Source: Rebecca billardiae RCC1528
Lineage: Eukaryota > Protista > Haptophyta
DNA length: 64,000 nt
Reading direction: 5' to 3'
NCBI GenBank assembly: GCA_965240325.2
Contig: OZ251230.1
Location: 1,426,001-1,490,000, forward strand
Under the pieces are notes generated by a model. That model made no database searches and was not told the DNA's origin. It worked only from the letters and a program-made list of their open reading frames with translations. This document shows, in pieces, positions 1-64,000 of this stretch. Numbering within the stretch: the stretch's first letter is position 1; every line of letters begins with the position of its first letter. The translations under genes were made by a program, and so were the position numbers.

Positions 1-31
1 CGGCCTGGCAGCAGCGCGGCGCAGAGGCGGT

Positions 32-460
32 CTAGTCGAGACGCTGGCTTGCCGGCTCTGCCGGTGACTCCCTCAAAGGGCTCCCGCGTAATACCGTAGT
101 TGGCGTCGAACCATCAGAGAGCTGCGAGCTGATTGTAGAAGCGGTCAATGTATGGAGAATACCCACCACGAGCCGTGTTGCGTGCCTGAGGATGCTACCC
201 GCGATCGCCGGCAGAGGTAGAATCAGGTATGGCGTGGCTTTCCTATCCGCGCGAATATCGTCGCTGAGATGCACGACATCCTCCTCCAGGCGCCGCGCGA
301 TCAGCAGCGTCACAGTCCACACGCACACCGCAAACACGGTTGGACACAAAAAACCAACAAGAGCACCAAACGTGAGGACCACATTCGCTGGCAGCCAAAT
401 TGACCGCACTTGCACGAACAGCAGCGTACGGGCAGCACGCGTCTCGACCTCGTGCGCCAT
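32..460 (-). CDS. Hypothetical small hydrophobic protein
   Basis: 142-aa ATG-started ORF with hydrophobic stretches (LPANVVLTFGALVGFLCPTVFAVCVWTVTLLI), divergent from the methyltransferase gene; no recognisable family. Confidence 0.25.
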   Translation of the reverse strand: MAHEVETRAARTLLFVQVRSIWLPANVVLTFGALVGFLCPTVFAVCVWTVTLLIARRLEEDVVHLSDDIRADRKATPYLILPLPAIAGSILRHATRLVVGILHTLTASTISSQLSDGSTPTTVLRGSPLRESPAEPASQRLD

Positions 461-652
461 GGTCCTTGCCCCCGGGACGGTTGCTCAAGGATACGGATTA
501 GATCGCCCGGTCCGCCATGGAATGATACAGTTTACTAAGAATAAGAGACGCACACAGCTCAGGCAGGCGAGATTGAACAGTATGGAGATACGTATGGAAG
601 TCGCCTGGGCTGCAGCTGCAGCTGCTGGCCTGGCCGGCTTGGGCGGCTTGTA

Positions 653-1945
653 ATGGCTGGGCGATGGCGGCCTCGGCCTCGACCTTTGGGCTGGCGATGG
701 TGTGTGAGCGCAGCGGCGGCGACCCTATCGGTCGCCTCGGCGCACGTGGTCGACATGCGCGTCGCGTGCCCCCACTATGAGCGCTGCGACGGCTGCTCGG
801 TCGCGACTCACGTCCACGAGCCGCCTGTCCTCGAGCGTGCACGCCGCTTCTTCTCGACGGAGGCAAACGTCGAGCAATTGCCCAGCGTGATGGCGAGTGC
901 GACGGGATGGCGGACTCACGCCAAGCTGGCCGTGCGGGGCACCTCCGCCGACCCGATGCTCGGCCTCTTCCGCCGCGGCACGCACGAGGTCGAGCCCATC
1001 CCGGAGTGTGCCGTGCACCACCGATCGATCAACGCGGCCGCCGCCGAGCTGCTCGCGCTGCTGCGCGAGACGCGCACCTCTATCTACGACGAGGGCAGCC
1101 AGTCCGGCCTACTGCGCTACGTGCAGCTCAATGTCGAGCGCTCGAGCTCGACCGTGCAGCTCGTGCTCGTCTGCAACGCCCCGCCCGAGCCGCCGGACCG
1201 CCGCCCGCCCGCGGCGATGACGAGCCTGCTCGCGGCGCTGCGCGAGCGCGCCGCGCACGACGGGAGCGTGTGGCACTCGGTGTGGGTGCACTACAACGAC
1301 GAGCGAAGGAACAACATCCTGAGCTACAAGCCCGCCCCGCCCGGCTCGACGCGGTGGCACTGCGTCCTTGGCGAACCTGCGGTGCGTGAGCGCGTGCTCC
1401 ACCGCGAATTTGAATATTCGCCGTGGGTCTTCAGGCAGGCAAACCTGGACGGATTCGAAAGAATCGTCGAGCGCGTGGCGGCGCGCGTCGGCGAGGATGC
1501 TCGCGTGTGCGAGCTGTACGCGGGGATCGGGCTCATCGGGCTCAACTGCCTCGAGCGCGCGCGCAGCGTGCGCTGCTCGGATGTCAATCCGCTGCTTGAT
1601 GAGCCGGTCGCGGCCGCACTTGCGGCGCTCCCCGCAGAGCTGCGCGCGCGCGCGACGTACACGCGACGCGACGCAGGCGAGAGCGCGGAGGAGTTCAAGG
1701 CGCGGCCTGACGAGCTCATCGTCGACCCGCCGCGCAAGGGCCTTGATCGCGCCGTGCTCGAGCTGCTCCATCGCACGCCGAGCGTGCGCGCGCTCCACTA
1801 CGTCTCATGCGGCTACCTCGCCCTCGAAAGGGACGCTCGTGAGCTGCTGAATGCCGGCTGGGTGGTGCGTGACGCAGAGGCGCACGTGCTCTTCCCGGGC
1901 GCGGATCACATCGAGACGCTTGTCTTCTTCGAGCGTCGCACCTAG
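653..1945 (+). CDS. RNA (uracil-5-)-methyltransferase, TrmA/RlmD(RumA) family, probably organelle-targeted
   Basis: CPHYERCDGC Fe-S-type motif, FRQAN, SAM motif ELYAGIG, VDPPRKGL, catalytic YVSC, C-terminal LFPGADHIE; N-terminal extension. Confidence 0.9.
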   Translation: MAGRWRPRPRPLGWRWCVSAAAATLSVASAHVVDMRVACPHYERCDGCSVATHVHEPPVLERARRFFSTEANVEQLPSVMASATGWRTHAKLAVRGTSADPMLGLFRRGTHEVEPIPECAVHHRSINAAAAELLALLRETRTSIYDEGSQSGLLRYVQLNVERSSSTVQLVLVCNAPPEPPDRRPPAAMTSLLAALRERAAHDGSVWHSVWVHYNDERRNNILSYKPAPPGSTRWHCVLGEPAVRERVLHREFEYSPWVFRQANLDGFERIVERVAARVGEDARVCELYAGIGLIGLNCLERARSVRCSDVNPLLDEPVAAALAALPAELRARATYTRRDAGESAEEFKARPDELIVDPPRKGLDRAVLELLHRTPSVRALHYVSCGYLALERDARELLNAGWVVRDAEAHVLFPGADHIETLVFFERRT

Positions 1946-2933
1946 CCACTGTGGGGCCAGCACGACGATATCGTCAGCTGACACTAGGCGGCGGCCGTGC
2001 ACCGTGGCCCGCGTCCGGGCGTTGAGCCCAAAGCCTGGGGCTGGAGCAGTCCAGCACGGCTGGAGCACCGGCGCCACTTACCCACTACCGCGGCTGATTG
2101 AGGCCCGCGGCCCCTCCGACCAGACTCGATCACCGGTCGTCACGTATTGCCGAATATAATGTCAGCGGATCATATCCGCCGCAATTTAAAAGCGCGCGGA
2201 TAGTGTCAGGCATCCGAGCAGCACCGAGCACGGGCCAGCTCATCATGCATCAGCTAGTTCGCGGATGAATGGATGAATTGGATGATCATGATATGCGCGC
2301 ATGCTCCGAGCTGCTCCGACTAGTGCTCAGCCGTGCCGCCAGCAGCTGGCGCTCACACTTGTCAAGTTCGGCAATCAATCACAATGACGAGACTCAGTCT
2401 GGAGACTCCGGCGAGTCGTCGGAGACCGTCGTCAGGGCTCATCAGGGCTAGGCGCGCTCCCGTGAGCACTGCACGGCGCAGTGACTCACTGATGCTGACA
2501 CGTGACAGCAGCGGACATGTGCTGATGTGCGGCGCCGAGTGCGGGAGCTGCTGCGGCTGATCACTGCATGATGATGTTGAGTGATCACGGATCAGATGAC
2601 AGACTTGCTCGCCACTTGACACTGAGGAGTGACGACTGAGGGTCGTGGCATAAAGTTACGGCGGGCGGCGCGCAGACGCGCGCCCGCGCCCGCGCGGGAC
2701 TCTGTCTCTGAGTCATCATCACTCGATCTCACTGAGTCACGGCGGAGTCGTCGTTTGGCTCCGGCTAGGCTCAGCTAGACGCGACGCGCTCATACGTCGT
2801 CATATATTCACGCGGGTCATCCTTCACACGCGTGACCCCGCCTGGGAGTCTTCTGTGTACGAGTTCTGATTCACACTGCGTGACTCCGATACATGTGTCT
2901 GTCGGTCGACAGTGTGACTCCGACACTTCACAA

Positions 2934-3807
2934 TCACAGGGCACCGCCCGGGCCGTGCGCCGTGACAAGGCGATCGAGATCAGGCTGCACGGTCTTGCGC
3001 TCGTCCTCGCTGAGCCGATCGACGTAGAGCACACCGTCGAGGTGGTCGTACTCGTGCTGGAAGATCCGCGCCTCCCAGCCCACGTACTTCTTCGTGAAGG
3101 GCTTCCCCTTCAGGTTGAAGGCCTTCACCTTGATCCACTTGGCGCGCTCCACCTGCGCGCCAAAGCCAGGGAAGGAGAGGCAGCCCTCGTCGCCGAGCTC
3201 GACGCCTTCAGCGGAGCCGACGATCTGCGGGTTCACCAGCACCACCTCCCCGCCCAGCTTGCGCTCGTCGCCGTCGGGGTTGAAGACCATNNNNNNNNNN
3301 NNNNNNNNNNNNNNNNNNNNNNNNNNNNNNNNNNNNNNNNNNNNNNNNNNNNNNNNNNNNNNNNNNNNNNNNNNNNNNNNNNNNNNNNNNGAAGACCATC
3401 AGCCGCACATTCTTGCCAACCTGGGGCGCGGCGAGGCCGACGCCGCCCGAAGCATACATCATCTTGAACATGCGGCGCGCGAGGTCGCGCAGCTCGTCGT
3501 CGAACTCGGTGACCTCGACGTTCGGCGCGCGGAGCAGCGGGTGTGGGTACTTGAGGACGGTCAGACCCGCCACCTCCCCAGGGTCGATCTCCTCCTCGGC
3601 GGGGGCCGCCTTGGCCTCGGCCTCGACGAGCACGATGCTCGCTCGACGCGCGGCCGGGGAGAGCGCGCAAGCGTGCGAGCACGCTGGGATCACGCCGGCG
3701 CGCACGTTCACGCTGACCGGCGCGTGCGCGCCCTCGGCGGGCCCGGCCGTCGCGAGCACCAGCGACAGGGCGAGGAGTGCACGTTCCCTTCGCGATGTGA
3801 ACGCCAT
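2934..3807 (-). CDS. def: Peptide deformylase (PDF1B-like, signal/transit peptide); interrupted by a 100-N assembly gap
   Basis: Motifs GVGLAAPQVG, EGCLS and QHEYDHL; ATG at 3807 (MAFTSRRERALLALSLVLA...). The gap flanks share GAAGACCAT; merging them gives the continuous VRLMVFNPDG. Confidence 0.93.
3291..3390. other. Assembly gap (100 N)
   Basis: Run of 100 N; 3282-3290 and 3391-3399 are the identical 9-mer GAAGACCAT. Confidence 0.97.
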
Positions 3808-3954
3808 CGTCACTGATGGACTGCTCAGTGGATTAAAGCTTGATGCTGATTGGTGGGCTGGCAGTGGCCGTGAAGTTGATGTCGTCGAAAAGCGCGACTC
3901 TGTCTCCAGCTTCAAGCGACCGATTTGGACGTCGATCGATCTGGGCCGCGCCAT

Positions 3955-6900
3955 ATGGCTCCGCCTCGCCGCGCCGGCACCATCGGCGAGCTGCCCAAGC
4001 TCCCCGAGGCGCGGGTGTGGTACCCAACAGAGGAGCAGTTCAAGGACTTTTATGGCTACATACGCCGCATCCAGCCCGAGGCCCACACGTACGCGCGTCA
4101 CGAGCGGCTGCGCGGTGGTGGCATGCCTGCGCGCACGCGAGCGCGACGTGCTGGCGCGCGCACCGACGCGCCGCAACCGGCTGCCCACCCTCCGCGCCGC
4201 GCAGTGACGGCATCTCGCTCATCGTGCCGCCGCCCTCGTGGAAGCCGCCCTTCCAGCTCGACCCGTCCAAGCTGCGCTTCAACACGCGCGTGCAGAAGAT
4301 CAACGAGCTGTTCGAGCGCTCCGTGCTGCGCGTGCGCTTCCTGACGTGCCTGCGCGAGTTCCACGACGCGCAGGGCACGCCCCTGACGCACATACCCGTG
4401 CTCGCCGGCCACGAGGTCGACCTCTACCGGCTGTACAACGCCGTCGCCGCGCGCGGAGGCTTTGAGAGCGTGTGCGCGGCGCGTGGCGGCTGGGCGGACA
4501 TTGCTCGCGCGCTCAATTACCAGGGGTTGAGCCACGTGCCGCAGGCGCTGCGCCAGGCGTACGCAAAGCTGCTCCTCGCGTACGAGCAGCTTCCTGACGA
4601 GCGCAAGGCGAGCGCCCTGCACGACAAGGAGGCGCGTAGCCGCGAGCGTATCGAGCAGGTGTGCGCGCGTGCCCGCCCGCGCGCGTGCGCTCTGTGCGCA
4701 GTCTGGGCCGAGGCCCTCGACGCTCGCGCCGGGGGGGGCGGCGGCGGCGGGCAGGAAGTGCTCACTTCCGAGCGCGACCCACGCGTGCGCGCGGGCTCGC
4801 GCTCGCGCAGGAGGGCGTCCTGACCGGGAGCCTGATGTCCGCCCGCGCGGTCGGGCTAGCGGGCGGCGGCGGCAAGGAACACGGCGCCGCCGCCGTCGAG
4901 CGCTCCAACGAGCTCGTGGACGGCGGCGAGCGTGTGATCGCGTACGAGCCGCCCGAGCCGGGGCGCGAAGTGTGCGAGGTGTGCCGCCCCCGCACGCGCA
5001 CGCCCGTCCTCCGGCGGCGCGCGTGCGCACGCCGGCTGAGCGGCGCCCGCGGCGCCGCGCCGCCACCTCGCCGCCCACCGCTGCGCTCGGCGCGCGCAGG
5101 TGTGCCGCTCTGGGCAGGACGACTCGCGGATGATCCTGTGCGACCGGTGCAACTGCGGCTTCCACATCTACTGCCTCACGCCGCCGCTCTCCGCCGTGCC
5201 CGCGGGCGACTGGCTGTGCGACACGTGCCTGGGCGAGCGCTTTGGCTTCGGCTCGGGCGGGCGGTACACCCACTTTCAGTTTGCGCGCTCGGCGCACGCG
5301 TTCAAGCGCGCCTTCTTCGAGACGGTGCGGCGGGCGGCGGGCGCGCGCGGGGGCGCGCGCGCGGCCGCTCGGCGCGGCCGCGCACCACGCGCGCGCCCAC
5401 GCGCCCTCTCCGCGCCCTCGCCCGCGCAGGTGCTCGGCAAGCGCGCCAAGGGCGAGGCGCTGACAGACGTGTCGGTTGACGCGGACGAAGTCGAGTGGCA
5501 GTTTTGGAACGCGGTGGACAACTCGGCGAAGCCGCTGCAGGTGCTGTACGGCTCGGACGTGGACTCGCTCGAGGTGGGCTCGGGGTTCGAGCGCCTCCCC
5601 GAGCTCTGCACGCAGCGCCGCCACGCGTCCGCGCCGCCGCCGCCCAAGCAGTCGCCGTTTGCGGCGCACCCTTTCAACGTGAACAACATCGGCGCGCGCT
5701 CGCTGCTCGCCGCGCTCGGCCAGGGGATCTCCGGGATGGTCGTGCCGTGGCTCTACTTCGGGATGCTCTTCTCGTCGTTCTGCTGGCACGTCGAGGACCA
5801 CCTGTGCCACTCGGTCAACTACATGCACTCGGGCGCGCCCAAGACTTGGTGCGCGCGCGCACGCGCGCCGCGCCGTTGCCCGAGCGCTCGCGCGCGCGGC
5901 TGCCGCGGCGCCCGGCGCGCGCGCGCCCGGCGCGACGCGCACGCCGGCGGCGACTGAGCGCGCGCGCGGCGGCGCGCGGCAGGTACGGCGTCGCGGCGGA
6001 GGACCGCTCGCGCTTCGAGGCGGCGATGCGCGCGGCGGCGCCCGAGCTCTTTGCGCACGAGAGCGGGCTTCTCTACCGGATGGTGACGATGGTGCCTCCG
6101 TGGCGGGCCGCGGACGCCGGGGTGCAGGTGACGCGGCTGCTGCAGCGCGCGGGCACGTTCGTGGTGACCTGGCCCGCGGCGTACCACGCGGGCTTCTCGC
6201 ACGGGCTGAACTGCGCCGAGTCCACCAACTTCGGCGCGGAGGACTGGCTCCCTTGGGGGCGGCTCGCCGCGGACGAGGCGCGGAGCGCGCCCGGCTCGCG
6301 GGCGCTTTGCTTCAACCACGAGCGGCTGCTGTGTGCGCTGGCGGAGCGCGCGGCGTCGCTGCGCGTGTACACGCTGGCGTGGCTGCAGCCGGAGGTGGCG
6401 AGGCTCGTCGCGCTCGAGCGCGAGCGGCGCGAGGCCTTCGTCGCGGCGGAGCACGCGCGCGCCAAGCCGCTCAAGACAGAGCGTGCGGCCGAGCCGTGTG
6501 CGACCGCGCTGGAGCCCGCGCCCGCGCGCGCGCCGCACGCGACTCCCGCCGCCGCCGCCAAGGGCAAAGGCGGCGGCGGGAAGGGCGCGCACGCGGCGGC
6601 GGCGGCGGCGGTGGCGGCGCCGCGCTGCGCCACGTGCAGCTACGACCTCGCCGTCGCGTACGTGCGCTGCCCCCACTGCGCGGCCACGCACTGTCTCGTG
6701 CACGGCGGCGCCGAGCACGCGTGCGCGTGTGCCTCCGCGCGCGCGCTCGTGTGCGCCCGCTCGCTCGAGGAGCTGGCGCAGCTGCAGGCGGCGGTGGACG
6801 CGCGGGCGCTGCCGTACCTGCGCTGGCGGCGGCAGGTGCGCGCGCTGCGGCTGCCGGCGTGCGCGCCGCAGCCCGCGGCGGACGGCGCGCTCGGCGCGCG

Positions 6901-9345
6901 CCGCGCGCCGCAGCCGGGCGGCGCGCACCCGCAGCCCGGCGGCGCGCAGCCGCAGCCGCAGCTCCGGCCTCAGACCTCGAGCCCTTGGGCTGCGCAGGAG
7001 GGAGCTGCGCCGAGCGGGGGCGTGGACGCGCTCGACGCCGTCGAGGCGGGCGGCGGGGCCGAGCACGAGCAGCCGGCGCTGGTGCTCTCCTACCCGGAGC
7101 TCGAGGCGCTGCGCGACGCCGTGCCAGAGCTTGGCCTCGACGACGACGACGCCGACGCGGCGCGCGCGCGCGCGGCGTGCGCCGCCGCGGGCGCGTGGGC
7201 CGCGAGCGCTTCGCAGCACGGGCGCGCGGCGAGCAACGGCGCGGCGGCGAAGCTGCCGGGTGGCGGGCGCGCGAGCGCCGACTCGCTCGCCGCGCTCCTC
7301 GACGAGCACGACTCGCGCCTCCCCGCCGCCTTCCCCGCGCAGCGGGCCGCGTTGGGCGCGCTCCACGGCCGCGTGTGCGCGTGGCGTGCGCGCGCCTCAG
7401 AACTGGTGCAGGTGAGGCGGCGCGGGCAGGGCGGCGCGACACGGGCGCGGGGCGTGGCGCGTGGCGCGCGGTGTGACGCGGCGCGCGTGCCGCTCACGCC
7501 CGCGCGTGCCCCCGCCTCGGCGCTCGCCCGACGCCGCGCGCCCCACGCCGGCACGCACAGATGGAAACGACAGCCGGCACCGAAGGAGCGCCGCCGCCAG
7601 AGGTCGCCGTGTCGGCCGAGGCGCTGGAGGCGCACGTCGAGGCGGCGCACGGCTTCGCGCTGCAGCTCCCCGAGCGGCCGCTGCTCACGCAGCGCGCCGC
7701 GGGTCTGCGCTGGCTCGCCGCCTCGCCCGGCGCGATGGAGGTGCGTCGGCGCGCGGGGCGCGCACGCACGCGCGCCGCGCGCCTCGCGGTCGGCGCCGCT
7801 GCCGAGCGCCCTGCACTGCCGAGGGAGCGCCGAGCCCCGCGCGCTGCGTGCAGCCCGCCTCGGCCGCGGCAGCGAGCGCCCCGCGCCCGCCTGCGCGTGT
7901 GCTGTGCTGTGCTGTGCTGTGCTGTGCTCTGCTGTGCTCTGCGCGCCGCGTGTGTGCTAGCCTCCCGCCCGCGCGCACACGCGCCCACCGCCGCGCCGCG
8001 CGCCCTGGCGCCCACCCGCGCGCAGGCACGGCTGCCGCTCGGCGCGCTGAAGGCCCTCGTCGAGAAGGGCAAGCGCCTCGGCCTGGGTGGCCTCCCCGAG
8101 CACGCGCAGCTGAGCGCGAGGCTCGCGGCCGCGCACGGCTGGGCGGCGCGCGCCGACGCGGCCGTGCGCGCGGGCTCGGACGCCTCGGAGCTCGGCCACT
8201 TGCTGGACGAGGCGGCAGCCCTCGAGCGCGTCGAAGTTTCCGAGAAGCTTCTCGCGCAGCTCGCGTCGAGGCGCGCCGCGCTGGGCGCGTGGGAGGCGGA
8301 GACTGCGGAGACGCTCGCGCGCGCGCCGCCGCACGCGGCCACGGCGGACGAGCTCGCGGCGGCCAAGCAGGCGGCGGCGCGGCTGCGCGTGAGCGCGGAC
8401 GGCGGCGGGCGCGGCGCCGAGCTGCTCGCCGCGCTCAGCTCGCGGATCGGTGGCGCGGCGGCGTGGCGCAAGGCGGCGACCTCCCTGCTCGCCAAGCCCG
8501 GCGCACGGCGCCCGCTCGCGGCGATCCTCGCCGACGACGGCCTGCCGAGCGCGGAGGAGAACAACCACGCGTGCGACCACTGCGCGGCCGAGGACGAGCT
8601 CACCCCGGCGCACGTCGCGTGGGTCGGATGCGACACGTGTCCGCGCTGGGTGCACGCGCACTGCATCGGGCTCGACGCGGACGCCGCGGCCGGCCTCGGC
8701 GCGTACACGTGCGCGCGCTGCGCGGCCCGCTCGCCCGCGCGCCCCTACCCGCTGGGTGAGCCGCCGCCGCGCGTGCTCACCGCTCGCCCGCCGCTGGCCG
8801 CGCTCGACGAGCTGCTCACACGGCACGCCGCCCTGGGCGCCGCGCTGCCCGAGGCCACAGCCGCGCTGCGCCCGTGGGCGGCGGAGGCGCGCGCGTGGGA
8901 GCTGCGCGCCATGGCCGCCGTCGCGCGTGCCGCGGCAGGCGCGGCATGGCAGCCGCCGAGCCCGCCGCGGCCGGTCGTCCCCATGGCCGTCGGCACGGCC
9001 GCGCTCGCGACCGGCGGCAACACGCCTACACCGAGCGCGCGCACATCGGCGCGCGCGGCGCGCAAGCGCGCAACCAAGCCAGCGACCAACGCGCCGGGGC
9101 CCACAGCGGGTGCGGCCTTGCCGCAGCCCGAGCAGAGTGGCGGCGACGGCAGCGAGGGCGCGTCGGCCGCGGGCCTGGCGGCCGCCCGAGCGTGCGTGGA
9201 TGCATACGCCGCCCGCACGCAGCGCCAGCTGCTCCCGTCGCTCATCGAGTCGGCACGCGGGCTTCAGGTGCGCGCTGAGCTCGAGGACGTGGCGATCACG
9301 CTCGAGCTCGTCGTGCGCGAGCTCGAGCGCCGTGCGTCGGCATGA
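3955..9345 (+). CDS. KDM5: KDM5/JARID1-family histone H3K4 demethylase (JmjN-ARID-PHD-JmjC-C5HC2-like zinc finger-helical region-PHD), multi-exon
   Basis: JmjN (PEARVWYPTEEQFKDFYGYI), ARID (VDLYRLYNAVAARGGF..W), PHD (CEVC..MILCDRCNCGFHIYCL), JmjC (PWLYFGMLFSSFCWHVEDH..SVNYMH..PKTWYG..YHAGFSHGLNCAES), second PHD (CDHC..WVGCDTCPRWVHAHC). Inferred GT-AG introns: 4089-4204, 4659-4810, 4979-5099, 5325-5429, 5849-5982, 7412-7560, 7741-8025. Confidence 0.92.
7900..7941. repeat. (GCTGT)n pentanucleotide microsatellite in a KDM5 intron
   Basis: tgctgtgctgtgctgtgctgtgctgtgctctgctgtgctctg. Confidence 0.85.
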
Positions 9346-9809
9346 GCCCGGCTGCGGCTTGCTGGCGTGAGTGATATACCCGTCCGGTCCATCATGATCG
9401 GTTGGCATAGCCAGCATATTCCATAACTCATACTATATAGTCATAGTAGCGCGTATAATATTAGAAATAATAAGGCAATAAAGTCTGATGATGACATGAT
9501 GAGTGAATCTAGTGAGACTAGTGACGATGTCACGATGACGACCCATGGTGCAACTACTGCGAGCTGGCGGCTGTCAGTCACTAATAATAAGCTACTACCG
9601 TGTCTATACGGTGGAACGCGCAGCGTTCACGACTGCTCACAGAACTCGTCAGGTCGTCACATTCTCACTACTGTTAATTCTGTCAGTGTTACCAGCTGAC
9701 AGGCACTCCCAGTCCCGGGATCATCCGCCGACCGTGTGGCTGAGGCGAATCTGAACGAGGGGTGCCATCTGGCACGCGATGATGATGCGGAGGGCCGGCT
9801 GTGCATCGA

Positions 9810-10388
9810 TCAGAAGGCACTTTCACCAGCTGTGTATTCCCACGCGCGCAGGGGCGCCACGCCGGGCACCCGCTGCGACAGCATGCCCTGGAAGTTATTG
9901 AAGCCCGGCCCAGCCCGGCAGCATAATCCAATGTCGGCCCTGAGCACGGCCTTGATCGCCGTCGAGTTTTGCATTGGGAGGCAGTACTGCATGCAGTGTA
10001 GCCCGTCGGCATGCGCGTGCACCGTGAACGCGGGCACCCATTGACCGTTGGTGATGTCACACAGTTTCCCGTCCGAATCGTGCCCGCTGAACAGCGTCTG
10101 CGTGCAATGTGCGGGCGCGTGCGGCTGCGAAGGTGGGTGCGGGGGATCGTGCCCACGGCGACGACGATGGGCTGACGATGCCCCTAGCAAGCTTGCATCG
10201 TCAGAGAGACTGCCCTCAACGCCATCGTCCTCGCCGTGCTCGACTGAGAGCGGGGTGCCCATGCTGCTGCTTGCAAGCTGCAGCCATGAACGGCACCGCC
10301 CAAATACCGCGCGGCGCTTTCGGTGTCCGCCATTTTTCACGCAAGCAAAGGGCAGGCCTGCTTGCTCAGTGCTCACTGCACCGGCCAT
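9810..10388 (-). CDS. Hypothetical protein
   Basis: 192-aa ATG ORF with non-low-complexity composition; no family recognised. Confidence 0.3.
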   Translation of the reverse strand: MAGAVSTEQAGLPFACVKNGGHRKRRAVFGRCRSWLQLASSSMGTPLSVEHGEDDGVEGSLSDDASLLGASSAHRRRRGHDPPHPPSQPHAPAHCTQTLFSGHDSDGKLCDITNGQWVPAFTVHAHADGLHCMQYCLPMQNSTAIKAVLRADIGLCCRAGPGFNNFQGMLSQRVPGVAPLRAWEYTAGESAF

Positions 10389-11276
10389 GGCTTCCGGCCA
10401 GGCTGGGGCGCGTGTGTTGTGCCGGGAATTGGCGCGCTGACGGTGTTTCGTGCCGTCGCGGCGGCGCAGATGATCTCGTAGGTCACGCGCAGGTATGATG
10501 AGCGCCTTGGTACAGATTGGTGGCCCGCTCCTTCGGCTCCTTGTTATTGGTCATCGGCGGCTTGCGAGCGATCAGCCTCACTCGCAAACGCACGTGCTGA
10601 CGTGCACACGGCCGACGTTGGGGTGTTGCAAGCGCAGACAGCTGGCAAGATGGGGTTCACACACCACGAACGTATCTCTGTAGACGCAGTCGGCCCTTGA
10701 ACGCCGTCTCGATAGTGTCGTGCCTAGCAAGAGCATTGCGAAGTTAGCGTGGGCCAAAAGCCCATGGGTCCGCATGGGCATGAAAGACGCTCAATTGAAA
10801 TTCAGAAAGCCAGCAGACGAATGGTTCCCACCAAAAGAAATCTGTGCATTCAGTGGTACAGTAGCAGACTGGTAGCCCACTGAAGGCACTCAAGCGCCCT
10901 GGCCCCTCCCTGGCTGAAATTTTCGGGTCGCCGAGGCCACGCACGCACGACTGCTGACTGCTCGCGGTTGTCCCCTCACCCCTGGCTTTCCAGCCAGTCT
11001 TGGCAGCTGTCGATGGGAAGCACCCCAACATGTGTGGCCCGCGAGCCGCTCGTCGGTTGTGTACTTGTGTGGCGTGTCCACGCGAGTTGGCACTGCCAGT
11101 GCTGATGCACTGCAAAGTGCAAACCTTGCCGCCAGCAGGACTGATACGGAGTGCCCGGCACTCCGCCCCGGCCGCCGGCGGATTCGTGCCGCCATACGTT
11201 TTGAGATCGCGGCGCGCACTTCCGGCCGTCAGCACTCAGCAGACGGGGCTGCTACAGTATCGGGCGCGTCAGGACG

Positions 11277-13088
11277 ATGGCGGCGCGCCGGATGCTGCGT
11301 GTTCTTAGCATCATCGCGCTCGCGGCGCACGGCCGCGCGAGGCGGTTCCCAATCATCCGCGTCATCGACAACATGCCCCTGTGCCCGTCTTCGCCAATCT
11401 CCATGGGCATGATGCGCCGCGCAGAGCGCAGTGTCAAGCCAACCATGAACATGTCACGCGACGTGTATCGAGAGACAATTTGCGCAGGAAGTCCGCACTT
11501 CGTCGGCGCGGATGTCGCGCCGCCCGACTACTGCATGCACCTCCCGGCGTCGAAGCAGCTGTCGAACGCATACCGTCGCACCGAGATCGACGGGTTTGGT
11601 GAGCATGGCGTCGTCTTTGACGAGCACTTGGCCGAGAGCGTAGCTCTCGCGCGCTGGACCCAGATCGCCAGGCAGAAGTCGTCGTTCTGCGCACGGCGGG
11701 CGAAAAAGAATGGCGCATGCTCGCCGCCAGACATTGTCGTCGCGCCCTCGCTGAGCGCTTTGTGCTTCCAGGCCGCCAAGAGCACCATGTTTGTCCTTGG
11801 TCTGTGCTGGGGCACGCCATTCCGTCGAGCGTACTGGGACGAGGTGCGCGCGCGCGCGTTCGACGGCTTCAGACGCCCCCCAGTGGTCGTCGTGCACGCA
11901 GACTGGCCGATGCAGATGAATTGTCACTCTGCCATCCTCAAGGCACTCGAGGATCAGCCGCTCGGTTTCGCCTCCAGGGTCGTCTTCGCGGGGATCGGCA
12001 TCAATCTGCGCCGTGACTGGTACCTGCCTCCCAGTGTCCCATTCTCGCCGCCCGGGGCGCACGCGTGGGCCAAGAAGCCTACAACGACCGTCGATGGGCT
12101 CGTGGAAGGGCTCACCGAGACGCCGCAGCCGTCCTGCACGCTCTGCTTCCGGCCGCCACGGGCACAGCCGGCCGCGCCGACGTGGCCGTTTGCCTTCGCC
12201 CACGCCGACCCTTCCCACGCGCACTGCGGCAGCTGCCTCAATGCATCGCGATGGCTGAGGGCAGGATGGTCCACCAGCCCGCTTCGCGAGCTCTCGCGTC
12301 GGCACATCGCGCTGGCCAGCGCCACTGCCCGTTCGCCGCGCGCAGCGCTGCTGCGCAGCGGCCCGCTGCTCGTGCCCATCCCATACACGGTTGCTATCGT
12401 CGCACCGGTGGCGTGGGGCAGTCCGTCCGGGCCGTTTGCCGCGCCCCCGCGGCCGATCGCTCTCTACTTGAACGCCGACACGGCCAAAGGGAACCGTTTG
12501 GGGCACGCCACCTCTCTGCGCGCCAGCCTACACGCATCCATGGCCGCCGCCGGTGCCCAGTGCAGCGGCGCAGACTGCATCCTGTGCGCGGCGGGGCACG
12601 AGTGCAGCTTGCTTCCTGGCACGTGGAACATGACGGTGCGCTCCGCGTTCTGCGCCGAGCCGGGGGGCGATACGCCGACGCGCTCGCACATTGCGCTCGC
12701 TCTGCTCAGCGGCTGCGTGCCGGTGATCTGGGACTTTGGCAGCCAGAAGTACAACGGCACCGCCTGGTGGCCGTGGCGTCGAGACCCCGAGGCCGTCGGC
12801 GAGCTCACCTCCGACAGAGCTGAGCGCCTGCTGCTCGACTACTCCCAATTCGCTGTGGTGCTTGACGCGCGGCAAGCGAACGAAACCAGCTCGTTGGGGT
12901 GGGCGCAATGGCTCGCGGCGGAGGCGGGAGGAACCTGGTGGCGCCAGCTGCAGCGCAATGGGCAGCGCGTGGCGCGTCTGTTCGCGTATCAGAAGCAGCC
13001 GTGCAAGCCGCCGACAGCGGATTGTGACGCCTTCGGACGGCTGTTCTCCATCGTACGCTCGCTGCTGATTTCGGATCAGCAAGCATGA
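11277..13088 (+). CDS. Exostosin-like glycosyltransferase (GT47), signal-anchored
   Basis: N-terminal hydrophobic segment; GT47 C-terminal signature SAFCAEPGGDTPTRSHIALALLSGCVPVIW; later LDYSQFAVVL. Confidence 0.75.
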   Translation: MAARRMLRVLSIIALAAHGRARRFPIIRVIDNMPLCPSSPISMGMMRRAERSVKPTMNMSRDVYRETICAGSPHFVGADVAPPDYCMHLPASKQLSNAYRRTEIDGFGEHGVVFDEHLAESVALARWTQIARQKSSFCARRAKKNGACSPPDIVVAPSLSALCFQAAKSTMFVLGLCWGTPFRRAYWDEVRARAFDGFRRPPVVVVHADWPMQMNCHSAILKALEDQPLGFASRVVFAGIGINLRRDWYLPPSVPFSPPGAHAWAKKPTTTVDGLVEGLTETPQPSCTLCFRPPRAQPAAPTWPFAFAHADPSHAHCGSCLNASRWLRAGWSTSPLRELSRRHIALASATARSPRAALLRSGPLLVPIPYTVAIVAPVAWGSPSGPFAAPPRPIALYLNADTAKGNRLGHATSLRASLHASMAAAGAQCSGADCILCAAGHECSLLPGTWNMTVRSAFCAEPGGDTPTRSHIALALLSGCVPVIWDFGSQKYNGTAWWPWRRDPEAVGELTSDRAERLLLDYSQFAVVLDARQANETSSLGWAQWLAAEAGGTWWRQLQRNGQRVARLFAYQKQPCKPPTADCDAFGRLFSIVRSLLISDQQA

Positions 13089-13230
13089 GCGAGGCGGTGA
13101 TAAGCCCCTGCCACCGGTTGTGCGCATGAGCCCTGTAGTTAGCCGTTCAATGAGCCCAGATCCGGCAGTTTGGCGCGGCGTAGCTTTATTCGGGACTTGG
13201 TGCGTTAAACGGCGTCGTGGACAATTACAG

Positions 13231-13234
<4 letters not shown>

Positions 13235-13317
<83 letters not shown>
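13235..13317. repeat. Compound (AT)n(TAA)n microsatellite
   Basis: Directly visible; abuts the end of element A. A further (TAA)n run lies at 19293-19310, at the other end of the element. Confidence 0.95.
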
Positions 13318-13320
<3 letters not shown>

Positions 13321-14033
13321 CCGCGTTCCGCGGTCCTTTTCCGTAGAACGAACGTAGTTCGGGGCCCGCGGTGGCGGTGCACCCTCCGTCGCAGTCGTCC
13401 CGTACGTAACTAGACTCCATCCAGCGGCGCGCCGCCCAGCGCCGCGCCGCCGCCGGCCCGGCCGGCCGGCCGGGCGCGGGCGCGTCGGCGGCTGGCGTGC
13501 GCCGAGTGTGGATGTCGGTCGTCGGCCGAGCTGCCCTCATCACAGACGGCCCTTACCTGACCCCCTGCGCGTGCGCGACGGCCGACAGGCGGATGCGACT
13601 CGGCGTGATCGACGCACGAGCGCGACTCTTGCACGCCAGGAGATGAAGTGCTATCTGGTACCCAAACGGGGTGCAATCCAGTTCCAGGGCGTTTTCGCGC
13701 CCAACGAGGTGCGAACTGGTAGCCTGCTCAACAACGAACCACAATTGACCAGACAAGGTGTCAGAAGGTCACCCAAGCAGAGGAATCCAACGAATGTCCT
13801 GCAATACTGTCATTCACAGCTCCCACGCCGAAGCGTTGCCCAGCCGAAGACTAGTTTGAGGGCCCCCGTAGGAGCGCAACCCAAGCTTCACGCGCCAAGA
13901 TGCCCCAGGCAGTTGAGCTACCCACACCGACTCACTTTGTAGCTACCCAGCCACGACAACGGACAACCCACACTCCACAGCGTGTCGGGTCGCGGGCGGG
14001 ACCGGTTGGCGCGAGCGCGAGCGGATGTAGGGC

Positions 14034-14323
14034 ATGGAGGGTGCAGCCCCGGGCGAGGGGGCTGCCCTTCACGACTCGACGAACGCCAACGGCATGCTCG
14101 GCGCTGGAGCGGATTGCCCCCCTCATCCCCTTCCTGATCGTACTGCCGCGGCCGGTGGACACGATGCCAAGGAGGACGACGACGTCGAGGACGAGGAGGA
14201 TGAGCCCCTTGTCAACCTGGAGGAGTCGAGCGACGACGAGTTTGGGGAGGAGGAGGGGGAGGGAGGGGCCGACGAGGGGACTGGCGATGGTGGGCCGCCG
14301 CCGCCGCCGCGCGCCGGCAGCGG
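14034..14323 (+). pseudogene. Captured gene fragment (acidic N-terminal exon) inside the MULE-like element
   Basis: ATG-started acidic peptide (KEDDDVEDEEDEPLVNLEESSDDEFGEEEGE) ending at a donor-like GTGAG; no coherent downstream exons recognised. Confidence 0.35.
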
Positions 14324-14899
14324 TGAGTCTCCTCGGGCGAAGGCGACGAGGAGGGCGGCGGCGCTGGGGGTGCACGCGAGCTCGCCCGCGCGTTGTGTGC
14401 GCAGCCACGCTGCGCGCAGAGCAGCCACAGCGCCGCGCCCGCCCACTGCGCGAGAAGCCGCTGCGCCGCGCGCGGTGGCGGCGGCGGCGCCTCCGCGCCG
14501 CGCGCCGCCGCCGCCCGCCTCGGCTGCGGCCGCGGCGCGCGCACGGCTTGCGGCTTGCGGCTTGCGGCGGCGCGGGCAGCTGCGGTGCGGCGAGCGCGCA
14601 CAGCGCGCCCTCGAGCGAGCCCCATAGACGCGCGAGCGCACCCGCGCGGCCGAGCGCACCCGCGTACGTTGGGTCGCGCGCCAGCGCCCACACGGCCACG
14701 GCCGCGTGCGCCGCCGTCCGCCACGAGGGCGCGGTGCAGAGGTGCGCCTATTTTGGAGGCGCGCGCCGTCGAGGCGCGCACGGGGCGGGCAGGAGGGCGG
14801 GTGGGGGCAGGGGGAGCGGCGGCGGCGGCGGCGGCGCGTTACGCGAGCCGCGGCGCACGCCCGCGCTGATCTTGAATCTCGACGGTGGCGGTAGGGCGG

Positions 14900-16452
14900 C
14901 CGCGGCGGCCGCGTGCGCGCGGCGCTCGCACGCGGCCGTGGCGCGGCGCGCGCGTCTACCGACTGCAGCGCGGCCTCTGCGACGGCGGCACGGTGCTGCG
15001 GGGGCGGCGGCGGCGCGACGGCGTCGGCGGTGGCGCGCTCGCGCAGCCTCTGACGCGCGCACGCGCAGTGCCACTGCGTGTGCAGCAGCGCGCCGCTCAG
15101 CTGCCGCCGCTCCGCGCCGCCGCCGCGGTGCGCGCGGCGCGCGCCCGCCTCGGTCGGACGCGCCCGCGCCCGCCGCGCCGTCGCCGGCTGCTGCGTCGTC
15201 GGCGATGGCGGCGGGTCGAGTGCGGAGAGGAGGTGGACGAGCCAGTGCAGCCCGGACTGCGTGACGTCCGCGTCCGCCTCCGCCACCGCCACCGCCTCCG
15301 CCACAGCCTTCGCCCGCCCCGCCCCCCAGCGCCGGTCTCACCACCCAGGCGGCGCCCCGGGGCCGGCGCGCGCTGCGCCGCCCGCGCGCGCCGCCTCGAG
15401 CGACCAGCCGCCGCCGTCGCCGCCGTCGTCGGCGGCGATCGCGGCGGTGAGCGGCGAGGGCGGCAGCCCGTCGGGCGGCGGCGGCGGCGCGCCACCGCCC
15501 TCCGCGCCGCCCTTCGACGCCGAACTCTCACGCCGCTGCCTCCGACCCGCCCCGCCGCGCCGCGCGGGCGAGCGCTCGCGGATGACAAACCCTGGCTGGG
15601 CGGCGGCGTGGGCGGCGAGGCGACGCTCCCTCCGCCGCCGACGGAGGAGGTGACGGAGGGCGTGCGCGCGAGGTCGGCGGCAGTGTGCGCGGCGGCGCTG
15701 GGCGAGTGCGCCAGCCAGCCGCTCGGGCATCACGTGCCCCGCCGCCCAGGCTCCCGCGCTCGATCGGCCGCGCGCCACGCCGCCGCGCGGTGCGAGCGCA
15801 GACAGAGGCCTGTTGACCGGTAGGTCAGATTAGCGATGCAGCCTGCGGAGAGGGTGGCGCACGCGTCGGACTCGGCAGGGTCGAGCGCGCAGTGCGCGAT
15901 CACCTCGAGCAGCAGCTGCGCCACCTCGTACGCGCGCAGCGTCGGCGCGTCCGGCCGCATCACCTGGCACTGCCCACATGGCCCACAGCGAGCACAGCAG
16001 CACACTGCCAGCGTAGATACGCCGTTGGCGCGCGGCGCGGCGGCGGCGGCCGAACCGGCGGCGGCGGCGCGCGGGCGGCCGCCGCCAGCGAAGGTGAGGA
16101 CGGACATGCCGTCCGGCGCGCCTCCCTCGTCCGCGCCGCCACCACCGCCCTCGCTCCTTTCAGCCGCCGCCCCCGCCGCCTCCGCCTCCGCCTCCGCCGC
16201 GCATGCCGCCGCGCCTGCGCGCGCCGCTCGCGCGTGCGCAGCAATGCCAATGGACGCCACAATGCCCTGCACCAGCGGCTCGAGCTCGAGCTGGCGGAGC
16301 GCGTCGAGGCCCTGGTTGGTGACGAAGGGCGAGGCGGCCGAACCGCCGAGCGCCGCGCTCACCTGCGGTGACGCGCTACGCAACACCGCGGCCGCCCGGC
16401 CGCGCGAAAAAAATCGGGTTGCGCCATCCGGGCCAAGCGGAAGCATTGTCAA
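14900..16452 (-). pseudogene. Captured helical-protein gene fragment(s) inside the MULE-like element
   Basis: Protein-like segments (VTNQGLDALRQLELEPLVQGIVASIG; AYEVAQLLLEVIAHCALDPAESDACATLSAGCIANL; VTQSGLHWLVHLLSALD) spread over different frames and separated by stops or intron-like tracts; boundaries approximate. Confidence 0.4.
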
Positions 16453-16472
16453 AGGGCCGCCCGGGTCAGGTC

Positions 16473-17505
16473 TCGCCGATCCAGCGGAGTCCGGCGCCGG
16501 AGCTTTTCCATGGCAGATTTTTGGAGCGGAGCGGCCGCGCGGGGCCGCTCGGGGCGTGCACGGCGTGGGCTCGTGCGGCCGCTGCTGCGCACGCCGAGCG
16601 ATCTGGCGCGGTCTCGCGGCTTGTTGATGGCCTCGCGCGCCGCAGCGCCCCGCGCGCCTTGCCTAGCTTCACCTGTCTCGCGCCTCGGCCGCCATGCACG
16701 CATGCGCCGCCAAACCGCAAGCTCGGCGTGCCTCTCAGCCGAGCGTGCACGTGCCTTGCGCGACGCGACGCGGGCATTGCCGCCGGGCGATGTAGGCGTA
16801 GTGTGAACGCGCGCCGTGAAGCCTCGGCGCGGATCGAGAGTGTCTTCAACGTCTCGGTCAGCTGTCGACAACTGCTGACGGCACCAACCACCAATGGACA
16901 TCACTGGCCTCCTTTGAACGAAGGGCTATCGCGACGTTGCAACTCGTGAAGACTAGTCGAGCGTTGTAGCCATGAAGACATACGCCATTATGACGCGCGT
17001 GCAGGCCTTGCGTGACGATGCGGCGTGACAATCGCCCCGGCAAGAGAGTCAGTCGTCAAGCTTTCAGCACTGCTCAACGCACAGACTGTCCACGCGCGCA
17101 CGCGGCATCATTTCATTGCTCTCGATCCGTGCAGAGGCTTCACGGCGCACGCTCACACTACGCGTACATCGCCCGGCGGCAATGCCCGCGTCGCGTCGCG
17201 CAAGGCACGTGCGCGCTCGGCTGAGAGGTATGCCGAGCTTGCGGTTTGGCGGAGCATGCGTGCACGGCAGCCGATGCGCGAGAACGGCGAAGCCAGGCAA
17301 GGCACGCGGCGCGCTGCGGCGCGCGAGGCCATCAACAAGCCGCGAGACCGCGCCAGATCGCCCGGCGTGCGCAGCAGCGGCCGCACGAGCCCACGCCGTG
17401 CACGCCCCGAGCGGCCCGCCACAGTGGCGGCGGCCCCGCGCGGCCGCTCCGCTCCAAAAATCTGCCATGGAAAAGCTCCGGCGCCGGACTCCGCTGGATC
17501 GGCGA
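16473..17505. repeat. Foldback inverted repeat (arms about 370-390 bp, spacer about 280 bp)
   Basis: 16473-16840 is the reverse complement of 17119-17505 with scattered substitutions and a ~20-bp insertion in the right arm. Confidence 0.9.
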
Positions 17506-19836
17506 CCCTGAGCAACCACCCTTGGCACAAGGGCCCTTGCTGGTGAGCAGGGCATGTGTGTATCTTCAAATCTGGGAACCAGCGCGCACGACAGTATCTG
17601 GGTAGACCGAAATGTTCGCCCGAAGGTATCGCGAAACTGTGGGTTCATGAATGAAGGTTCGGTTGGGTAGTCGATTTTCGACGCGTGGCCCAGGAACCCA
17701 GCGCTTTTGGTTTGTTGCCAACCATTCGAGGCTCCGTCGTGGGGTGTGAGTTACAAAAGAGGGTTTGGGTTCCTCAAGTGCACCATTTTGAGTGGCCTTC
17801 TGCGCTGGGTCACCAATTGCACGTTTTGGGGTGCAAAAGAGCCCGGGAACTAAAGAGCACCCCGTTTGGGTACCAGATAGCACTCCATCTGCACGCCAGG
17901 CCACCGGCGGAGCTGACTGACAGCCAGGGAGCCGACGGCGCGGGACCGCGGATTCGATCGACTTCGTTCGGGCCTGCCGCTGACCGTCGTCGCCGCGACG
18001 CCAGCAGCGCAGGAGTAGATGATCTGCAGGTCAGTAGGGTTCGACCTGCGCGCCTGCGCGACGGCCGACAGGCGGGCGCGAGGCGTGAGCGACGCATGAG
18101 CGCGACTCTACGTGCACACCAGGCCCACGCGGCCGAGACTGACTGACCGAGCCAGGGTAAGCACGGTGCGAGCAGCCATGCAGCACCGGTGCTTGCGCGC
18201 GCCGCGCGTGCACGGGGTGACACACCTCGGTCAGGCTCGGCACGCGTCGCAGAGGCACGGCCAGCTCTGGGCACGCCAGGCGCCCAGGCCACGCGGAGCT
18301 GACAGCCACGGGGATCCGACGGCGCGGGGCCGCGGCCAGTTCGACTTGCGCCTGCTCTGAAGAAGAGTTCTGGGAGACCCTGGCGGAGAGGCATGGCAAG
18401 GGGGGCGTGTGGTGATGTCGGAGACTCAGAGATCGATCAGTCCGGCATCATGCGCCGCTGCCCCCGAGCTTGCGAGAGCCCGAACACAGGGCGGCGGCTG
18501 CGGCGGCGCGGCTCGCGGCCGCGCGGCCGGCCGCGCAGGCATCGACAGGGCGCGGCAGGGGCGTGCGGAGTGACTAGTGAGCGGGCACGAACGCGATGTC
18601 GACGGCCGTCGGGACCCGCCGCAGACGCGCGCTCCAGGCGCCACTCGGCACTCGCCACGCGCACCTGCCCATCGAGCGCCCCCCTTGGACCGTTGACGAG
18701 AGTCGTCGCGGCTCGCTCGCCACCCCCGAAGAAAACCTGCACACGTCCTTGGGCAGGTTTTGAGCTCGCCAGCTCGGTAAGTCAGTGACTATGGAATGGG
18801 CTGGCAACGAATAGCTGCGCGGGTATTTTCAATAAGGCTTGCGGGTTTTAGACTCTAGATACCAACCGCCGCGAAGCCAAGCCCAAGTTCGTATTCATAA
18901 AGGCGGAGGCAAACTATGATACATGGATACGAAGCGCTGTAAATGTTCTCCAGCGTGAATAACTATAATACGACCGCCCCGTGATGAAGATTTTGCCGCT
19001 AACGATGTGATGTAAAAATAGCCTCAAAGAAGCTGACGCTTGTATTGGACTTGTAACCGTCCTACTTCACACTCACGCCCGGCCGTCCACGATTGATTCG
19101 GGGAATAGTGTGGGCGCGGTTTTTTCTCCGTAATGCATGTGTAGAGAGGGTCTCAAAAATCGAAACTCGGTCTCCGCCAGCCCTAAAAATCGCCCCCCGT
19201 CCCTTTTTTCTTGATCAAAGATCTTTTTGAAACGTGGTTCGGGCCCGCTGGTGCGGGCTCCACGCTGCGCGCTCCGCCTGCACCGCGGGCCATAATAATA
19301 ATAATAATAATCTAGCAATAACTGCTGGTTATAAGAGTCGCAGAAATAAGCGGGACTGAGTAGCGGGGGCGCAGCCCTCTGCACTGCTCGGCGAATATAA
19401 CGCGTCTGCTGACTAAGATGCGGAGCGCGTCGCAGGCGCAATACTACGGCGTCGAGACGCGGAGACGGTCGAGGCTACGGAGTAACGGACCCGTCACAGG
19501 CCGGGGCGGTCGATCGAGATTCGAGTCGTCAGCCCCGCCCTCCACCGCGCAATCTCCAGCCCTGTCCGGACGACTACCCCCGGTGACACCCGCGATGACG
19601 ACGATGTCATCAGCAATTCCGCCGCCGGCCGATCTGATGCGGAGAGTCAGAGTCTAGTGTGAGTTCTGTCTGCTGTCAGTGTCACTGCACAGTTAGTTAT
19701 TTTAAAATGTAGGTCACTGATGTCTGCCTACGTCAATCAATGATATGATGACTCGATTGCGACTAGCTATATGCCGCCTGAATCTGAGTCAGATTGCCTC
19801 ATCAGCCGGATGCCCTGAATACTGATGACGATGTAA

Positions 19837-21137
19837 TGGCCCGCGGTGCAGGGCGGAGCGCGTAGCGTGGAGCCCGCAGTGCGGGCCCGAACCACGTTTC
19901 AAAAAGATCTTTGATCAAAGAAAAAAGGGCCCGGGGCCGGGGCGATTTTCAGGGAGGTGGAGACCGAGTTTCGATTTTTTGAGACCGCAATAGAGACGTT
20001 CATTCGGCGAGAAAAGACCGCGCCCACGATATTCCCTAAGTAAAGTGCGATCTGCGTGTGAGCCGGACGTGACTTTAACGTAACGGTTCGTTACGAGCGA
20101 ATCGTATTCGTCGTCCCGGATCGCGTGACGTCCGGACTGGCCACATCCGGATCGGAGGTGACGTGCCCGGCGCACGATGGCAGATGGGACCAACCCCTGG
20201 CTGCGAGCGCGCCTGCACGTGCCTCCGGACCCGCCTCCCGCTTGCTGCTCACGCAGTCAGCTGCGACCGTGGCGCATGATCGCAGAAGCAGTGCCGGCAG
20301 TACGGCCTGCATCAGCTAGTGCCGCGCCGTCGTGGCGCGCGCGGTAGTTGCGTTATCGTTTGCAGCCGGCTGGCGGCGACGCGGCACGCGCGTGCGGCTC
20401 AGGTGTGTCATAAAATGCGGTCTCGTCGGCGCGCTTTCGCCTGCCACCTCGTGCACCCGTGCCGCCAGCTTCATCGTCTTCATGAGGACTGCTGCTGCTG
20501 TCGCCATCCGCTCTCCATCACCCCGAGTCGCGCGGCGCGCGCGGTAGGTAGCAGGGCGTACGGTCACTCCCCCGTGCAACGGCCCCGAACGGGTCAAGTG
20601 GCCAGAGTACGTCTGGTCGTCATTGGCTGGCACGGGCCGCAGCGCTAAAGCACCCTGCTGTCACACCCGACTCCTTCAGTACTCCGAGCTCCGCGGCACG
20701 ACTCACTCGGCACGATCGCGGACGCGGGTCGGATCCGAGCTGATCAGCCAGAGTTGGACAGTTTGGCAGCTAGTAAAAGTTGTCAGACGGACGTCCGATG
20801 CCGATGGCACGATCGCGGACGGGTCGGATCCGAGCTGATCAGCCAGTTGGACATTTGGCATCAGCTAGTTGTCAGACGGACGTCCGATTTGACGGGTGCC
20901 GGGTGCGGTCTCAGGTCCGCTGCTGTGATTGTGTGACGAAGTGTGAATGAGTCTCGCGGGATCGCAGGCAGGGCGACGGTCGGACTAATAGTTAGACTGT
21001 ACTCAATTCAGTCATCTCAGAACCGACTTCAACTGGCGAACTGCCACTAATACTCGGCAGAGAGCCGCGATTGCACGGCCACCGCGGGCCCCCAACTGCG
21101 TTGATTCTATGCAGAAAAGGACCGCGGAACGCGGTCA
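19837..21137 (+). mobile_element. Non-autonomous element B (1.3 kb), same family as element A, with Helitron2/Helentron-like ends
   Basis: 5' T followed by GGCCCGCGGTG (19838-19848); its complement CACCGCGGGCC at 21080-21090 lies 29 nt before the terminal hairpin GACCGCG-GAA-CGCGGTC (21120-21136); inserted in A/T context with no clear TSD. Confidence 0.7.
20709..20888. repeat. Tandem duplication (~85-90 bp x2) inside element B
   Basis: ggcacgatcgcggac...tgtcagacggacgtccgat at 20709-20799 and 20806-20888; the copies differ mainly by short indels. Confidence 0.9.
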
Positions 21138-22016
21138 TATCCCTGACGATATCACTACGCGATATATTTTAAATATGCACACACATATATATACGCGCAA
21201 TAACGGCATATATATATATATATATCAGTGCCGTTACAGTCGCCATATTTAATAACGAACATTTAATTATGAAATTGCGCCCTCATATATATATATGTAT
21301 ATATATATTCGAAACTTCATCGGATCATACGATGACGCCGACTCTCACTCTGAAATCTGTGATTGTAAAAAATCACAATCTGTGCATCTGTCAAGTGCCC
21401 GGATGGCGGATGACTATGACTATGATGATATCAGTGTAACTGAAATTCGCCACCGTTGTCACCGTGTGACACAGGCTTCTCAAGAATACACTAGGTCTAG
21501 CTCAATAACTTAAGTTGTCATTAATGTCGGCTAAGCAGCTAAGCTCAGACGATCTGATTCTGAGCAATCTGAGCTCGTGACCGCCCATCATACTTCATAG
21601 TGTATCAATATATCATATCGCATCGATCATCCTGAATAATAGTGAATTATTCGACTCCTCGTTGAATATATATATATATTTAATAATTATGTATATATAT
21701 TGTGATGGGGACAGAAGGTGCTGGACGAGCAGGGCATGCCGGCAAGCCGGCATGCCGGCATGGCAATACTTGCCTTATTGGCATGGCACCGCCCGACGCC
21801 GCCCCGGCCCGCCACAGTGTCGCATATGCGCCGATTACGGATTAGGCGTTCGGCCCGTGGTTCATCACTGGTTCCGCCGAGTGCCTCCCTGTGCGTGCAG
21901 GGGTCCGAGGCTTCGGACACGGCAGTGCCACGCACTGCGCCGAATGGAGAGCGTGCGTCGAGCGAGACCCGTCGCCCATCACGCGAGCACGCGCAGTCTG
22001 TGCCACTCCGGGCTGC

Positions 22017-23189
22017 TCACTCCGACTTGGCTCGTGAGCCAGGCGCGGAGGCCGCGGCGGAGCTGCGAGCCAACTCCTCCTTCCACATTCGGTCTGTGCC
22101 ATGCAGGGCGTCGAGCAGCCCGGTGGTGCCGTAGTTGCAGTTGAACTTGGCGTGGTGGTAGTCGTGGAAGTTGGGCTGCATGTCGAAGCTCGAGACCCAC
22201 GGGAAGCGGTGCCCCGAGTGGTGCGCCTGCGTGCCAAGCGTCGCGCCGCAGATCCAAATGAGGGCAAAGGCCACGTGCGTGCGCAGAGGGATGAGCCCGC
22301 TGGAGAAGGGCACAAGGTTGGAGACGATGAACTCGACGGGGTGCGCGTAGATCGCGACGATGCCCAGCGGCGCGGTGAACTCGTGGTGCTGCTTGTGGAA
22401 GCGCGCGTAGAGCCGCTTCGAGTGCAGCAGCCAGTGCGAGTAGAAGAAGAGGACCTCGTTCACGGCGAGCAGCCCGCCAAAGTGGAGCAGCTGCTCGCGC
22501 TTGCTCGGCAGCGTGCCGTCGATGCGGATGCCACGGCGGCCGGCGGAGTACTTGGTGCACATGGTGAAGCACAGCATGTACGGCAGCACGATGAGCAGGT
22601 TCATCAGCACCACGCGCGCCACCTTGGGGAGCTTGGCGACGTCGATGCGCTTCTCGGGCTGCAGCTTGGAGCGCGCGAGCACGCTGGGCGCGCCCCACAC
22701 GTCGAGCGGCAGCAGGAGCAGGCCGTGCACGATGTACCCGACGGCGAAGAGGCTGAAGCCGAGTAGCCCGAGCGCCTCACACGCGTACCCGTCGTACACG
22801 CCGCCGACCGTGTGCACAGTCCACTGCATGAAGTCGGCCCACATGGCCGCGGTTACAGAGTACAGCCCAGTCGTGACGGCCCACCCAACCGGTGAGTTGC
22901 CCATCATCGCGAGCACGAGGTAGAAGACGAGCACGGCCGCAGTGGCCTCGGCCGGGTCCGCCGCCGCCACGGTCCACGCGTTCTGCGCGAGGTCCGCCCA
23001 TTCTGTGTGCGACTTGCTCACTGCGGTCGTGTTGCCGCTCCACCAGCTGCCCCCGCTGGTCTGCGCGGGGGCGCTGACGGGTCCGAGAGAGCGCGCGTGG
23101 AGCGTGAGCGCCACGCAGGCGACTACCAACGCATGCACGACGTCGCGCGCCAGGTGCACGCCGCGCGGGGGGGGCGGTGCCGCGCCCAT
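22017..23189 (-). CDS. Fatty acid hydroxylase / sterol desaturase family membrane protein (FAXDC2-like)
   Basis: His boxes YSHWLLH, FHKQHH, HHSG, FHDYHH; HPVE; [13 protein letters not shown]; multiple TM segments. Start placed at MGAAPP (23189); an upstream ATG exists at 23303. Confidence 0.88.
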
Positions 23190-23494
23190 AGCTGGCAGCG
23201 CGACACGCGCGCGGCGGGTCGAGGTGCAGCTTCGAGGCGCGGGTGCGCGTTGGAAGCGAATCTCGATCGCAGCTATTGTACTCATTACCCGTACGCTATT
23301 CATTGTTCAGGCGCCCACCGCAATATTTTCAATTTGCTCGTCATTGGACTCCCCGGTTCACGCGTCGAATCGGCTTGGAGATCGCTGCATCTCCCGAAGA
23401 CGCGACGAGCGGCACGGGCCCGACGACCGAAGGCGCACAATCTGACATCAATCATTTTGAATTGAGCGTTTGCGCTTCACGTCCGCCCGCGGCC

Positions 23495-25434
23495 ATGGCG
23501 GAGTCGTTCGGGCCGGATGGAGGCTATGAGCTCGATTACTACGCCCAGGGCTCGCATCACTCGTCAGCGGAGGAGTACGAGCACTGGTCAGCTGTCGATC
23601 CGCTCTCTGCCGCGGAGGCAGTGCTGTCTCGCGCGAGCTACCTCAGCGAGGACGTGCGCGGCTCGGACGGCGCGGCCGAAGAGATTGAGGCGCTCGCGCG
23701 CGAGATGCACGAGCTCGGCGCCACAGAGCAGAGCTCCAGCGCCGGCTCGTCGTGGCGCGAGTCGTCTGCGCACGATGATCCACGGGCTGGGCTGCCGCCC
23801 TCCGGCTATCCCGGCCCCGAGTTCTACATGCGCGCGCAGGCGCATGCTGCTACGGGGACGAGCGGAGTCCCACTGAGCACGCATGGCGCGCACGTCGGCA
23901 TGGGCGGCGCGCACGCGGGGCAGGCGGCGCCAAACGTGGCCGATCTCGGCTATTACCACAGGCATGGGCGGCCGGGCGGCGCTTTATCCGGCTACGGCGC
24001 GAGCCCAGCTGCTCGGGGCGATAGCCAGGCGATTGCAGGTGCGCTGCGCGAGATGCAGCAGCGTGTGCGCGCGCTCGAGGCCGAGCGCTCGACGCTGCAG
24101 GCGGGCTGCGAGGCGAAGGAGGCGATGGCCAAGCAGCTCGAGCAGGAGCTGACGCATGCTCGCGCCGAGGCGTCAGCGCGCACGTCCCAGCTCGCCGCGC
24201 CGCCCGACGCCGCACGCACCGACGTGGCTGGCGGCTCTGAGCATCTTGTCGGCAGCGGAGCGAGCGTTGTCACCCTGCGCGCTGAGCTCGAGCAGCTGCG
24301 CACGCAGGCGCAGGCGGCCGACGCCGACCGGCGCGTGGCGCAGGCGCAGCTCGAGACGCTCGAGGCCGAGCTCGTCGGGCAGCAGGCCGAGGCGAGCGAG
24401 AGCACCGCCGAGGCCGAGCGCCGCGCCACCGAGCTCGAGCAGCAAAGCTCGGCCGCGCGCGCCCACTTGGAGGGCCTGGTGGCCTCGCTCGCGGCCGAAC
24501 GCGAGTCTCGGCGCCGGGTGGAGCAGCAGCGCGCGCAGGCGGACGAGGCCATGACGTGCGCGCGCGGTCGTGTGTCCACGCGCGGTGTAGCGCGAGCTCC
24601 TCGCGCCTCGCTCGCTCTCACACGCCTGTGGCCCGGATGCACGCTGCGTGTGCACACCGCCGCCCCGCGCCGCTGCCCGCGCCGCTGCGTGCGCAGGCAT
24701 GCTCTCTCCCTGTCCACCAAGCTGCTGAGCAAGCTGTGCGGGGACAGTGCGGCGCACGAGGCGGCTCCAGCCGCCGCTGACATGAGCGCATGGCCGCCGG
24801 CCGCGCGTGCGCCCTTCGGCGCCGCGGAGAGCGGCTCGCAGCTCTCGGCCGCTGCACCGTCCACGCCGCTCCGAACGGGCGCCGATGCGCGGACCGAGGG
24901 CGAGCTGGAGCTGCAGCGCGTGCTCGGCGTGGCGGAGCGCGAGGTGCGCAGCGCGCGAGAGGAGTTCGAGCGGGTTGTGCAGGAGGCGTGCGACCGTGCC
25001 GCGGCCGGCGTCGAGGGCGCAGCAGAGCCGGTCCATGCCGCGCTCGAGGCGGTGCAGGCGAAGGTGATTGGCCGACGCGCCACGCGCCGCGCGCTGCGCG
25101 CGCCCTTGGGCCGTGGGCGGCCCGCTGGCTATGCTGACACTCGAGTGCCCGCGCGCGTCACCCTCGATCCCGCCGGCGCATTCGCGCGCCACGCGCGCAG
25201 GCGACGCAGCTGAGTGTGCTCAGGCGGGCGTACAAGCTGGCGACCGATGAGCTGCAGCGTGCGCGCGAGTCCCTCGCGCTGACGCATCAGGAGCTCACGC
25301 ACACGGCAGGTGTCGCCGAGCGCCGCTTGCGCACGATCAAGAAGCTGCGCGGGCCTCCACGCTCCGCCAGTCAGACGGCCGCGTCCGCTGCGCGTACGGC
25401 TGTACGCATCCCGACGGGTCAGCGCGCGCGATGA
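23495..25434 (+). CDS. Coiled-coil protein, Cep57/translokin-like (3 exons)
   Basis: Long coiled coil beginning AIAGALREMQQRVRALEAER (resembles the Cep57 N-terminal motif) and C-terminal ..LEAVQAKATQLSVLRR (resembles the Cep57 microtubule-binding motif). Inferred introns 24556-24696 and 25064-25200. The family assignment is from memory. Confidence 0.6.
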
Positions 25435-26131
25435 CTTGACACTGCTGCGGGCTGACTCTGCCTGGCTGAGTAGTGACTGTCAGACTCAGAGCCAGCGGCA
25501 GCGGCACGCCGCACGGACTGATCGTCTTGCCGTCTTGGCACTCTCAAGTCTCAGGCTCAGACTCAGAGACAGAGTCTCAGACAGAGTGCGGCGGCGCGGG
25601 TCAGCGGGTCTCCGGGCTCTCGGCGGCTCCGCGGTCCGCCGGTCCGGGTCTCCCGCCGACCCGCGGCGCCGGTCTGCACACCGTGCTGTGCTGGCAATGG
25701 CACACGCCACACGTGACACGCGGCCACTCCGCGACTGGGCTGTGGGCACTGGCAGCCCACTGGCACGCGCGAATCGGATAAATAAAATTAACGGCGAATC
25801 GACCGAATCGTAGTGGAGTTCCGCGACCGCTCGGGCGGGCGCCTTGCTGCTTGCACTACTGTCTACTTGCAGCGCTGCACGGTGCCGGCGGCACCGGCGA
25901 TGCCGCAGTCCGACTCCGAGTCCGAGTCCGAGCCGGGCTGGGCCCGCGGGCGCCGTCTCTGGTGAATCGTGAATCCTCTGGTGACTGACAATGTCAAGAC
26001 ATGCTGATGTCATGCACGGTTCCTGACTCACCTGACTGAGTCCCGGAGCGGGCAGAGGCAGCCGGCCGTGTGGCGTGGGAGCCGGCCTCAAGGCTGAGGC
26101 CCACTGCGCGCGGCGCCCTTGTCCTTGAGCA

Positions 26132-27001
26132 CTAGGCCGGGCATACAGCAAGCTCGGACCACGTCGCAGCGCGCGATTCCGCGGCAGGAGCTCCCGCATG
26201 TGCAGTGGCCACAGGTGTGGCCTGCTCCTTCGAATCGCTTGATGGGGCGGCTTGATGCGGCTCTGGACCCGCACTGCTCGTGAGGTTGGCAGGGGTGCTT
26301 CTCACAGCGTCGCCGGCGGGCACGGCGCTGGGAGCAACCGCAGGCAGGCTCTCGACCGCCGCCTTCATCGCGCGCAGGTTCGCCGGGACGTCCTCTCGGA
26401 TGCGCCATTCGATGGCGAGGACAGGCACGAGGAATCGGGGAGTGACGTTGACAGTGTACACCAGCTTGGTGCTGGCGCGTGTGTGCGGCTGCAGCACCCA
26501 CTCGCCCTCGAACGTGGCGAGCATCCGCGACTCGACGAGGGAGAACTTGATCTTACGTCTCTGCTGGCGCGCCTCCTCGTCCGACACGTAGGGCCCGCCT
26601 GCATCTCCTGGCTCCCGGCCGAAGAGGTCGTCCGCCGTGTCGTCTGGCTCCGGCCCGATGATTTCCACGAGGTCCAGCGTCACCTCCGCCGAGAACTCGA
26701 AGCCGAGGATCTGCTGCGCGCCCTCTTGGTACACGCGAATGCCATCCGGACCGTCCGGGTGCGGCAGCCGGTTAGAGACGACCAGATTCGGGACGTGATT
26801 CGCAAGGTTGTTGTAGTCTGTGAGGATGCGCCACACGTCCTCGGGCGGGCGCTGGACCACGATGGAGGCCGAAATACGGCGGCTGTTGAACTCAGTCGCC
26901 TCGATAATGGGCGTCTCGCCGATGATCATGGGAAGTGCCGCGGCGGTGCAGAGAACCACCCCCACCGCGCTGGCGAGCAGCGTGTACTTGTTGCGCGCCA
27001 C
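26132..27001 (-). CDS. START/SRPBCC polyketide cyclase-dehydrase family protein
   Basis: RRISASIVV..PPEDVWRILTDYNNLANHVPNL, QEGAQ, IKFSLVES..FEGEWVL, IEWRIREDVPANLRAMK. The 5' end is uncertain because the ORF starts at GTG; an upstream exon is likely. Confidence 0.8.
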   Translation of the reverse strand: MARNKYTLLASAVGVVLCTAAALPMIIGETPIIEATEFNSRRISASIVVQRPPEDVWRILTDYNNLANHVPNLVVSNRLPHPDGPDGIRVYQEGAQQILGFEFSAEVTLDLVEIIGPEPDDTADDLFGREPGDAGGPYVSDEEARQQRRKIKFSLVESRMLATFEGEWVLQPHTRASTKLVYTVNVTPRFLVPVLAIEWRIREDVPANLRAMKAAVESLPAVAPSAVPAGDAVRSTPANLTSSAGPEPHQAAPSSDSKEQATPVATAHAGAPAAESRAATWSELAVCPA

Positions 27002-27251
27002 GATGTGGATCTTGGACCACTCACGCCGTCGAGGCGACTGGACCCCGGACTCACCGGCTTCACCCGGACATCGATCGCGACGTTACACTAATGAATACGG
27101 CCGCCGACGTTCGTCAGTGATAACAGCAGTGCGGCTCGTCATTTATGATGGGCGGGCCTCAAAAGAAACTGAATGAGTGATCATGGGTAACTGCCGAGCC
27201 ACCGCGAGCGATCTCCGCCCCGTGAACTCATCGCCAGGCCGCCCATTGGCC

Positions 27252-29102
27252 ATGCCGTTCACAGTCGAGGAGGTGAGGGCCCTGCGCAGCCAGGGCCTTG
27301 GCTTCGTCGTGGAGAAGCTGGACGCAGTAGAGCGTTCTGGTGCGTGGGCGCCGGCCTCCGACGTTGCCGCCCCGGGCACACGACCCGGGCTCAGCCTGCG
27401 CTGCCCTCAAAACTCTAAACGGCGCGCCCCTCGCACCACGCGCGCGCACGCAGCCGACACGCAGTGGCTGCTGTACGCGGCGGCTCTGGTCTTCTTCATG
27501 CAGACGGGCTTTGCGATGCTGTGCGCGGGCCTCGTGCGCGCGAAGAACACCAAGAACATTCTTCTCAAGAACGTGCTCGACGCGTGCGCGGGCGCTCTCG
27601 GTTTCTGGTGCGGGCGCGCCGCAGCGCCGCTGGCTGCGCGCGATGAGGTGGGGACGACGTTGGGTGTGTAGCCCGGGAGCGAGTACCGTTGGCACGGCCG
27701 CCTGACGTGCGCCGGAGCGCTGCGTCGCCGCGCACTTGCTCTCACAGGACGGTCGGCTACGCGTTTGCGTACGGCGAGGCCAACGGCGGCAACCCATTCA
27801 TCGGCAACACCTACTTCTTCCTGACCAACTTTGAGGGCAACGACTCGTACGAGTCGTTCCTCTTCCAGTTCGCTTTTGCGGCGACCGCGGCGACGATCGT
27901 CTCTGGCGCCGTCGCCGAGCGCACAAAGATGGCCGCGTACCTGGGCTATTCGTTGGCGCTGACGTCGCTCGTGTACCCGGTGGTGGCGCACTGGGTGTGG
28001 TCCTCGGCGGGCTGGCTGTCGGCGTTCAACGCCAGCCCGCTGCTCGGCACCGGGATGATCGACTTTGCTGGGTGCGGGACCGTGCACATGGTCGGCGGCA
28101 TCTCCGCGCTGCTCGGCGCCGCGGTCGTCGGCCCGCGCCTCGGCCGGTACGACGTCGACGGCAACCTGATTGAGATCCCGGGCCACTCGGCGACGCTCGC
28201 GGCGCTCGGCACGCTCATCCTGTGGGTGAGCGCCGCGTGCGAGCCAGCGCCGTGCGCGGCGGCAGGCGCCCGCCGCGCACCGCCGGGTCTGCACCCCGCG
28301 CGGCTCACCCCGCGATGCCGACCACCACGCCCGCCCCGCCGCCCCGGCGCAGGTTGGGTGGTACGGGTTCAACCCTGGCTCGACGCTCGCCATCTCTGGC
28401 GGCCTGAACGAGGTGGCCGCGAAGGCGGCGGTGACGACCACGCTCTCCGCGGCCGCAGGCGCAGTGAGCTGCCTCGTCCTCTTCAAGGTGTCCACGCACG
28501 CCTTCGACCTGGGGCAGACGCTGAACGGCGCGCTTGCCGGCCTCGTCTCCATCACGGCTGGCTGCTCTGTTGTCGAGCCGTGGGCCGCCGTGGTCATCGG
28601 AGCGATTGGCGGGGGCGTGGTGTACCCGAGCTTTGCAGAGTTGGTGCGCTCGAAGCTGAAGATCGATGACGTCGTCGACGCCTCAGCGGTGCACTTGGCG
28701 TGCGGCATGTGGGGGCTCATCGCGACATCGCTCTTCTGCACCAAGAAAGACTTGGCCAAGGCGTACGGCATCGACGACCCGCAGTACTACGGAGGCTTCT
28801 ACGCGCCCGTGGGCTACGGCCACCAGCTCTTCGCCAATGCGATCATCGGCATCATAGCCATCATTGGGTGGGTGACGACGCTGATGCTCCCATTCTTCAT
28901 CATGCTCAAGCACTTCAACCTGCTCCGGTCGCCGCCAGAGGAGGAGGAGTTGGGCATGGACGTGTCCAAGCACGGCGGCAGTGCGTACCCGGACTATCTT
29001 CCAGCGGTGCGCACGTCGCCAGGGAGGAGTACGGAACAGCAAAAGCCGCCTCAGTCGGCCACGGCTACCGTCGCGCAGGAGCCCGAAGCGGCCCAGCCAT
29101 GA
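27252..29102 (+). CDS. AMT1: Ammonium transporter, AMT1 family (4 exons)
   Basis: [105 protein letters not shown]. Inferred introns 27340-27453, 27608-27747, 28226-28352. Confidence 0.95.
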
Positions 29103-29811
29103 CACGCTGCGAGCGTACGCATCCGGTGGCATAACCGGTTCCGGCCCGTATAAGACGGCTCCGGCTTCGGTCCACCCGCCCCCCAGACACAGTTCCGAGG
29201 GCGGCCGTTGCCTCTGTGTCTGACTGTGACGCTAGCTACAAGTCAGTTTGCTAGTGCGCCTGGTCCGCTAGTGCCCGAGGGCCCAGTCCGTGCCCGCCGG
29301 GCCCAGTGGCTCCGAAGCGGAGACCGGAGTCACCCGGCGGGCCGCAACCGGTAGCGGTGCCCGCAGGTCTACGCGCGGCACCGGCTCGGCCGGTCCGCTG
29401 ACGCGCCGCCGCCAGTCTTAGGATCGACGGTTATTAGTCATCGATGATGAACTCAGCATCGGCGCGACGTATAATCATGCATCACTAATCAGTGCGGGTC
29501 GGTGTCACGGTCCGCCCTGGGTTCCGTGCCTCCGAGTGCTGTATTACGAACTAGTACTGTTATTTGTAAATATACTGCTCCCTCTAGCTGCTCTGGCTCT
29601 CTCTCTCTCTCTGAATAAATAATCGATCTTTCTCTCTCGCTCTCCCTCCGTCGGGCCGCTCTCGGTAAAGTACATCTATCGTAATCGGTAGCCTATATAT
29701 GAGTATACTGACTATGTCATCACTATTCACTATTATACTAGTACTACGGCAGCTGCCGCAGTGCGCTATGCCTTTCCTATTCGGATGACGCAATGGCATC
29801 AGTGACGCTAC

Positions 29812-30861
29812 TTAAGACTTTCGTCGATCGAGCCCAAGTCCAAGTCGCCTGGCGTCCTCGCGGATGCGCTTGTTAGCTGCGCTGGCAATAGGAAGGTCGC
29901 ACGCATTTGCCGCGATCATGGTCTCCATGTGCGCGAGCGTCGTGCCGTTGAGGAGCGTGGGCCTCGGCGGGCGGTGCCACAACGTATCCCGACTGATCCC
30001 GAGCACGGCCTCGGCGAGTAGCACCGAGGTGTGATGGTGCTCGGCGTCTGCCAGGTTGAGCACCACGTGAAATCGGTTGAGCGTGCGCAGCGCGGCACCG
30101 AGGGCCGCATCTGTGCAGCTCCTGGGCTGCTGTCGGAAGTGGGGCACGAGGTGCTGGGTCAGGTAGTTGTTCGGCTCGTAGTACGCCCATGTCCGGTCTC
30201 GACGCCGGAACGGCTCTCGCGTGGCCGAGCGCAGCAGCTCCGCTACTGAGCCGTCCGCGTGGTAGCGCTGCGCCGCAGGCTGCATGGCCTTGTGCCGCTG
30301 CCATTTCCAGGACATGCGCACGGCTGAGAAGAAGCGCTGTATGGGGTCGCGCACGCAGATCACGAAGGTGTACGCGCTCCACAGCGGCGCTGCCGCGTGC
30401 GCGTACCCAAGCGCGTTCGCGACATCCCAGTCCGACTCGTGTAGGTGCTCCCAGCCCGGCTCGTACACAAAGAGGTGACCAAGCAGGGGCCAGGCAGCCG
30501 CGAAGCGCGTTGTCATGGCCGCCGTGGTCATCGGACTGAGAGGGGAGCTGCCAACCATCTGCTCGAAAAGGCGCGTGCTCTCAGCGGAGAATCGGCAGTT
30601 GCCGCTCAGATCCTCTCGGTATCGCAGCACACAGTCCTGCCTGCCGGATCGGATGTGGCGCCGTGCGCGGCAGAGTGTTGATCCCCCCGTCTTCATCACG
30701 TGCAGGAAGAGGACAGGCCGAATGCGCTGGACGTTGCGAGCGCGACAGTCCGGCGCGTCGACACCGCTGACAGTCAAGTTGGCGCCGGGTGCTGCCCGAC
30801 AGGTGAAGAGGCTCATGAGGAGGCTCATGCACCGCCGACGACATTGCTGTCGCGACGCCAT
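29812..30861 (-). CDS. Sulfotransferase-like protein (Golgi sulfotransferase family)
   Basis: 5'-PSB-like FLHVMKTGGSTL and 3'-PB-like CVRDPIQRFFS; start codon uncertain. Confidence 0.7.
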   Translation of the reverse strand: MASRQQCRRRCMSLLMSLFTCRAAPGANLTVSGVDAPDCRARNVQRIRPVLFLHVMKTGGSTLCRARRHIRSGRQDCVLRYREDLSGNCRFSAESTRLFEQMVGSSPLSPMTTAAMTTRFAAAWPLLGHLFVYEPGWEHLHESDWDVANALGYAHAAAPLWSAYTFVICVRDPIQRFFSAVRMSWKWQRHKAMQPAAQRYHADGSVAELLRSATREPFRRRDRTWAYYEPNNYLTQHLVPHFRQQPRSCTDAALGAALRTLNRFHVVLNLADAEHHHTSVLLAEAVLGISRDTLWHRPPRPTLLNGTTLAHMETMIAANACDLPIASAANKRIREDARRLGLGLDRRKS

Positions 30862-31300
30862 GCGCTGATGCAGAGTCCCAGATCTAGACCACCCTTGATG
30901 ATGAAAGTAGAGACTTGGACTCAGGACTGACCGACTGAGCATCTACTTGTACAACTAACTGACCGTACCACACCGGGACAAGTAAGATACTTGGTACTGT
31001 ACGACTGACCCTCCGGCTCCACCGTCCATGCGGATGGGCACGGTCTCCTGGCTACCCGGCGGCGCGAGGTCCGAGCCTGACTCTCAGAGGCCGCCGAGCT
31101 GGCCACCGGGCGCCCACCGCTCGGACCAGGCCCAGCAGAGCCTTCCTCCGTGGTAGCACGGGCCGTTCGCCCGTGCGGATTCACGCCGCATTCAGTGGAC
31201 ACGGGCGCCGCAGCCCCGCCAGGCCGCCTTAGTATGACACTGGCTCGAAGCGGAGCGGCGGCGGCAGCGAGCGGGCACGAGCGGGCGGCGTTAGGGCGGT

Positions 31301-33046
31301 TCAGTCCTCGAGCGCCTCCGCCGGCTTGCCGGTCTTGCCGATCGCAAACACCTGGAAGCCGATCTCGCGCAGCTTGTCGTGGTCGAGGATGTTGCGCCCG
31401 TCAAAGACGAAGCACGGCTTGACCATCGACTGGTACACGCGCGTGAAGTCGATCGTCTTGAACTCGTCCCACTCGGTCAGGATGGCGATGGCGTGCGCGC
31501 CCGCGCACGCGACGTATGCGTCGTTCTCCATGGTCACCTTGTTTGCCGGTGGGTTGCCCAGGTCGTAGTTCATCTGCTCGACCGTCACCTTCGGGTCGTA
31601 GATCGCGAGATTCGCGCCCTCGCGCTGCAACACCTCGCACACGTGGATGGCGGGCGTCTCGCGCGTGTCGCCCGTGTCCTTCTTGAAGGCAAAGCCGAGC
31701 ACGGCGATCTTCTTGCCTGCGCGCCGAGGGGCGCTCGCGCGAAGAGGGCGGGCCGTGAGCAGCCGCGCGCCGCAGCCGCGCCGTCCCCGCACGTTCGCCC
31801 ACCGCCGCCTCTGCCCGCGGCGCGGCGCGGCGCGGGTCGGCGGAGGCGCCGGCTCGGCCCGCCGCGCACGCGCGCGGCGGGCGCGGCGCGCACCGGAGAC
31901 TGTGTTGAACATCGAGGCGACCATTTTCTCCGCGAAGCGCTGCTTCTGCCAGTTGTTCATGGTGATCACCGACTCCCAGTACGCCGCGACCTCGGGCAAG
32001 CCGAACGAGCGGCACAGGTACACCAGGTTGAGGATGTCCTTCTGGAAGCAGCTGCCGCCAAAGCCGACTGATGCGCGCAGGAACTTGGGCCCGATGCGCG
32101 AGTCCACGCCAATCGCGTGCGCCACCTCGTCCACGTCCGCGCCCGTCGCCTCGCACAGCGCGGAGATCGAGTTGATCGACGAGATGCGCTGCGCGAGGAA
32201 CGCGTTGGCGGTCAGCTTGGACAGCTCCGCCGACCACAGGTTGGTCGTGAGCACCTTCTCCGTCGGCACCCATCGGCGGTAGATGTTGGCGAGCTTCTCG
32301 ATGGCGGCGATGCCGTCCGGGGTCTGCTCGCCGCCGACGAGCACGCGGTCCGGCTTGAGCAGGTCGTCGACCGCCGTGCCCTCGGCGAGGAACTCGGGGT
32401 TTGAGAGCACCTGGAAAGCATGCATCGAGTTCGACTCGAGCACGCGCGCCATCGCCGCCGCCGTCTTCACCGGCACCGTAGACTTCTCGACGATGATCTG
32501 CGCGCGGCGCGCCGAGCAGGCGCGAGCGAGTGCGCACGCAAGCGCACGCGTCCGATCGCGCGTCAGCGTGGGGGCGGGCACGCGGCCAGCGCGCGCCGCG
32601 CGCGGCGCGGCGACAGCATCGATCCATGCGCATCGAGGCCGCTCGCGCAGGCGAGCGCCAGCGCGGCGCACCTTGGGCCCCTCCGCGATGCTCGCGATGT
32701 GACGGCCTGCCAGCTCCCAGTACTGCAGGTCAGCCGCCTGCCCGGCGCCGATGCCCGCCTTCTTCGTCGGAGTGTTGACCGAGACGAAGATGATGTCGGC
32801 CTCCTTCACGGCCGCATCGATGTCCGTCGTGAAGAACAGGTTCTTCCCGCGAGCCGCCTCGACAATCTCCTGCAGGCCCGGCTCGTAGATGGGCAGATTC
32901 TTTGAGTTCCACGCGGCGATCCGCCGCTCGGACAGGTCGCACACGGTGACCTTCACGTCGGGGCACATCTTGGCGATCACCGTCATGGTCGGGCCACCGA
33001 CGTACCCAGCGCCGAGGCAGCAGATCTTTGTGGTGAACTCCGCCAT
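31301..33046 (-). CDS. UGDH: UDP-glucose 6-dehydrogenase (3 exons)
   Basis: [69 protein letters not shown]. Inferred introns 32498-32671 and 31717-31893. Confidence 0.97.
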
Positions 33047-33195
33047 GGCGCGGTGTGCGAGTGCGCCCAACCGCGGGCGTTGGCGAGCACGATGGCAGCT
33101 ACCAGCGAATCAATCGATCACGGCGCGACGAGCCAAGCGGCGCGTCGAGTTTTTCCGCGCCAGCGTGGCTGCCCTGCCACTGGCCAACCGCCCAA

Positions 33196-34073
33196 CCTGG
33201 CCGATACACACCCTTACCGCTCTGCGCATGGGGAACCCATGCTCGCAGAGCGGCCGGGGCGAATCTCAGGGGCCTGAGGCGGTCCCGGACGCGCGCCCCG
33301 CGGCCACACCTGAGGGTGCGGGCGGGCTCTTCGATCATGTTGGTGAGCTCTCCGCCATCGGGGCGCGCTTCATTGCGCCGCCTCGCCTCGCGTACGGCGT
33401 TCCCGTCGTGCTCGCACTGACAAGGCTGAGCAGAGCGTAGAGTGCCATCATGATTGCATTCGGTTCCAACTTGCTCGCCAGCCACTTCCAGCCAGGTGCG
33501 CGCGGCTTGGGAGTAGACGATTAGTTCCGTGTGCCCGGGCTCGTCGTGACACCGGCATGCCGATCCCTCCCCAGCCGAGATGTCAGAGCGCGTGCGCACA
33601 GGCAGTCACAGGCAGTGCGCACTGGTAGCCAAGTGGACGCGTGTGAGCGACGACAAGCCACGACAAGAAAACGGCCGCATCCAATCTTCTCACATACCAC
33701 TAGACCACCGCGCAGAATGCGTCTGAGCCCGCCCATTCCCGCCCATAACGAGTTACAGCGGCTCGATTGTGAGGTGGGTGCAAAGGCGGCGGGTGAAAGC
33801 GAGCCCCGCGCGGGCGGCGAGAGAGACGCGCGTGCATAGACCTGATGCGGGAGTGCCCGAACAACGTGAAGGTGCGTCCATCTTCCAAGCGCGCGACCGG
33901 TCCGACACCGCGCCACGCCAAACGAGCACCACGCGTGTCGCCCCCCAGCGCCGGCCACGCGTCCCGAGGCGCTGCCATGTTTCGTCACGGGCCCGATCTC
34001 TGAGGTTAGCCCCGGCCGCTCTGCGAGCGTGGTTCCACCACGCGCAGAGCGGCCGGGTGTGTTATCGGCCAGG
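33196..34073. repeat. Inverted repeat pair (~75 bp arms, 33196-33269 and 34000-34073), each arm with an internal hairpin
   Basis: cctggccgatacacacccttaccgctctgcgcatgg...cgcagagcggccggggcgaatctcag versus the reverse complement of 34000-34073; no TSD seen. Confidence 0.7.
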
Positions 34074-34104
34074 GAAGTGACGTTCGAGTCTGAAAAGCGT
34101 CGGC

Positions 34105-35013
34105 GTGGGTGCTCGTCAACTCGAGGCGCGCGCGACGGCGGGCGCGGCCAGGGTCGTGGTCGCCTTCCCAGCCAAGCTGGCCGGCATGGTCGGCCTGAAG
34201 CACCGCAAGTGCGATCACACGGGCTGCACCACGCGGCCTCACTTCGGCATGCCAGGCGACATGCGTGCCAGCCGGTGCGCTGCGCACAAGCTGGCCGGCA
34301 TGGTCGACCTGAAGAGCCGCAAGTGCGATCACACGGGCTGCACCACGCAGCCTTACTTCGGCATGCCGGGTGACGCGCGTGCCAGCCGGTGCGCTGCGCA
34401 CAAGCTGGCCGGCATGGTCGACCTGAAGCACCCCAAGTGCGATCACACGGGCTGCACCGCGGGGCCTTCATTCGGCATGCCGGGTGACGCGCGTGCCAGC
34501 CGGTGCGCTACGCACAAGCTGGCCGGCATGGTGAACGTGAGGAGCCCCAAGTGTGATCACACTGGCTGCACCACGCGGCCTAACTTCGGCATGCCGGGAG
34601 ACGCGCGCGCCAGCCGGTGCGCTGCGCACAAGCTGGCCGGCATGGTCGACCTGAAGAACCCCAAGTGCGATCACACGGGCTGCACCACGCGGCCTTCATT
34701 CGGCATGGCAGGCGACGCGCGCGCCAGCCGGTGCGCTGCGCACAAGCTGGCAGGCATGAAGAGCCATCGGAGTTCAGGTCGGCACAAGCGCGGGCTGCAG
34801 CAAGACATGAAGAGCCCCAACGAAGTGATGAGCGCCGCCAAGCGACAGCGAAAGCGCGCCAGCAGCACAGCCACTGCTCCGGACGTTGTGGCAGCGCGGC
34901 GGCCGCGATCATCGCAGCTGCCGCAGCTGGTCACAGCCAGCGTCGTCTCGACGCCGTCGTGTGAACGACCCGTGGTGATGGCCAGGCGTGTGACCGAGGG
35001 GAGCCGGGCCTGA
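34105..35013 (+). CDS. EsV-1-7-type cysteine-rich repeat protein (5 repeats of 38 aa) with a basic NLS-like tail
   Basis: 114-bp tandem repeats encoding C-x4-C-x16-C-x2-H-KLAGMV; tail contains AAKRQRKR and ends near PVVMARRV. True start uncertain (first ATG 34186; possible acceptor ttcccag just upstream). Confidence 0.8.
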   Translation: MGARQLEARATAGAARVVVAFPAKLAGMVGLKHRKCDHTGCTTRPHFGMPGDMRASRCAAHKLAGMVDLKSRKCDHTGCTTQPYFGMPGDARASRCAAHKLAGMVDLKHPKCDHTGCTAGPSFGMPGDARASRCATHKLAGMVNVRSPKCDHTGCTTRPNFGMPGDARASRCAAHKLAGMVDLKNPKCDHTGCTTRPSFGMAGDARASRCAAHKLAGMKSHRSSGRHKRGLQQDMKSPNEVMSAAKRQRKRASSTATAPDVVAARRPRSSQLPQLVTASVVSTPSCERPVVMARRVTEGSRA

Positions 35014-35549
35014 GCAGCAGCATCACACTATTCACAGCTGCTGTCTGTCGTCACGGGACGGCAAGGGCACCCGGCACCGTAACGGGCGTAAGGTAATCTC
35101 GCCTGCCTGAGCTGTGTGCGTCTCTTAGTCTTAGTAAACTGTAGGGCTGTCATTTGTCAACCGTGAGTCCGTGACCGTCCCTGAGTCTCAGTCTCTGGAC
35201 TGACGACTGGACTCTGACTCTTCACTCTCACCCGCGGGAGCCGAGCCCGAGTCCGGGCGCCGTGTGAGTGTCGGGCGCGTCAGCCTGCTGATCGATCACT
35301 TCGGCGTCAGGCCCGATCACGGTCCAATGCGACCAATGCCTGACTGATCGGCCGCGGAACTCGGACGGTCTCGCCATTCCGACTCCGAGTGGCAGATGAC
35401 GCCCCGACGACCACCGGGCGGGGCCGCCGGCGGCGGCGTCACGCCTGATGCCCGTGAATACCCAAGGGGAGAGCGGGAGGAGAAGATGGGGGGGTGATCA
35501 GAACGGTTGTGTTATGGACAGAGGTGCACACTCGTCAGACCACACCGGC

Positions 35550-35945
35550 TCAGAACGCCGCGGGCAGGCTCGCCATGTCCTTCAGGCTGGTGAAGTCCGA
35601 CACGATAACCTTGCCATCAAAGCCGGGCGCGCCCGCCCTTGAGTGCGCGCCGAGGAACGTGCCGAAGCCCGCGCCCTCGCACGAGCCCTCGTGGACGTAC
35701 GCCAGCTCTGACTCGTACGGCGCGCATGCCTGCCGACAAAAGGAAGACCCGAGCATGGGCATCCAGTGGACCTGCATGGTCGTCGGTGAGCACGCATGCG
35801 GCGTTGGCCGCACGTGCGCCAGCTTCTCGACCAGGTCGGAGGCGACGTCAGGGTCGGTCTCGGCGGAGATAATGGCGCCGTCCCGATCGCGCACGATCAC
35901 CGCGGCCTGCGCGGATGGCACAGCGGACGACTCACCCTGCCCCAT
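35550..35945 (-). CDS. Small hypothetical protein with an N-myristoylation-like start (MGQGESS)
   Basis: ATG at 35945 gives MGxxxS; protein-like composition; possible short in-frame intron 35772-35813. Confidence 0.45.
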   Translation of the reverse strand: MGQGESSAVPSAQAAVIVRDRDGAIISAETDPDVASDLVEKLAHVRPTPHACSPTTMQVHWMPMLGSSFCRQACAPYESELAYVHEGSCEGAGFGTFLGAHSRAGAPGFDGKVIVSDFTSLKDMASLPAAF

Positions 35946-36370
35946 CGCGCGGTCGTATCGAGAGAATGAACTGCACCGGTGGCCGCTTTCACCAGTGCCA
36001 ACCGCGTGGCTCGTGCGCAGCTCGAGCAAGCGGCCTGTTCAAATTCTGTTGCCAGCCGCGCACGCGACGCGTAGGAAGGGGATCGGCCGCCGCGAGTTCG
36101 GGACTATGGAAGAAACGGAACCCATGTGGTCAGCCGCTCTTCCGGTCGCTCCCATTCGTCAAGAATGCAATCAATATGCGTGACTGTCATATGAAAGTAG
36201 AGCCCCGATAGTGCTCGATGCCTCGATCATCACGGCGTCCGGCATATCAACCTATGAAACACATTTTCGACAAGAGGTTCTCGTCATCATTATGGCGTCC
36301 GACCGTGTCGCCGTCGTCAGACCAAATCACGCCGCTTGCGTCTGCCAGAGGCGCAGAGCGGCGTGATGAG

Positions 36371-36446
36371 TGGCGAGCGCCTTACCTCGCACGTCTCCGA
36401 ATGCCACTCTGCTCATTCGGAAACGTGTGAGGTGAGGCGCTCGCCA
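36371..36446. other. Long near-perfect hairpin (33-bp stem, 10-nt loop)
   Basis: tggcgagcgccttacctcgcacgtctccgaatg-ccactctgct-cattcggaaacgtgtgaggtgaggcgctcgcca; 30/33 Watson-Crick pairs, plus 2 G-U on the + strand. Confidence 0.8.
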
Positions 36447-37183
36447 GCGCCACCTCGGACTCTGGAACTGCCCACGTCTCCGAGTATCTCGGCCGCGCCG
36501 CGGCGGCCCCTGCGTACGTACTCGAGGGGGAAGAGCTCGGTACGAGGAGCAATAGACGAGCCGCGCATTGCGGGGCGATCCCGGCTTGTGACCAAGGTCT
36601 CGATTCCTTGCGGCGCCCAATTTCGCACTCCTGCTGAGTGATGTGCACGGCCCATTTTGCAACCTCGTGCTGATGTATGCCTCACATCTGGACGTGAAGG
36701 CAGCCATAGTGCGTACCAACGCGGTGTGCCCAACCGCCTGGTAACCCCTGTGGCCCGCAATGGCCTGCTCCTTCCCACGGCGTTCGCTGCCGTCCGCGCT
36801 CGGCACGGTCCAGCAGTGCAGCACGCGGAGCGGCGCGGCGGCATCACACGCCTGCAGTTTGGGCAACTTTTGAAGCGGCTGGCCAGTTCGTCACGCAGAG
36901 GCCGTGCGATCATGCACATCACCATTTCTGCCCCGCGGGCCCGAGACGTGACGGTCGCAGACGGCAGGCGGCCCACCCCGTCGTGGTCCGGCCTCCCAAA
37001 GCTGGTTTGTTGGAGCGTGGAGTGAGTCCGTGAGCAACCGTGCTGGTGAGTCCGTGACGACTGACGCTTGCGGGACGGAAAGGCGCGCACCCGCCCAAGC
37101 TGAAAGCGAAGACTCGGGCGGCGGCCGCGGCCCGCGGGCGGCCGCGCGCCGCGCGGGGCGCTTCTCAGGCTTTCAGCGGTCCG

Positions 37184-38545
37184 ATGACGACGCGGAGCGT
37201 CGCCTTGTCCGTCGGCGCGCTCGCCGCGACCGCGGCGGTCGCGGTGGTGCTGGTCGTACGGCGGCGCGCGCGCGCGCGATCCAGCTCATCGAGTGCGAGC
37301 CCAGTCACGTCGCCTACGCTTCGCAAGCTGCCATCCGTCGCGCCGAGCGCGCCCGCGCCCGCGCCCGTCCTTGCCCACTCGCTCACCGCGGAGACTGTGA
37401 AGCTGATTGAGGCGTCCACGCCGGTGGTGGGCTCTCTCGAGGCGGCGCGCATCTTCTACACCGGCCTCTTCGAGGCCGAGCCCGAGCTGCGCACCCTCTT
37501 CAAGGACCCGACGGCGCAGGAGCGCAAGCTGGTCGGCATGCTCAAGTGGGTGAACGCGACCATCGGCGAGCCGCAGAAGCTGCACACGGGCCTGCGCGAG
37601 CTGGGCGAGCGGCACGTCAAGTACAATGCGCAGCTGAGCCACTTCCGCTCGATCAAGGCCTCGTTCCTCCACATGGTCTCCATCGTCGACCAGCAGTCCC
37701 TCGAGCGCGGGATCGTCGCCGACGAGGACGAGGAGGACCAGTCGACGTCCGGGCGGAGCGGCAGGCGCTCGAGCGACGCGTCACGCGCGCCGTCGGCGGT
37801 GACGCCCAAGCCGATCGACCGCGAGCAGCGGCTGCGCGAGGTCTCGCGCGCGTGGGAGGCCCTGCTCTACGTCTTCGTGGGCGAGATGGGCCCGGCGATG
37901 CTCCTGCAGGAGCAGCTGGCAGGATTTCACGCCGCGCTCAAGAACGACCTCGCAGCGCCGGCGGGCGGCACGTGCGTCGCGCTGGCGGGCGCGCAGGGGG
38001 CGGCGCTGGTCGCGATGGCGGCCGCGCTCACGCGCGCGCCTCGATCAGGCTCGCGCGAGCGTGGCTTCATCGACGCGGCCGTGCACAAGCTCGAGGCCGC
38101 GACCTCGGCACTTGAGACGCTGGCCAGTGGGGACATGGCCGCGTACTGCGCGGTGATGGCCGCTGTGCGCCAGCCGCCGCTCGGCGCGGCGGAGGCGCGG
38201 ACCGAGGCGATCGCGACGGCGCTCGAGTACGCGGCGCGCGCACCGCTCCAGGTCGCGCAGTGGGCGGCGTACGCCCTCGACGTCGCCCGCTGCATCGCCC
38301 CCCTCGCCGCCAACTCTGGCGTGGGAGATCTAGGCGCGGGGGCGTCTCTGCTGGTCGCGGCCGGCCGCACCTCCGTGCAGAACGTTGGGATCAACACGGG
38401 CGCCAAGCTGGCGCGCCACGGGGGCAGGCGCTGGCATCGCGACGTGCAGCGGCGCGCGCTCGAGGTCGGCCGCGAGATCGATCGGCTCGAGGCCGAGGTG
38501 AACACGCTGGTGTCGCGACGCATGCGCGCGGCTACCAGTGGCTAG
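37184..38545 (+). CDS. Membrane-anchored globin / formiminotetrahydrofolate cyclodeaminase (FTCD_C) fusion protein
   Basis: N-terminal TM (VALSVGALAATAAVAVVLVV-RRR); globin (IFYTGLFEAEPELRTLFK..AQERKL..LRELGERHVKY..HF..AWEAL); FTCD_C (APAGGTCVALAGAQGAALVAMAAALT..GDMAAYCAVMAA..ALEYAARAPLQVA..DLGAGASLL..NVGIN). Single uninterrupted ORF. Confidence 0.82.
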   Translation: MTTRSVALSVGALAATAAVAVVLVVRRRARARSSSSSASPVTSPTLRKLPSVAPSAPAPAPVLAHSLTAETVKLIEASTPVVGSLEAARIFYTGLFEAEPELRTLFKDPTAQERKLVGMLKWVNATIGEPQKLHTGLRELGERHVKYNAQLSHFRSIKASFLHMVSIVDQQSLERGIVADEDEEDQSTSGRSGRRSSDASRAPSAVTPKPIDREQRLREVSRAWEALLYVFVGEMGPAMLLQEQLAGFHAALKNDLAAPAGGTCVALAGAQGAALVAMAAALTRAPRSGSRERGFIDAAVHKLEAATSALETLASGDMAAYCAVMAAVRQPPLGAAEARTEAIATALEYAARAPLQVAQWAAYALDVARCIAPLAANSGVGDLGAGASLLVAAGRTSVQNVGINTGAKLARHGGRRWHRDVQRRALEVGREIDRLEAEVNTLVSRRMRAATSG

Positions 38546-40151
38546 CTCAGTGCGCCGCGACTGCTCCATGCGGCGCCGCATGGCTAGCTCCACCAGTGGC
38601 TAGCTTCAAGCGCGGCGCATCATGCGGCGCAGCCTGCGCATGCCTCTGGTCGGAGCGAGCTGGCAGGGCCACGGGGCGCGGCCGCTGGTCCGGCTGGCCT
38701 GGCCGAAGCGGGGATACCCGGGTCGAGGGGTCGGGTCTCAGCAGTCTCCTCGATTCCTCGGCGGCCATCATATCAGTCTCAGACGTTCAGTGATTCACAG
38801 AACTGCCAGCCCCTAGGCCGTTGGGGCCGCAGCACCGAGCACGCGCCGCCGTGCGTCGGCGTTGGTATCTATACAGAATAATAAAATAAACTGTGATGAG
38901 GCGGCTGCGTTATTATTGGTCGCTTTCGGGAGTTGGACGCCGCTGCCCGACCGGTCAGTGTGCCTGTGTCACTTTACTACTAAGCTACTGTATGCTTTTC
39001 GAGAGGCCGCCCGAGCACTGACCGCCGGCGCCCGAGTCAGCCAGACACTACTGCTGACTAGTGACTCTGCAGTCTGCGTCGCTGAGGGTCCACGGGTGGC
39101 ACGGACGGACGCCCGTCAGGGTGCAGTCCGACCCATGTCTCCGACCACTCGGACCCGGGAGCGCCGGGACGGGTCACGGGTGACTCCGCCACGCCGTCCG
39201 GGCGGACCGGCACGGGCGGGGCGGCGGGGCGCGGCGGGGCCAGCTGGCAGCGTGGTGAGCGAGTGCCGCAGCAGCGTCACGACAATGTACTATATGTTTT
39301 AGTAAGCTAACGTGCGCAGTACTTCACTCGTGCGCGTAATAAGTCAGTAACGTAATATATATGCGGTTATTAGTTACATAATTTGTCGGCACTTCATTGA
39401 AGTCTCACAACTGCGTGGTGCCCAGTGGCCAGTCATGTGCAGTGGTGCGGACTCAGTCACTTCCTAAGTGGCACGGCCACTGGACCGTTGCTGTAGAGTG
39501 CTAACTACAGTACTATAATAAGCGTCTGCCACTAATCTGGCAGCCTGGCCAAGAAAACGCGCTCGGTGCGCTCCCCCGCTGGCTCGGCAAGCCATGGAGC
39601 CGATGGCTCTGGCGACTGCCTTTTGGTACGGCGCCTGTCGCGCGAGGCGAGCCGCGTGCCTTCACGTGCGGCCTGCGGCACGCCCGTTTTGCCCGGACGT
39701 TCACTGTCCGGCTCAGCCGGTGCGGCTGCAGATGAGTAAGTTACCACGAGCCTTCGGTCGTTTTCACCACATGAATATGGCACATCGGGCTCCCAGACCC
39801 AGGCCTCTGCTGGCCCGCCCGGTGAGCTCTGGCTCTGCGGCACCGCCGCCGTCGACCCGCCCGGGTCCGAGTGGTGCGGCCCGGTCGGGCGTGAGGCGTC
39901 AGCCGCGCCGGGCTCGTGCCAGTGAGTCGTGGCGGACTACCTGCGTCACTGCTTGCCTACATCATCGGCCGGTGCCACTTACTCGCCATCATCGGCCGGG
40001 GGCCCTGCTTCGGAGCATGCATCATCCCGGCGCTCGTCGACATCCGACAGACACAGCAGTGTATCAGACTGTACAATAGTTGTTGACTCTCCGAGCAGCA
40101 TGCCATCCCCCATGATCAGCAGGCATCACTCATTGCATCAGCATCTGCTGA

Positions 40152-41102
40152 TCATGATGGTGCGGTGACATCAGGTGGGGTGATCACTCCGGCCTCGACT
40201 AGCTTCGCGCACAGCGGTGTCTGCGCACCCACGGAGTACGTGATGCCACACCGCTCGAAGTGCGACGGATCCCGCTCCAGCCTCTCGAGCACGTCATCGA
40301 GCAGCATCGCCCTGTCCGCAGCCATCCCGCCACCGACCGCCGGGCAAGTCACGCAGTTGAAGTGCACATGGGCCACCCAGAAGGAGGGCAGGTAGTGGAA
40401 GTAGGCGCGCACCTTGGACGCGGGGATGCCGTACGCGGCGTGCACGCGCACCAGGAGCTCGTCGCGCAGGTTGCGTAGCGGCGCGGCGTGCTTCGCGCGC
40501 AGGTCGCGCACCGAGCGCACGGACGTGTCCCGGAAGAGAGCGAGCACGTACATCGCCTGCATGTCCTTGCCGTCCCACTTTGAGTCGCGCACGACGACAA
40601 AGTGCGAGTCCTCGTGGACGCGCGCGTCGTTCTCGGCGCGGCCCTCGAGGATGGCGTGTACCCACGCCGTCTGCTTCTCGGGGAGCGACTGCACGTACGG
40701 AAGCGTGATGTCGCGGTAGATGGCGGGCGTCTCGCGCACCACGTACGTCGGCTGCTCCGTGTACTTGAGGACGTCGACGTCGTTCGCGGGGCAGATGAGC
40801 GTGAGCGAAACACCCGTGCGCGCAGGGCCAGAGTGCTTCGAGAACTTGTCGTTGCGATGCTCCTCGGCCAGCTCGTTCTGCCCCCCTTCCACAAGCTCGC
40901 GCAGCTCAGCCTCTGTCCACGGCGACTTTGACGCGACGACAACCGCGCGCTCGGCGGCACCCGCATGGCGCCGAGCGAAGACGGCCGACATGCGATGCGC
41001 GTATGTGTCGTTGAAAAGCAGCCGCTCGAAGCTCAGGCCGGCCGGCACAGCCCCCCCCTCCTCCAGCTCGCGCTTCCGTCCAGCCAAGTCGTGTGATGAC
41101 AT
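40152..41102 (-). CDS. DCPS: m7GpppX diphosphatase (scavenger decapping enzyme)
   Basis: LICPA..KY..VVRETPAIY..ITLPY, WV..IL.G..E, DSKWDG, SVRDLR, HIT-like FHYLPSFWVAHVHF. Confidence 0.92.
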   Translation of the reverse strand: MSSHDLAGRKRELEEGGAVPAGLSFERLLFNDTYAHRMSAVFARRHAGAAERAVVVASKSPWTEAELRELVEGGQNELAEEHRNDKFSKHSGPARTGVSLTLICPANDVDVLKYTEQPTYVVRETPAIYRDITLPYVQSLPEKQTAWVHAILEGRAENDARVHEDSHFVVVRDSKWDGKDMQAMYVLALFRDTSVRSVRDLRAKHAAPLRNLRDELLVRVHAAYGIPASKVRAYFHYLPSFWVAHVHFNCVTCPAVGGGMAADRAMLLDDVLERLERDPSHFERCGITYSVGAQTPLCAKLVEAGVITPPDVTAPS

Positions 41103-41232
41103 GCTTGCTCACGGCCGGTCACGATGCCGGGCGTATTCCACACGCAGGCTGAGTCCGGGGCACTCCGAAAGGCGGGCGCGGAAAGCCAACCGTCGCCCGC
41201 CCCGGACTTTGCGCCTTGCTGCTCGCAGAGGC

Positions 41233-44200
41233 ATGGCGACTCGCGTCGAAGCCGCGGGCGCATCTGCGGAGGAGGACGAGCGCGAGGCCGCCGGCGCTGA
41301 AGCTGGCGACGGGGATCTGCCGTCGGCGCGCAAGGCCGTCGATCGTGATGCTGCCCGGCTCGAGCAGCAGCGGCTCGACGAGCTCCGGCGAGAGCGCAAG
41401 CGCGAGCTGGACAAGCTGCGCGAAGCGCAGACGACCCATCCCGCGGACGACGGCGCCGACACGTCGGGTGCGGCGAGTCTCGAGAGCCGGCTGCAGCTGT
41501 TGATGCGGCAGTCGGACCTGTACACGCAGTCGATGCGCGCGGGCGACGCCGTCGGCGCGGGCGGCGGCGGCGGCGGCGCGGCGGGCGGCGCGGGCACCGG
41601 GCGGCGCGGCAAGGGGCGCATGACGGAGAAGCAGGAGGACGCGATGCTCATGCAGACGGCGGACGGCTCGCAGGCGACGCACGCGCCGGGCACGCGGCTC
41701 ACCGTCCAGCCGGCCTCCGTCACCGGCGAGATGCGCTCGTACCAGCTCGAGGGCCTCAACTGGCTCGTGCGGCTGTTTGACAACGGGATCAACGGCATCC
41801 TCGCGGACGAGATGGGTCTGGGGAAGACGCTGCAGACGCTCAGCCTGCTGGCGTACCTCAAGTCGTACCGCGCGTTCCCTGGGCCGCACCTCGTGATCGT
41901 GCCCAAGTCGACCATCGGCAACTGGTCGCGCGAGTGCGCGCGCTGGACGCCCGAGCTCCGCTGCTTCAAGTTCCACGGCGACAAGGAGGCGCGCGAGAAG
42001 CTGCGCACCGAGGTCCTCGCCTGCATCGACTTCGACCTGTGCATCACGACGTACGAGGTGGCGATCTCCGAGAAGAGCGCGATCCGGAAGATCAAGTGGA
42101 AGTGCGCGCGCGCGCGCGTGTGCGCGCTGGGCGGTTGCGGCGCCGGGGCTGCACATGCTGAGCGTGCGCGCGCCCACGCCCGCCCGCCCGCGCCCGCGCC
42201 CTCGCCCGCGCCCTCGCGCCCGCGCGCGCCCACGCGCGCGCCCTCGCCCGCGCAGCTACCTGATCATCGACGAGGCGCACCGCATCAAGAACGAGACGTC
42301 GGTGCTCGCGCAGGTGGTGCGGCTGTTCGAGACGAACAACCGGCTGCTGATCACCGGCACGCCGCTGCAGAACAACCTGCACGAGCTGTGGGCAATGCTC
42401 AACTTCCTACTGCCCGACATCTTCTCAGACGCGGCCGACTTTGACGCGTGGTTTGGCGCGGCCGAGACGGGCGACGCGCCCGCCGACGAGTTCATCTCGA
42501 AGCTGCACAAGATCCTGAAGCCGTTCCTGCTGCGCCGGCTGAAGGCCGACGTGGAGACAGAGCTGCTGCCGAAGAAGGAGGTCAAGCTCTTCGTCGGCAT
42601 GTCCGAGATGCAGCGCACGTGGTACCAGAACATTCTGTCCAAGAACATCGACGCGCTCAACGCGGGCGCGAACCGCGTGCGCATGCTCAACATCCTGATG
42701 CAGCTGCGCAAGTGCGTGAACCACCCGTACCTGTTCGAGGGTGCGGAGCAGCCGCCGTTCACGAACGACGAGCGGCTCGTGCGCGCCTCGGGCAAGCTCG
42801 AGCTGCTGGACAAGCTGCTGCCGCGCCTCAAGGCGGACGGACACCGAGTGCTCGTCTTCTCGCAGATGGTGCGCTGCTGCCGCGTGCGCTGCTGCCGCGT
42901 GCGCTGCTGCCGCGTGCGCTGCTGCCGCGTGCGCTGCTGCCGCGTGCGCTGCTGCCGCGTGCGCTGCTGCCGCGGCCGAGCGCGAGCGCGAGCGCCAGCC
43001 GGGCGGCGCGCCCGCGGGTCTGGGCGGAGCGAGCGCGGCGCGGGCGGATCAACCGGCCCGACGGGTGTCGGCGCTCGCGCAGCGCCACCTCGCACCTGTG
43101 TGCGCTCACGACGCCCTCCCCGCCGCGCCGCGCCGCGCCGCGTGTGCGCGCAGACGCGGATGCTCGACATTCTGGAGGACTACTGCTACTGGAAGGAGTT
43201 CGAGTACTGCCGCATCGACGGCAGCACGGGCGGCGAGGCGCGGGACCAGGCGATGGAGGACTTCAACGCCGAGGGCTCCTCCAAGTTCATCTTCCTCCTC
43301 TCGACGCGCGCGGGCGGGCTCGGGATCAACCTGGCGACGGCCGACACGGTCATCCTGTACGACTCGGACTGGAACCCGCAGATGGACCTGCAGGCGCAGG
43401 ACCGCGCGCACCGGATCGGTCAGAAGAAGCGCGTGGTGTGCTACCGCTTCGTCACCGAGGGCACGGTCGAGGAGAAGATCGTCGAGCGCGCGCAGCGCAA
43501 GCTGTACCTCGACGCCGTGGTGATCCAACAGGGCCGGCTGGTCGAGCAGGACAAGCAGCTCGACAAGAACGAGCTGCAGAACATGATCCGCTTCGGCGCG
43601 GACGCGATCTTCCACGGGCAGGGCGTCGTGCGCGACGAGGACCTGAACGCGCTGCTCGCGTACGGCGAGCAGAAGACCAACGAGGAGCACCAGAAGCTGC
43701 AGTCCACCGTCAACTCGCTCGCCAACTTCTCGCTCACCGCGGGCGGCGCGGCCGAGAAGTCGCTGTACGACTACAACGGCGAGGACTTCCGCGAGCTGCA
43801 GCCGGAGGAGGGGAGCGGGCTGCACTTCATCTCGCTGCCGAAGCGCGACCGCAAGGCGAACTACGACGTGGACGGCGAGTTCGCGCGGCAGATGAACAGG
43901 CAGGGCGGCGGCGAGAAGGGCGGCGGGCGCAAGCAGTACTTCGACTTCCAGCTGTTTGACGTGCGGCGCATCGAGGAGCTGAGCGCTAAGGAGGCGGCGC
44001 ACTGGGCGCGCAAGCAGGAGCGGCGCGCGTCGCGCTCGGCGCGCGAGGAGGAGGAGGAGGAGGACGGCGGCGCGCCCGCGCTCACGCGCGCCGAGCAGCT
44101 CGAGAAGGCCGAGCTGCTCAAGCAGGGCTTCGCCGACTGGACGCGCAAGGACTTCAACGCGTTCGTGAGAGGCTGCGAGCTGCACGGCCGCGACAACCTG

Positions 44201-45003
44201 CGCGCCGTCGCCGCCGAGGTCGAGGGCAAGACCGAGCACGAGGTCGCAAAGTACGCCGCGTGCTTCTTCCAGCGCTCGCACCAGATCGACAACGCCGACA
44301 AGATCCTCAAGCGTATCGAGGTGCCGAGCGCGCCGCGCGCGCGGAGGCGACGAGCGGCGTGCCGGCGCCGAGGGCGGCGCCGGCGCGCGCCCGCGCCGCT
44401 GCTGACGCCCCCGCCCTGCCCTGCCCTCCGCGCGCGTGCGTGCCTGCGCGTGCGCGCACTGGCTGCGTGCGCGCGCAGGCGGGCGAGGCGAAGATCCAGC
44501 GGCGCATCGAGATCGCGACCGCGCTGCGCACCAAGGTGGAGCGGCACCGCAACCCGTGGGTCACGCTCAGGCTCAACTACGGCCCGCAGCGCGGCCGCCT
44601 CTACTCGGAGGAGGAGGACCGCTTCCTCGTGTGCATGACGGACCACCTCGGGTACGGCCGGTGGGACGAGCTGCGCGAGGAGGTGCGCCGCTCGTGGCTC
44701 TTCCGCTTCGACTGGTTCATCAAGACGCGCTCGGCGCAGGAGCTGCAGAGGCGCGTGGATGCGCTCGTCAAGCTCATCGAGAAGGAGAACGCCGAGCTGG
44801 CGGACGCCGAGCCCGAAGCGTCCAAGAAGCGCAACAACAAGAAGGTGCGCGCGCCGCGGCCGACGACGCCGCGCGCCGCGCGCGGGCCATGGCTGAGCGA
44901 GCGCCCTCCGTGCACGCGCGCGCGCGCGGCACTGCGCGCGCGACCGCACGCGTCGATGCAGGGCGGCGCCTCGACGAGCGCGGCGAAGCGGCCAAAGCGA
45001 TGA
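41233..45003 (+). CDS. ISWI: ISWI/SNF2H chromatin-remodelling ATPase (SNF2 helicase-HAND-SANT-SLIDE), 5 exons
   Basis: NGILADEMGLGKTLQT, IIDEAHRIKN, LLITGTPLQNNLHELW, STRAGGLGINL, DSDWNPQMDLQAQDRAHRIGQ, SANT GFADWTRKDF, SLIDE FRFDWFIKTRS. Inferred introns 42102-42255, 42869-43153, 44321-44478, 44845-44961. Confidence 0.96.
42869..42973 (+). repeat. Minisatellite (GTGCGCTGCTGCCGC)x7 at the 5' end of ISWI intron 2
   Basis: Seven perfect 15-bp units starting exactly at the inferred donor GT. Confidence 0.95.
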
Positions 45004-45360
45004 CTTTATTGGGCTGCCGAATCGTCGTCCGTGTTTAAACAACGCGTCTTCTCGGATGCGGGCGATGATCTATGATATGATGATCATGATGTGCATGAAT
45101 CAGACGACTCCCGCGTAGGCATGCCGCGTCATATTCATAATAATGCGCATATCGTCATTCTGATGCGCAGTCATCACTCCGCTGCCGCCGTAGGCTATAT
45201 ATCGTCATCACGGCTGATGATGATGATTAGATGATGAGCAGATGAGCATCGTTGGTAGCATATATCGTCATCACTCATCATCCGATCACGATCATCCGCG
45301 ATCACGTTCACGACTGACGACCGGTCATAGTCTCAATCAGGCAGCCGCCAGCATCGATCA

Positions 45361-46077
45361 TCAAGCAGCGCACGCGCTGAAGATTTCGTACAGCTCGATG
45401 GATGAAGCAGACGACGAGGAGGCTGGTTGTGAGTCCGAGCCCCCGCGCGGTGCTGGAGCCTCGAGGCGGCGATGTGTGAGGCTGCGCTTGCCACAGTGCT
45501 CGAAGAATGTTTTCAGCACCGCGCCCTGCGAGTCGCCAACCCCTCGCTCCTCGTGGCTGAGCAGGCAGATCGTATTTGCGCTGCATAGCTGACTGATGGT
45601 TTCTGCGAGCGCGTCGAAGGACCCCCAACCGTACAGCGGGTTGACGCACTCACTCACCAGCACAAGGTCGAATGGTGGCTCGATGCCGACCGGGAGCGCG
45701 GTGCCACCCCAGACGAGCTCGACTGCGCGCACATTCGCGCTGGACGGATTCAGCGCGATGTTGCGGCGCATGAGGTCAAGCATCTCCGCCTGATCGGTGA
45801 GTACGACTGATGCAGCGCCGAATGCCGCCGCTGCGAGCCCGACGAGGCCTGGCCCGGCCCCGAGCTCAATGCATCGCCTGCCGGCCAGCGCCGCGCGCCG
45901 CTGCCGCAGCTCGTCCACAAGGGCATGCGCCGCGGCCCACACGCGGCTGCCGGTCCACGTGTCACTGAATAGCGGCGCTAGGTCCGCCTCCGCCTGCTCC
46001 TCGTACAGGTGAACGGCGAGCGCATCTCCTATGGCAATGGTACTCGGCCCATCGGCGGCGGCGGGCGCGGCCGCCAT
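45361..46077 (-). CDS. METTL21-like protein-lysine methyltransferase (Methyltransf_16)
   Basis: TGSRVWAAA..L, IELGAGPGLVGL, VVLTDQ, LVWG, FDLVLVSECV. Confidence 0.88.
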   Translation of the reverse strand: MAAAPAAADGPSTIAIGDALAVHLYEEQAEADLAPLFSDTWTGSRVWAAAHALVDELRQRRAALAGRRCIELGAGPGLVGLAAAAFGAASVVLTDQAEMLDLMRRNIALNPSSANVRAVELVWGGTALPVGIEPPFDLVLVSECVNPLYGWGSFDALAETISQLCSANTICLLSHEERGVGDSQGAVLKTFFEHCGKRSLTHRRLEAPAPRGGSDSQPASSSSASSIELYEIFSACAA

Positions 46078-46218
46078 GCTGAATCAAGCTGCAACACATC
46101 GCGCCTCGCTTGCTCGAGGAGGCACCTTGCGAGGACCGCGGACCGGCGTGGTTGGTTGCGCGCATCGAGCATTCGAGCCGCGTGGCCGGACCGCGGACGC
46201 CGAAACTTGCCGACGGTC

Positions 46219-47489
46219 ATGCTGCGAACCATGCGCGCGCTCGTCGTCGCCGTCGCGGCCCTCGCGGGCTCGACCGACGGCTTCGCCGTGGGGGGCACTC
46301 GGGCGCACCACTCCGTCCACCGCGCTGCCCGTCGCGCCGCTCGTAGCGCCGCGGCGATGGAGGCGCCGCCGCCGGGCACGTTTGCGACCATTGTGTTCCT
46401 GCGGCACGGGCAGAGCGAATGGAACTCGGCCAACCTGTTCACGGGGTGGGCGGACGTGCCGCTGACGACGCTCGGCAAGAACGAGGCGGCGGCTGGCGCC
46501 ACGTCCATCTGGAAGGAGGGCATCAAGTTCGACGTGTGCTACACATCGCTCCTCACGCGCGCGATTCAGACTCTGAACATCGTGCTCACCATCACCGGAC
46601 AGGAGCACGTGGTCGTGCACCAGACCTGGCGTCTGAACGAGCGGATGTACGGCGCGCTGACGGGCTTCAACAAGAAGCAGACCGTCGAGAAGTACGGCGA
46701 GGAGCAGGTCGGGCTCTGGCGCCGCTCCTTCACCACGCCACCGCCGCCGGTCGAGAAGGACTCGCCCTACTACCCGCCCAACGACAACCGGTACGTGCAC
46801 ATCCCGGATGAGGACGTGCCGCTGAGCGAGTGCCTCAAGGACACGATCGAGCGCACCCTGCCGTACTGGGAGTCCGACATCATGCCCGCGCTCAAGCGTG
46901 GCAAGACGATCTGCATCGCCGCGCACGGTGCGTCGCCCGCGCTCGAAATGCGCGCCGAGCGCCGCGCCGCGCCGCGCGCGCCGCGCCGTGCCGGTGGCAC
47001 GGCCTGACGACGCGAGCGGCCGGGCGCGCGCCGGTGCCGGCGCAGGCAACTCAATCCGTGGCATGCTCAAGTACATCGACGACATTCCGGACGATGAGAT
47101 CGCCAACCTCGAGGTGCCCACCGGCATCCCTCTGCTCTACCGGCTGGACAAGGACCTGAAGGTGAGGCAGGCGTGGGCGCGCCACAGGCGTGCGCCGCCT
47201 CTGCCGCCCGTGCGCGCGCCGCGCCTGCGTGTGCCACCGCCGGCGTGAGCGGCGTCTGCACGGCCCGTGCATGCCCGCACACCTCAGTGCCCCTCACCCC
47301 CACGCGCGAACCCCCGCCGCCGCGCCCGCCGCGCGTCCACAGCCGATCACGGACTCGCGCATGAAGGCGCCGCTCCGCGGCCGCTTCCTCGCGGACGCCG
47401 AGGAGGTGAAGAAGGCGCAGGAGGAGGTTGCCGCACAGTCAAAGGTGCGCTATACCGTCGATGCGCAAAAGGACCCGGTGGAGAACTGA
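46219..47489 (+). CDS. gpmA: 2,3-BPG-dependent phosphoglycerate mutase, probably plastid-targeted (3 exons)
   Basis: LRHGQSEWN..NLFTGWADVPL, WRLNERMYGALTG, WRRSF, ECLKD, AHGNSIRG, PTGIPL; signal peptide ending ..TDG-FAV. Inferred introns 46928-47045 and 47162-47342. Confidence 0.95.
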
Positions 47490-48236
47490 TCGCAGAGAAG
47501 CGCTGGGCGCAGCAATACGCCATCATCGCCACCTTCCGATGGCTTGTGGCAGGCATGGGCGCAGCTCGGAGAGTCGGAGGCTGATTAGGTGCCGAGGACA
47601 GCTCACAGGTCCGCCAGGTCGGGCCGATGGGCTGCGCACTGCGCGGCTCGGCTGTTCCGTGACCATGTTTATTCGTGATTCGATTGATGGCAGCTGTCAC
47701 AGCCTTCTGCCACTGTCACAGCCTTCTGCCATCATCACCGCTACTATAGAGTCTAGCAGCAGACATCATATATCTGCTGATCTGCATGATGACTGCCATG
47801 AGCTGGCCCACTCACAGAGCTGGCTCAGACTCAGTGGCTGGCCGCGTCTTGTAGATCACTCATGTATGCTGACGACTTGTATCCGAGGTCGCCTAGCAGT
47901 CCCTTGGCAGCCACACATCACATGATGCGCATGCAACTCATCAGTGATGGGGGTTATCAGCAGCGCAAGTTTGCAGCCGTATAGGGTCGTAGGCGTAGTG
48001 AGGCGCGCCGGCGCTCCAACGCGCCGGCTCGCACTGCGCCGGAGCACGGCGCGCGTTGTATAGCAGCGCGCTCCGACGTCCGAACTCGCTCTCGACAAAG
48101 CGGACGGCCAGCAGCGCGCGGCGGACCCGACGGCGGCGGCGTCGACTCATGCACGAACTTTCGCCGATCGCTGTACTCATCGCCTGGACCAAGACGACGA
48201 GAGCAGTGGGCAACAGAGCAGCGTCACAGCAGCAGC

Positions 48237-49786
48237 CTAGGCATCATGACGGTGGACCGTCGGAACACGACAGCACTTGCGGTGCGTCGCCCAGTCGCGG
48301 CGCTGGCACTTCTGGCTGAGGCGCCAAAAGAATGACGTGGTGCAGAGCGCACGCGTCGAGTGGAGGGGTGCAAATGGCGCATGTCAGCATCGATGTGGTA
48401 GTGGGTGTGCGCATTGCGCGTGTCGTGTGCGCGCTGCGTGTCGGCCGCGCGCGCGCGCACACACCTGCAGTACACCACAGCCTTGCACCCCCCGCACCGA
48501 CGCTCGGCGCGGTCACCGCACGCGGCACACATGGGCGCGTTCGCGCGTAGCGGCCTGTGCTCGCGCTTGACAGCGTGGGGCAGCACGTGCTCCACCCACA
48601 CCTGATGCACGGCGCCCGCGTACACGCCGCCAAACTGCCCGTCCGCGACCAGCTCATACCCGAGCAGCAGCAGCTCCACGGCGCGCGCGCGCGCGCGCGG
48701 CGGGAAGAGGTGGTGGGTCTTGGGGCTCCACGGGCCGGCCGCCGCGACGACGGCTGCCGCGGCGCCGTGGTGCGGATTGGAGGCGAGCGCGGCGTGGGCC
48801 AGCGCGAGGGGCGATGACTTGCCGTCGGCGCTGAGCGCGTCGGTGTCGGTGAGCGCGCGCAGCAGCGCCACCGCCTCCGCCTCGCTCAGCAGCTCGACGT
48901 GGTGCAGGGCCGTGGGCCATTTCGCCGCGCGCTCGAGCCAGGTGGACACCTCTTGGTTGGCATACGCCTTGACTTGCAGCATAATCATCCGCAGGCCGAA
49001 ATCCGACTTGGGCATCCCACGCAGCGCCTGGGCCTTGCACAGCAGCTGCACCACCTGCAGCCTCTCAGCGGGGGTGTGGTCGACGCGCCATTTGGGCGAC
49101 TCGCACACCGCCACCGCGAGCAGGTATCTCACCATCGTGATGCCGGGCGTCTCCCTCAGGGAAGCGATGTCGGCGTCTGCGCCCGCGTCAAGAAGTAGCT
49201 GCACGCATGACGGGCGTAGCTCCTGTACGGCAGAAACCATCGGGCCCTCACGGCCCCCACACATATCTCCGTCGATGCCGTTGACGTGTGCGCGCGCGGC
49301 GATCAGCAGCTGCACGCACTCGGGGTGGCCGCGTGCGCAGGCGACGTGGATGGCCCTGAGGCCACCGGTCCAACCGAAAAGATCCACGCTTGCGCGTGCC
49401 TCGAGGAGGACGCGCACGCACGCCGCAGAATCGGTGTAGCAAGCCACTGAGAGGGCTGTCTTCTTGTCATGGCCGTACGCGTCCGCATTCGCGCCAGCGC
49501 CAAGCAGCAGCTGGACGCATGGCACGTGATTGCACAAGCATGCGTAGTGGAGGGCAGTAAAATGAACTATCTCCCGCTGGTCCTCGACATGCGGATCAGC
49601 ACCCGCCTCGAGGAGCAGCTGCGCGCACGCGACGTGTCCACCCCTGCATGCGAGCATGAGACCGGTCATCTCTTCTGCGACGTGGCAGTCGAGAGCGACG
49701 CCCGATTCGAGGAGCGACAGGAGCATTCGCACGTCTCCGCGCATGCACGCCTCGGCCATGTCCTGCATCTGCTCATCGCGCATCAT
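48237..49786 (-). CDS. Ankyrin-repeat protein with C-terminal MYND zinc finger, copy 1
   Basis: About 6 ankyrin repeats (TGLMLACRGGHVACAQLLLEAGADP etc.); MYND CAACG..RCGGCKAVVYCS|QKCQRRDWATHRKCC after removing inferred intron 48316-48464. Confidence 0.85.
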
Positions 49787-50669
49787 GGCCTCGGGTGCGC
49801 GGTCGCTGCACGCGCGCGTGGGAGAGGCTCCGACACCTCTCGCGGTTTTGGCGGGAGACGCGCCTGTGAGGAGCGATTTGGCGCCTTCGATCTCGCGACG
49901 CGAGCTGCAACGCGTCCGATTCCTCGGCCGATTCCTTGTGCGTGCACGGCATACGGTACGATTCCGATACCCAGTCCGGTTCTCTTCTACTGTAATGACC
50001 CAGGCCGGGACCATGTCACAGCAACAGACTCAGGGTGAGCAGCAGCAACATTATTGCACTCCACCCGCGTCCTGGCAGGAACCTCCTGAGCCCCTCCCGG
50101 CCACGCATATAGTTGCGGGTATTGTCAGTATCACGGACTCGACTCGAAGAGTCTCGAGCCTTGCTTCACTAAGCAGTAAGCTAGGGGGCTGCACGGGACG
50201 GGTGGAGCTGACATGCACGTGATGGGCTCCTCCGTGACATCGCAAACTACACGCTGTAAACAAGCGCCCCCCTCGACTGTCGAGTCATCCTACGGTACTT
50301 ATTATAATTATTTGTATTAAACTGTTAAGTAGCTATTCTTAGCCATGCTGCAGCTACTGTCGTCCGAACTAGTTATCAGCTAATCGTCTGGTGCGGCCCG
50401 CATCAAATGCTGGCGGCATTATACTGAATGTAATCCGAATATTAGCTCAACTGGCCGGGCAGCTCGCAGACCGTGGGCGGTGATGCGGTCCCGGTTGTAC
50501 GCATAGCTACTATAATTCTATGATTTAAAGACACAGGCTGCTGTCACAGGCACGAGGGCGCAACTCTCCTGATTCGTCTGTCGTGGTACTGGTCGAAGCT
50601 TGCAGCAGTGATGGTGTTATTAGCACTTCTTCTAGTCGCGTCAATTTAAGCTAGTGCCACAGCAGCAGC

Positions 50670-52228
50670 CTAGGTATCATGACGGTGGACCGTCGGAACA
50701 CGGCAGCACTCAGTGCGATGCGTCGCCCAGTCGCGGCGCTGGCACTTCTGGCTGAGACGCCAAAAGAATGACGTGGTGCAGAGCGCACGCGTCGGGTGGA
50801 GGGGTGCAAATGGCGCATGTCAGCATCGGTGTGGTAGTGGGTGTGCGTATTGCGCGTGTCGCGTGCGCGCTGCGCGTCGGCCGCGCGCGCGCGCACACAC
50901 CTGCAGTACACCACAGCCTTGCACCCCCCGCACCGACGCTCGGCGCGGTCACCGCACGCAGCACACATGGGCGCGTTCGCGCGTAGCGGCCTGTGCTCGC
51001 GCTTGACAGCGTGGGGCAGCACGTGCTCCACCCACACCTGATGCATGGCGCCCGCGTACACGCCGCCAAACTGCCCGTCCGCGACCAGCTCATACCCGAG
51101 CAGCAGCAGCTCCACGGCGCGCGCGCGCGCGCGGGGCGGGAAGAGGTGGTGGGTCTTGGGGCTCCACGGGCCGGCCGCCGCAACGACGGCTGCCGCGGCG
51201 CCGTGGTGCGGATCGGTGGCGAGCGCGGCGTGGGCCAGCGCGAGGGGCGATGACTTGCCGTCGGCGCTGAGCGCGTCGGTGTCGATGATCGCGCGCAGCA
51301 GCGCCACCGCCTCCGGCTCGCTCAGCAGCTCGACGTGGTGCAGGGCCGTGGGCCATTTCGCCGCGCGCTCGAGCCAGGTGGACACCTCTTGGTTGGCAGA
51401 CCCCGCGAGCAGGGACTGTCGCGTTATCATCCGTATGCCGAGATCCAACTTGGGCATCCCGCGCAGCGCCTGGGCCTTGCACAGCAGCTGCACCACCTGC
51501 AGCCTCTCAGCGGGCGTGTGGTCAACGCGCCATATGGGCGACTCGCATGCCGCCACGGAGAGCAGATATTTCGTCACCTTCAGGCCGACTAGCATCTCCT
51601 TCTGGGCGGCGATGTCGGCGTCTGCGCCCGCGTCAAGAAGTAGCTGCACGCATGACGGGCGCAGCTCCTGTACGGCAGAAACCATCGGGCCCTCACCACC
51701 ACACGTATCTCCGTCGATGCCGTTGACGTGTGCGCGCGCGGCGATCAGCAGCTGCACGCACTCGGGGTGGCCGCGTGCGCAGGCGATGTGGATGGCCCTG
51801 AGGCCACCGGTGCAACCAAGATCCACGCTTGCGCGTGCCTCAAGGAGGACGCGCACGCACGCCGCAGAATCGGTGTAGCAAGCCATCGCGAGGGCTGTCG
51901 TCTTGTCATGGCCGTACGCGTCCGCATTCGCGCCAGCGCCAAGCAGCAGCTGGGCGCATGGCACGTGATTGCACAAGCATGCGTAGTGGAGGGCAGTGAA
52001 ATGAACCATCTCCCGCTGGTCCTTGACATGCGGATCAGCACCCGCCTCGAGGAGCAGCTGCGCGCACGCGACGTGTCCACCCCTGCATGCGAGCATGAGA
52101 CCGGTCATCTTTTTTTTTGCGACGTGGCAGTCGAGAGCGACGCCCGATTCGAGGAGCGACAGGAGCATTCGCACGTCTCCGCGCATGCACGCCTCGGCCA
52201 TGTCCTGCATCTGCTCATCGCGCATCAT
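50670..52228 (-). CDS. Ankyrin-repeat protein with C-terminal MYND zinc finger, copy 2 (tandem duplicate)
   Basis: Near-identical to copy 1, including the intron and upstream sequence; period about 2.44 kb. Confidence 0.85.
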
Positions 52229-52663
52229 GGCCTCGGGTGCGCGGTCGTCGCTGCACGCGCGCGTGGGAGAGGCTCCGACACCTCTCGCGGTTTTGGCGGG
52301 AGACGCGCCTGTGAGGAGCGATTTGGCGCCTTCGAGCCCGGCTCGCGGAGCCACCGGCGCACGTCGCTTTTCGATTCGTACTATAATCGTAGTCCTCCGA
52401 TTCTGATCAAGATCAATATTCGATGGGCATACGGTACGATTACGATACCCAGTCCGGTGCACATACTGACGACCCAGTCCGGGACAAGGTCAATACTGTG
52501 AGCGTGAGCCTCGTCAATCGTGGCCCGCATCAACAGCCAATTGACCGGGCAGCTGAGGAACCGTGGGCGGTCATCCGGTCTCGTTGTACTAGAGTAGCAT
52601 AGTCATTTAGACATTGTGTAGTTACTTTCGGCGGTGATAACTGATATGCGCGTGACCCGTCAG

Positions 52664-54234
52664 TCACGACGCGAACGACGCCATTGGCACGCAGCAGCGC
52701 GCAAGAGCGTTCACCGCGCGCTGCCAGTCGACGCACAGCATCGCGCCGAGCCGTTGCTGGAACGCCGTGGGGCAACCGTTCTGCCGCGCCCACCGCAGCA
52801 CCTCCAGGTGGCGGTGCGCCGACGCGGCGACGCGCACGTGCCAGTCCCACTCGCAGCCGTTCGCTCTGAGGCTGCGCGCGCGAGGGGCGCGCCGGGCGGC
52901 ACGCAAAGGGGCGAGTCGGGCGTGCGCGCGGTGAGCGGCGCGCGCGCGCGAGCTGCGCGCGCCGTACGCGCGCACGCGCCCCCCGCCCGCGCGCGCGCGC
53001 ACAATTTGAGCAGCTCCAGGTGCCCGCCCTTGGCCGCGGCCGTGCACGTCTCCGAGTGCCACGGGCAGCCTTGCTCTCGCGCCCACTTGAGCACGTGCAG
53101 CTGGCCGCTCTCGGCGGCGAGGTCGCACACGCGCGCGTCCCACTCGACCCCGCGCGCGCGCAGCAGCTTGAGCGCGCCGAGCTGCCCCGCCCGCGCGGCG
53201 AGCGCGCACGCGTACGCGTTGGCGGGGCAGCCATGCTCGAGCGCGTACGCGAGCACGCGCATGTGCCCGCGCTCAGCCGCGGCCGAGCACGTCCAGCCGT
53301 CCCAGCGGCAGTGGCACACCTCGTGCAGCCACGCGAGCGTGTCGAGGTGGCCGTTGATCGCCGCGGCGGCGGCGACGCGGCTGTCCACCCCGAGCCCGCT
53401 CGCCACCGCGTACCTCAGCACGTGCACGTGCCCGTGAGCAGCGGCGAGGATGGTCGTGCGTCGGCTCCAGTCGGCGCCGTGGTCGCGCGCCCACACGAGG
53501 CACTCGAGGCTGCCGGCCGCGGCTGCGGCGCTGCAGGTGGACGCGTCCCACTCGCAGCCGTGCGTGTGCAGGAAGCGCAGCGCCGCCAGCTGCCCCGCGC
53601 GCGCGGCCACCGCGCACACCGGTGGTCCCCACGGGCAGCCGCGGTCCCGCAGCCAACGGAGCAGCTCGACGTGACCGCCCGCGGCGGCGTGCGCGCACGT
53701 GCTCATGTCCCACGCGCAGCCGTTCGCGTGGAGCCACTCGAGGAGCTCCGTGTACCCGCCGGCGGCGGCCGCCGTGCACGTCTCCGCGTCCATGCGGCAG
53801 CCGATCGAGCGCGCGTACCGCAGCATGAAGAGGTCGCCGTTCTGCGCCACCAGCCGACACGCGCTGTGCGGAGCCCAGCCCGCAGAGATCGCCCACTGCA
53901 TGCTGCGCTGCGAGATGACGAACGGGCGCACGTCGGTGCGGAAGCGCGTGCGTGCCTCGCGCGGATGCTTGGGCACGACATCCTCGGCGCAAATGATCCG
54001 CGCGAAATGCGAGCACACCATCGCGACCGGGAAGAGGCCACTCGCCGGGAGGTGTCCGACAATCCGGCGGACGTCGTCATCCGGCAGCAGGCAGAAGGGC
54101 GACGAGCCGAGCGGATCGGCGATCTCGCTGGCGGGGACCTCACAGGACGGCGCCGGGTCGTGCGAGGGATCGGCACGGGCGGGTCCGCATGGGCGCGTCT
54201 CGCGCTGCAAAGCCCTGGGAGCGTTGCCGTCCAT
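52664..54234 (-). CDS. F-box-like + ankyrin-repeat protein of the 'GCPW..TC..AA..GHL..L.W' type (2 exons)
   Basis: N-terminal PFCLLPDDDVRRIVGHL..VAMVCSHF (F-box-like); about 12 repeats such as GCAWDMSTCAHAAAGGHVELLRWLRDRGCPW; inferred intron 52872-53002. Confidence 0.82.
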
Positions 54235-55201
54235 CCTTCCGCGCGCTGGCGGGAGGCTCCCGCCCGCGGCCGGACGTCTGTAGATCTGCTTCTGAACCGT
54301 CACGCAAGCTCGTCACCAAACGGGCGCTGCAAACCGTCGTGGCCGGGGGGCAGCAAGGGGAGCCAGCGCGCCCGTCCGGCTGCCCAGCCGGCTCAGCGAT
54401 GCTGGTGAGCTCTACACTTTGCGAAGAACACGGCTCTGATGGCCATAGGCCACTTCTCACCGTCGCAGCCGTCGAGGTGAACGTCGCACTAATGCTGCCG
54501 GCTTGCGACTGCTTACACGACTGCGCATGTTGGAGCCGGGCTGCTGCTGCTGTGCGCTCTGTCACTCATTCTGATTTCTCATTTCTGTGGGGTTGAGACT
54601 TGAGGGAGCGTACAGAGACTAGAGAGATCTGCACGCGGTCATTGTGATTGGTGAGGGAGGCGCAGTGAATGAGCCCGCGAATTTGGGTCCCCCGCCGGAC
54701 CGTAGTGCCGATTTGACGGTGATCGAGTCGAACCGTACACTGTCACTGTTACCAGCACGGTGAGCGTCCCGGACCGGCAGCGCCGAGTGCCCGGCCGAGT
54801 CCGGACCGTGCGACTCGGACACTACTAGTGTATTCATGTCTCACAACGCGATGCCGATGTAGCAGTTCCATGGGCATGAATCATCATGATGATGACACTG
54901 CAGACTGCTGTCGCTGATGATTCCGGCACTCGAGGTCGCCAGTGCCCACTTGGTTACCGATCACGCCACGCGCGCAGACTTTGGAGTTTGGGCTGGCTGA
55001 TTAAGAGTCAAGAGAACACAGCCATCATTCAGTGCGCGCCGCTGTGCTCACCGTGGACTCACTGTGCCTGCTCGTTCGGCGTCACGCTCACATCAGCTCG
55101 CATGCGCCGCGGCGCCGGCCAGCACGCGCGCATGCTGAGCGTCGGCACAGGACAGACAGGTCGCGCCGCCGCGTCGAACGGCCGGCCCGACTCAGCGCGG
55201 C

Positions 55202-56286
55202 CTACATGAACTCGTGCGGATGGGGCAGCACGCCCTGGCTGCCGTCCGGCCGGTACACATACACGGCGAGCACCGTCCGGCCGTACCGCCTGTTGCGGTA
55301 CCCGACCAGCCGGCCCTCGCCCAGCGTGGACGGCATCACGCCCAGCTCCTCGGGGTACTCGATGGCGACGACGGTGTTCTCGCCGACGGCGGGCGACGCG
55401 AGGATGGCGTCCATGAGCTCTGAGTAGACGATCTGTCGCGCGCCGCGCCGCACGGGCGGAGGTCAATAGGCCGCTCTCGTGCGCCGCGGGCGGGTGGGCG
55501 GGTGCGAGTGAGGGGCGTGCACCCTCGCGTGCGCCGCAGGCAGGCGCAGGGGGGGGGCTCTCGCACCTCCTCGTATGGCGGCGTGAGGGTGATCAGGTCG
55601 AAGGGCGGGCTGAGGCCGTACTTCGTCGGCTCGGCAAGCACGGCCTCGGCGCGCGCGCACACGGCGACGTGCCGCTCCTCGTAGCCGCACATGCGCGCGT
55701 TGGCGCGCATCACGTCGACGCAGTCGGCAGAGAGGTCGACCGAAGCGACGCGCTCGCAGCCGCGCGAGAGGGTCTCGAGGCCGACGCAGCCCGAGCCCGA
55801 GAAGAGGTCGAGCGCGCTCGCGCTCGGTCCAAGCTCGACCAGGTCGCCGAGCATCGAGAACATCGCCTCGCGCACCTGCGCCATCATCGGCCGGATGTAC
55901 ACCGCAGGCGTGCGCAGCTTGCGTCCCTTCTGCTCGCCGCCGGTGATGTACAGCTTGAGGTCGGAGCGCGTGCGCCGGTCCACGCCCTGGGTGAGATCGA
56001 CGCCGCGCATGCGTCGGGGCGCGCGCAGCGTCTCGCCCGCGCGGCTTGTGGCGGAGCGGTTGGACGAGATCTGCGCGAGCGCGAGCTCCGATTCTTCGAA
56101 TCGCTTCGAGCGCCACTCGCGCTTCACGGCCTTGCGCGCCTCGCGCGGGCGCATGCTGCGCGGCATCATCACGATGCGCGACGCCGTACCGATCGGCGCG
56201 CGCGACGCGCGTGGCACGAGGTGCCCGCCGCCCACCGCCGCGTGCAGCGCGAGCACGGCCAGAGCCGTCCACGTGCACGGCACCAT
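55202..56286 (-). CDS. rsmD: 16S rRNA m2G966 methyltransferase, RsmD-like, probably plastid-targeted (2 exons)
   Basis: ITGGEQKGRKL, RPMMAQVREAMFSML, LDLFSGSGCVGLETLSRG, TPPY, IEYP, RRYGRT; N-terminal signal peptide; inferred intron 55433-55566. Confidence 0.9.
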
Positions 56287-56461
56287 TATTATTTTCGCGG
56301 CTGCTTGTTCGAGCGCTGCGGAGGCCCTTGCTCGTGACGAATCTGGAAATCCGCGTCGGTCGGCGACGGCTGGTTCCTGCGCCCAAGCGGCACACGGGCG
56401 CGCGGCTTGCACGCGCGCGGGACTTGCCTGCCGAGGGCCGACAGGCAGCCGCGTGGGCTGG

Positions 56462-59365
56462 ATGGACACGCACGGCCCGCCGGAGAGGTCGTCTCTCGAG
56501 GCCTCTGCGCCGCTGCCGCCGCTCACGCTCTTCTTGCCGCTCGCGTCGGCGGGTGCTTCCATTTTCCTGTGCGTGGGCCACATCGTCGCATACCTCGCGA
56601 GCCGCCGGCTGCGGAGGCACCCAGCGAGCCTCGTGCTCGGCCGCACGCTGTACGACCTGGTCTTCTGCGTCCAGCTCGGCTACCAGCTGCTCGCGCAGAA
56701 GAGCCCGCTGGCGTGCAAGACGACGGCGACGCTCATGCAGTTCTCGATGCTCGCGTCCGAGTGCTGCTTCCTCGCCATCTCCTTCGACCTGCGCACGGCG
56801 CTGGCGAACCCGTTCCACAACTACCGCTCGGCGGCGCGGACGCTGCACGGCTCCGTCCTCGCGCTGAACGGCGCGGTGGCTGGCACGCTCGCGTGGCTGC
56901 AGAGCGGCGGCACGACACACTGCGGCTTTGCGAACGCCTCGCCGGTCGACAGCCCGGCCGAGTGCCTGCCGATCTGGCTCTCGTTCCGGCAGCTGGGCGG
57001 CGGCGCCGACTCGCTCATCGCGCTGTGCTGGGTGCGCGACGCGCGCGACGGCAGCGTCAACTGGCGCACCTCGGTCTTCCTCTTCCTGCCCGTGCTCCTC
57101 ATCTATGCGTATGCACTTCACACGTATCTCGCGGTGGCCGCCGTGCAGCTGCGCGCCGGAGGGCTCCGCTCCGCGCTGGAGACGCGCCGCGCCGTGCTCG
57201 AGCGGCAGCGCCGGCTGCTGTTCCTGTACCTCGCGTTCGTCGGGCTGCAGTCGCTGCCGTACCTCGCGCTGTTCCTGCTCACCCTCGCGAGCACCAACGC
57301 CCGCCCGCCCGCCGCGTGGCTGCGGTCCGCCTACTTTGTGGCTGCTGAGTTCTTCCTGGTGGTCGTGGGCGCGCGCGGCGCGGCGACGGTGGTCGGCTGG
57401 TCGCTGGCCGACCTGCCGAGCTGGGGCGAGGCGCTGGCGCGGACGCAGCGCGCGGAGGAGGAGGCGGGCAAGGAGGAGGACGCGACGCGGCCCGAGCTCA
57501 ACAACGCCCTACGCGAGGAGCTCCTGTACTTCACGGTGCTCGGCGTCGAGCGCGCCGTGATGTTTGAGGAGGCGCGCTCGGCGCTCGCGGCGGGCGCGGG
57601 CGTCAGCGCGGGCGTCACGCCGCGCGCGAGCTTCAGCGGCCGACGCTCGCTCAACCTGGACAGGCCGACGCTCGAGACGGTGCGCGAGGCGGCGCGCGCG
57701 CGAGATGCCTCGGCGCCTGAGCCCGCGCCCGCGCCCGAGCCCGCGGCCGTGCCGAGCGCGATGACGGAGCCCGCCATTGTGCACGCGGCCGCGTGCGCCG
57801 TCGACGCGGCCGCGGAGGGGTCCGCCGCGCTGCCGCTGCCCGTGGCGGCGGTGGTGTCGGGGGACGCGGAGGAGCGGCGGCGGCAGCGCGTCTCGGCGCC
57901 GCTGCCCGCGCTTCGCATGCGCACCGTCTCGCTCGCGCGGGAGAGCCACGTGGAGTGGAGCACACCCACTGTGATCGACCGCAGTGGCCTTGGCGGCGGC
58001 GGCGGCGGCGCGCGTGGCGGCAGCCGCGCCGAATCGACGCGCACGAGCTGCGCCGGCTGCACGCCCACGGCGACGGCGGCGGGCGGCGAGGAGGAGGAGG
58101 CGGACACGCTGGTGCGCGTGATTCACCACGGCGTCGTGCACGAACTCACCTCCGACGGCGTCCCCGCGCGCGCCTCGCCGATGCGCCTTGCCTTCCACGA
58201 GTACCACCCGGCGCGCTTCCGCCGCATCCGGCGCCGGCTCGGGATCTCCGCGTGCGACTATCTGGACAGCCTGCGCGAGAAGGGGCGGGAGCGCTTCAGC
58301 GAGGGCGCGTCGGGGGCGTTCCTCTTCTTCACGCGCGACGGTCGGTTCATCGTTAAGACCTGCACGCGCGCGGAGGCGCGCACGCTCCACCAGCTCGCGC
58401 CGGCGTACGAGGCGCACCTCGCCGCGCACCCGTCCTCGCTGGTGAGTAAGATACTTGGCTGCTACAAGATGGAGCTCTACGGGCGCAGCATCCGCGTGCT
58501 GGTGATGGCGAACGTGCTGCACGCGAGCACGCCGCTCCCGCCCGCCGAGGTGCCCGCCGCCGCCGCCGCCGCTGCCGCCTCCGCCAGCGGCGGCGTGGCC
58601 GACGTGCCGCCCGCGCAGCCGCCGGTCCGGATGTCCGAAGTCCGGGTCCATGAGCGCTACGACCTCAAGGGCTCGTGGGTCAACCGGCGCGCGCCCGCGG
58701 TCGCCGAGCTGCGCGGCCTGCCGCGGATGTGCCGGTACTGCGAGCGCCGCTTCGTCGTGGGCGACACGACGCCGTGCGAGCACCGCTTCAACAAGCCGTG
58801 CGCCCCCGACCAGCAGCTCAAGGACAACGACCTGCAGTACCGCCTCAACATGCGGCCGGCGCTCGCGCGCGCGCTCGCCGCCCAGCTCCGCGCCGACGTC
58901 GCCTTCCTCACGCGCGTGCGCGTGATGGACTACTCGCTGCTGCTCGGCGTGACGCGCGGGCGCTTCGACGTGCGCTCGGGCGCGGCGGCGGCCGCGGCGG
59001 CGCGCGGCTCGGCGGCCGAGCCGAGCGGCGCGCCGGCCGTGCTCGGCGCCGGGGCCGAGGGCGAGGTGCCCAGCCTCGGCCGGTCCGCGTCAGTGGCGTC
59101 CGACTCGGCCGCGACGCTCACCGAGCCGCTGCTCGAGCAGAGCGGCCGTTACGAGGCGGAGTTCATCCACGGCCCGCAGTACTACTACATCGGCATCATC
59201 GACATCCTGCAGAGCTGGGACTTGGACAAGAAGCGCGAGTACGTCGCCAAGATCCTCGCGGGGCGCAACCGGCACGGCATCTCGTGCGTGCCGCCCGCCG
59301 AGTACGCCGAGCGCTTTGTGCAGCGCGTGGTCGCGGCGATCGTCGAGGGCCGCGAGAACGTCTGA
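56462..59365 (+). CDS. GPCR-PIPK: 7TM receptor-like domain fused to a phosphatidylinositol-phosphate kinase
   Basis: About seven hydrophobic helices with cAR/secretin-like features (HPASLV, C..TATLMQF, FDL..ALANPF, CW); LR-x9-GV linker motif; PIPK motifs EGASGAFLFFTRDGRFIVKT, MANV, RYDLKGS, KDND, MDYSLLLG, IGIIDILQ. Start placed at MDTHG. Confidence 0.9.
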   Translation: MDTHGPPERSSLEASAPLPPLTLFLPLASAGASIFLCVGHIVAYLASRRLRRHPASLVLGRTLYDLVFCVQLGYQLLAQKSPLACKTTATLMQFSMLASECCFLAISFDLRTALANPFHNYRSAARTLHGSVLALNGAVAGTLAWLQSGGTTHCGFANASPVDSPAECLPIWLSFRQLGGGADSLIALCWVRDARDGSVNWRTSVFLFLPVLLIYAYALHTYLAVAAVQLRAGGLRSALETRRAVLERQRRLLFLYLAFVGLQSLPYLALFLLTLASTNARPPAAWLRSAYFVAAEFFLVVVGARGAATVVGWSLADLPSWGEALARTQRAEEEAGKEEDATRPELNNALREELLYFTVLGVERAVMFEEARSALAAGAGVSAGVTPRASFSGRRSLNLDRPTLETVREAARARDASAPEPAPAPEPAAVPSAMTEPAIVHAAACAVDAAAEGSAALPLPVAAVVSGDAEERRRQRVSAPLPALRMRTVSLARESHVEWSTPTVIDRSGLGGGGGGARGGSRAESTRTSCAGCTPTATAAGGEEEEADTLVRVIHHGVVHELTSDGVPARASPMRLAFHEYHPARFRRIRRRLGISACDYLDSLREKGRERFSEGASGAFLFFTRDGRFIVKTCTRAEARTLHQLAPAYEAHLAAHPSSLVSKILGCYKMELYGRSIRVLVMANVLHASTPLPPAEVPAAAAAAAASASGGVADVPPAQPPVRMSEVRVHERYDLKGSWVNRRAPAVAELRGLPRMCRYCERRFVVGDTTPCEHRFNKPCAPDQQLKDNDLQYRLNMRPALARALAAQLRADVAFLTRVRVMDYSLLLGVTRGRFDVRSGAAAAAAARGSAAEPSGAPAVLGAGAEGEVPSLGRSASVASDSAATLTEPLLEQSGRYEAEFIHGPQYYYIGIIDILQSWDLDKKREYVAKILAGRNRHGISCVPPAEYAERFVQRVVAAIVEGRENV

Positions 59366-59651
59366 TGAGGCTGCGGCGCTGCGCGCGGGGACTGTGCGCT
59401 CGGGCGCCGGGGCTGGATGGCGTGCGGCGCCCCAGAGCAGAGCTCATCTCGTCATCTGGTCCCGGATTCGGCAGGGCCGGCCGATCGATCCACAGTGCTG
59501 AGACGCTCGTGGCCGTCACTCACAGGCAGTCACTAGTCAGTGTCACTGATCAAATCGTAGTAACAGCAGTGTCACTAGTGCCTATATCATCAATGATCAC
59601 AGCAGCGCAGTCACGGCCCTTGGCGCAGTGACGCACAACACTTTATATTAA

Positions 59652-61290
59652 TGGCGGGCCGTAGGTCCGCCCCTTGTAGTGCCCGGGAAAAAGATAAGAA
59701 AAAGAAAAAGAAAAATAAAGAAAATCGCCTCGCAAAGAAAAGAAAATCGCCTCGCTCACTGCCGGGTCGCTTCGCTCACTACCAGACCGGGCGCCCTCGC
59801 AGCAAAGAAATATCGCAGCTCCCACTGGGGACGCTCGGCCGAAAACATGTCGGCCATGGCGCGGAGCGCGTGGGCGGCGCGCGCCAAATCCAACGCCGGA
59901 GCGGACATCGCGCGAGGATTCCCGAGACGTGTTTTCGCCCGATTCGCGTTTGCTGCCCTCGTCGTCTCGCGTGCAGGTCGAACGGGGGCTAAATCGACCC
60001 GTTTGGAGCGGTACGCTCGGCGCGTCGACACGATCGTGCGACCTGGGGCGATCCTCGCCCGACGTGCACGTCGAGCGCTCGCACCGGCCATAGCATCAAG
60101 CGCTGCGCACGATGGCCGCCTCGCGCGATTCACCGCCGCGCGTGGGGCTCGGTGCAAAACGGACCTCATCACGAGGCGTCTCGCGGGCGGGAAGCGCCAT
60201 CGCACGCGACGCAAGGTTTGGCGCGCGGCCTTCTGAACACCATATAATACTGTAACCGGAATCCACACACCGGACTGTCGCGTGCCCCGGTTGGCAAGGT
60301 CGGGCGCATGCAAATCCGTTTGCTACGATCGGTGGTGTTCCAGAGCGGGCGATCATCTTTCACGCTCGCGAGCTCGCGGCCAAAGATCGCTCGGCGCCTG
60401 GGGGCCCACGTCCGGCCTGCATGGCGTCGACGGTGACCAATGCGACGGAGGGGCAGCGCAAAGCGGCGTACGACGCGCACCGCACGCACCTCCCGGGTCT
60501 GTCGCCGTGGAAGGAACCGCATCTTCGCGAGTCGGCGACCCAGGCGACAGCGCGCTATGACCGAGCCAAAGCGCTCTTTCGCAGAGAGATGAGACGCCGA
60601 GCGTGCAACATCGCAGCGCCATCCTCGCCCATCAAGCGCACACTGCGGGAGGAGGCCGACGTCGTGAAGCCAGTGGCACATGCGCTGCGCTTCCTGTGCC
60701 TGCTCGAGCAGCGCGTGCCCACCCTCGATCGCGAGTGGCAAACGCTCTCGCACTGCGCGCGCGCGCACCACCGAGAGCTCCTGATACCGCCGAACGTGCG
60801 AGTGCCGGACCTGTCGCGCGGAGCGGCGAGCGCCGACGAGCGCTTGGACCTGGACGCGCTGTTGCGCAGCGTGGCGGCCGTGCACGACGCCGACGCGACC
60901 TTCGCCGAGCCCATCGTGCCCGGAGCGGATCGGGGTGTGTCGCCGAGCCCATCGTGCCCGGAGGGTGTGTCGCGAGGTCGATGCCAACCCCAGGCCGTCG
61001 CACGCCAATCAATTGGCAGTGCGTGCGCGCAGTCGAAGGCTCGGCACGATGACGAGTAGCGCAGTGGGTGCACGAATACACGCGCAATCACACTGTCGGT
61101 GAGCTCGCACCAGAGTCAAGTCTGTCGCGTTATTATTCGTCAGTGCCGTCCGGTAGCTCACCATCATCTGTATGTCGCATTGTTATTCGTCATCCTGCCC
61201 GTCAACCCGCTAAAAAGACGCGAACCCGCTGGGGAAATATTGCGACAGCACTGGCACGGCCCGCCGACCCCCCCGCCCGCCAGGGCCAGC
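59652..61290 (+). mobile_element. Possible further non-autonomous element (5' hairpin plus asymmetric inverted repeat)
   Basis: taa|T-GGCGGGCC-GTA-GGTCCGCC hairpin at 59653-59671; complement ACGGCCCGCC at 61256-61265; subterminal direct repeats AAAGAAAATCGCCTCGC at 59717-59733 and 59739-59755; right end not defined. Confidence 0.3.
60421..61059 (+). CDS. Hypothetical protein (possibly degenerate)
   Basis: 212-aa ATG ORF with a helical-looking N-terminal two-thirds; a 38-bp-period duplication (60902-60963) shifts the repeated peptide out of frame. Confidence 0.4.
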   Translation: MASTVTNATEGQRKAAYDAHRTHLPGLSPWKEPHLRESATQATARYDRAKALFRREMRRRACNIAAPSSPIKRTLREEADVVKPVAHALRFLCLLEQRVPTLDREWQTLSHCARAHHRELLIPPNVRVPDLSRGAASADERLDLDALLRSVAAVHDADATFAEPIVPGADRGVSPSPSCPEGVSRGRCQPQAVARQSIGSACAQSKARHDDE

Positions 61291-62022
61291 AGAGTTTTTA
61301 TTATTGCAGTTTACTGCGCCGGTCTGTTTTGTCGCGGTGTCTTTGACAGTGTCTTTGTGCAGTGTGGATTGACGACAGTACCCCAGGGGCGTTGCGCCAG
61401 CTGGACAAACGCCTTCCGGTCTTTTCAGTTCTGCGCTTTTCAAAACGAAATGTTCTGCGCTCTGTCCAACGGCAAAGCGCGGCGGATGGCGGCTTCGCCG
61501 CCGCATGGGCGGGCGATGGCCGTTGCCCGCATAAAACGTGCGTCGGAGGCACGGAAGCGGGCAGATGGCGCGTCGCACGCGTCGTGGAACTCGGTCGCGA
61601 CGCTCGCCAGCCTCAGCGCGCGCGGCGAAGCCACGTCCATGGGCGCCCAGCGTGCAGGCGGCACGGTCACGCCGCTCGGCCGCAGCGACCGGCCTCGCAC
61701 GCGTCCTTGCCGCGCGAAAGGGCATCCCAGCTGCGGTCATTCGACTTGTGCGTCAGGAGCAGTGTGCCAGCTAGCCGACGCGCACGCACCGCGAGCTGCA
61801 CGGCGTGCGCAAACGTAGCCCGCCGAGCGTGCGCCGATGCGGCACAGCGGGAGAGGGCCCCGATCCGAAGGCGACTCTCGTCAGAGGCCCTCCGTAGCTT
61901 CGTGATCTACGAAAGCTAGGCAGCTAGCGTCCTCGCGTTTGTCCAGCTGGCGCAACGCTCCGGTACTAGATGATGCTTCGGACCCCCCCCCCTGCTCGGC
62001 AATGCTCTGACGGGTGGGCGGC

Positions 62023-62922
62023 ATGGGCCCCAAGTGTGATCACGCGGGCTGCACCAAGTGGCCTTCATTCGGCATGCCGGGCGACGCGCGCGCCAGCCGG
62101 TGCGCTGCGCACAAGCTGGCCGGCATGGTCAACGTGGTGAGCCCCAAGTGTGGTCACGCCGGCTGCACCAAGCAGCCTCACTTCGGCATGCCGGGCGACG
62201 CGTGCGCCAGCCGGTGCGCTACGCACAAGCTGGCGGGCATGGTCGACGTGAAGCACCCCAAGTGTGATCACACCGGCTGCACCAAGGGGCCTTCGTTCGG
62301 CATGCCGGGCGACGCGCGCGCCAGCCGTTGCGCTACGCACAAGCTGGCCGGCATGGTCGACGTGAAGCACCCCAAGTGTGATCACACCGGCTGCACCAAG
62401 GAGCCTTCGTTCGGCATGCCGGACGACGCGCGCGCCAGCCGTTGCGCTACGCACAAGCTGGCCGGCATGGTATGCAGTCGGCTCGCCGTCCCCAAGCGCA
62501 GGCTGGAGCATGGCGCCGGCGACCAGGGCACGCGCGCCGCGAAGCGACAGCACAAACACAGCAGCAGCATTGTGGCTGTGTCGGACGCCGCGCCGCAGCT
62601 GCCCCCACCGCCGCCGCTGGTCGCAGTCAGCATCGTCCGCTGGCGCTCGCCAGATGGCACGATCCATTCGGTTGACGACGGGGTGGTCAATGATGGTGCC
62701 TGGGCCCTGGACGAGCGGTATCAGCGTGGTAACGCAGGTGACGACGCAGTCCGGGCTGCCCCTGGCAGCTTTGACCAGGGTCTACCAGGACTACCGTCAT
62801 CGTCGATGGCGGCGGGAGCAGCACGACTGCAGCAACCACAGGACATACCTGTGGTGATGGCCAGGAGGGTGGTCCGCGACCGCGCACGGGCTGATGAAGC
62901 CGTGAAGCGTGGCTCGTCGTGA
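62023..62922 (+). CDS. EsV-1-7-type cysteine-rich repeat protein (4 repeats of 38 aa), paralog of 34105-35013
   Basis: Same 114-bp repeat unit; shares tail motifs AAKRQ, LV.(A/V)S(V/I)V and PVVMARRV with the first copy; ATG at 62023. Confidence 0.8.
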   Translation: MGPKCDHAGCTKWPSFGMPGDARASRCAAHKLAGMVNVVSPKCGHAGCTKQPHFGMPGDACASRCATHKLAGMVDVKHPKCDHTGCTKGPSFGMPGDARASRCATHKLAGMVDVKHPKCDHTGCTKEPSFGMPDDARASRCATHKLAGMVCSRLAVPKRRLEHGAGDQGTRAAKRQHKHSSSIVAVSDAAPQLPPPPPLVAVSIVRWRSPDGTIHSVDDGVVNDGAWALDERYQRGNAGDDAVRAAPGSFDQGLPGLPSSSMAAGAARLQQPQDIPVVMARRVVRDRARADEAVKRGSS

Positions 62923-64000
62923 TGATCTTCCAACGATCATCCCGACGAGCTTCCGTTCGAGCGAGTGCTGGCATCGTGATCGGGCCGCCGATTGCAGCGA
63001 AATCCGAGACGGCCAGGCCGGGCACCGGGCCGCCGGGCACGGCTGAGAAGTTGATGACTTCGGCACCGCGCTCGACTTCACGTCCCTGTTCCGCTCTGAA
63101 AATCGACCGGCGCCCCTGACTCACGGCCGGCAAGGGCTGGCCCATCGAGCTGCTCATGTGAGACCTTATTCTGCTGCTGTATTCAAGTAGCTAGATGATG
63201 AATCAAATTCAATTCACTCACAGACCGACTCACCAGTCACCGAGAGTCACCCGCGTGACTCTTGTCAAGGACAAGTTACACTAGTGAGTGAGTGAGTCTA
63301 ACAGCGGACTAGTGACTGGGACCTGCCACTCAGCCAGGCCCAGGGCTCCGCACATCCGACATCGGCACGCTCGGCAGGCAGCTGGTGAGCTGCCCTTATT
63401 CCCGGAGGCGTGCGCGATGGCGCAGAAGCACGGCCACGGCCGCACGGGCCCGACACTGCGGAGAGTGCGGTGCATCTGCTCGACGTGGACCGTTACTGCT
63501 CGAGCACTGGCCTGACGCCCTGACTGACGAGTGACGGCTGACGCGGTAGTCGCGAGCTCGGAGCTGCTCGCGTGCAGCACGGGCCACGGCCTCCAGCACG
63601 GCCCGGGCGACTGGCGCTTCCGCCTGCGAGCCGCTGCCACCTAAACCAACTCTCCGACGACTCTCACTCTGACGATGTGACGATGTGTCGATAATGATGC
63701 GCAAAAGCGACGTAACCAGAGTGACTAACTGGTAGTCCCTGTTGACTCATAAGTATACAGTAGCATGGGCCTTGTCCTTGACAGTGTGATGACAGTAGTA
63801 CTGCTTACTGGCACCGCCCTTGCTGCCACTGGTCTGACAACTGAAACACGCACGGGCATTCAGTGCACAGTCCGGCTCAGCGGCTTGGAAGTCCGGCTGG
63901 TGCCGTCTTGTACTCTTTGTTCGAACTGAAGCGAGCAGCGGAGATTCCGCCATCGCGACATCCATGGCTGAGCAAGTGCGTCGCACGCTGGGCAGATTCA

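What the first reader, a model, noticed from the sequence alone, without database searches (positions are those of the whole stretch)
37184..38545. Membrane-anchored globin fused to a folate cyclodeaminase (FTCD_C) domain: candidate gas- or redox-regulated one-carbon enzyme
Seen: one intronless 453-aa ORF with an N-terminal TM helix plus basic cluster, an S/P-rich linker, a globin (about 37380-37890) and, directly after it, an FTCD_C-like domain (about 37910-38520). The globin has Tyr at B10 (FYTGLF), Phe at CD1 (RTLFK), Gln at E7 (AQERKL) and the proximal His (LGERHVKY), plus a ~45-aa acidic/low-complexity insert before the last helix. The second domain keeps the PxGG..AL.GA.GAAL..M motif, the D..A[YF] position and the C-terminal NV.IN. 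Established: TyrB10/GlnE7 pockets typify flavohaemoglobin-like and single-domain globins that handle O2/NO, and FTCD_C acts on formimino/methenyl-THF. Inference: I do not know this architecture as a described family. It could couple haem ligand binding to folate one-carbon flux at an organelle surface, or reuse FTCD_C as an oligomerisation/output module.
Basis: partly seen in the sequence, partly recalled or inferred. Interest (0 to 1): 0.85.

Follow-up and report, generated by a model that had tools for sequence, protein, structure and literature searches.

The report
Membrane-anchored globin fused to folate domain
A haptophyte alga (Pavlovales group) has a real, conserved gene that joins a membrane anchor, a haem-binding globin of the nitric-oxide/oxygen-handling type and a folate cyclodeaminase/cyclohydrolase-type domain in one protein. 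I found no paper describing this combination, and its function is still untested.

Summary
Window 37184-38545 (+) is one 453-aa ORF with strong in-frame codon bias. It encodes an N-terminal hydrophobic anchor plus Arg cluster, a Pro/Ser linker, a 3-on-3 globin and a complete FTCD_C domain.

- **Globin:** TyrB10, PheCD1, GlnE7, LysE10, ArgF7, HisF8 and TyrF11 are present. The fold matches Hell's Gate globin I at Z 16.7.
- **FTCD_C:** Pfam 88.5 bits. The fold matches methenyl-THF cyclohydrolase FchA at Z 23.1.
- **Family:** The architecture is kept at 40-54% identity. Members include a paralogue in the same genome (also noted by this scan on another piece), two Diacronema lutheri genes, Pavlovales sp. 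CCMP2436 and an outer clade from unidentified eukaryotes.
- **Exclusivity:** Among the best 150 hits of a profile search of 1.84 billion protein representatives, only this family combines both domains.
- **Most conserved stretch:** the globin H helix and the domain junction.
- **FTCD_C residues:** The 11 positions conserved at ≥96% in stand-alone enzymes other than one Gly are kept. The 99%-conserved Gly and about eight positions conserved at 63-85% are changed.
- **Classification:** It is a flavohaemoglobin-type globin, not a sensor-type one, with a new partner domain.

Function is inferred only. My best guess is a cytosol-facing, membrane-tethered haem protein mechanically coupled to a folate/pterin site. 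No expression data could be obtained. No paper found describes it.

The parts
37184..38545 (+). Whole intronless ORF, 453 aa plus stop codon (protein P0001)
   Evidence: One search lists the ORF. One search finds homologues with E values down to 4.5e-121. One search gives in-frame GC3 of 0.916. One search shows three public assembly contigs that are 100% collinear with the window.
37199..37255 (+). N-terminal hydrophobic segment (residues 6-24), a predicted signal-anchor transmembrane helix
   Evidence: mean Kyte-Doolittle 2.49, and it is the only strongly hydrophobic 19-mer outside the folded domains. An equivalent segment is present in 11 of the 15 relatives scanned; three of the other four appear N-terminally truncated. 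models it as a helix (residues 10-32).
37259..37279 (+). Basic cluster RRRARAR (residues 26-32) directly after the hydrophobic segment
   Evidence: the C-flank carries net charge +5 here and +2 to +9 in members that have an N-terminal anchor. By the positive-inside rule this keeps the C-terminal domains on the cytosolic side (inference).
37280..37372 (+). Ser/Pro-rich linker (residues 33-63) holding a conserved LPxxxPxxP motif (P50, P54, P57)
   Evidence: One search shows P50, P54 and P57 as nearly invariant. One search gives pLDDT of 70-85 for residues 41-60, so this motif probably packs against the folded part.
37373..37903 (+). 3-on-3 globin domain (residues 64-240). Y92 (B10) is at 37457-37459, Q112 (E7) at 37517-37519 and H144 (F8) at 37613-37615.
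   Evidence: Z 16.7 to 3s1i; over 14 family members B10 Tyr, E7 Gln, F7 Arg and F8 His are invariant, CD1 Phe is 13/14, E10 Lys 12/14 and F11 Tyr 13/14.
37697..37819 (+). Acidic, low-complexity insert in the loop between globin helices G and H (residues ~172-212)
   Evidence: One search shows variable length, and the insert is missing in P0009 and P0017. One search gives pLDDT under 50 at residues 192-207. One search gives 25% identity in the core clade.
37820..37918 (+). Globin H helix and the junction into FTCD_C (residues 213-245, motif SRAWEALLYVFVGEMGP); the most conserved stretch of the protein
   Evidence: 74% mean identity in the core clade and 52-55% to the outer clade. That is higher than either the globin (55%) or FTCD_C (61%). 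One search shows the motif is kept even in the divergent relative P0080.
37904..38542 (+). FTCD_C (cyclodeaminase/cyclohydrolase-type) all-helical domain (residues 241-453)
   Evidence: searches (88.5 bits; FchA model 58.8 bits, below the equivalog cut-off of 275), (TM 0.88-0.90 by target; Z 23.1 and 22.2). One search shows that 11 of the 12 positions conserved at ≥96% in stand-alone enzymes are retained (all but G260).

Best explanation
Shown: this is a genuine, conserved nuclear gene of a Pavlovales-type haptophyte. It encodes a single-pass signal-anchored protein with a flavohaemoglobin-type (F/M-family) globin joined through its H helix to a complete FTCD_C domain.

Inferred mechanism:
1. 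The short N-terminus and Ala-rich helix insert into a membrane. The Arg cluster holds the rest on the cytosolic face of the ER or an organelle outer membrane.
2. The globin binds haem through His144. Its Tyr-B10/Gln-E7 pocket, with Lys-E10 as a possible sixth ligand as in HGbRL, binds O2 or NO or changes redox state.
3. FTCD_C dimerises as in solved relatives and still binds a formimino-/methenyl-tetrahydrofolate-type ligand.
4. Ligand-driven movement of the globin passes through the rigid, highly conserved H-helix junction and changes activity or binding at the folate site. That would tie local one-carbon (or pterin) chemistry to O2/NO/redox state.

I put the identity and architecture at about 0.95. 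I put this coupled-regulation mechanism at about 0.4.
For: Both domains are supported by sequence and by fold. The haem-pocket and propionate-binding residues described for the solved HGbRL globin in PMC4476040 are Tyr B10, Lys E10, Arg F7 and Tyr F11. They align with Y92, K115, R143 and Y147 and are conserved across 14 members, as are Q112 and H144. The fused architecture is kept at 40-54% identity. It is found in a second paralogue from the same organism (P0007, sample ERR14847150), two D. lutheri genes, CCMP2436 and an outer clade. The D. lutheri copy is also a single intronless ORF on a 3-Mb scaffold. The junction is the most conserved segment. Two independent AlphaFold models give pTM 0.77 and 0.78. 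The FTCD_C positions conserved at ≥96% in stand-alone enzymes, other than G260, are kept: P259, G261, G262, L275, M278, D317, R339, P354, D382, N400 and N404. The anchor plus basic flank is conserved. The HGbRL paper gives a precedent for signal relay from this globin type to a C-terminal domain.
Against: There is no expression, haem or enzyme data. The window copy falls 0.8 bits under Pfam's Globin gathering score. The family replaces the 99%-conserved Gly of the P-G-G-G loop with Ala or Ser. It also changes S254N, P257A, L330Q, K332x, N376A, S381G and D410A relative to 71 stand-alone enzymes, so classical cyclodeaminase or cyclohydrolase activity may be lost or altered. The catalytic residues of the fold could not be taken from a paper, because the relevant papers are not held. 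F-family globins are mostly enzymes (NO dioxygenases) rather than sensors. The relative domain orientation rests on pTM alone.
Confidence: 0.4

Rival explanations
1. The globin is the working part, acting as a membrane-tethered NO dioxygenase, nitrite reductase or peroxidase-type haem enzyme. FTCD_C is then a non-catalytic accessory. It could be a dimerisation scaffold, or a holder of a reduced folate or pterin that serves as cofactor or electron donor to the haem.
For: The Tyr-B10/Gln-E7 pocket and the nearest solved relatives (HGbI, RmaNOD, flavohaemoglobins) belong to the NO-dioxygenase-type group (PMC4476040). FTCD_C has lost several residues that are highly conserved in stand-alone enzymes, including the 99% Gly, the Lys of the L-P-K motif and D410. 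An unidentified eukaryote carries a tandem copy with anchor and globin only, so the globin half can stand alone.
Against: The FTCD_C positions conserved at ≥96% other than G260 are retained, and the domain is more conserved than the globin (61% against 55%). That is not what a mere scaffold would predict. No precedent for a folate-reduced globin was found.
Confidence: 0.3
2. The two domains work independently. The fusion only co-localises a standard folate cyclohydrolase/cyclodeaminase and a standard globin on one membrane, with no allosteric link.
For: Both domains are complete and recognisable on their own. Many eukaryotic fusions are of this co-localising kind (general knowledge).
Against: The junction is the most conserved part of the protein. 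There is no flexible linker between the domains: helix H ends at residue 240 and the FTCD_C helices start at 245. The high pTM argues for a fixed interface. The RAWEA H-helix motif persists in P0080, where it precedes the FTCD_C domain; I also see it by eye in the P0158 sequence.
Confidence: 0.2
3. The fusion is an artefact: two adjacent genes, or a missed intron or stop, read as one ORF in a GC-rich genome where long spurious ORFs are common.
For: The region carries many overlapping spurious ORFs in other frames, and no transcript evidence was available.
Against: The ORF is uninterrupted. The same single-ORF architecture occurs in at least 14 relatives from several organisms, including a D. 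lutheri chromosome-scale scaffold. Codon bias is strongly in frame across the whole ORF. The junction is the best conserved region.
Confidence: 0.02

Closest known systems
HGbRL of Methylacidiphilum infernorum (globin + Roadblock/LC7; PDB 3wfw; PMC4476040)
   Same: It is the best sequence match among solved structures (E 2.9e-10). It belongs to the same bacterial-type group that lacks helix D. It has Tyr B10, Gln E7, Lys E10, Leu E11, Arg F7, His F8 and Tyr F11. The globin is N-terminal to a non-redox partner domain attached to helix H.
   Different: The partner is Roadblock/LC7, not FTCD_C. It is soluble, bacterial and restricted to one genus. The site-swapped dimer with fused E-F helices is not predicted here: the model has separate E and F helices.
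Flavohaemoglobins (Hmp, FHP) and single-domain F-family globins (HGbI, Vitreoscilla Hb, RmaNOD)
   Same: The globin family and distal pocket are the same. The architecture is also chimeric, with the globin first.
   Different: There is no FAD/NAD(P)H reductase module (no such Pfam hit). This protein has a membrane anchor and a folate-type domain instead.
FchA methenyl-THF cyclohydrolase (7vg4) and TM1560 formimino-THF cyclodeaminase (1o5h)
   Same: The fold matches over its full length (Z 23.1 and 22.2). The positions conserved at ≥96% are shared except G260. The nearest sequence relatives are bacterial stand-alone proteins of about 210 aa.
   Different: Identity is only 22-25%. The NCBIfam FchA equivalog score is 58.8 against a cut-off of 275. 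About nine conserved positions are changed. Here the domain is fused and membrane-tethered.
Animal FTCD (58K Golgi protein; formiminotransferase + cyclodeaminase; 1tt9)
   Same: The C-terminal domain family is the same (E 2e-7). Both are eukaryotic and associated with a membrane.
   Different: There is no formiminotransferase domain here. FTCD is peripheral, not anchored by a helix. The FTCD_C of this family scores higher against bacterial stand-alone proteins (79-108 bits) than against the FT-CD proteins sampled (50-73 bits).
Globin-coupled sensors (HemAT, globin-coupled diguanylate cyclases and kinases, membrane-bound Geobacter GCS)
   Same: The concept is the same: an N-terminal globin controlling a C-terminal domain. 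Some of them are membrane-bound.
   Different: Those use S-family (protoglobin-like) sensor globins and signalling outputs. This is an F-family globin (no Protoglobin hit) with a metabolic-enzyme-type partner.

Membership tests
Globin superfamily, F/M family (flavohaemoglobin-type 3-on-3 globins with Tyr B10 / Gln E7) | 3-on-3 alpha-helical globin fold | tested here: met
   The AlphaFold model (pLDDT 81) aligns to HGbI 3s1i at Z 16.7, 128/131 residues, rmsd 1.7. It also aligns to neuroglobin, thermoglobin, RmaNOD and FHP at Z 15-16.
Globin superfamily, F/M family (flavohaemoglobin-type 3-on-3 globins with Tyr B10 / Gln E7) | Proximal His F8, plus Tyr B10, Phe CD1 and Gln E7 | tested here: met
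   H144, Y92, F106 and Q112 align to the corresponding residues of 3wfw. His, Tyr and Gln are invariant in 14/14 members and Phe in 13/14.
Globin superfamily, F/M family (flavohaemoglobin-type 3-on-3 globins with Tyr B10 / Gln E7) | Score above Pfam Globin (PF00042) gathering threshold | tested here: inconclusive
   The window copy scores 21.2 bits against a cut-off of 22. Relatives P0017 (36.2) and P0018 (28.1) pass. 9 of 14 members hit at E<=0.01.
Globin superfamily, F/M family (flavohaemoglobin-type 3-on-3 globins with Tyr B10 / Gln E7) | Binds haem b and a diatomic ligand | not testable with these tools
   This needs recombinant protein and UV-visible spectra.
FTCD_C (PF04961) cyclodeaminase/cyclohydrolase family | Pfam score above gathering threshold, and the full-length all-helical fold | tested here: met
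   88.5 bits against a cut-off of 24.5. Z 23.1 to 7vg4_A with 204/204 residues aligned, and Z 22.2 to 1o5h.
FTCD_C (PF04961) cyclodeaminase/cyclohydrolase family | Family-invariant residues of stand-alone enzymes (P-G-G-G loop, L, M, D, R, P, D, N..N) | tested here: inconclusive
   11 of the 12 positions conserved at >=96% in 71 stand-alone proteins are kept. G260 (99% Gly) is Ala or Ser in all fusion members. Further changes are listed.
FTCD_C (PF04961) cyclodeaminase/cyclohydrolase family | Equivalog of FchA methenyl-THF cyclohydrolase (NCBIfam NF045657) | tested here: not met
   58.8 bits against a cut-off of 275. It is a family member but not an FchA equivalog.
FTCD_C (PF04961) cyclodeaminase/cyclohydrolase family | Cyclodeaminase or cyclohydrolase activity on THF derivatives | not testable with these tools
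   This needs an enzyme assay.
Globin-coupled sensors (S family) | Sensor-type (protoglobin-like) globin domain | tested here: not met
   There is no Protoglobin (PF11563) hit at E<=1. The best matches are F-family globins.
Flavohaemoglobin | C-terminal FAD- and NAD(P)H-binding ferredoxin-reductase module | tested here: not met
   Pfam shows only Globin and FTCD_C. The NCBIfam flavohaemoprotein model matches the globin part only, 19.5 bits against 432.
Bifunctional FTCD (formiminotransferase-cyclodeaminase) | N-terminal formiminotransferase domains (PF07837, PF02971) | tested here: not met
   They are absent from the window protein and present in the true FTCD hits P0011-P0014.

The most novel reading that the evidence does not exclude
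The protein is a folate/pterin analogue of a flavohaemoglobin. The remodelled FTCD_C domain would hold a reduced folate or pterin next to the haem, in the way NOS holds tetrahydrobiopterin. That cofactor would supply the electron that re-reduces or activates the haem during NO/O2 chemistry at a membrane surface. This would be a new way of powering a globin enzyme, and a new non-one-carbon use of the FTCD_C fold.
Probability: 0.1. Interest if true: 0.85.

Novelty: new variant of a known kind. Interest (0 to 1): 0.6.

Why it matters
Known chimeric F-family globins pair the haem domain with a reductase (flavohaemoglobin) or with a few special partners (Roadblock/LC7, NOS, calpain-like). A conserved eukaryotic fusion to a folate-enzyme fold, tethered to a membrane, would add a new class. 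It would also give a directly testable link between O2/NO/redox sensing and one-carbon or pterin metabolism in marine algae. The family is small, intronless and easy to express, so haem spectra and folate assays could settle the question quickly. It also offers a natural test of how signals leave a globin through helix H.

Tried and rejected
**Expression evidence.** The look-up of sequencing runs (kind rna) listed no run, so read laying could not be used. The three public contigs carrying the exact protein (ERR14847148, ERR14847150, ERR14847151) are collinear with the genome and carry no poly(A). They say nothing about transcription.

**Catalytic residues of FTCD_C from the literature.** The rat FTCD structure paper (PMC514939) is not held. 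No paper on 7vg4 or 1o5h was found. I used conservation against 71 stand-alone homologues instead.

**Taxon of the outer clade.** The neighbouring M17 peptidase on the P0017 contig has no close named relative. The best named hits are oomycetes at 40-44% identity, so the organism stays unidentified.

**ESM Atlas.** The feature search gave nothing usable. The shape search returned only bacterial FTCD_C clusters.

**Literature on the architecture.** Searches for globin with cyclodeaminase, formiminotransferase or FTCD returned only unrelated papers.

**Readings rejected.**
- Bipartite plastid signal or cleaved signal peptide: the Arg cluster directly after the hydrophobic core argues for a signal anchor.
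- Bacterial contamination: the gene lies between eukaryotic genes (EsV-1-7 repeats, DcpS, SNF2) and shares their codon bias.
- Strict globin-coupled sensor membership: no S-family signal.
Full report
**1. The observation**

The window holds one uninterrupted ORF at 37184-38545 on the + strand, 453 aa, starting with ATG. The region is 67% G+C and is full of overlapping spurious ORFs in other frames. This frame, however, has a third-position G+C of 0.916, against 0.72 and 0.55 in the two shifted frames. The neighbouring genes have 0.83-0.86.

Pfam finds FTCD_C at residues 246-406 (E 5.9e-25, 88.5 bits, cut-off 24.5). It finds Globin at residues 91-164 (E 4.4e-4, 21.2 bits, just under the cut-off of 22). 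NCBIfam gives the FchA cyclohydrolase model at 58.8 bits, far below its equivalog cut-off of 275. It also gives a weak flavohaemoprotein match restricted to the globin part.

Against solved structures, the best sequence matches are:
- the globin domain of HGbRL from Methylacidiphilum infernorum (3wfw, E 2.9e-10, residues 68-157);
- FchA (7vg4, E 1.1e-8, residues 245-411);
- rat FTCD (1tt9, E 2e-7).

An AlphaFold model built on ten family members has mean pLDDT 81 and pTM 0.77. Its C-terminal domain aligns to FchA over 204 of 204 residues (Z 23.1, rmsd 2.1) and to the Thermotoga cyclodeaminase TM1560 (Z 22.2). Its globin aligns to Hell's Gate globin I over 128 of 131 residues (Z 16.7, rmsd 1.7).

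- Y92 in FYTGLF (B10), F106 (CD1), Q112 (E7) and H144 in GERHVKY (F8);
- the disordered acidic insert at residues ~172-212;
- the P-x-G-G...M, D..AY and NV.IN motifs.

**2. The anchor**

Residues 6-24 form the only strongly hydrophobic 19-mer outside the folded domains (mean Kyte-Doolittle 2.49). They are followed directly by RRRARAR. Most relatives scanned have the same arrangement: three to about twenty residues, an Ala/Val/Leu-rich segment, then a net charge of +2 to +9 in the next 15 residues. The copies that lack it look like truncated gene calls.

By the positive-inside rule (established knowledge), this is a signal anchor that leaves the globin and FTCD_C domains in the cytosol. Moderate hydrophobicity with a basic C-flank is also typical of signal-anchored outer-membrane proteins of mitochondria and plastids. 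The membrane therefore cannot be named from sequence. A conserved LPxxxPxxP motif in the linker is modelled with pLDDT 70-85 and probably packs on the folded part.

**3. It is a family, not an accident**

The word-indexed search found nine relatives of the same length and architecture at 46-54% identity. The named ones are two Diacronema lutheri proteins (KFE25_008859 and KFE25_007707) and one from Pavlovales sp. CCMP2436. That places the window in a Pavlovales-type haptophyte.

P0007 (459 aa, 49% identical) comes from the same sequencing sample as the window's own contigs (ERR14847150). It is therefore a paralogue in this genome.

A maximum-likelihood tree shows at least three old lineages inside the Pavlovales clade. 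P0007 groups with D. lutheri 008859. D. lutheri 007707 groups with CCMP2436. The window copy branches apart. The fusion has therefore been maintained through duplications that predate these species. The D. lutheri gene is also a single intronless 1362-base ORF on a 3-Mb scaffold.

**4. How widespread is the fusion?**

A profile of the family was run against 1.84 billion representative proteins. It gave 7522 hits, and the best 150 were returned. I classified those 150 with separate globin and FTCD_C profiles. Only members of this family contain both domains.

They include an outer clade (P0017, P0018, P0020, P0025, P0169) at about 40% identity. It has the same anchor and PAGGTA instead of PAGGTC. 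Two of its globins pass Pfam's threshold. These come from environmental assemblies. The 391-kb contig carrying P0017 belongs to a eukaryote whose M17 peptidase has no close named relative (best are oomycetes at 40-44%). The fusion may therefore reach beyond Pavlovales, but I cannot say how far.

Two still more distant proteins (P0080, P0158) keep FTCD_C, and in their sequences the H-helix motif RAWEA precedes it. The family's globin profile does not detect a globin in either. For P0080 a profile comparison aligns only from the end of helix F onward.

The next-best hits for the globin half are giant tandem multi-globin proteins, including ones from Bodo saltans, Sulcionema and Papus. The next-best for the FTCD_C half are bacterial stand-alone proteins of about 210 aa, such as one from an Ardenticatenia MAG.

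**5. What the residues say**

Globin. The HGbRL paper (PMC4476040) describes the pocket of the closest solved relative:
- Tyr28 (B10);
- Lys52 (E10), which becomes the sixth haem ligand in the closed form;
- Arg80 and Tyr84, which bind a haem propionate.

The paper also places HGbRL in the group of bacterial globins that conserve Tyr B10 and Gln E7. In the alignment these positions correspond to Y92, Q112, K115, R143 and Y147, with the proximal His at H144. Over 14 family members, B10 Tyr, E7 Gln, F7 Arg and F8 His are invariant. CD1 Phe and F11 Tyr are 13/14 and E10 Lys is 12/14. This is strong indirect evidence for haem binding and for a flavohaemoglobin-type distal site. There is no Protoglobin signal. 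In the three-family scheme of globins (PMC7475203) this is therefore an F-family globin, not an S-family sensor.

FTCD_C. I aligned the family with 71 stand-alone homologues and 4 true FTCD proteins. Eleven of the twelve positions conserved at 96% or more in stand-alone proteins are kept: P259, G261, G262, L275, M278, D317, R339, P354, D382, N400 and N404. The twelfth, G260 (99% Gly), is Ala or Ser in all fusion members. S254N, P257A, L330Q, K332 (variable), N376A, S381G and D410A are further family-specific changes at positions 63-85% conserved. P0080 and P0158 keep the canonical P-G-G-G. The pocket therefore looks retained but remodelled. I could not map catalytic residues because the structure papers are not held.

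Coupling. Mean identity in the core clade is:

| Region | Mean identity, core clade |
|---|---|
| H helix plus junction (residues 213-245) | 74% |
| FTCD_C | 61% |
| Globin helices A-G | 55% |
| Anchor/linker, insert and C-terminal helix | 25-31% |

The model has helix H ending at residue 240 and the first FTCD_C helix starting at 245, with no flexible linker. A second model, built for the outer-clade protein P0017, gives pTM 0.78. With 60-90 disordered residues in each protein, such pTM values suggest a fixed relative placement of the two domains. This is an inference, since I could not inspect coordinates or the error matrix.

**6. Most likely mechanism**

- *Shown:* a conserved gene for anchor + F-family globin + FTCD_C.
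- *Inferred:* the folded part faces the cytosol on the ER or an organelle outer membrane. The globin binds haem and O2/NO or changes redox state. FTCD_C dimerises as its solved relatives do and binds a THF derivative. Ligand-linked movement of the globin is passed through the H-helix junction to the folate site.

I give this coupled reading about 0.4. The main rival, at about 0.3, is that the globin is the catalyst (NO dioxygenase-like) and FTCD_C is a scaffold or cofactor holder. Independent co-localised domains get about 0.2. A gene-model artefact is practically excluded.

**7. Comparison with what is known**

The protein resembles HGbRL in globin type and in having a non-redox C-terminal partner. 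It resembles flavohaemoglobins in its pocket, FchA and TM1560 in its second domain, and globin-coupled sensors in concept. It fails the defining feature of each:
- no Roadblock domain;
- no reductase module;
- not an FchA equivalog;
- no formiminotransferase domain;
- no S-family globin.

Database pipelines have already given some members machine names, for example 'Globin domain-containing protein', 'Formiminotransferase-cyclodeaminase-domain-containing protein' and IMG's 'formiminotetrahydrofolate cyclodeaminase/hemoglobin-like flavoprotein'. I found no paper that mentions the combination. This literature check covers only the held open-access library.

**8. Verdict**

This is a new variant of a known kind: a chimeric F-family globin with a new partner and a membrane anchor, restricted so far to Pavlovales and a few unidentified eukaryotes. 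Interest is 0.6. It is a clean, conserved and easily testable new architecture, but nothing is yet known about its function or expression.

Noticed in passing
L006 (contig ERR14847150_9612), gene at 312-1691: A second anchor + globin + FTCD_C gene (P0007, 459 aa, 49% identical to the window protein) comes from the same sample as the window's own contigs. It is therefore a paralogue in this genome.
   Followed up: partly
L004:9361-10242 (contig ctg9568 of ERZ25074135): Directly downstream of the outer-clade fusion gene P0017 lies a tandem copy (P0045, 86% identical over the first half). It has the anchor and globin but no detectable FTCD_C behind it. It is either a stand-alone membrane globin or a decayed duplicate.
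   Followed up: partly
L005:8001-9500 (P0080) and P0158: These distant relatives keep FTCD_C with the canonical P-G-G-G loop, and the H-helix motif RAWEA is visible in front of it in both sequences. The family's globin profile detects no globin in either, and for P0080 a profile comparison aligns only from the end of helix F onward. They may be haem-less versions of the fusion.
   Followed up: partly
P0015, P0023, P0024, P0026, P0029 (not in the window): The closest globins outside the family are very long proteins with 6-14 tandem globin domains. They include ones from Bodo saltans (CUG06439.1), the diplonemid Sulcionema specki and Papus ankaliazontas. A 2461-aa example lies on a 35-kb metagenome contig.
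   Followed up: no
window 34105-35013 (+): This is a 302-aa ORF made of five EsV-1-7 cysteine-rich repeats (Pfam PF19114, E 1.1e-67). The scan already noted it as s1-338823.
   Followed up: partly
window 40152-41102 (-) and 40720-42444 (+): A DcpS-type scavenger decapping enzyme gene (DcpS_C, E 4.2e-16) lies on the minus strand. A SNF2-related helicase ORF lies on the plus strand, and its 5' part overlaps the DcpS gene. The SNF2 ORF ends in low-complexity sequence after only part of the domain, so that gene probably has an intron or a different start.
   Followed up: no
window 37331-37354 (residues 50-57): The LPxxxPxxP motif in the otherwise variable linker is nearly invariant across the family. 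It is modelled with fairly high confidence, which suggests it docks on the folded domains or binds a partner.
   Followed up: no
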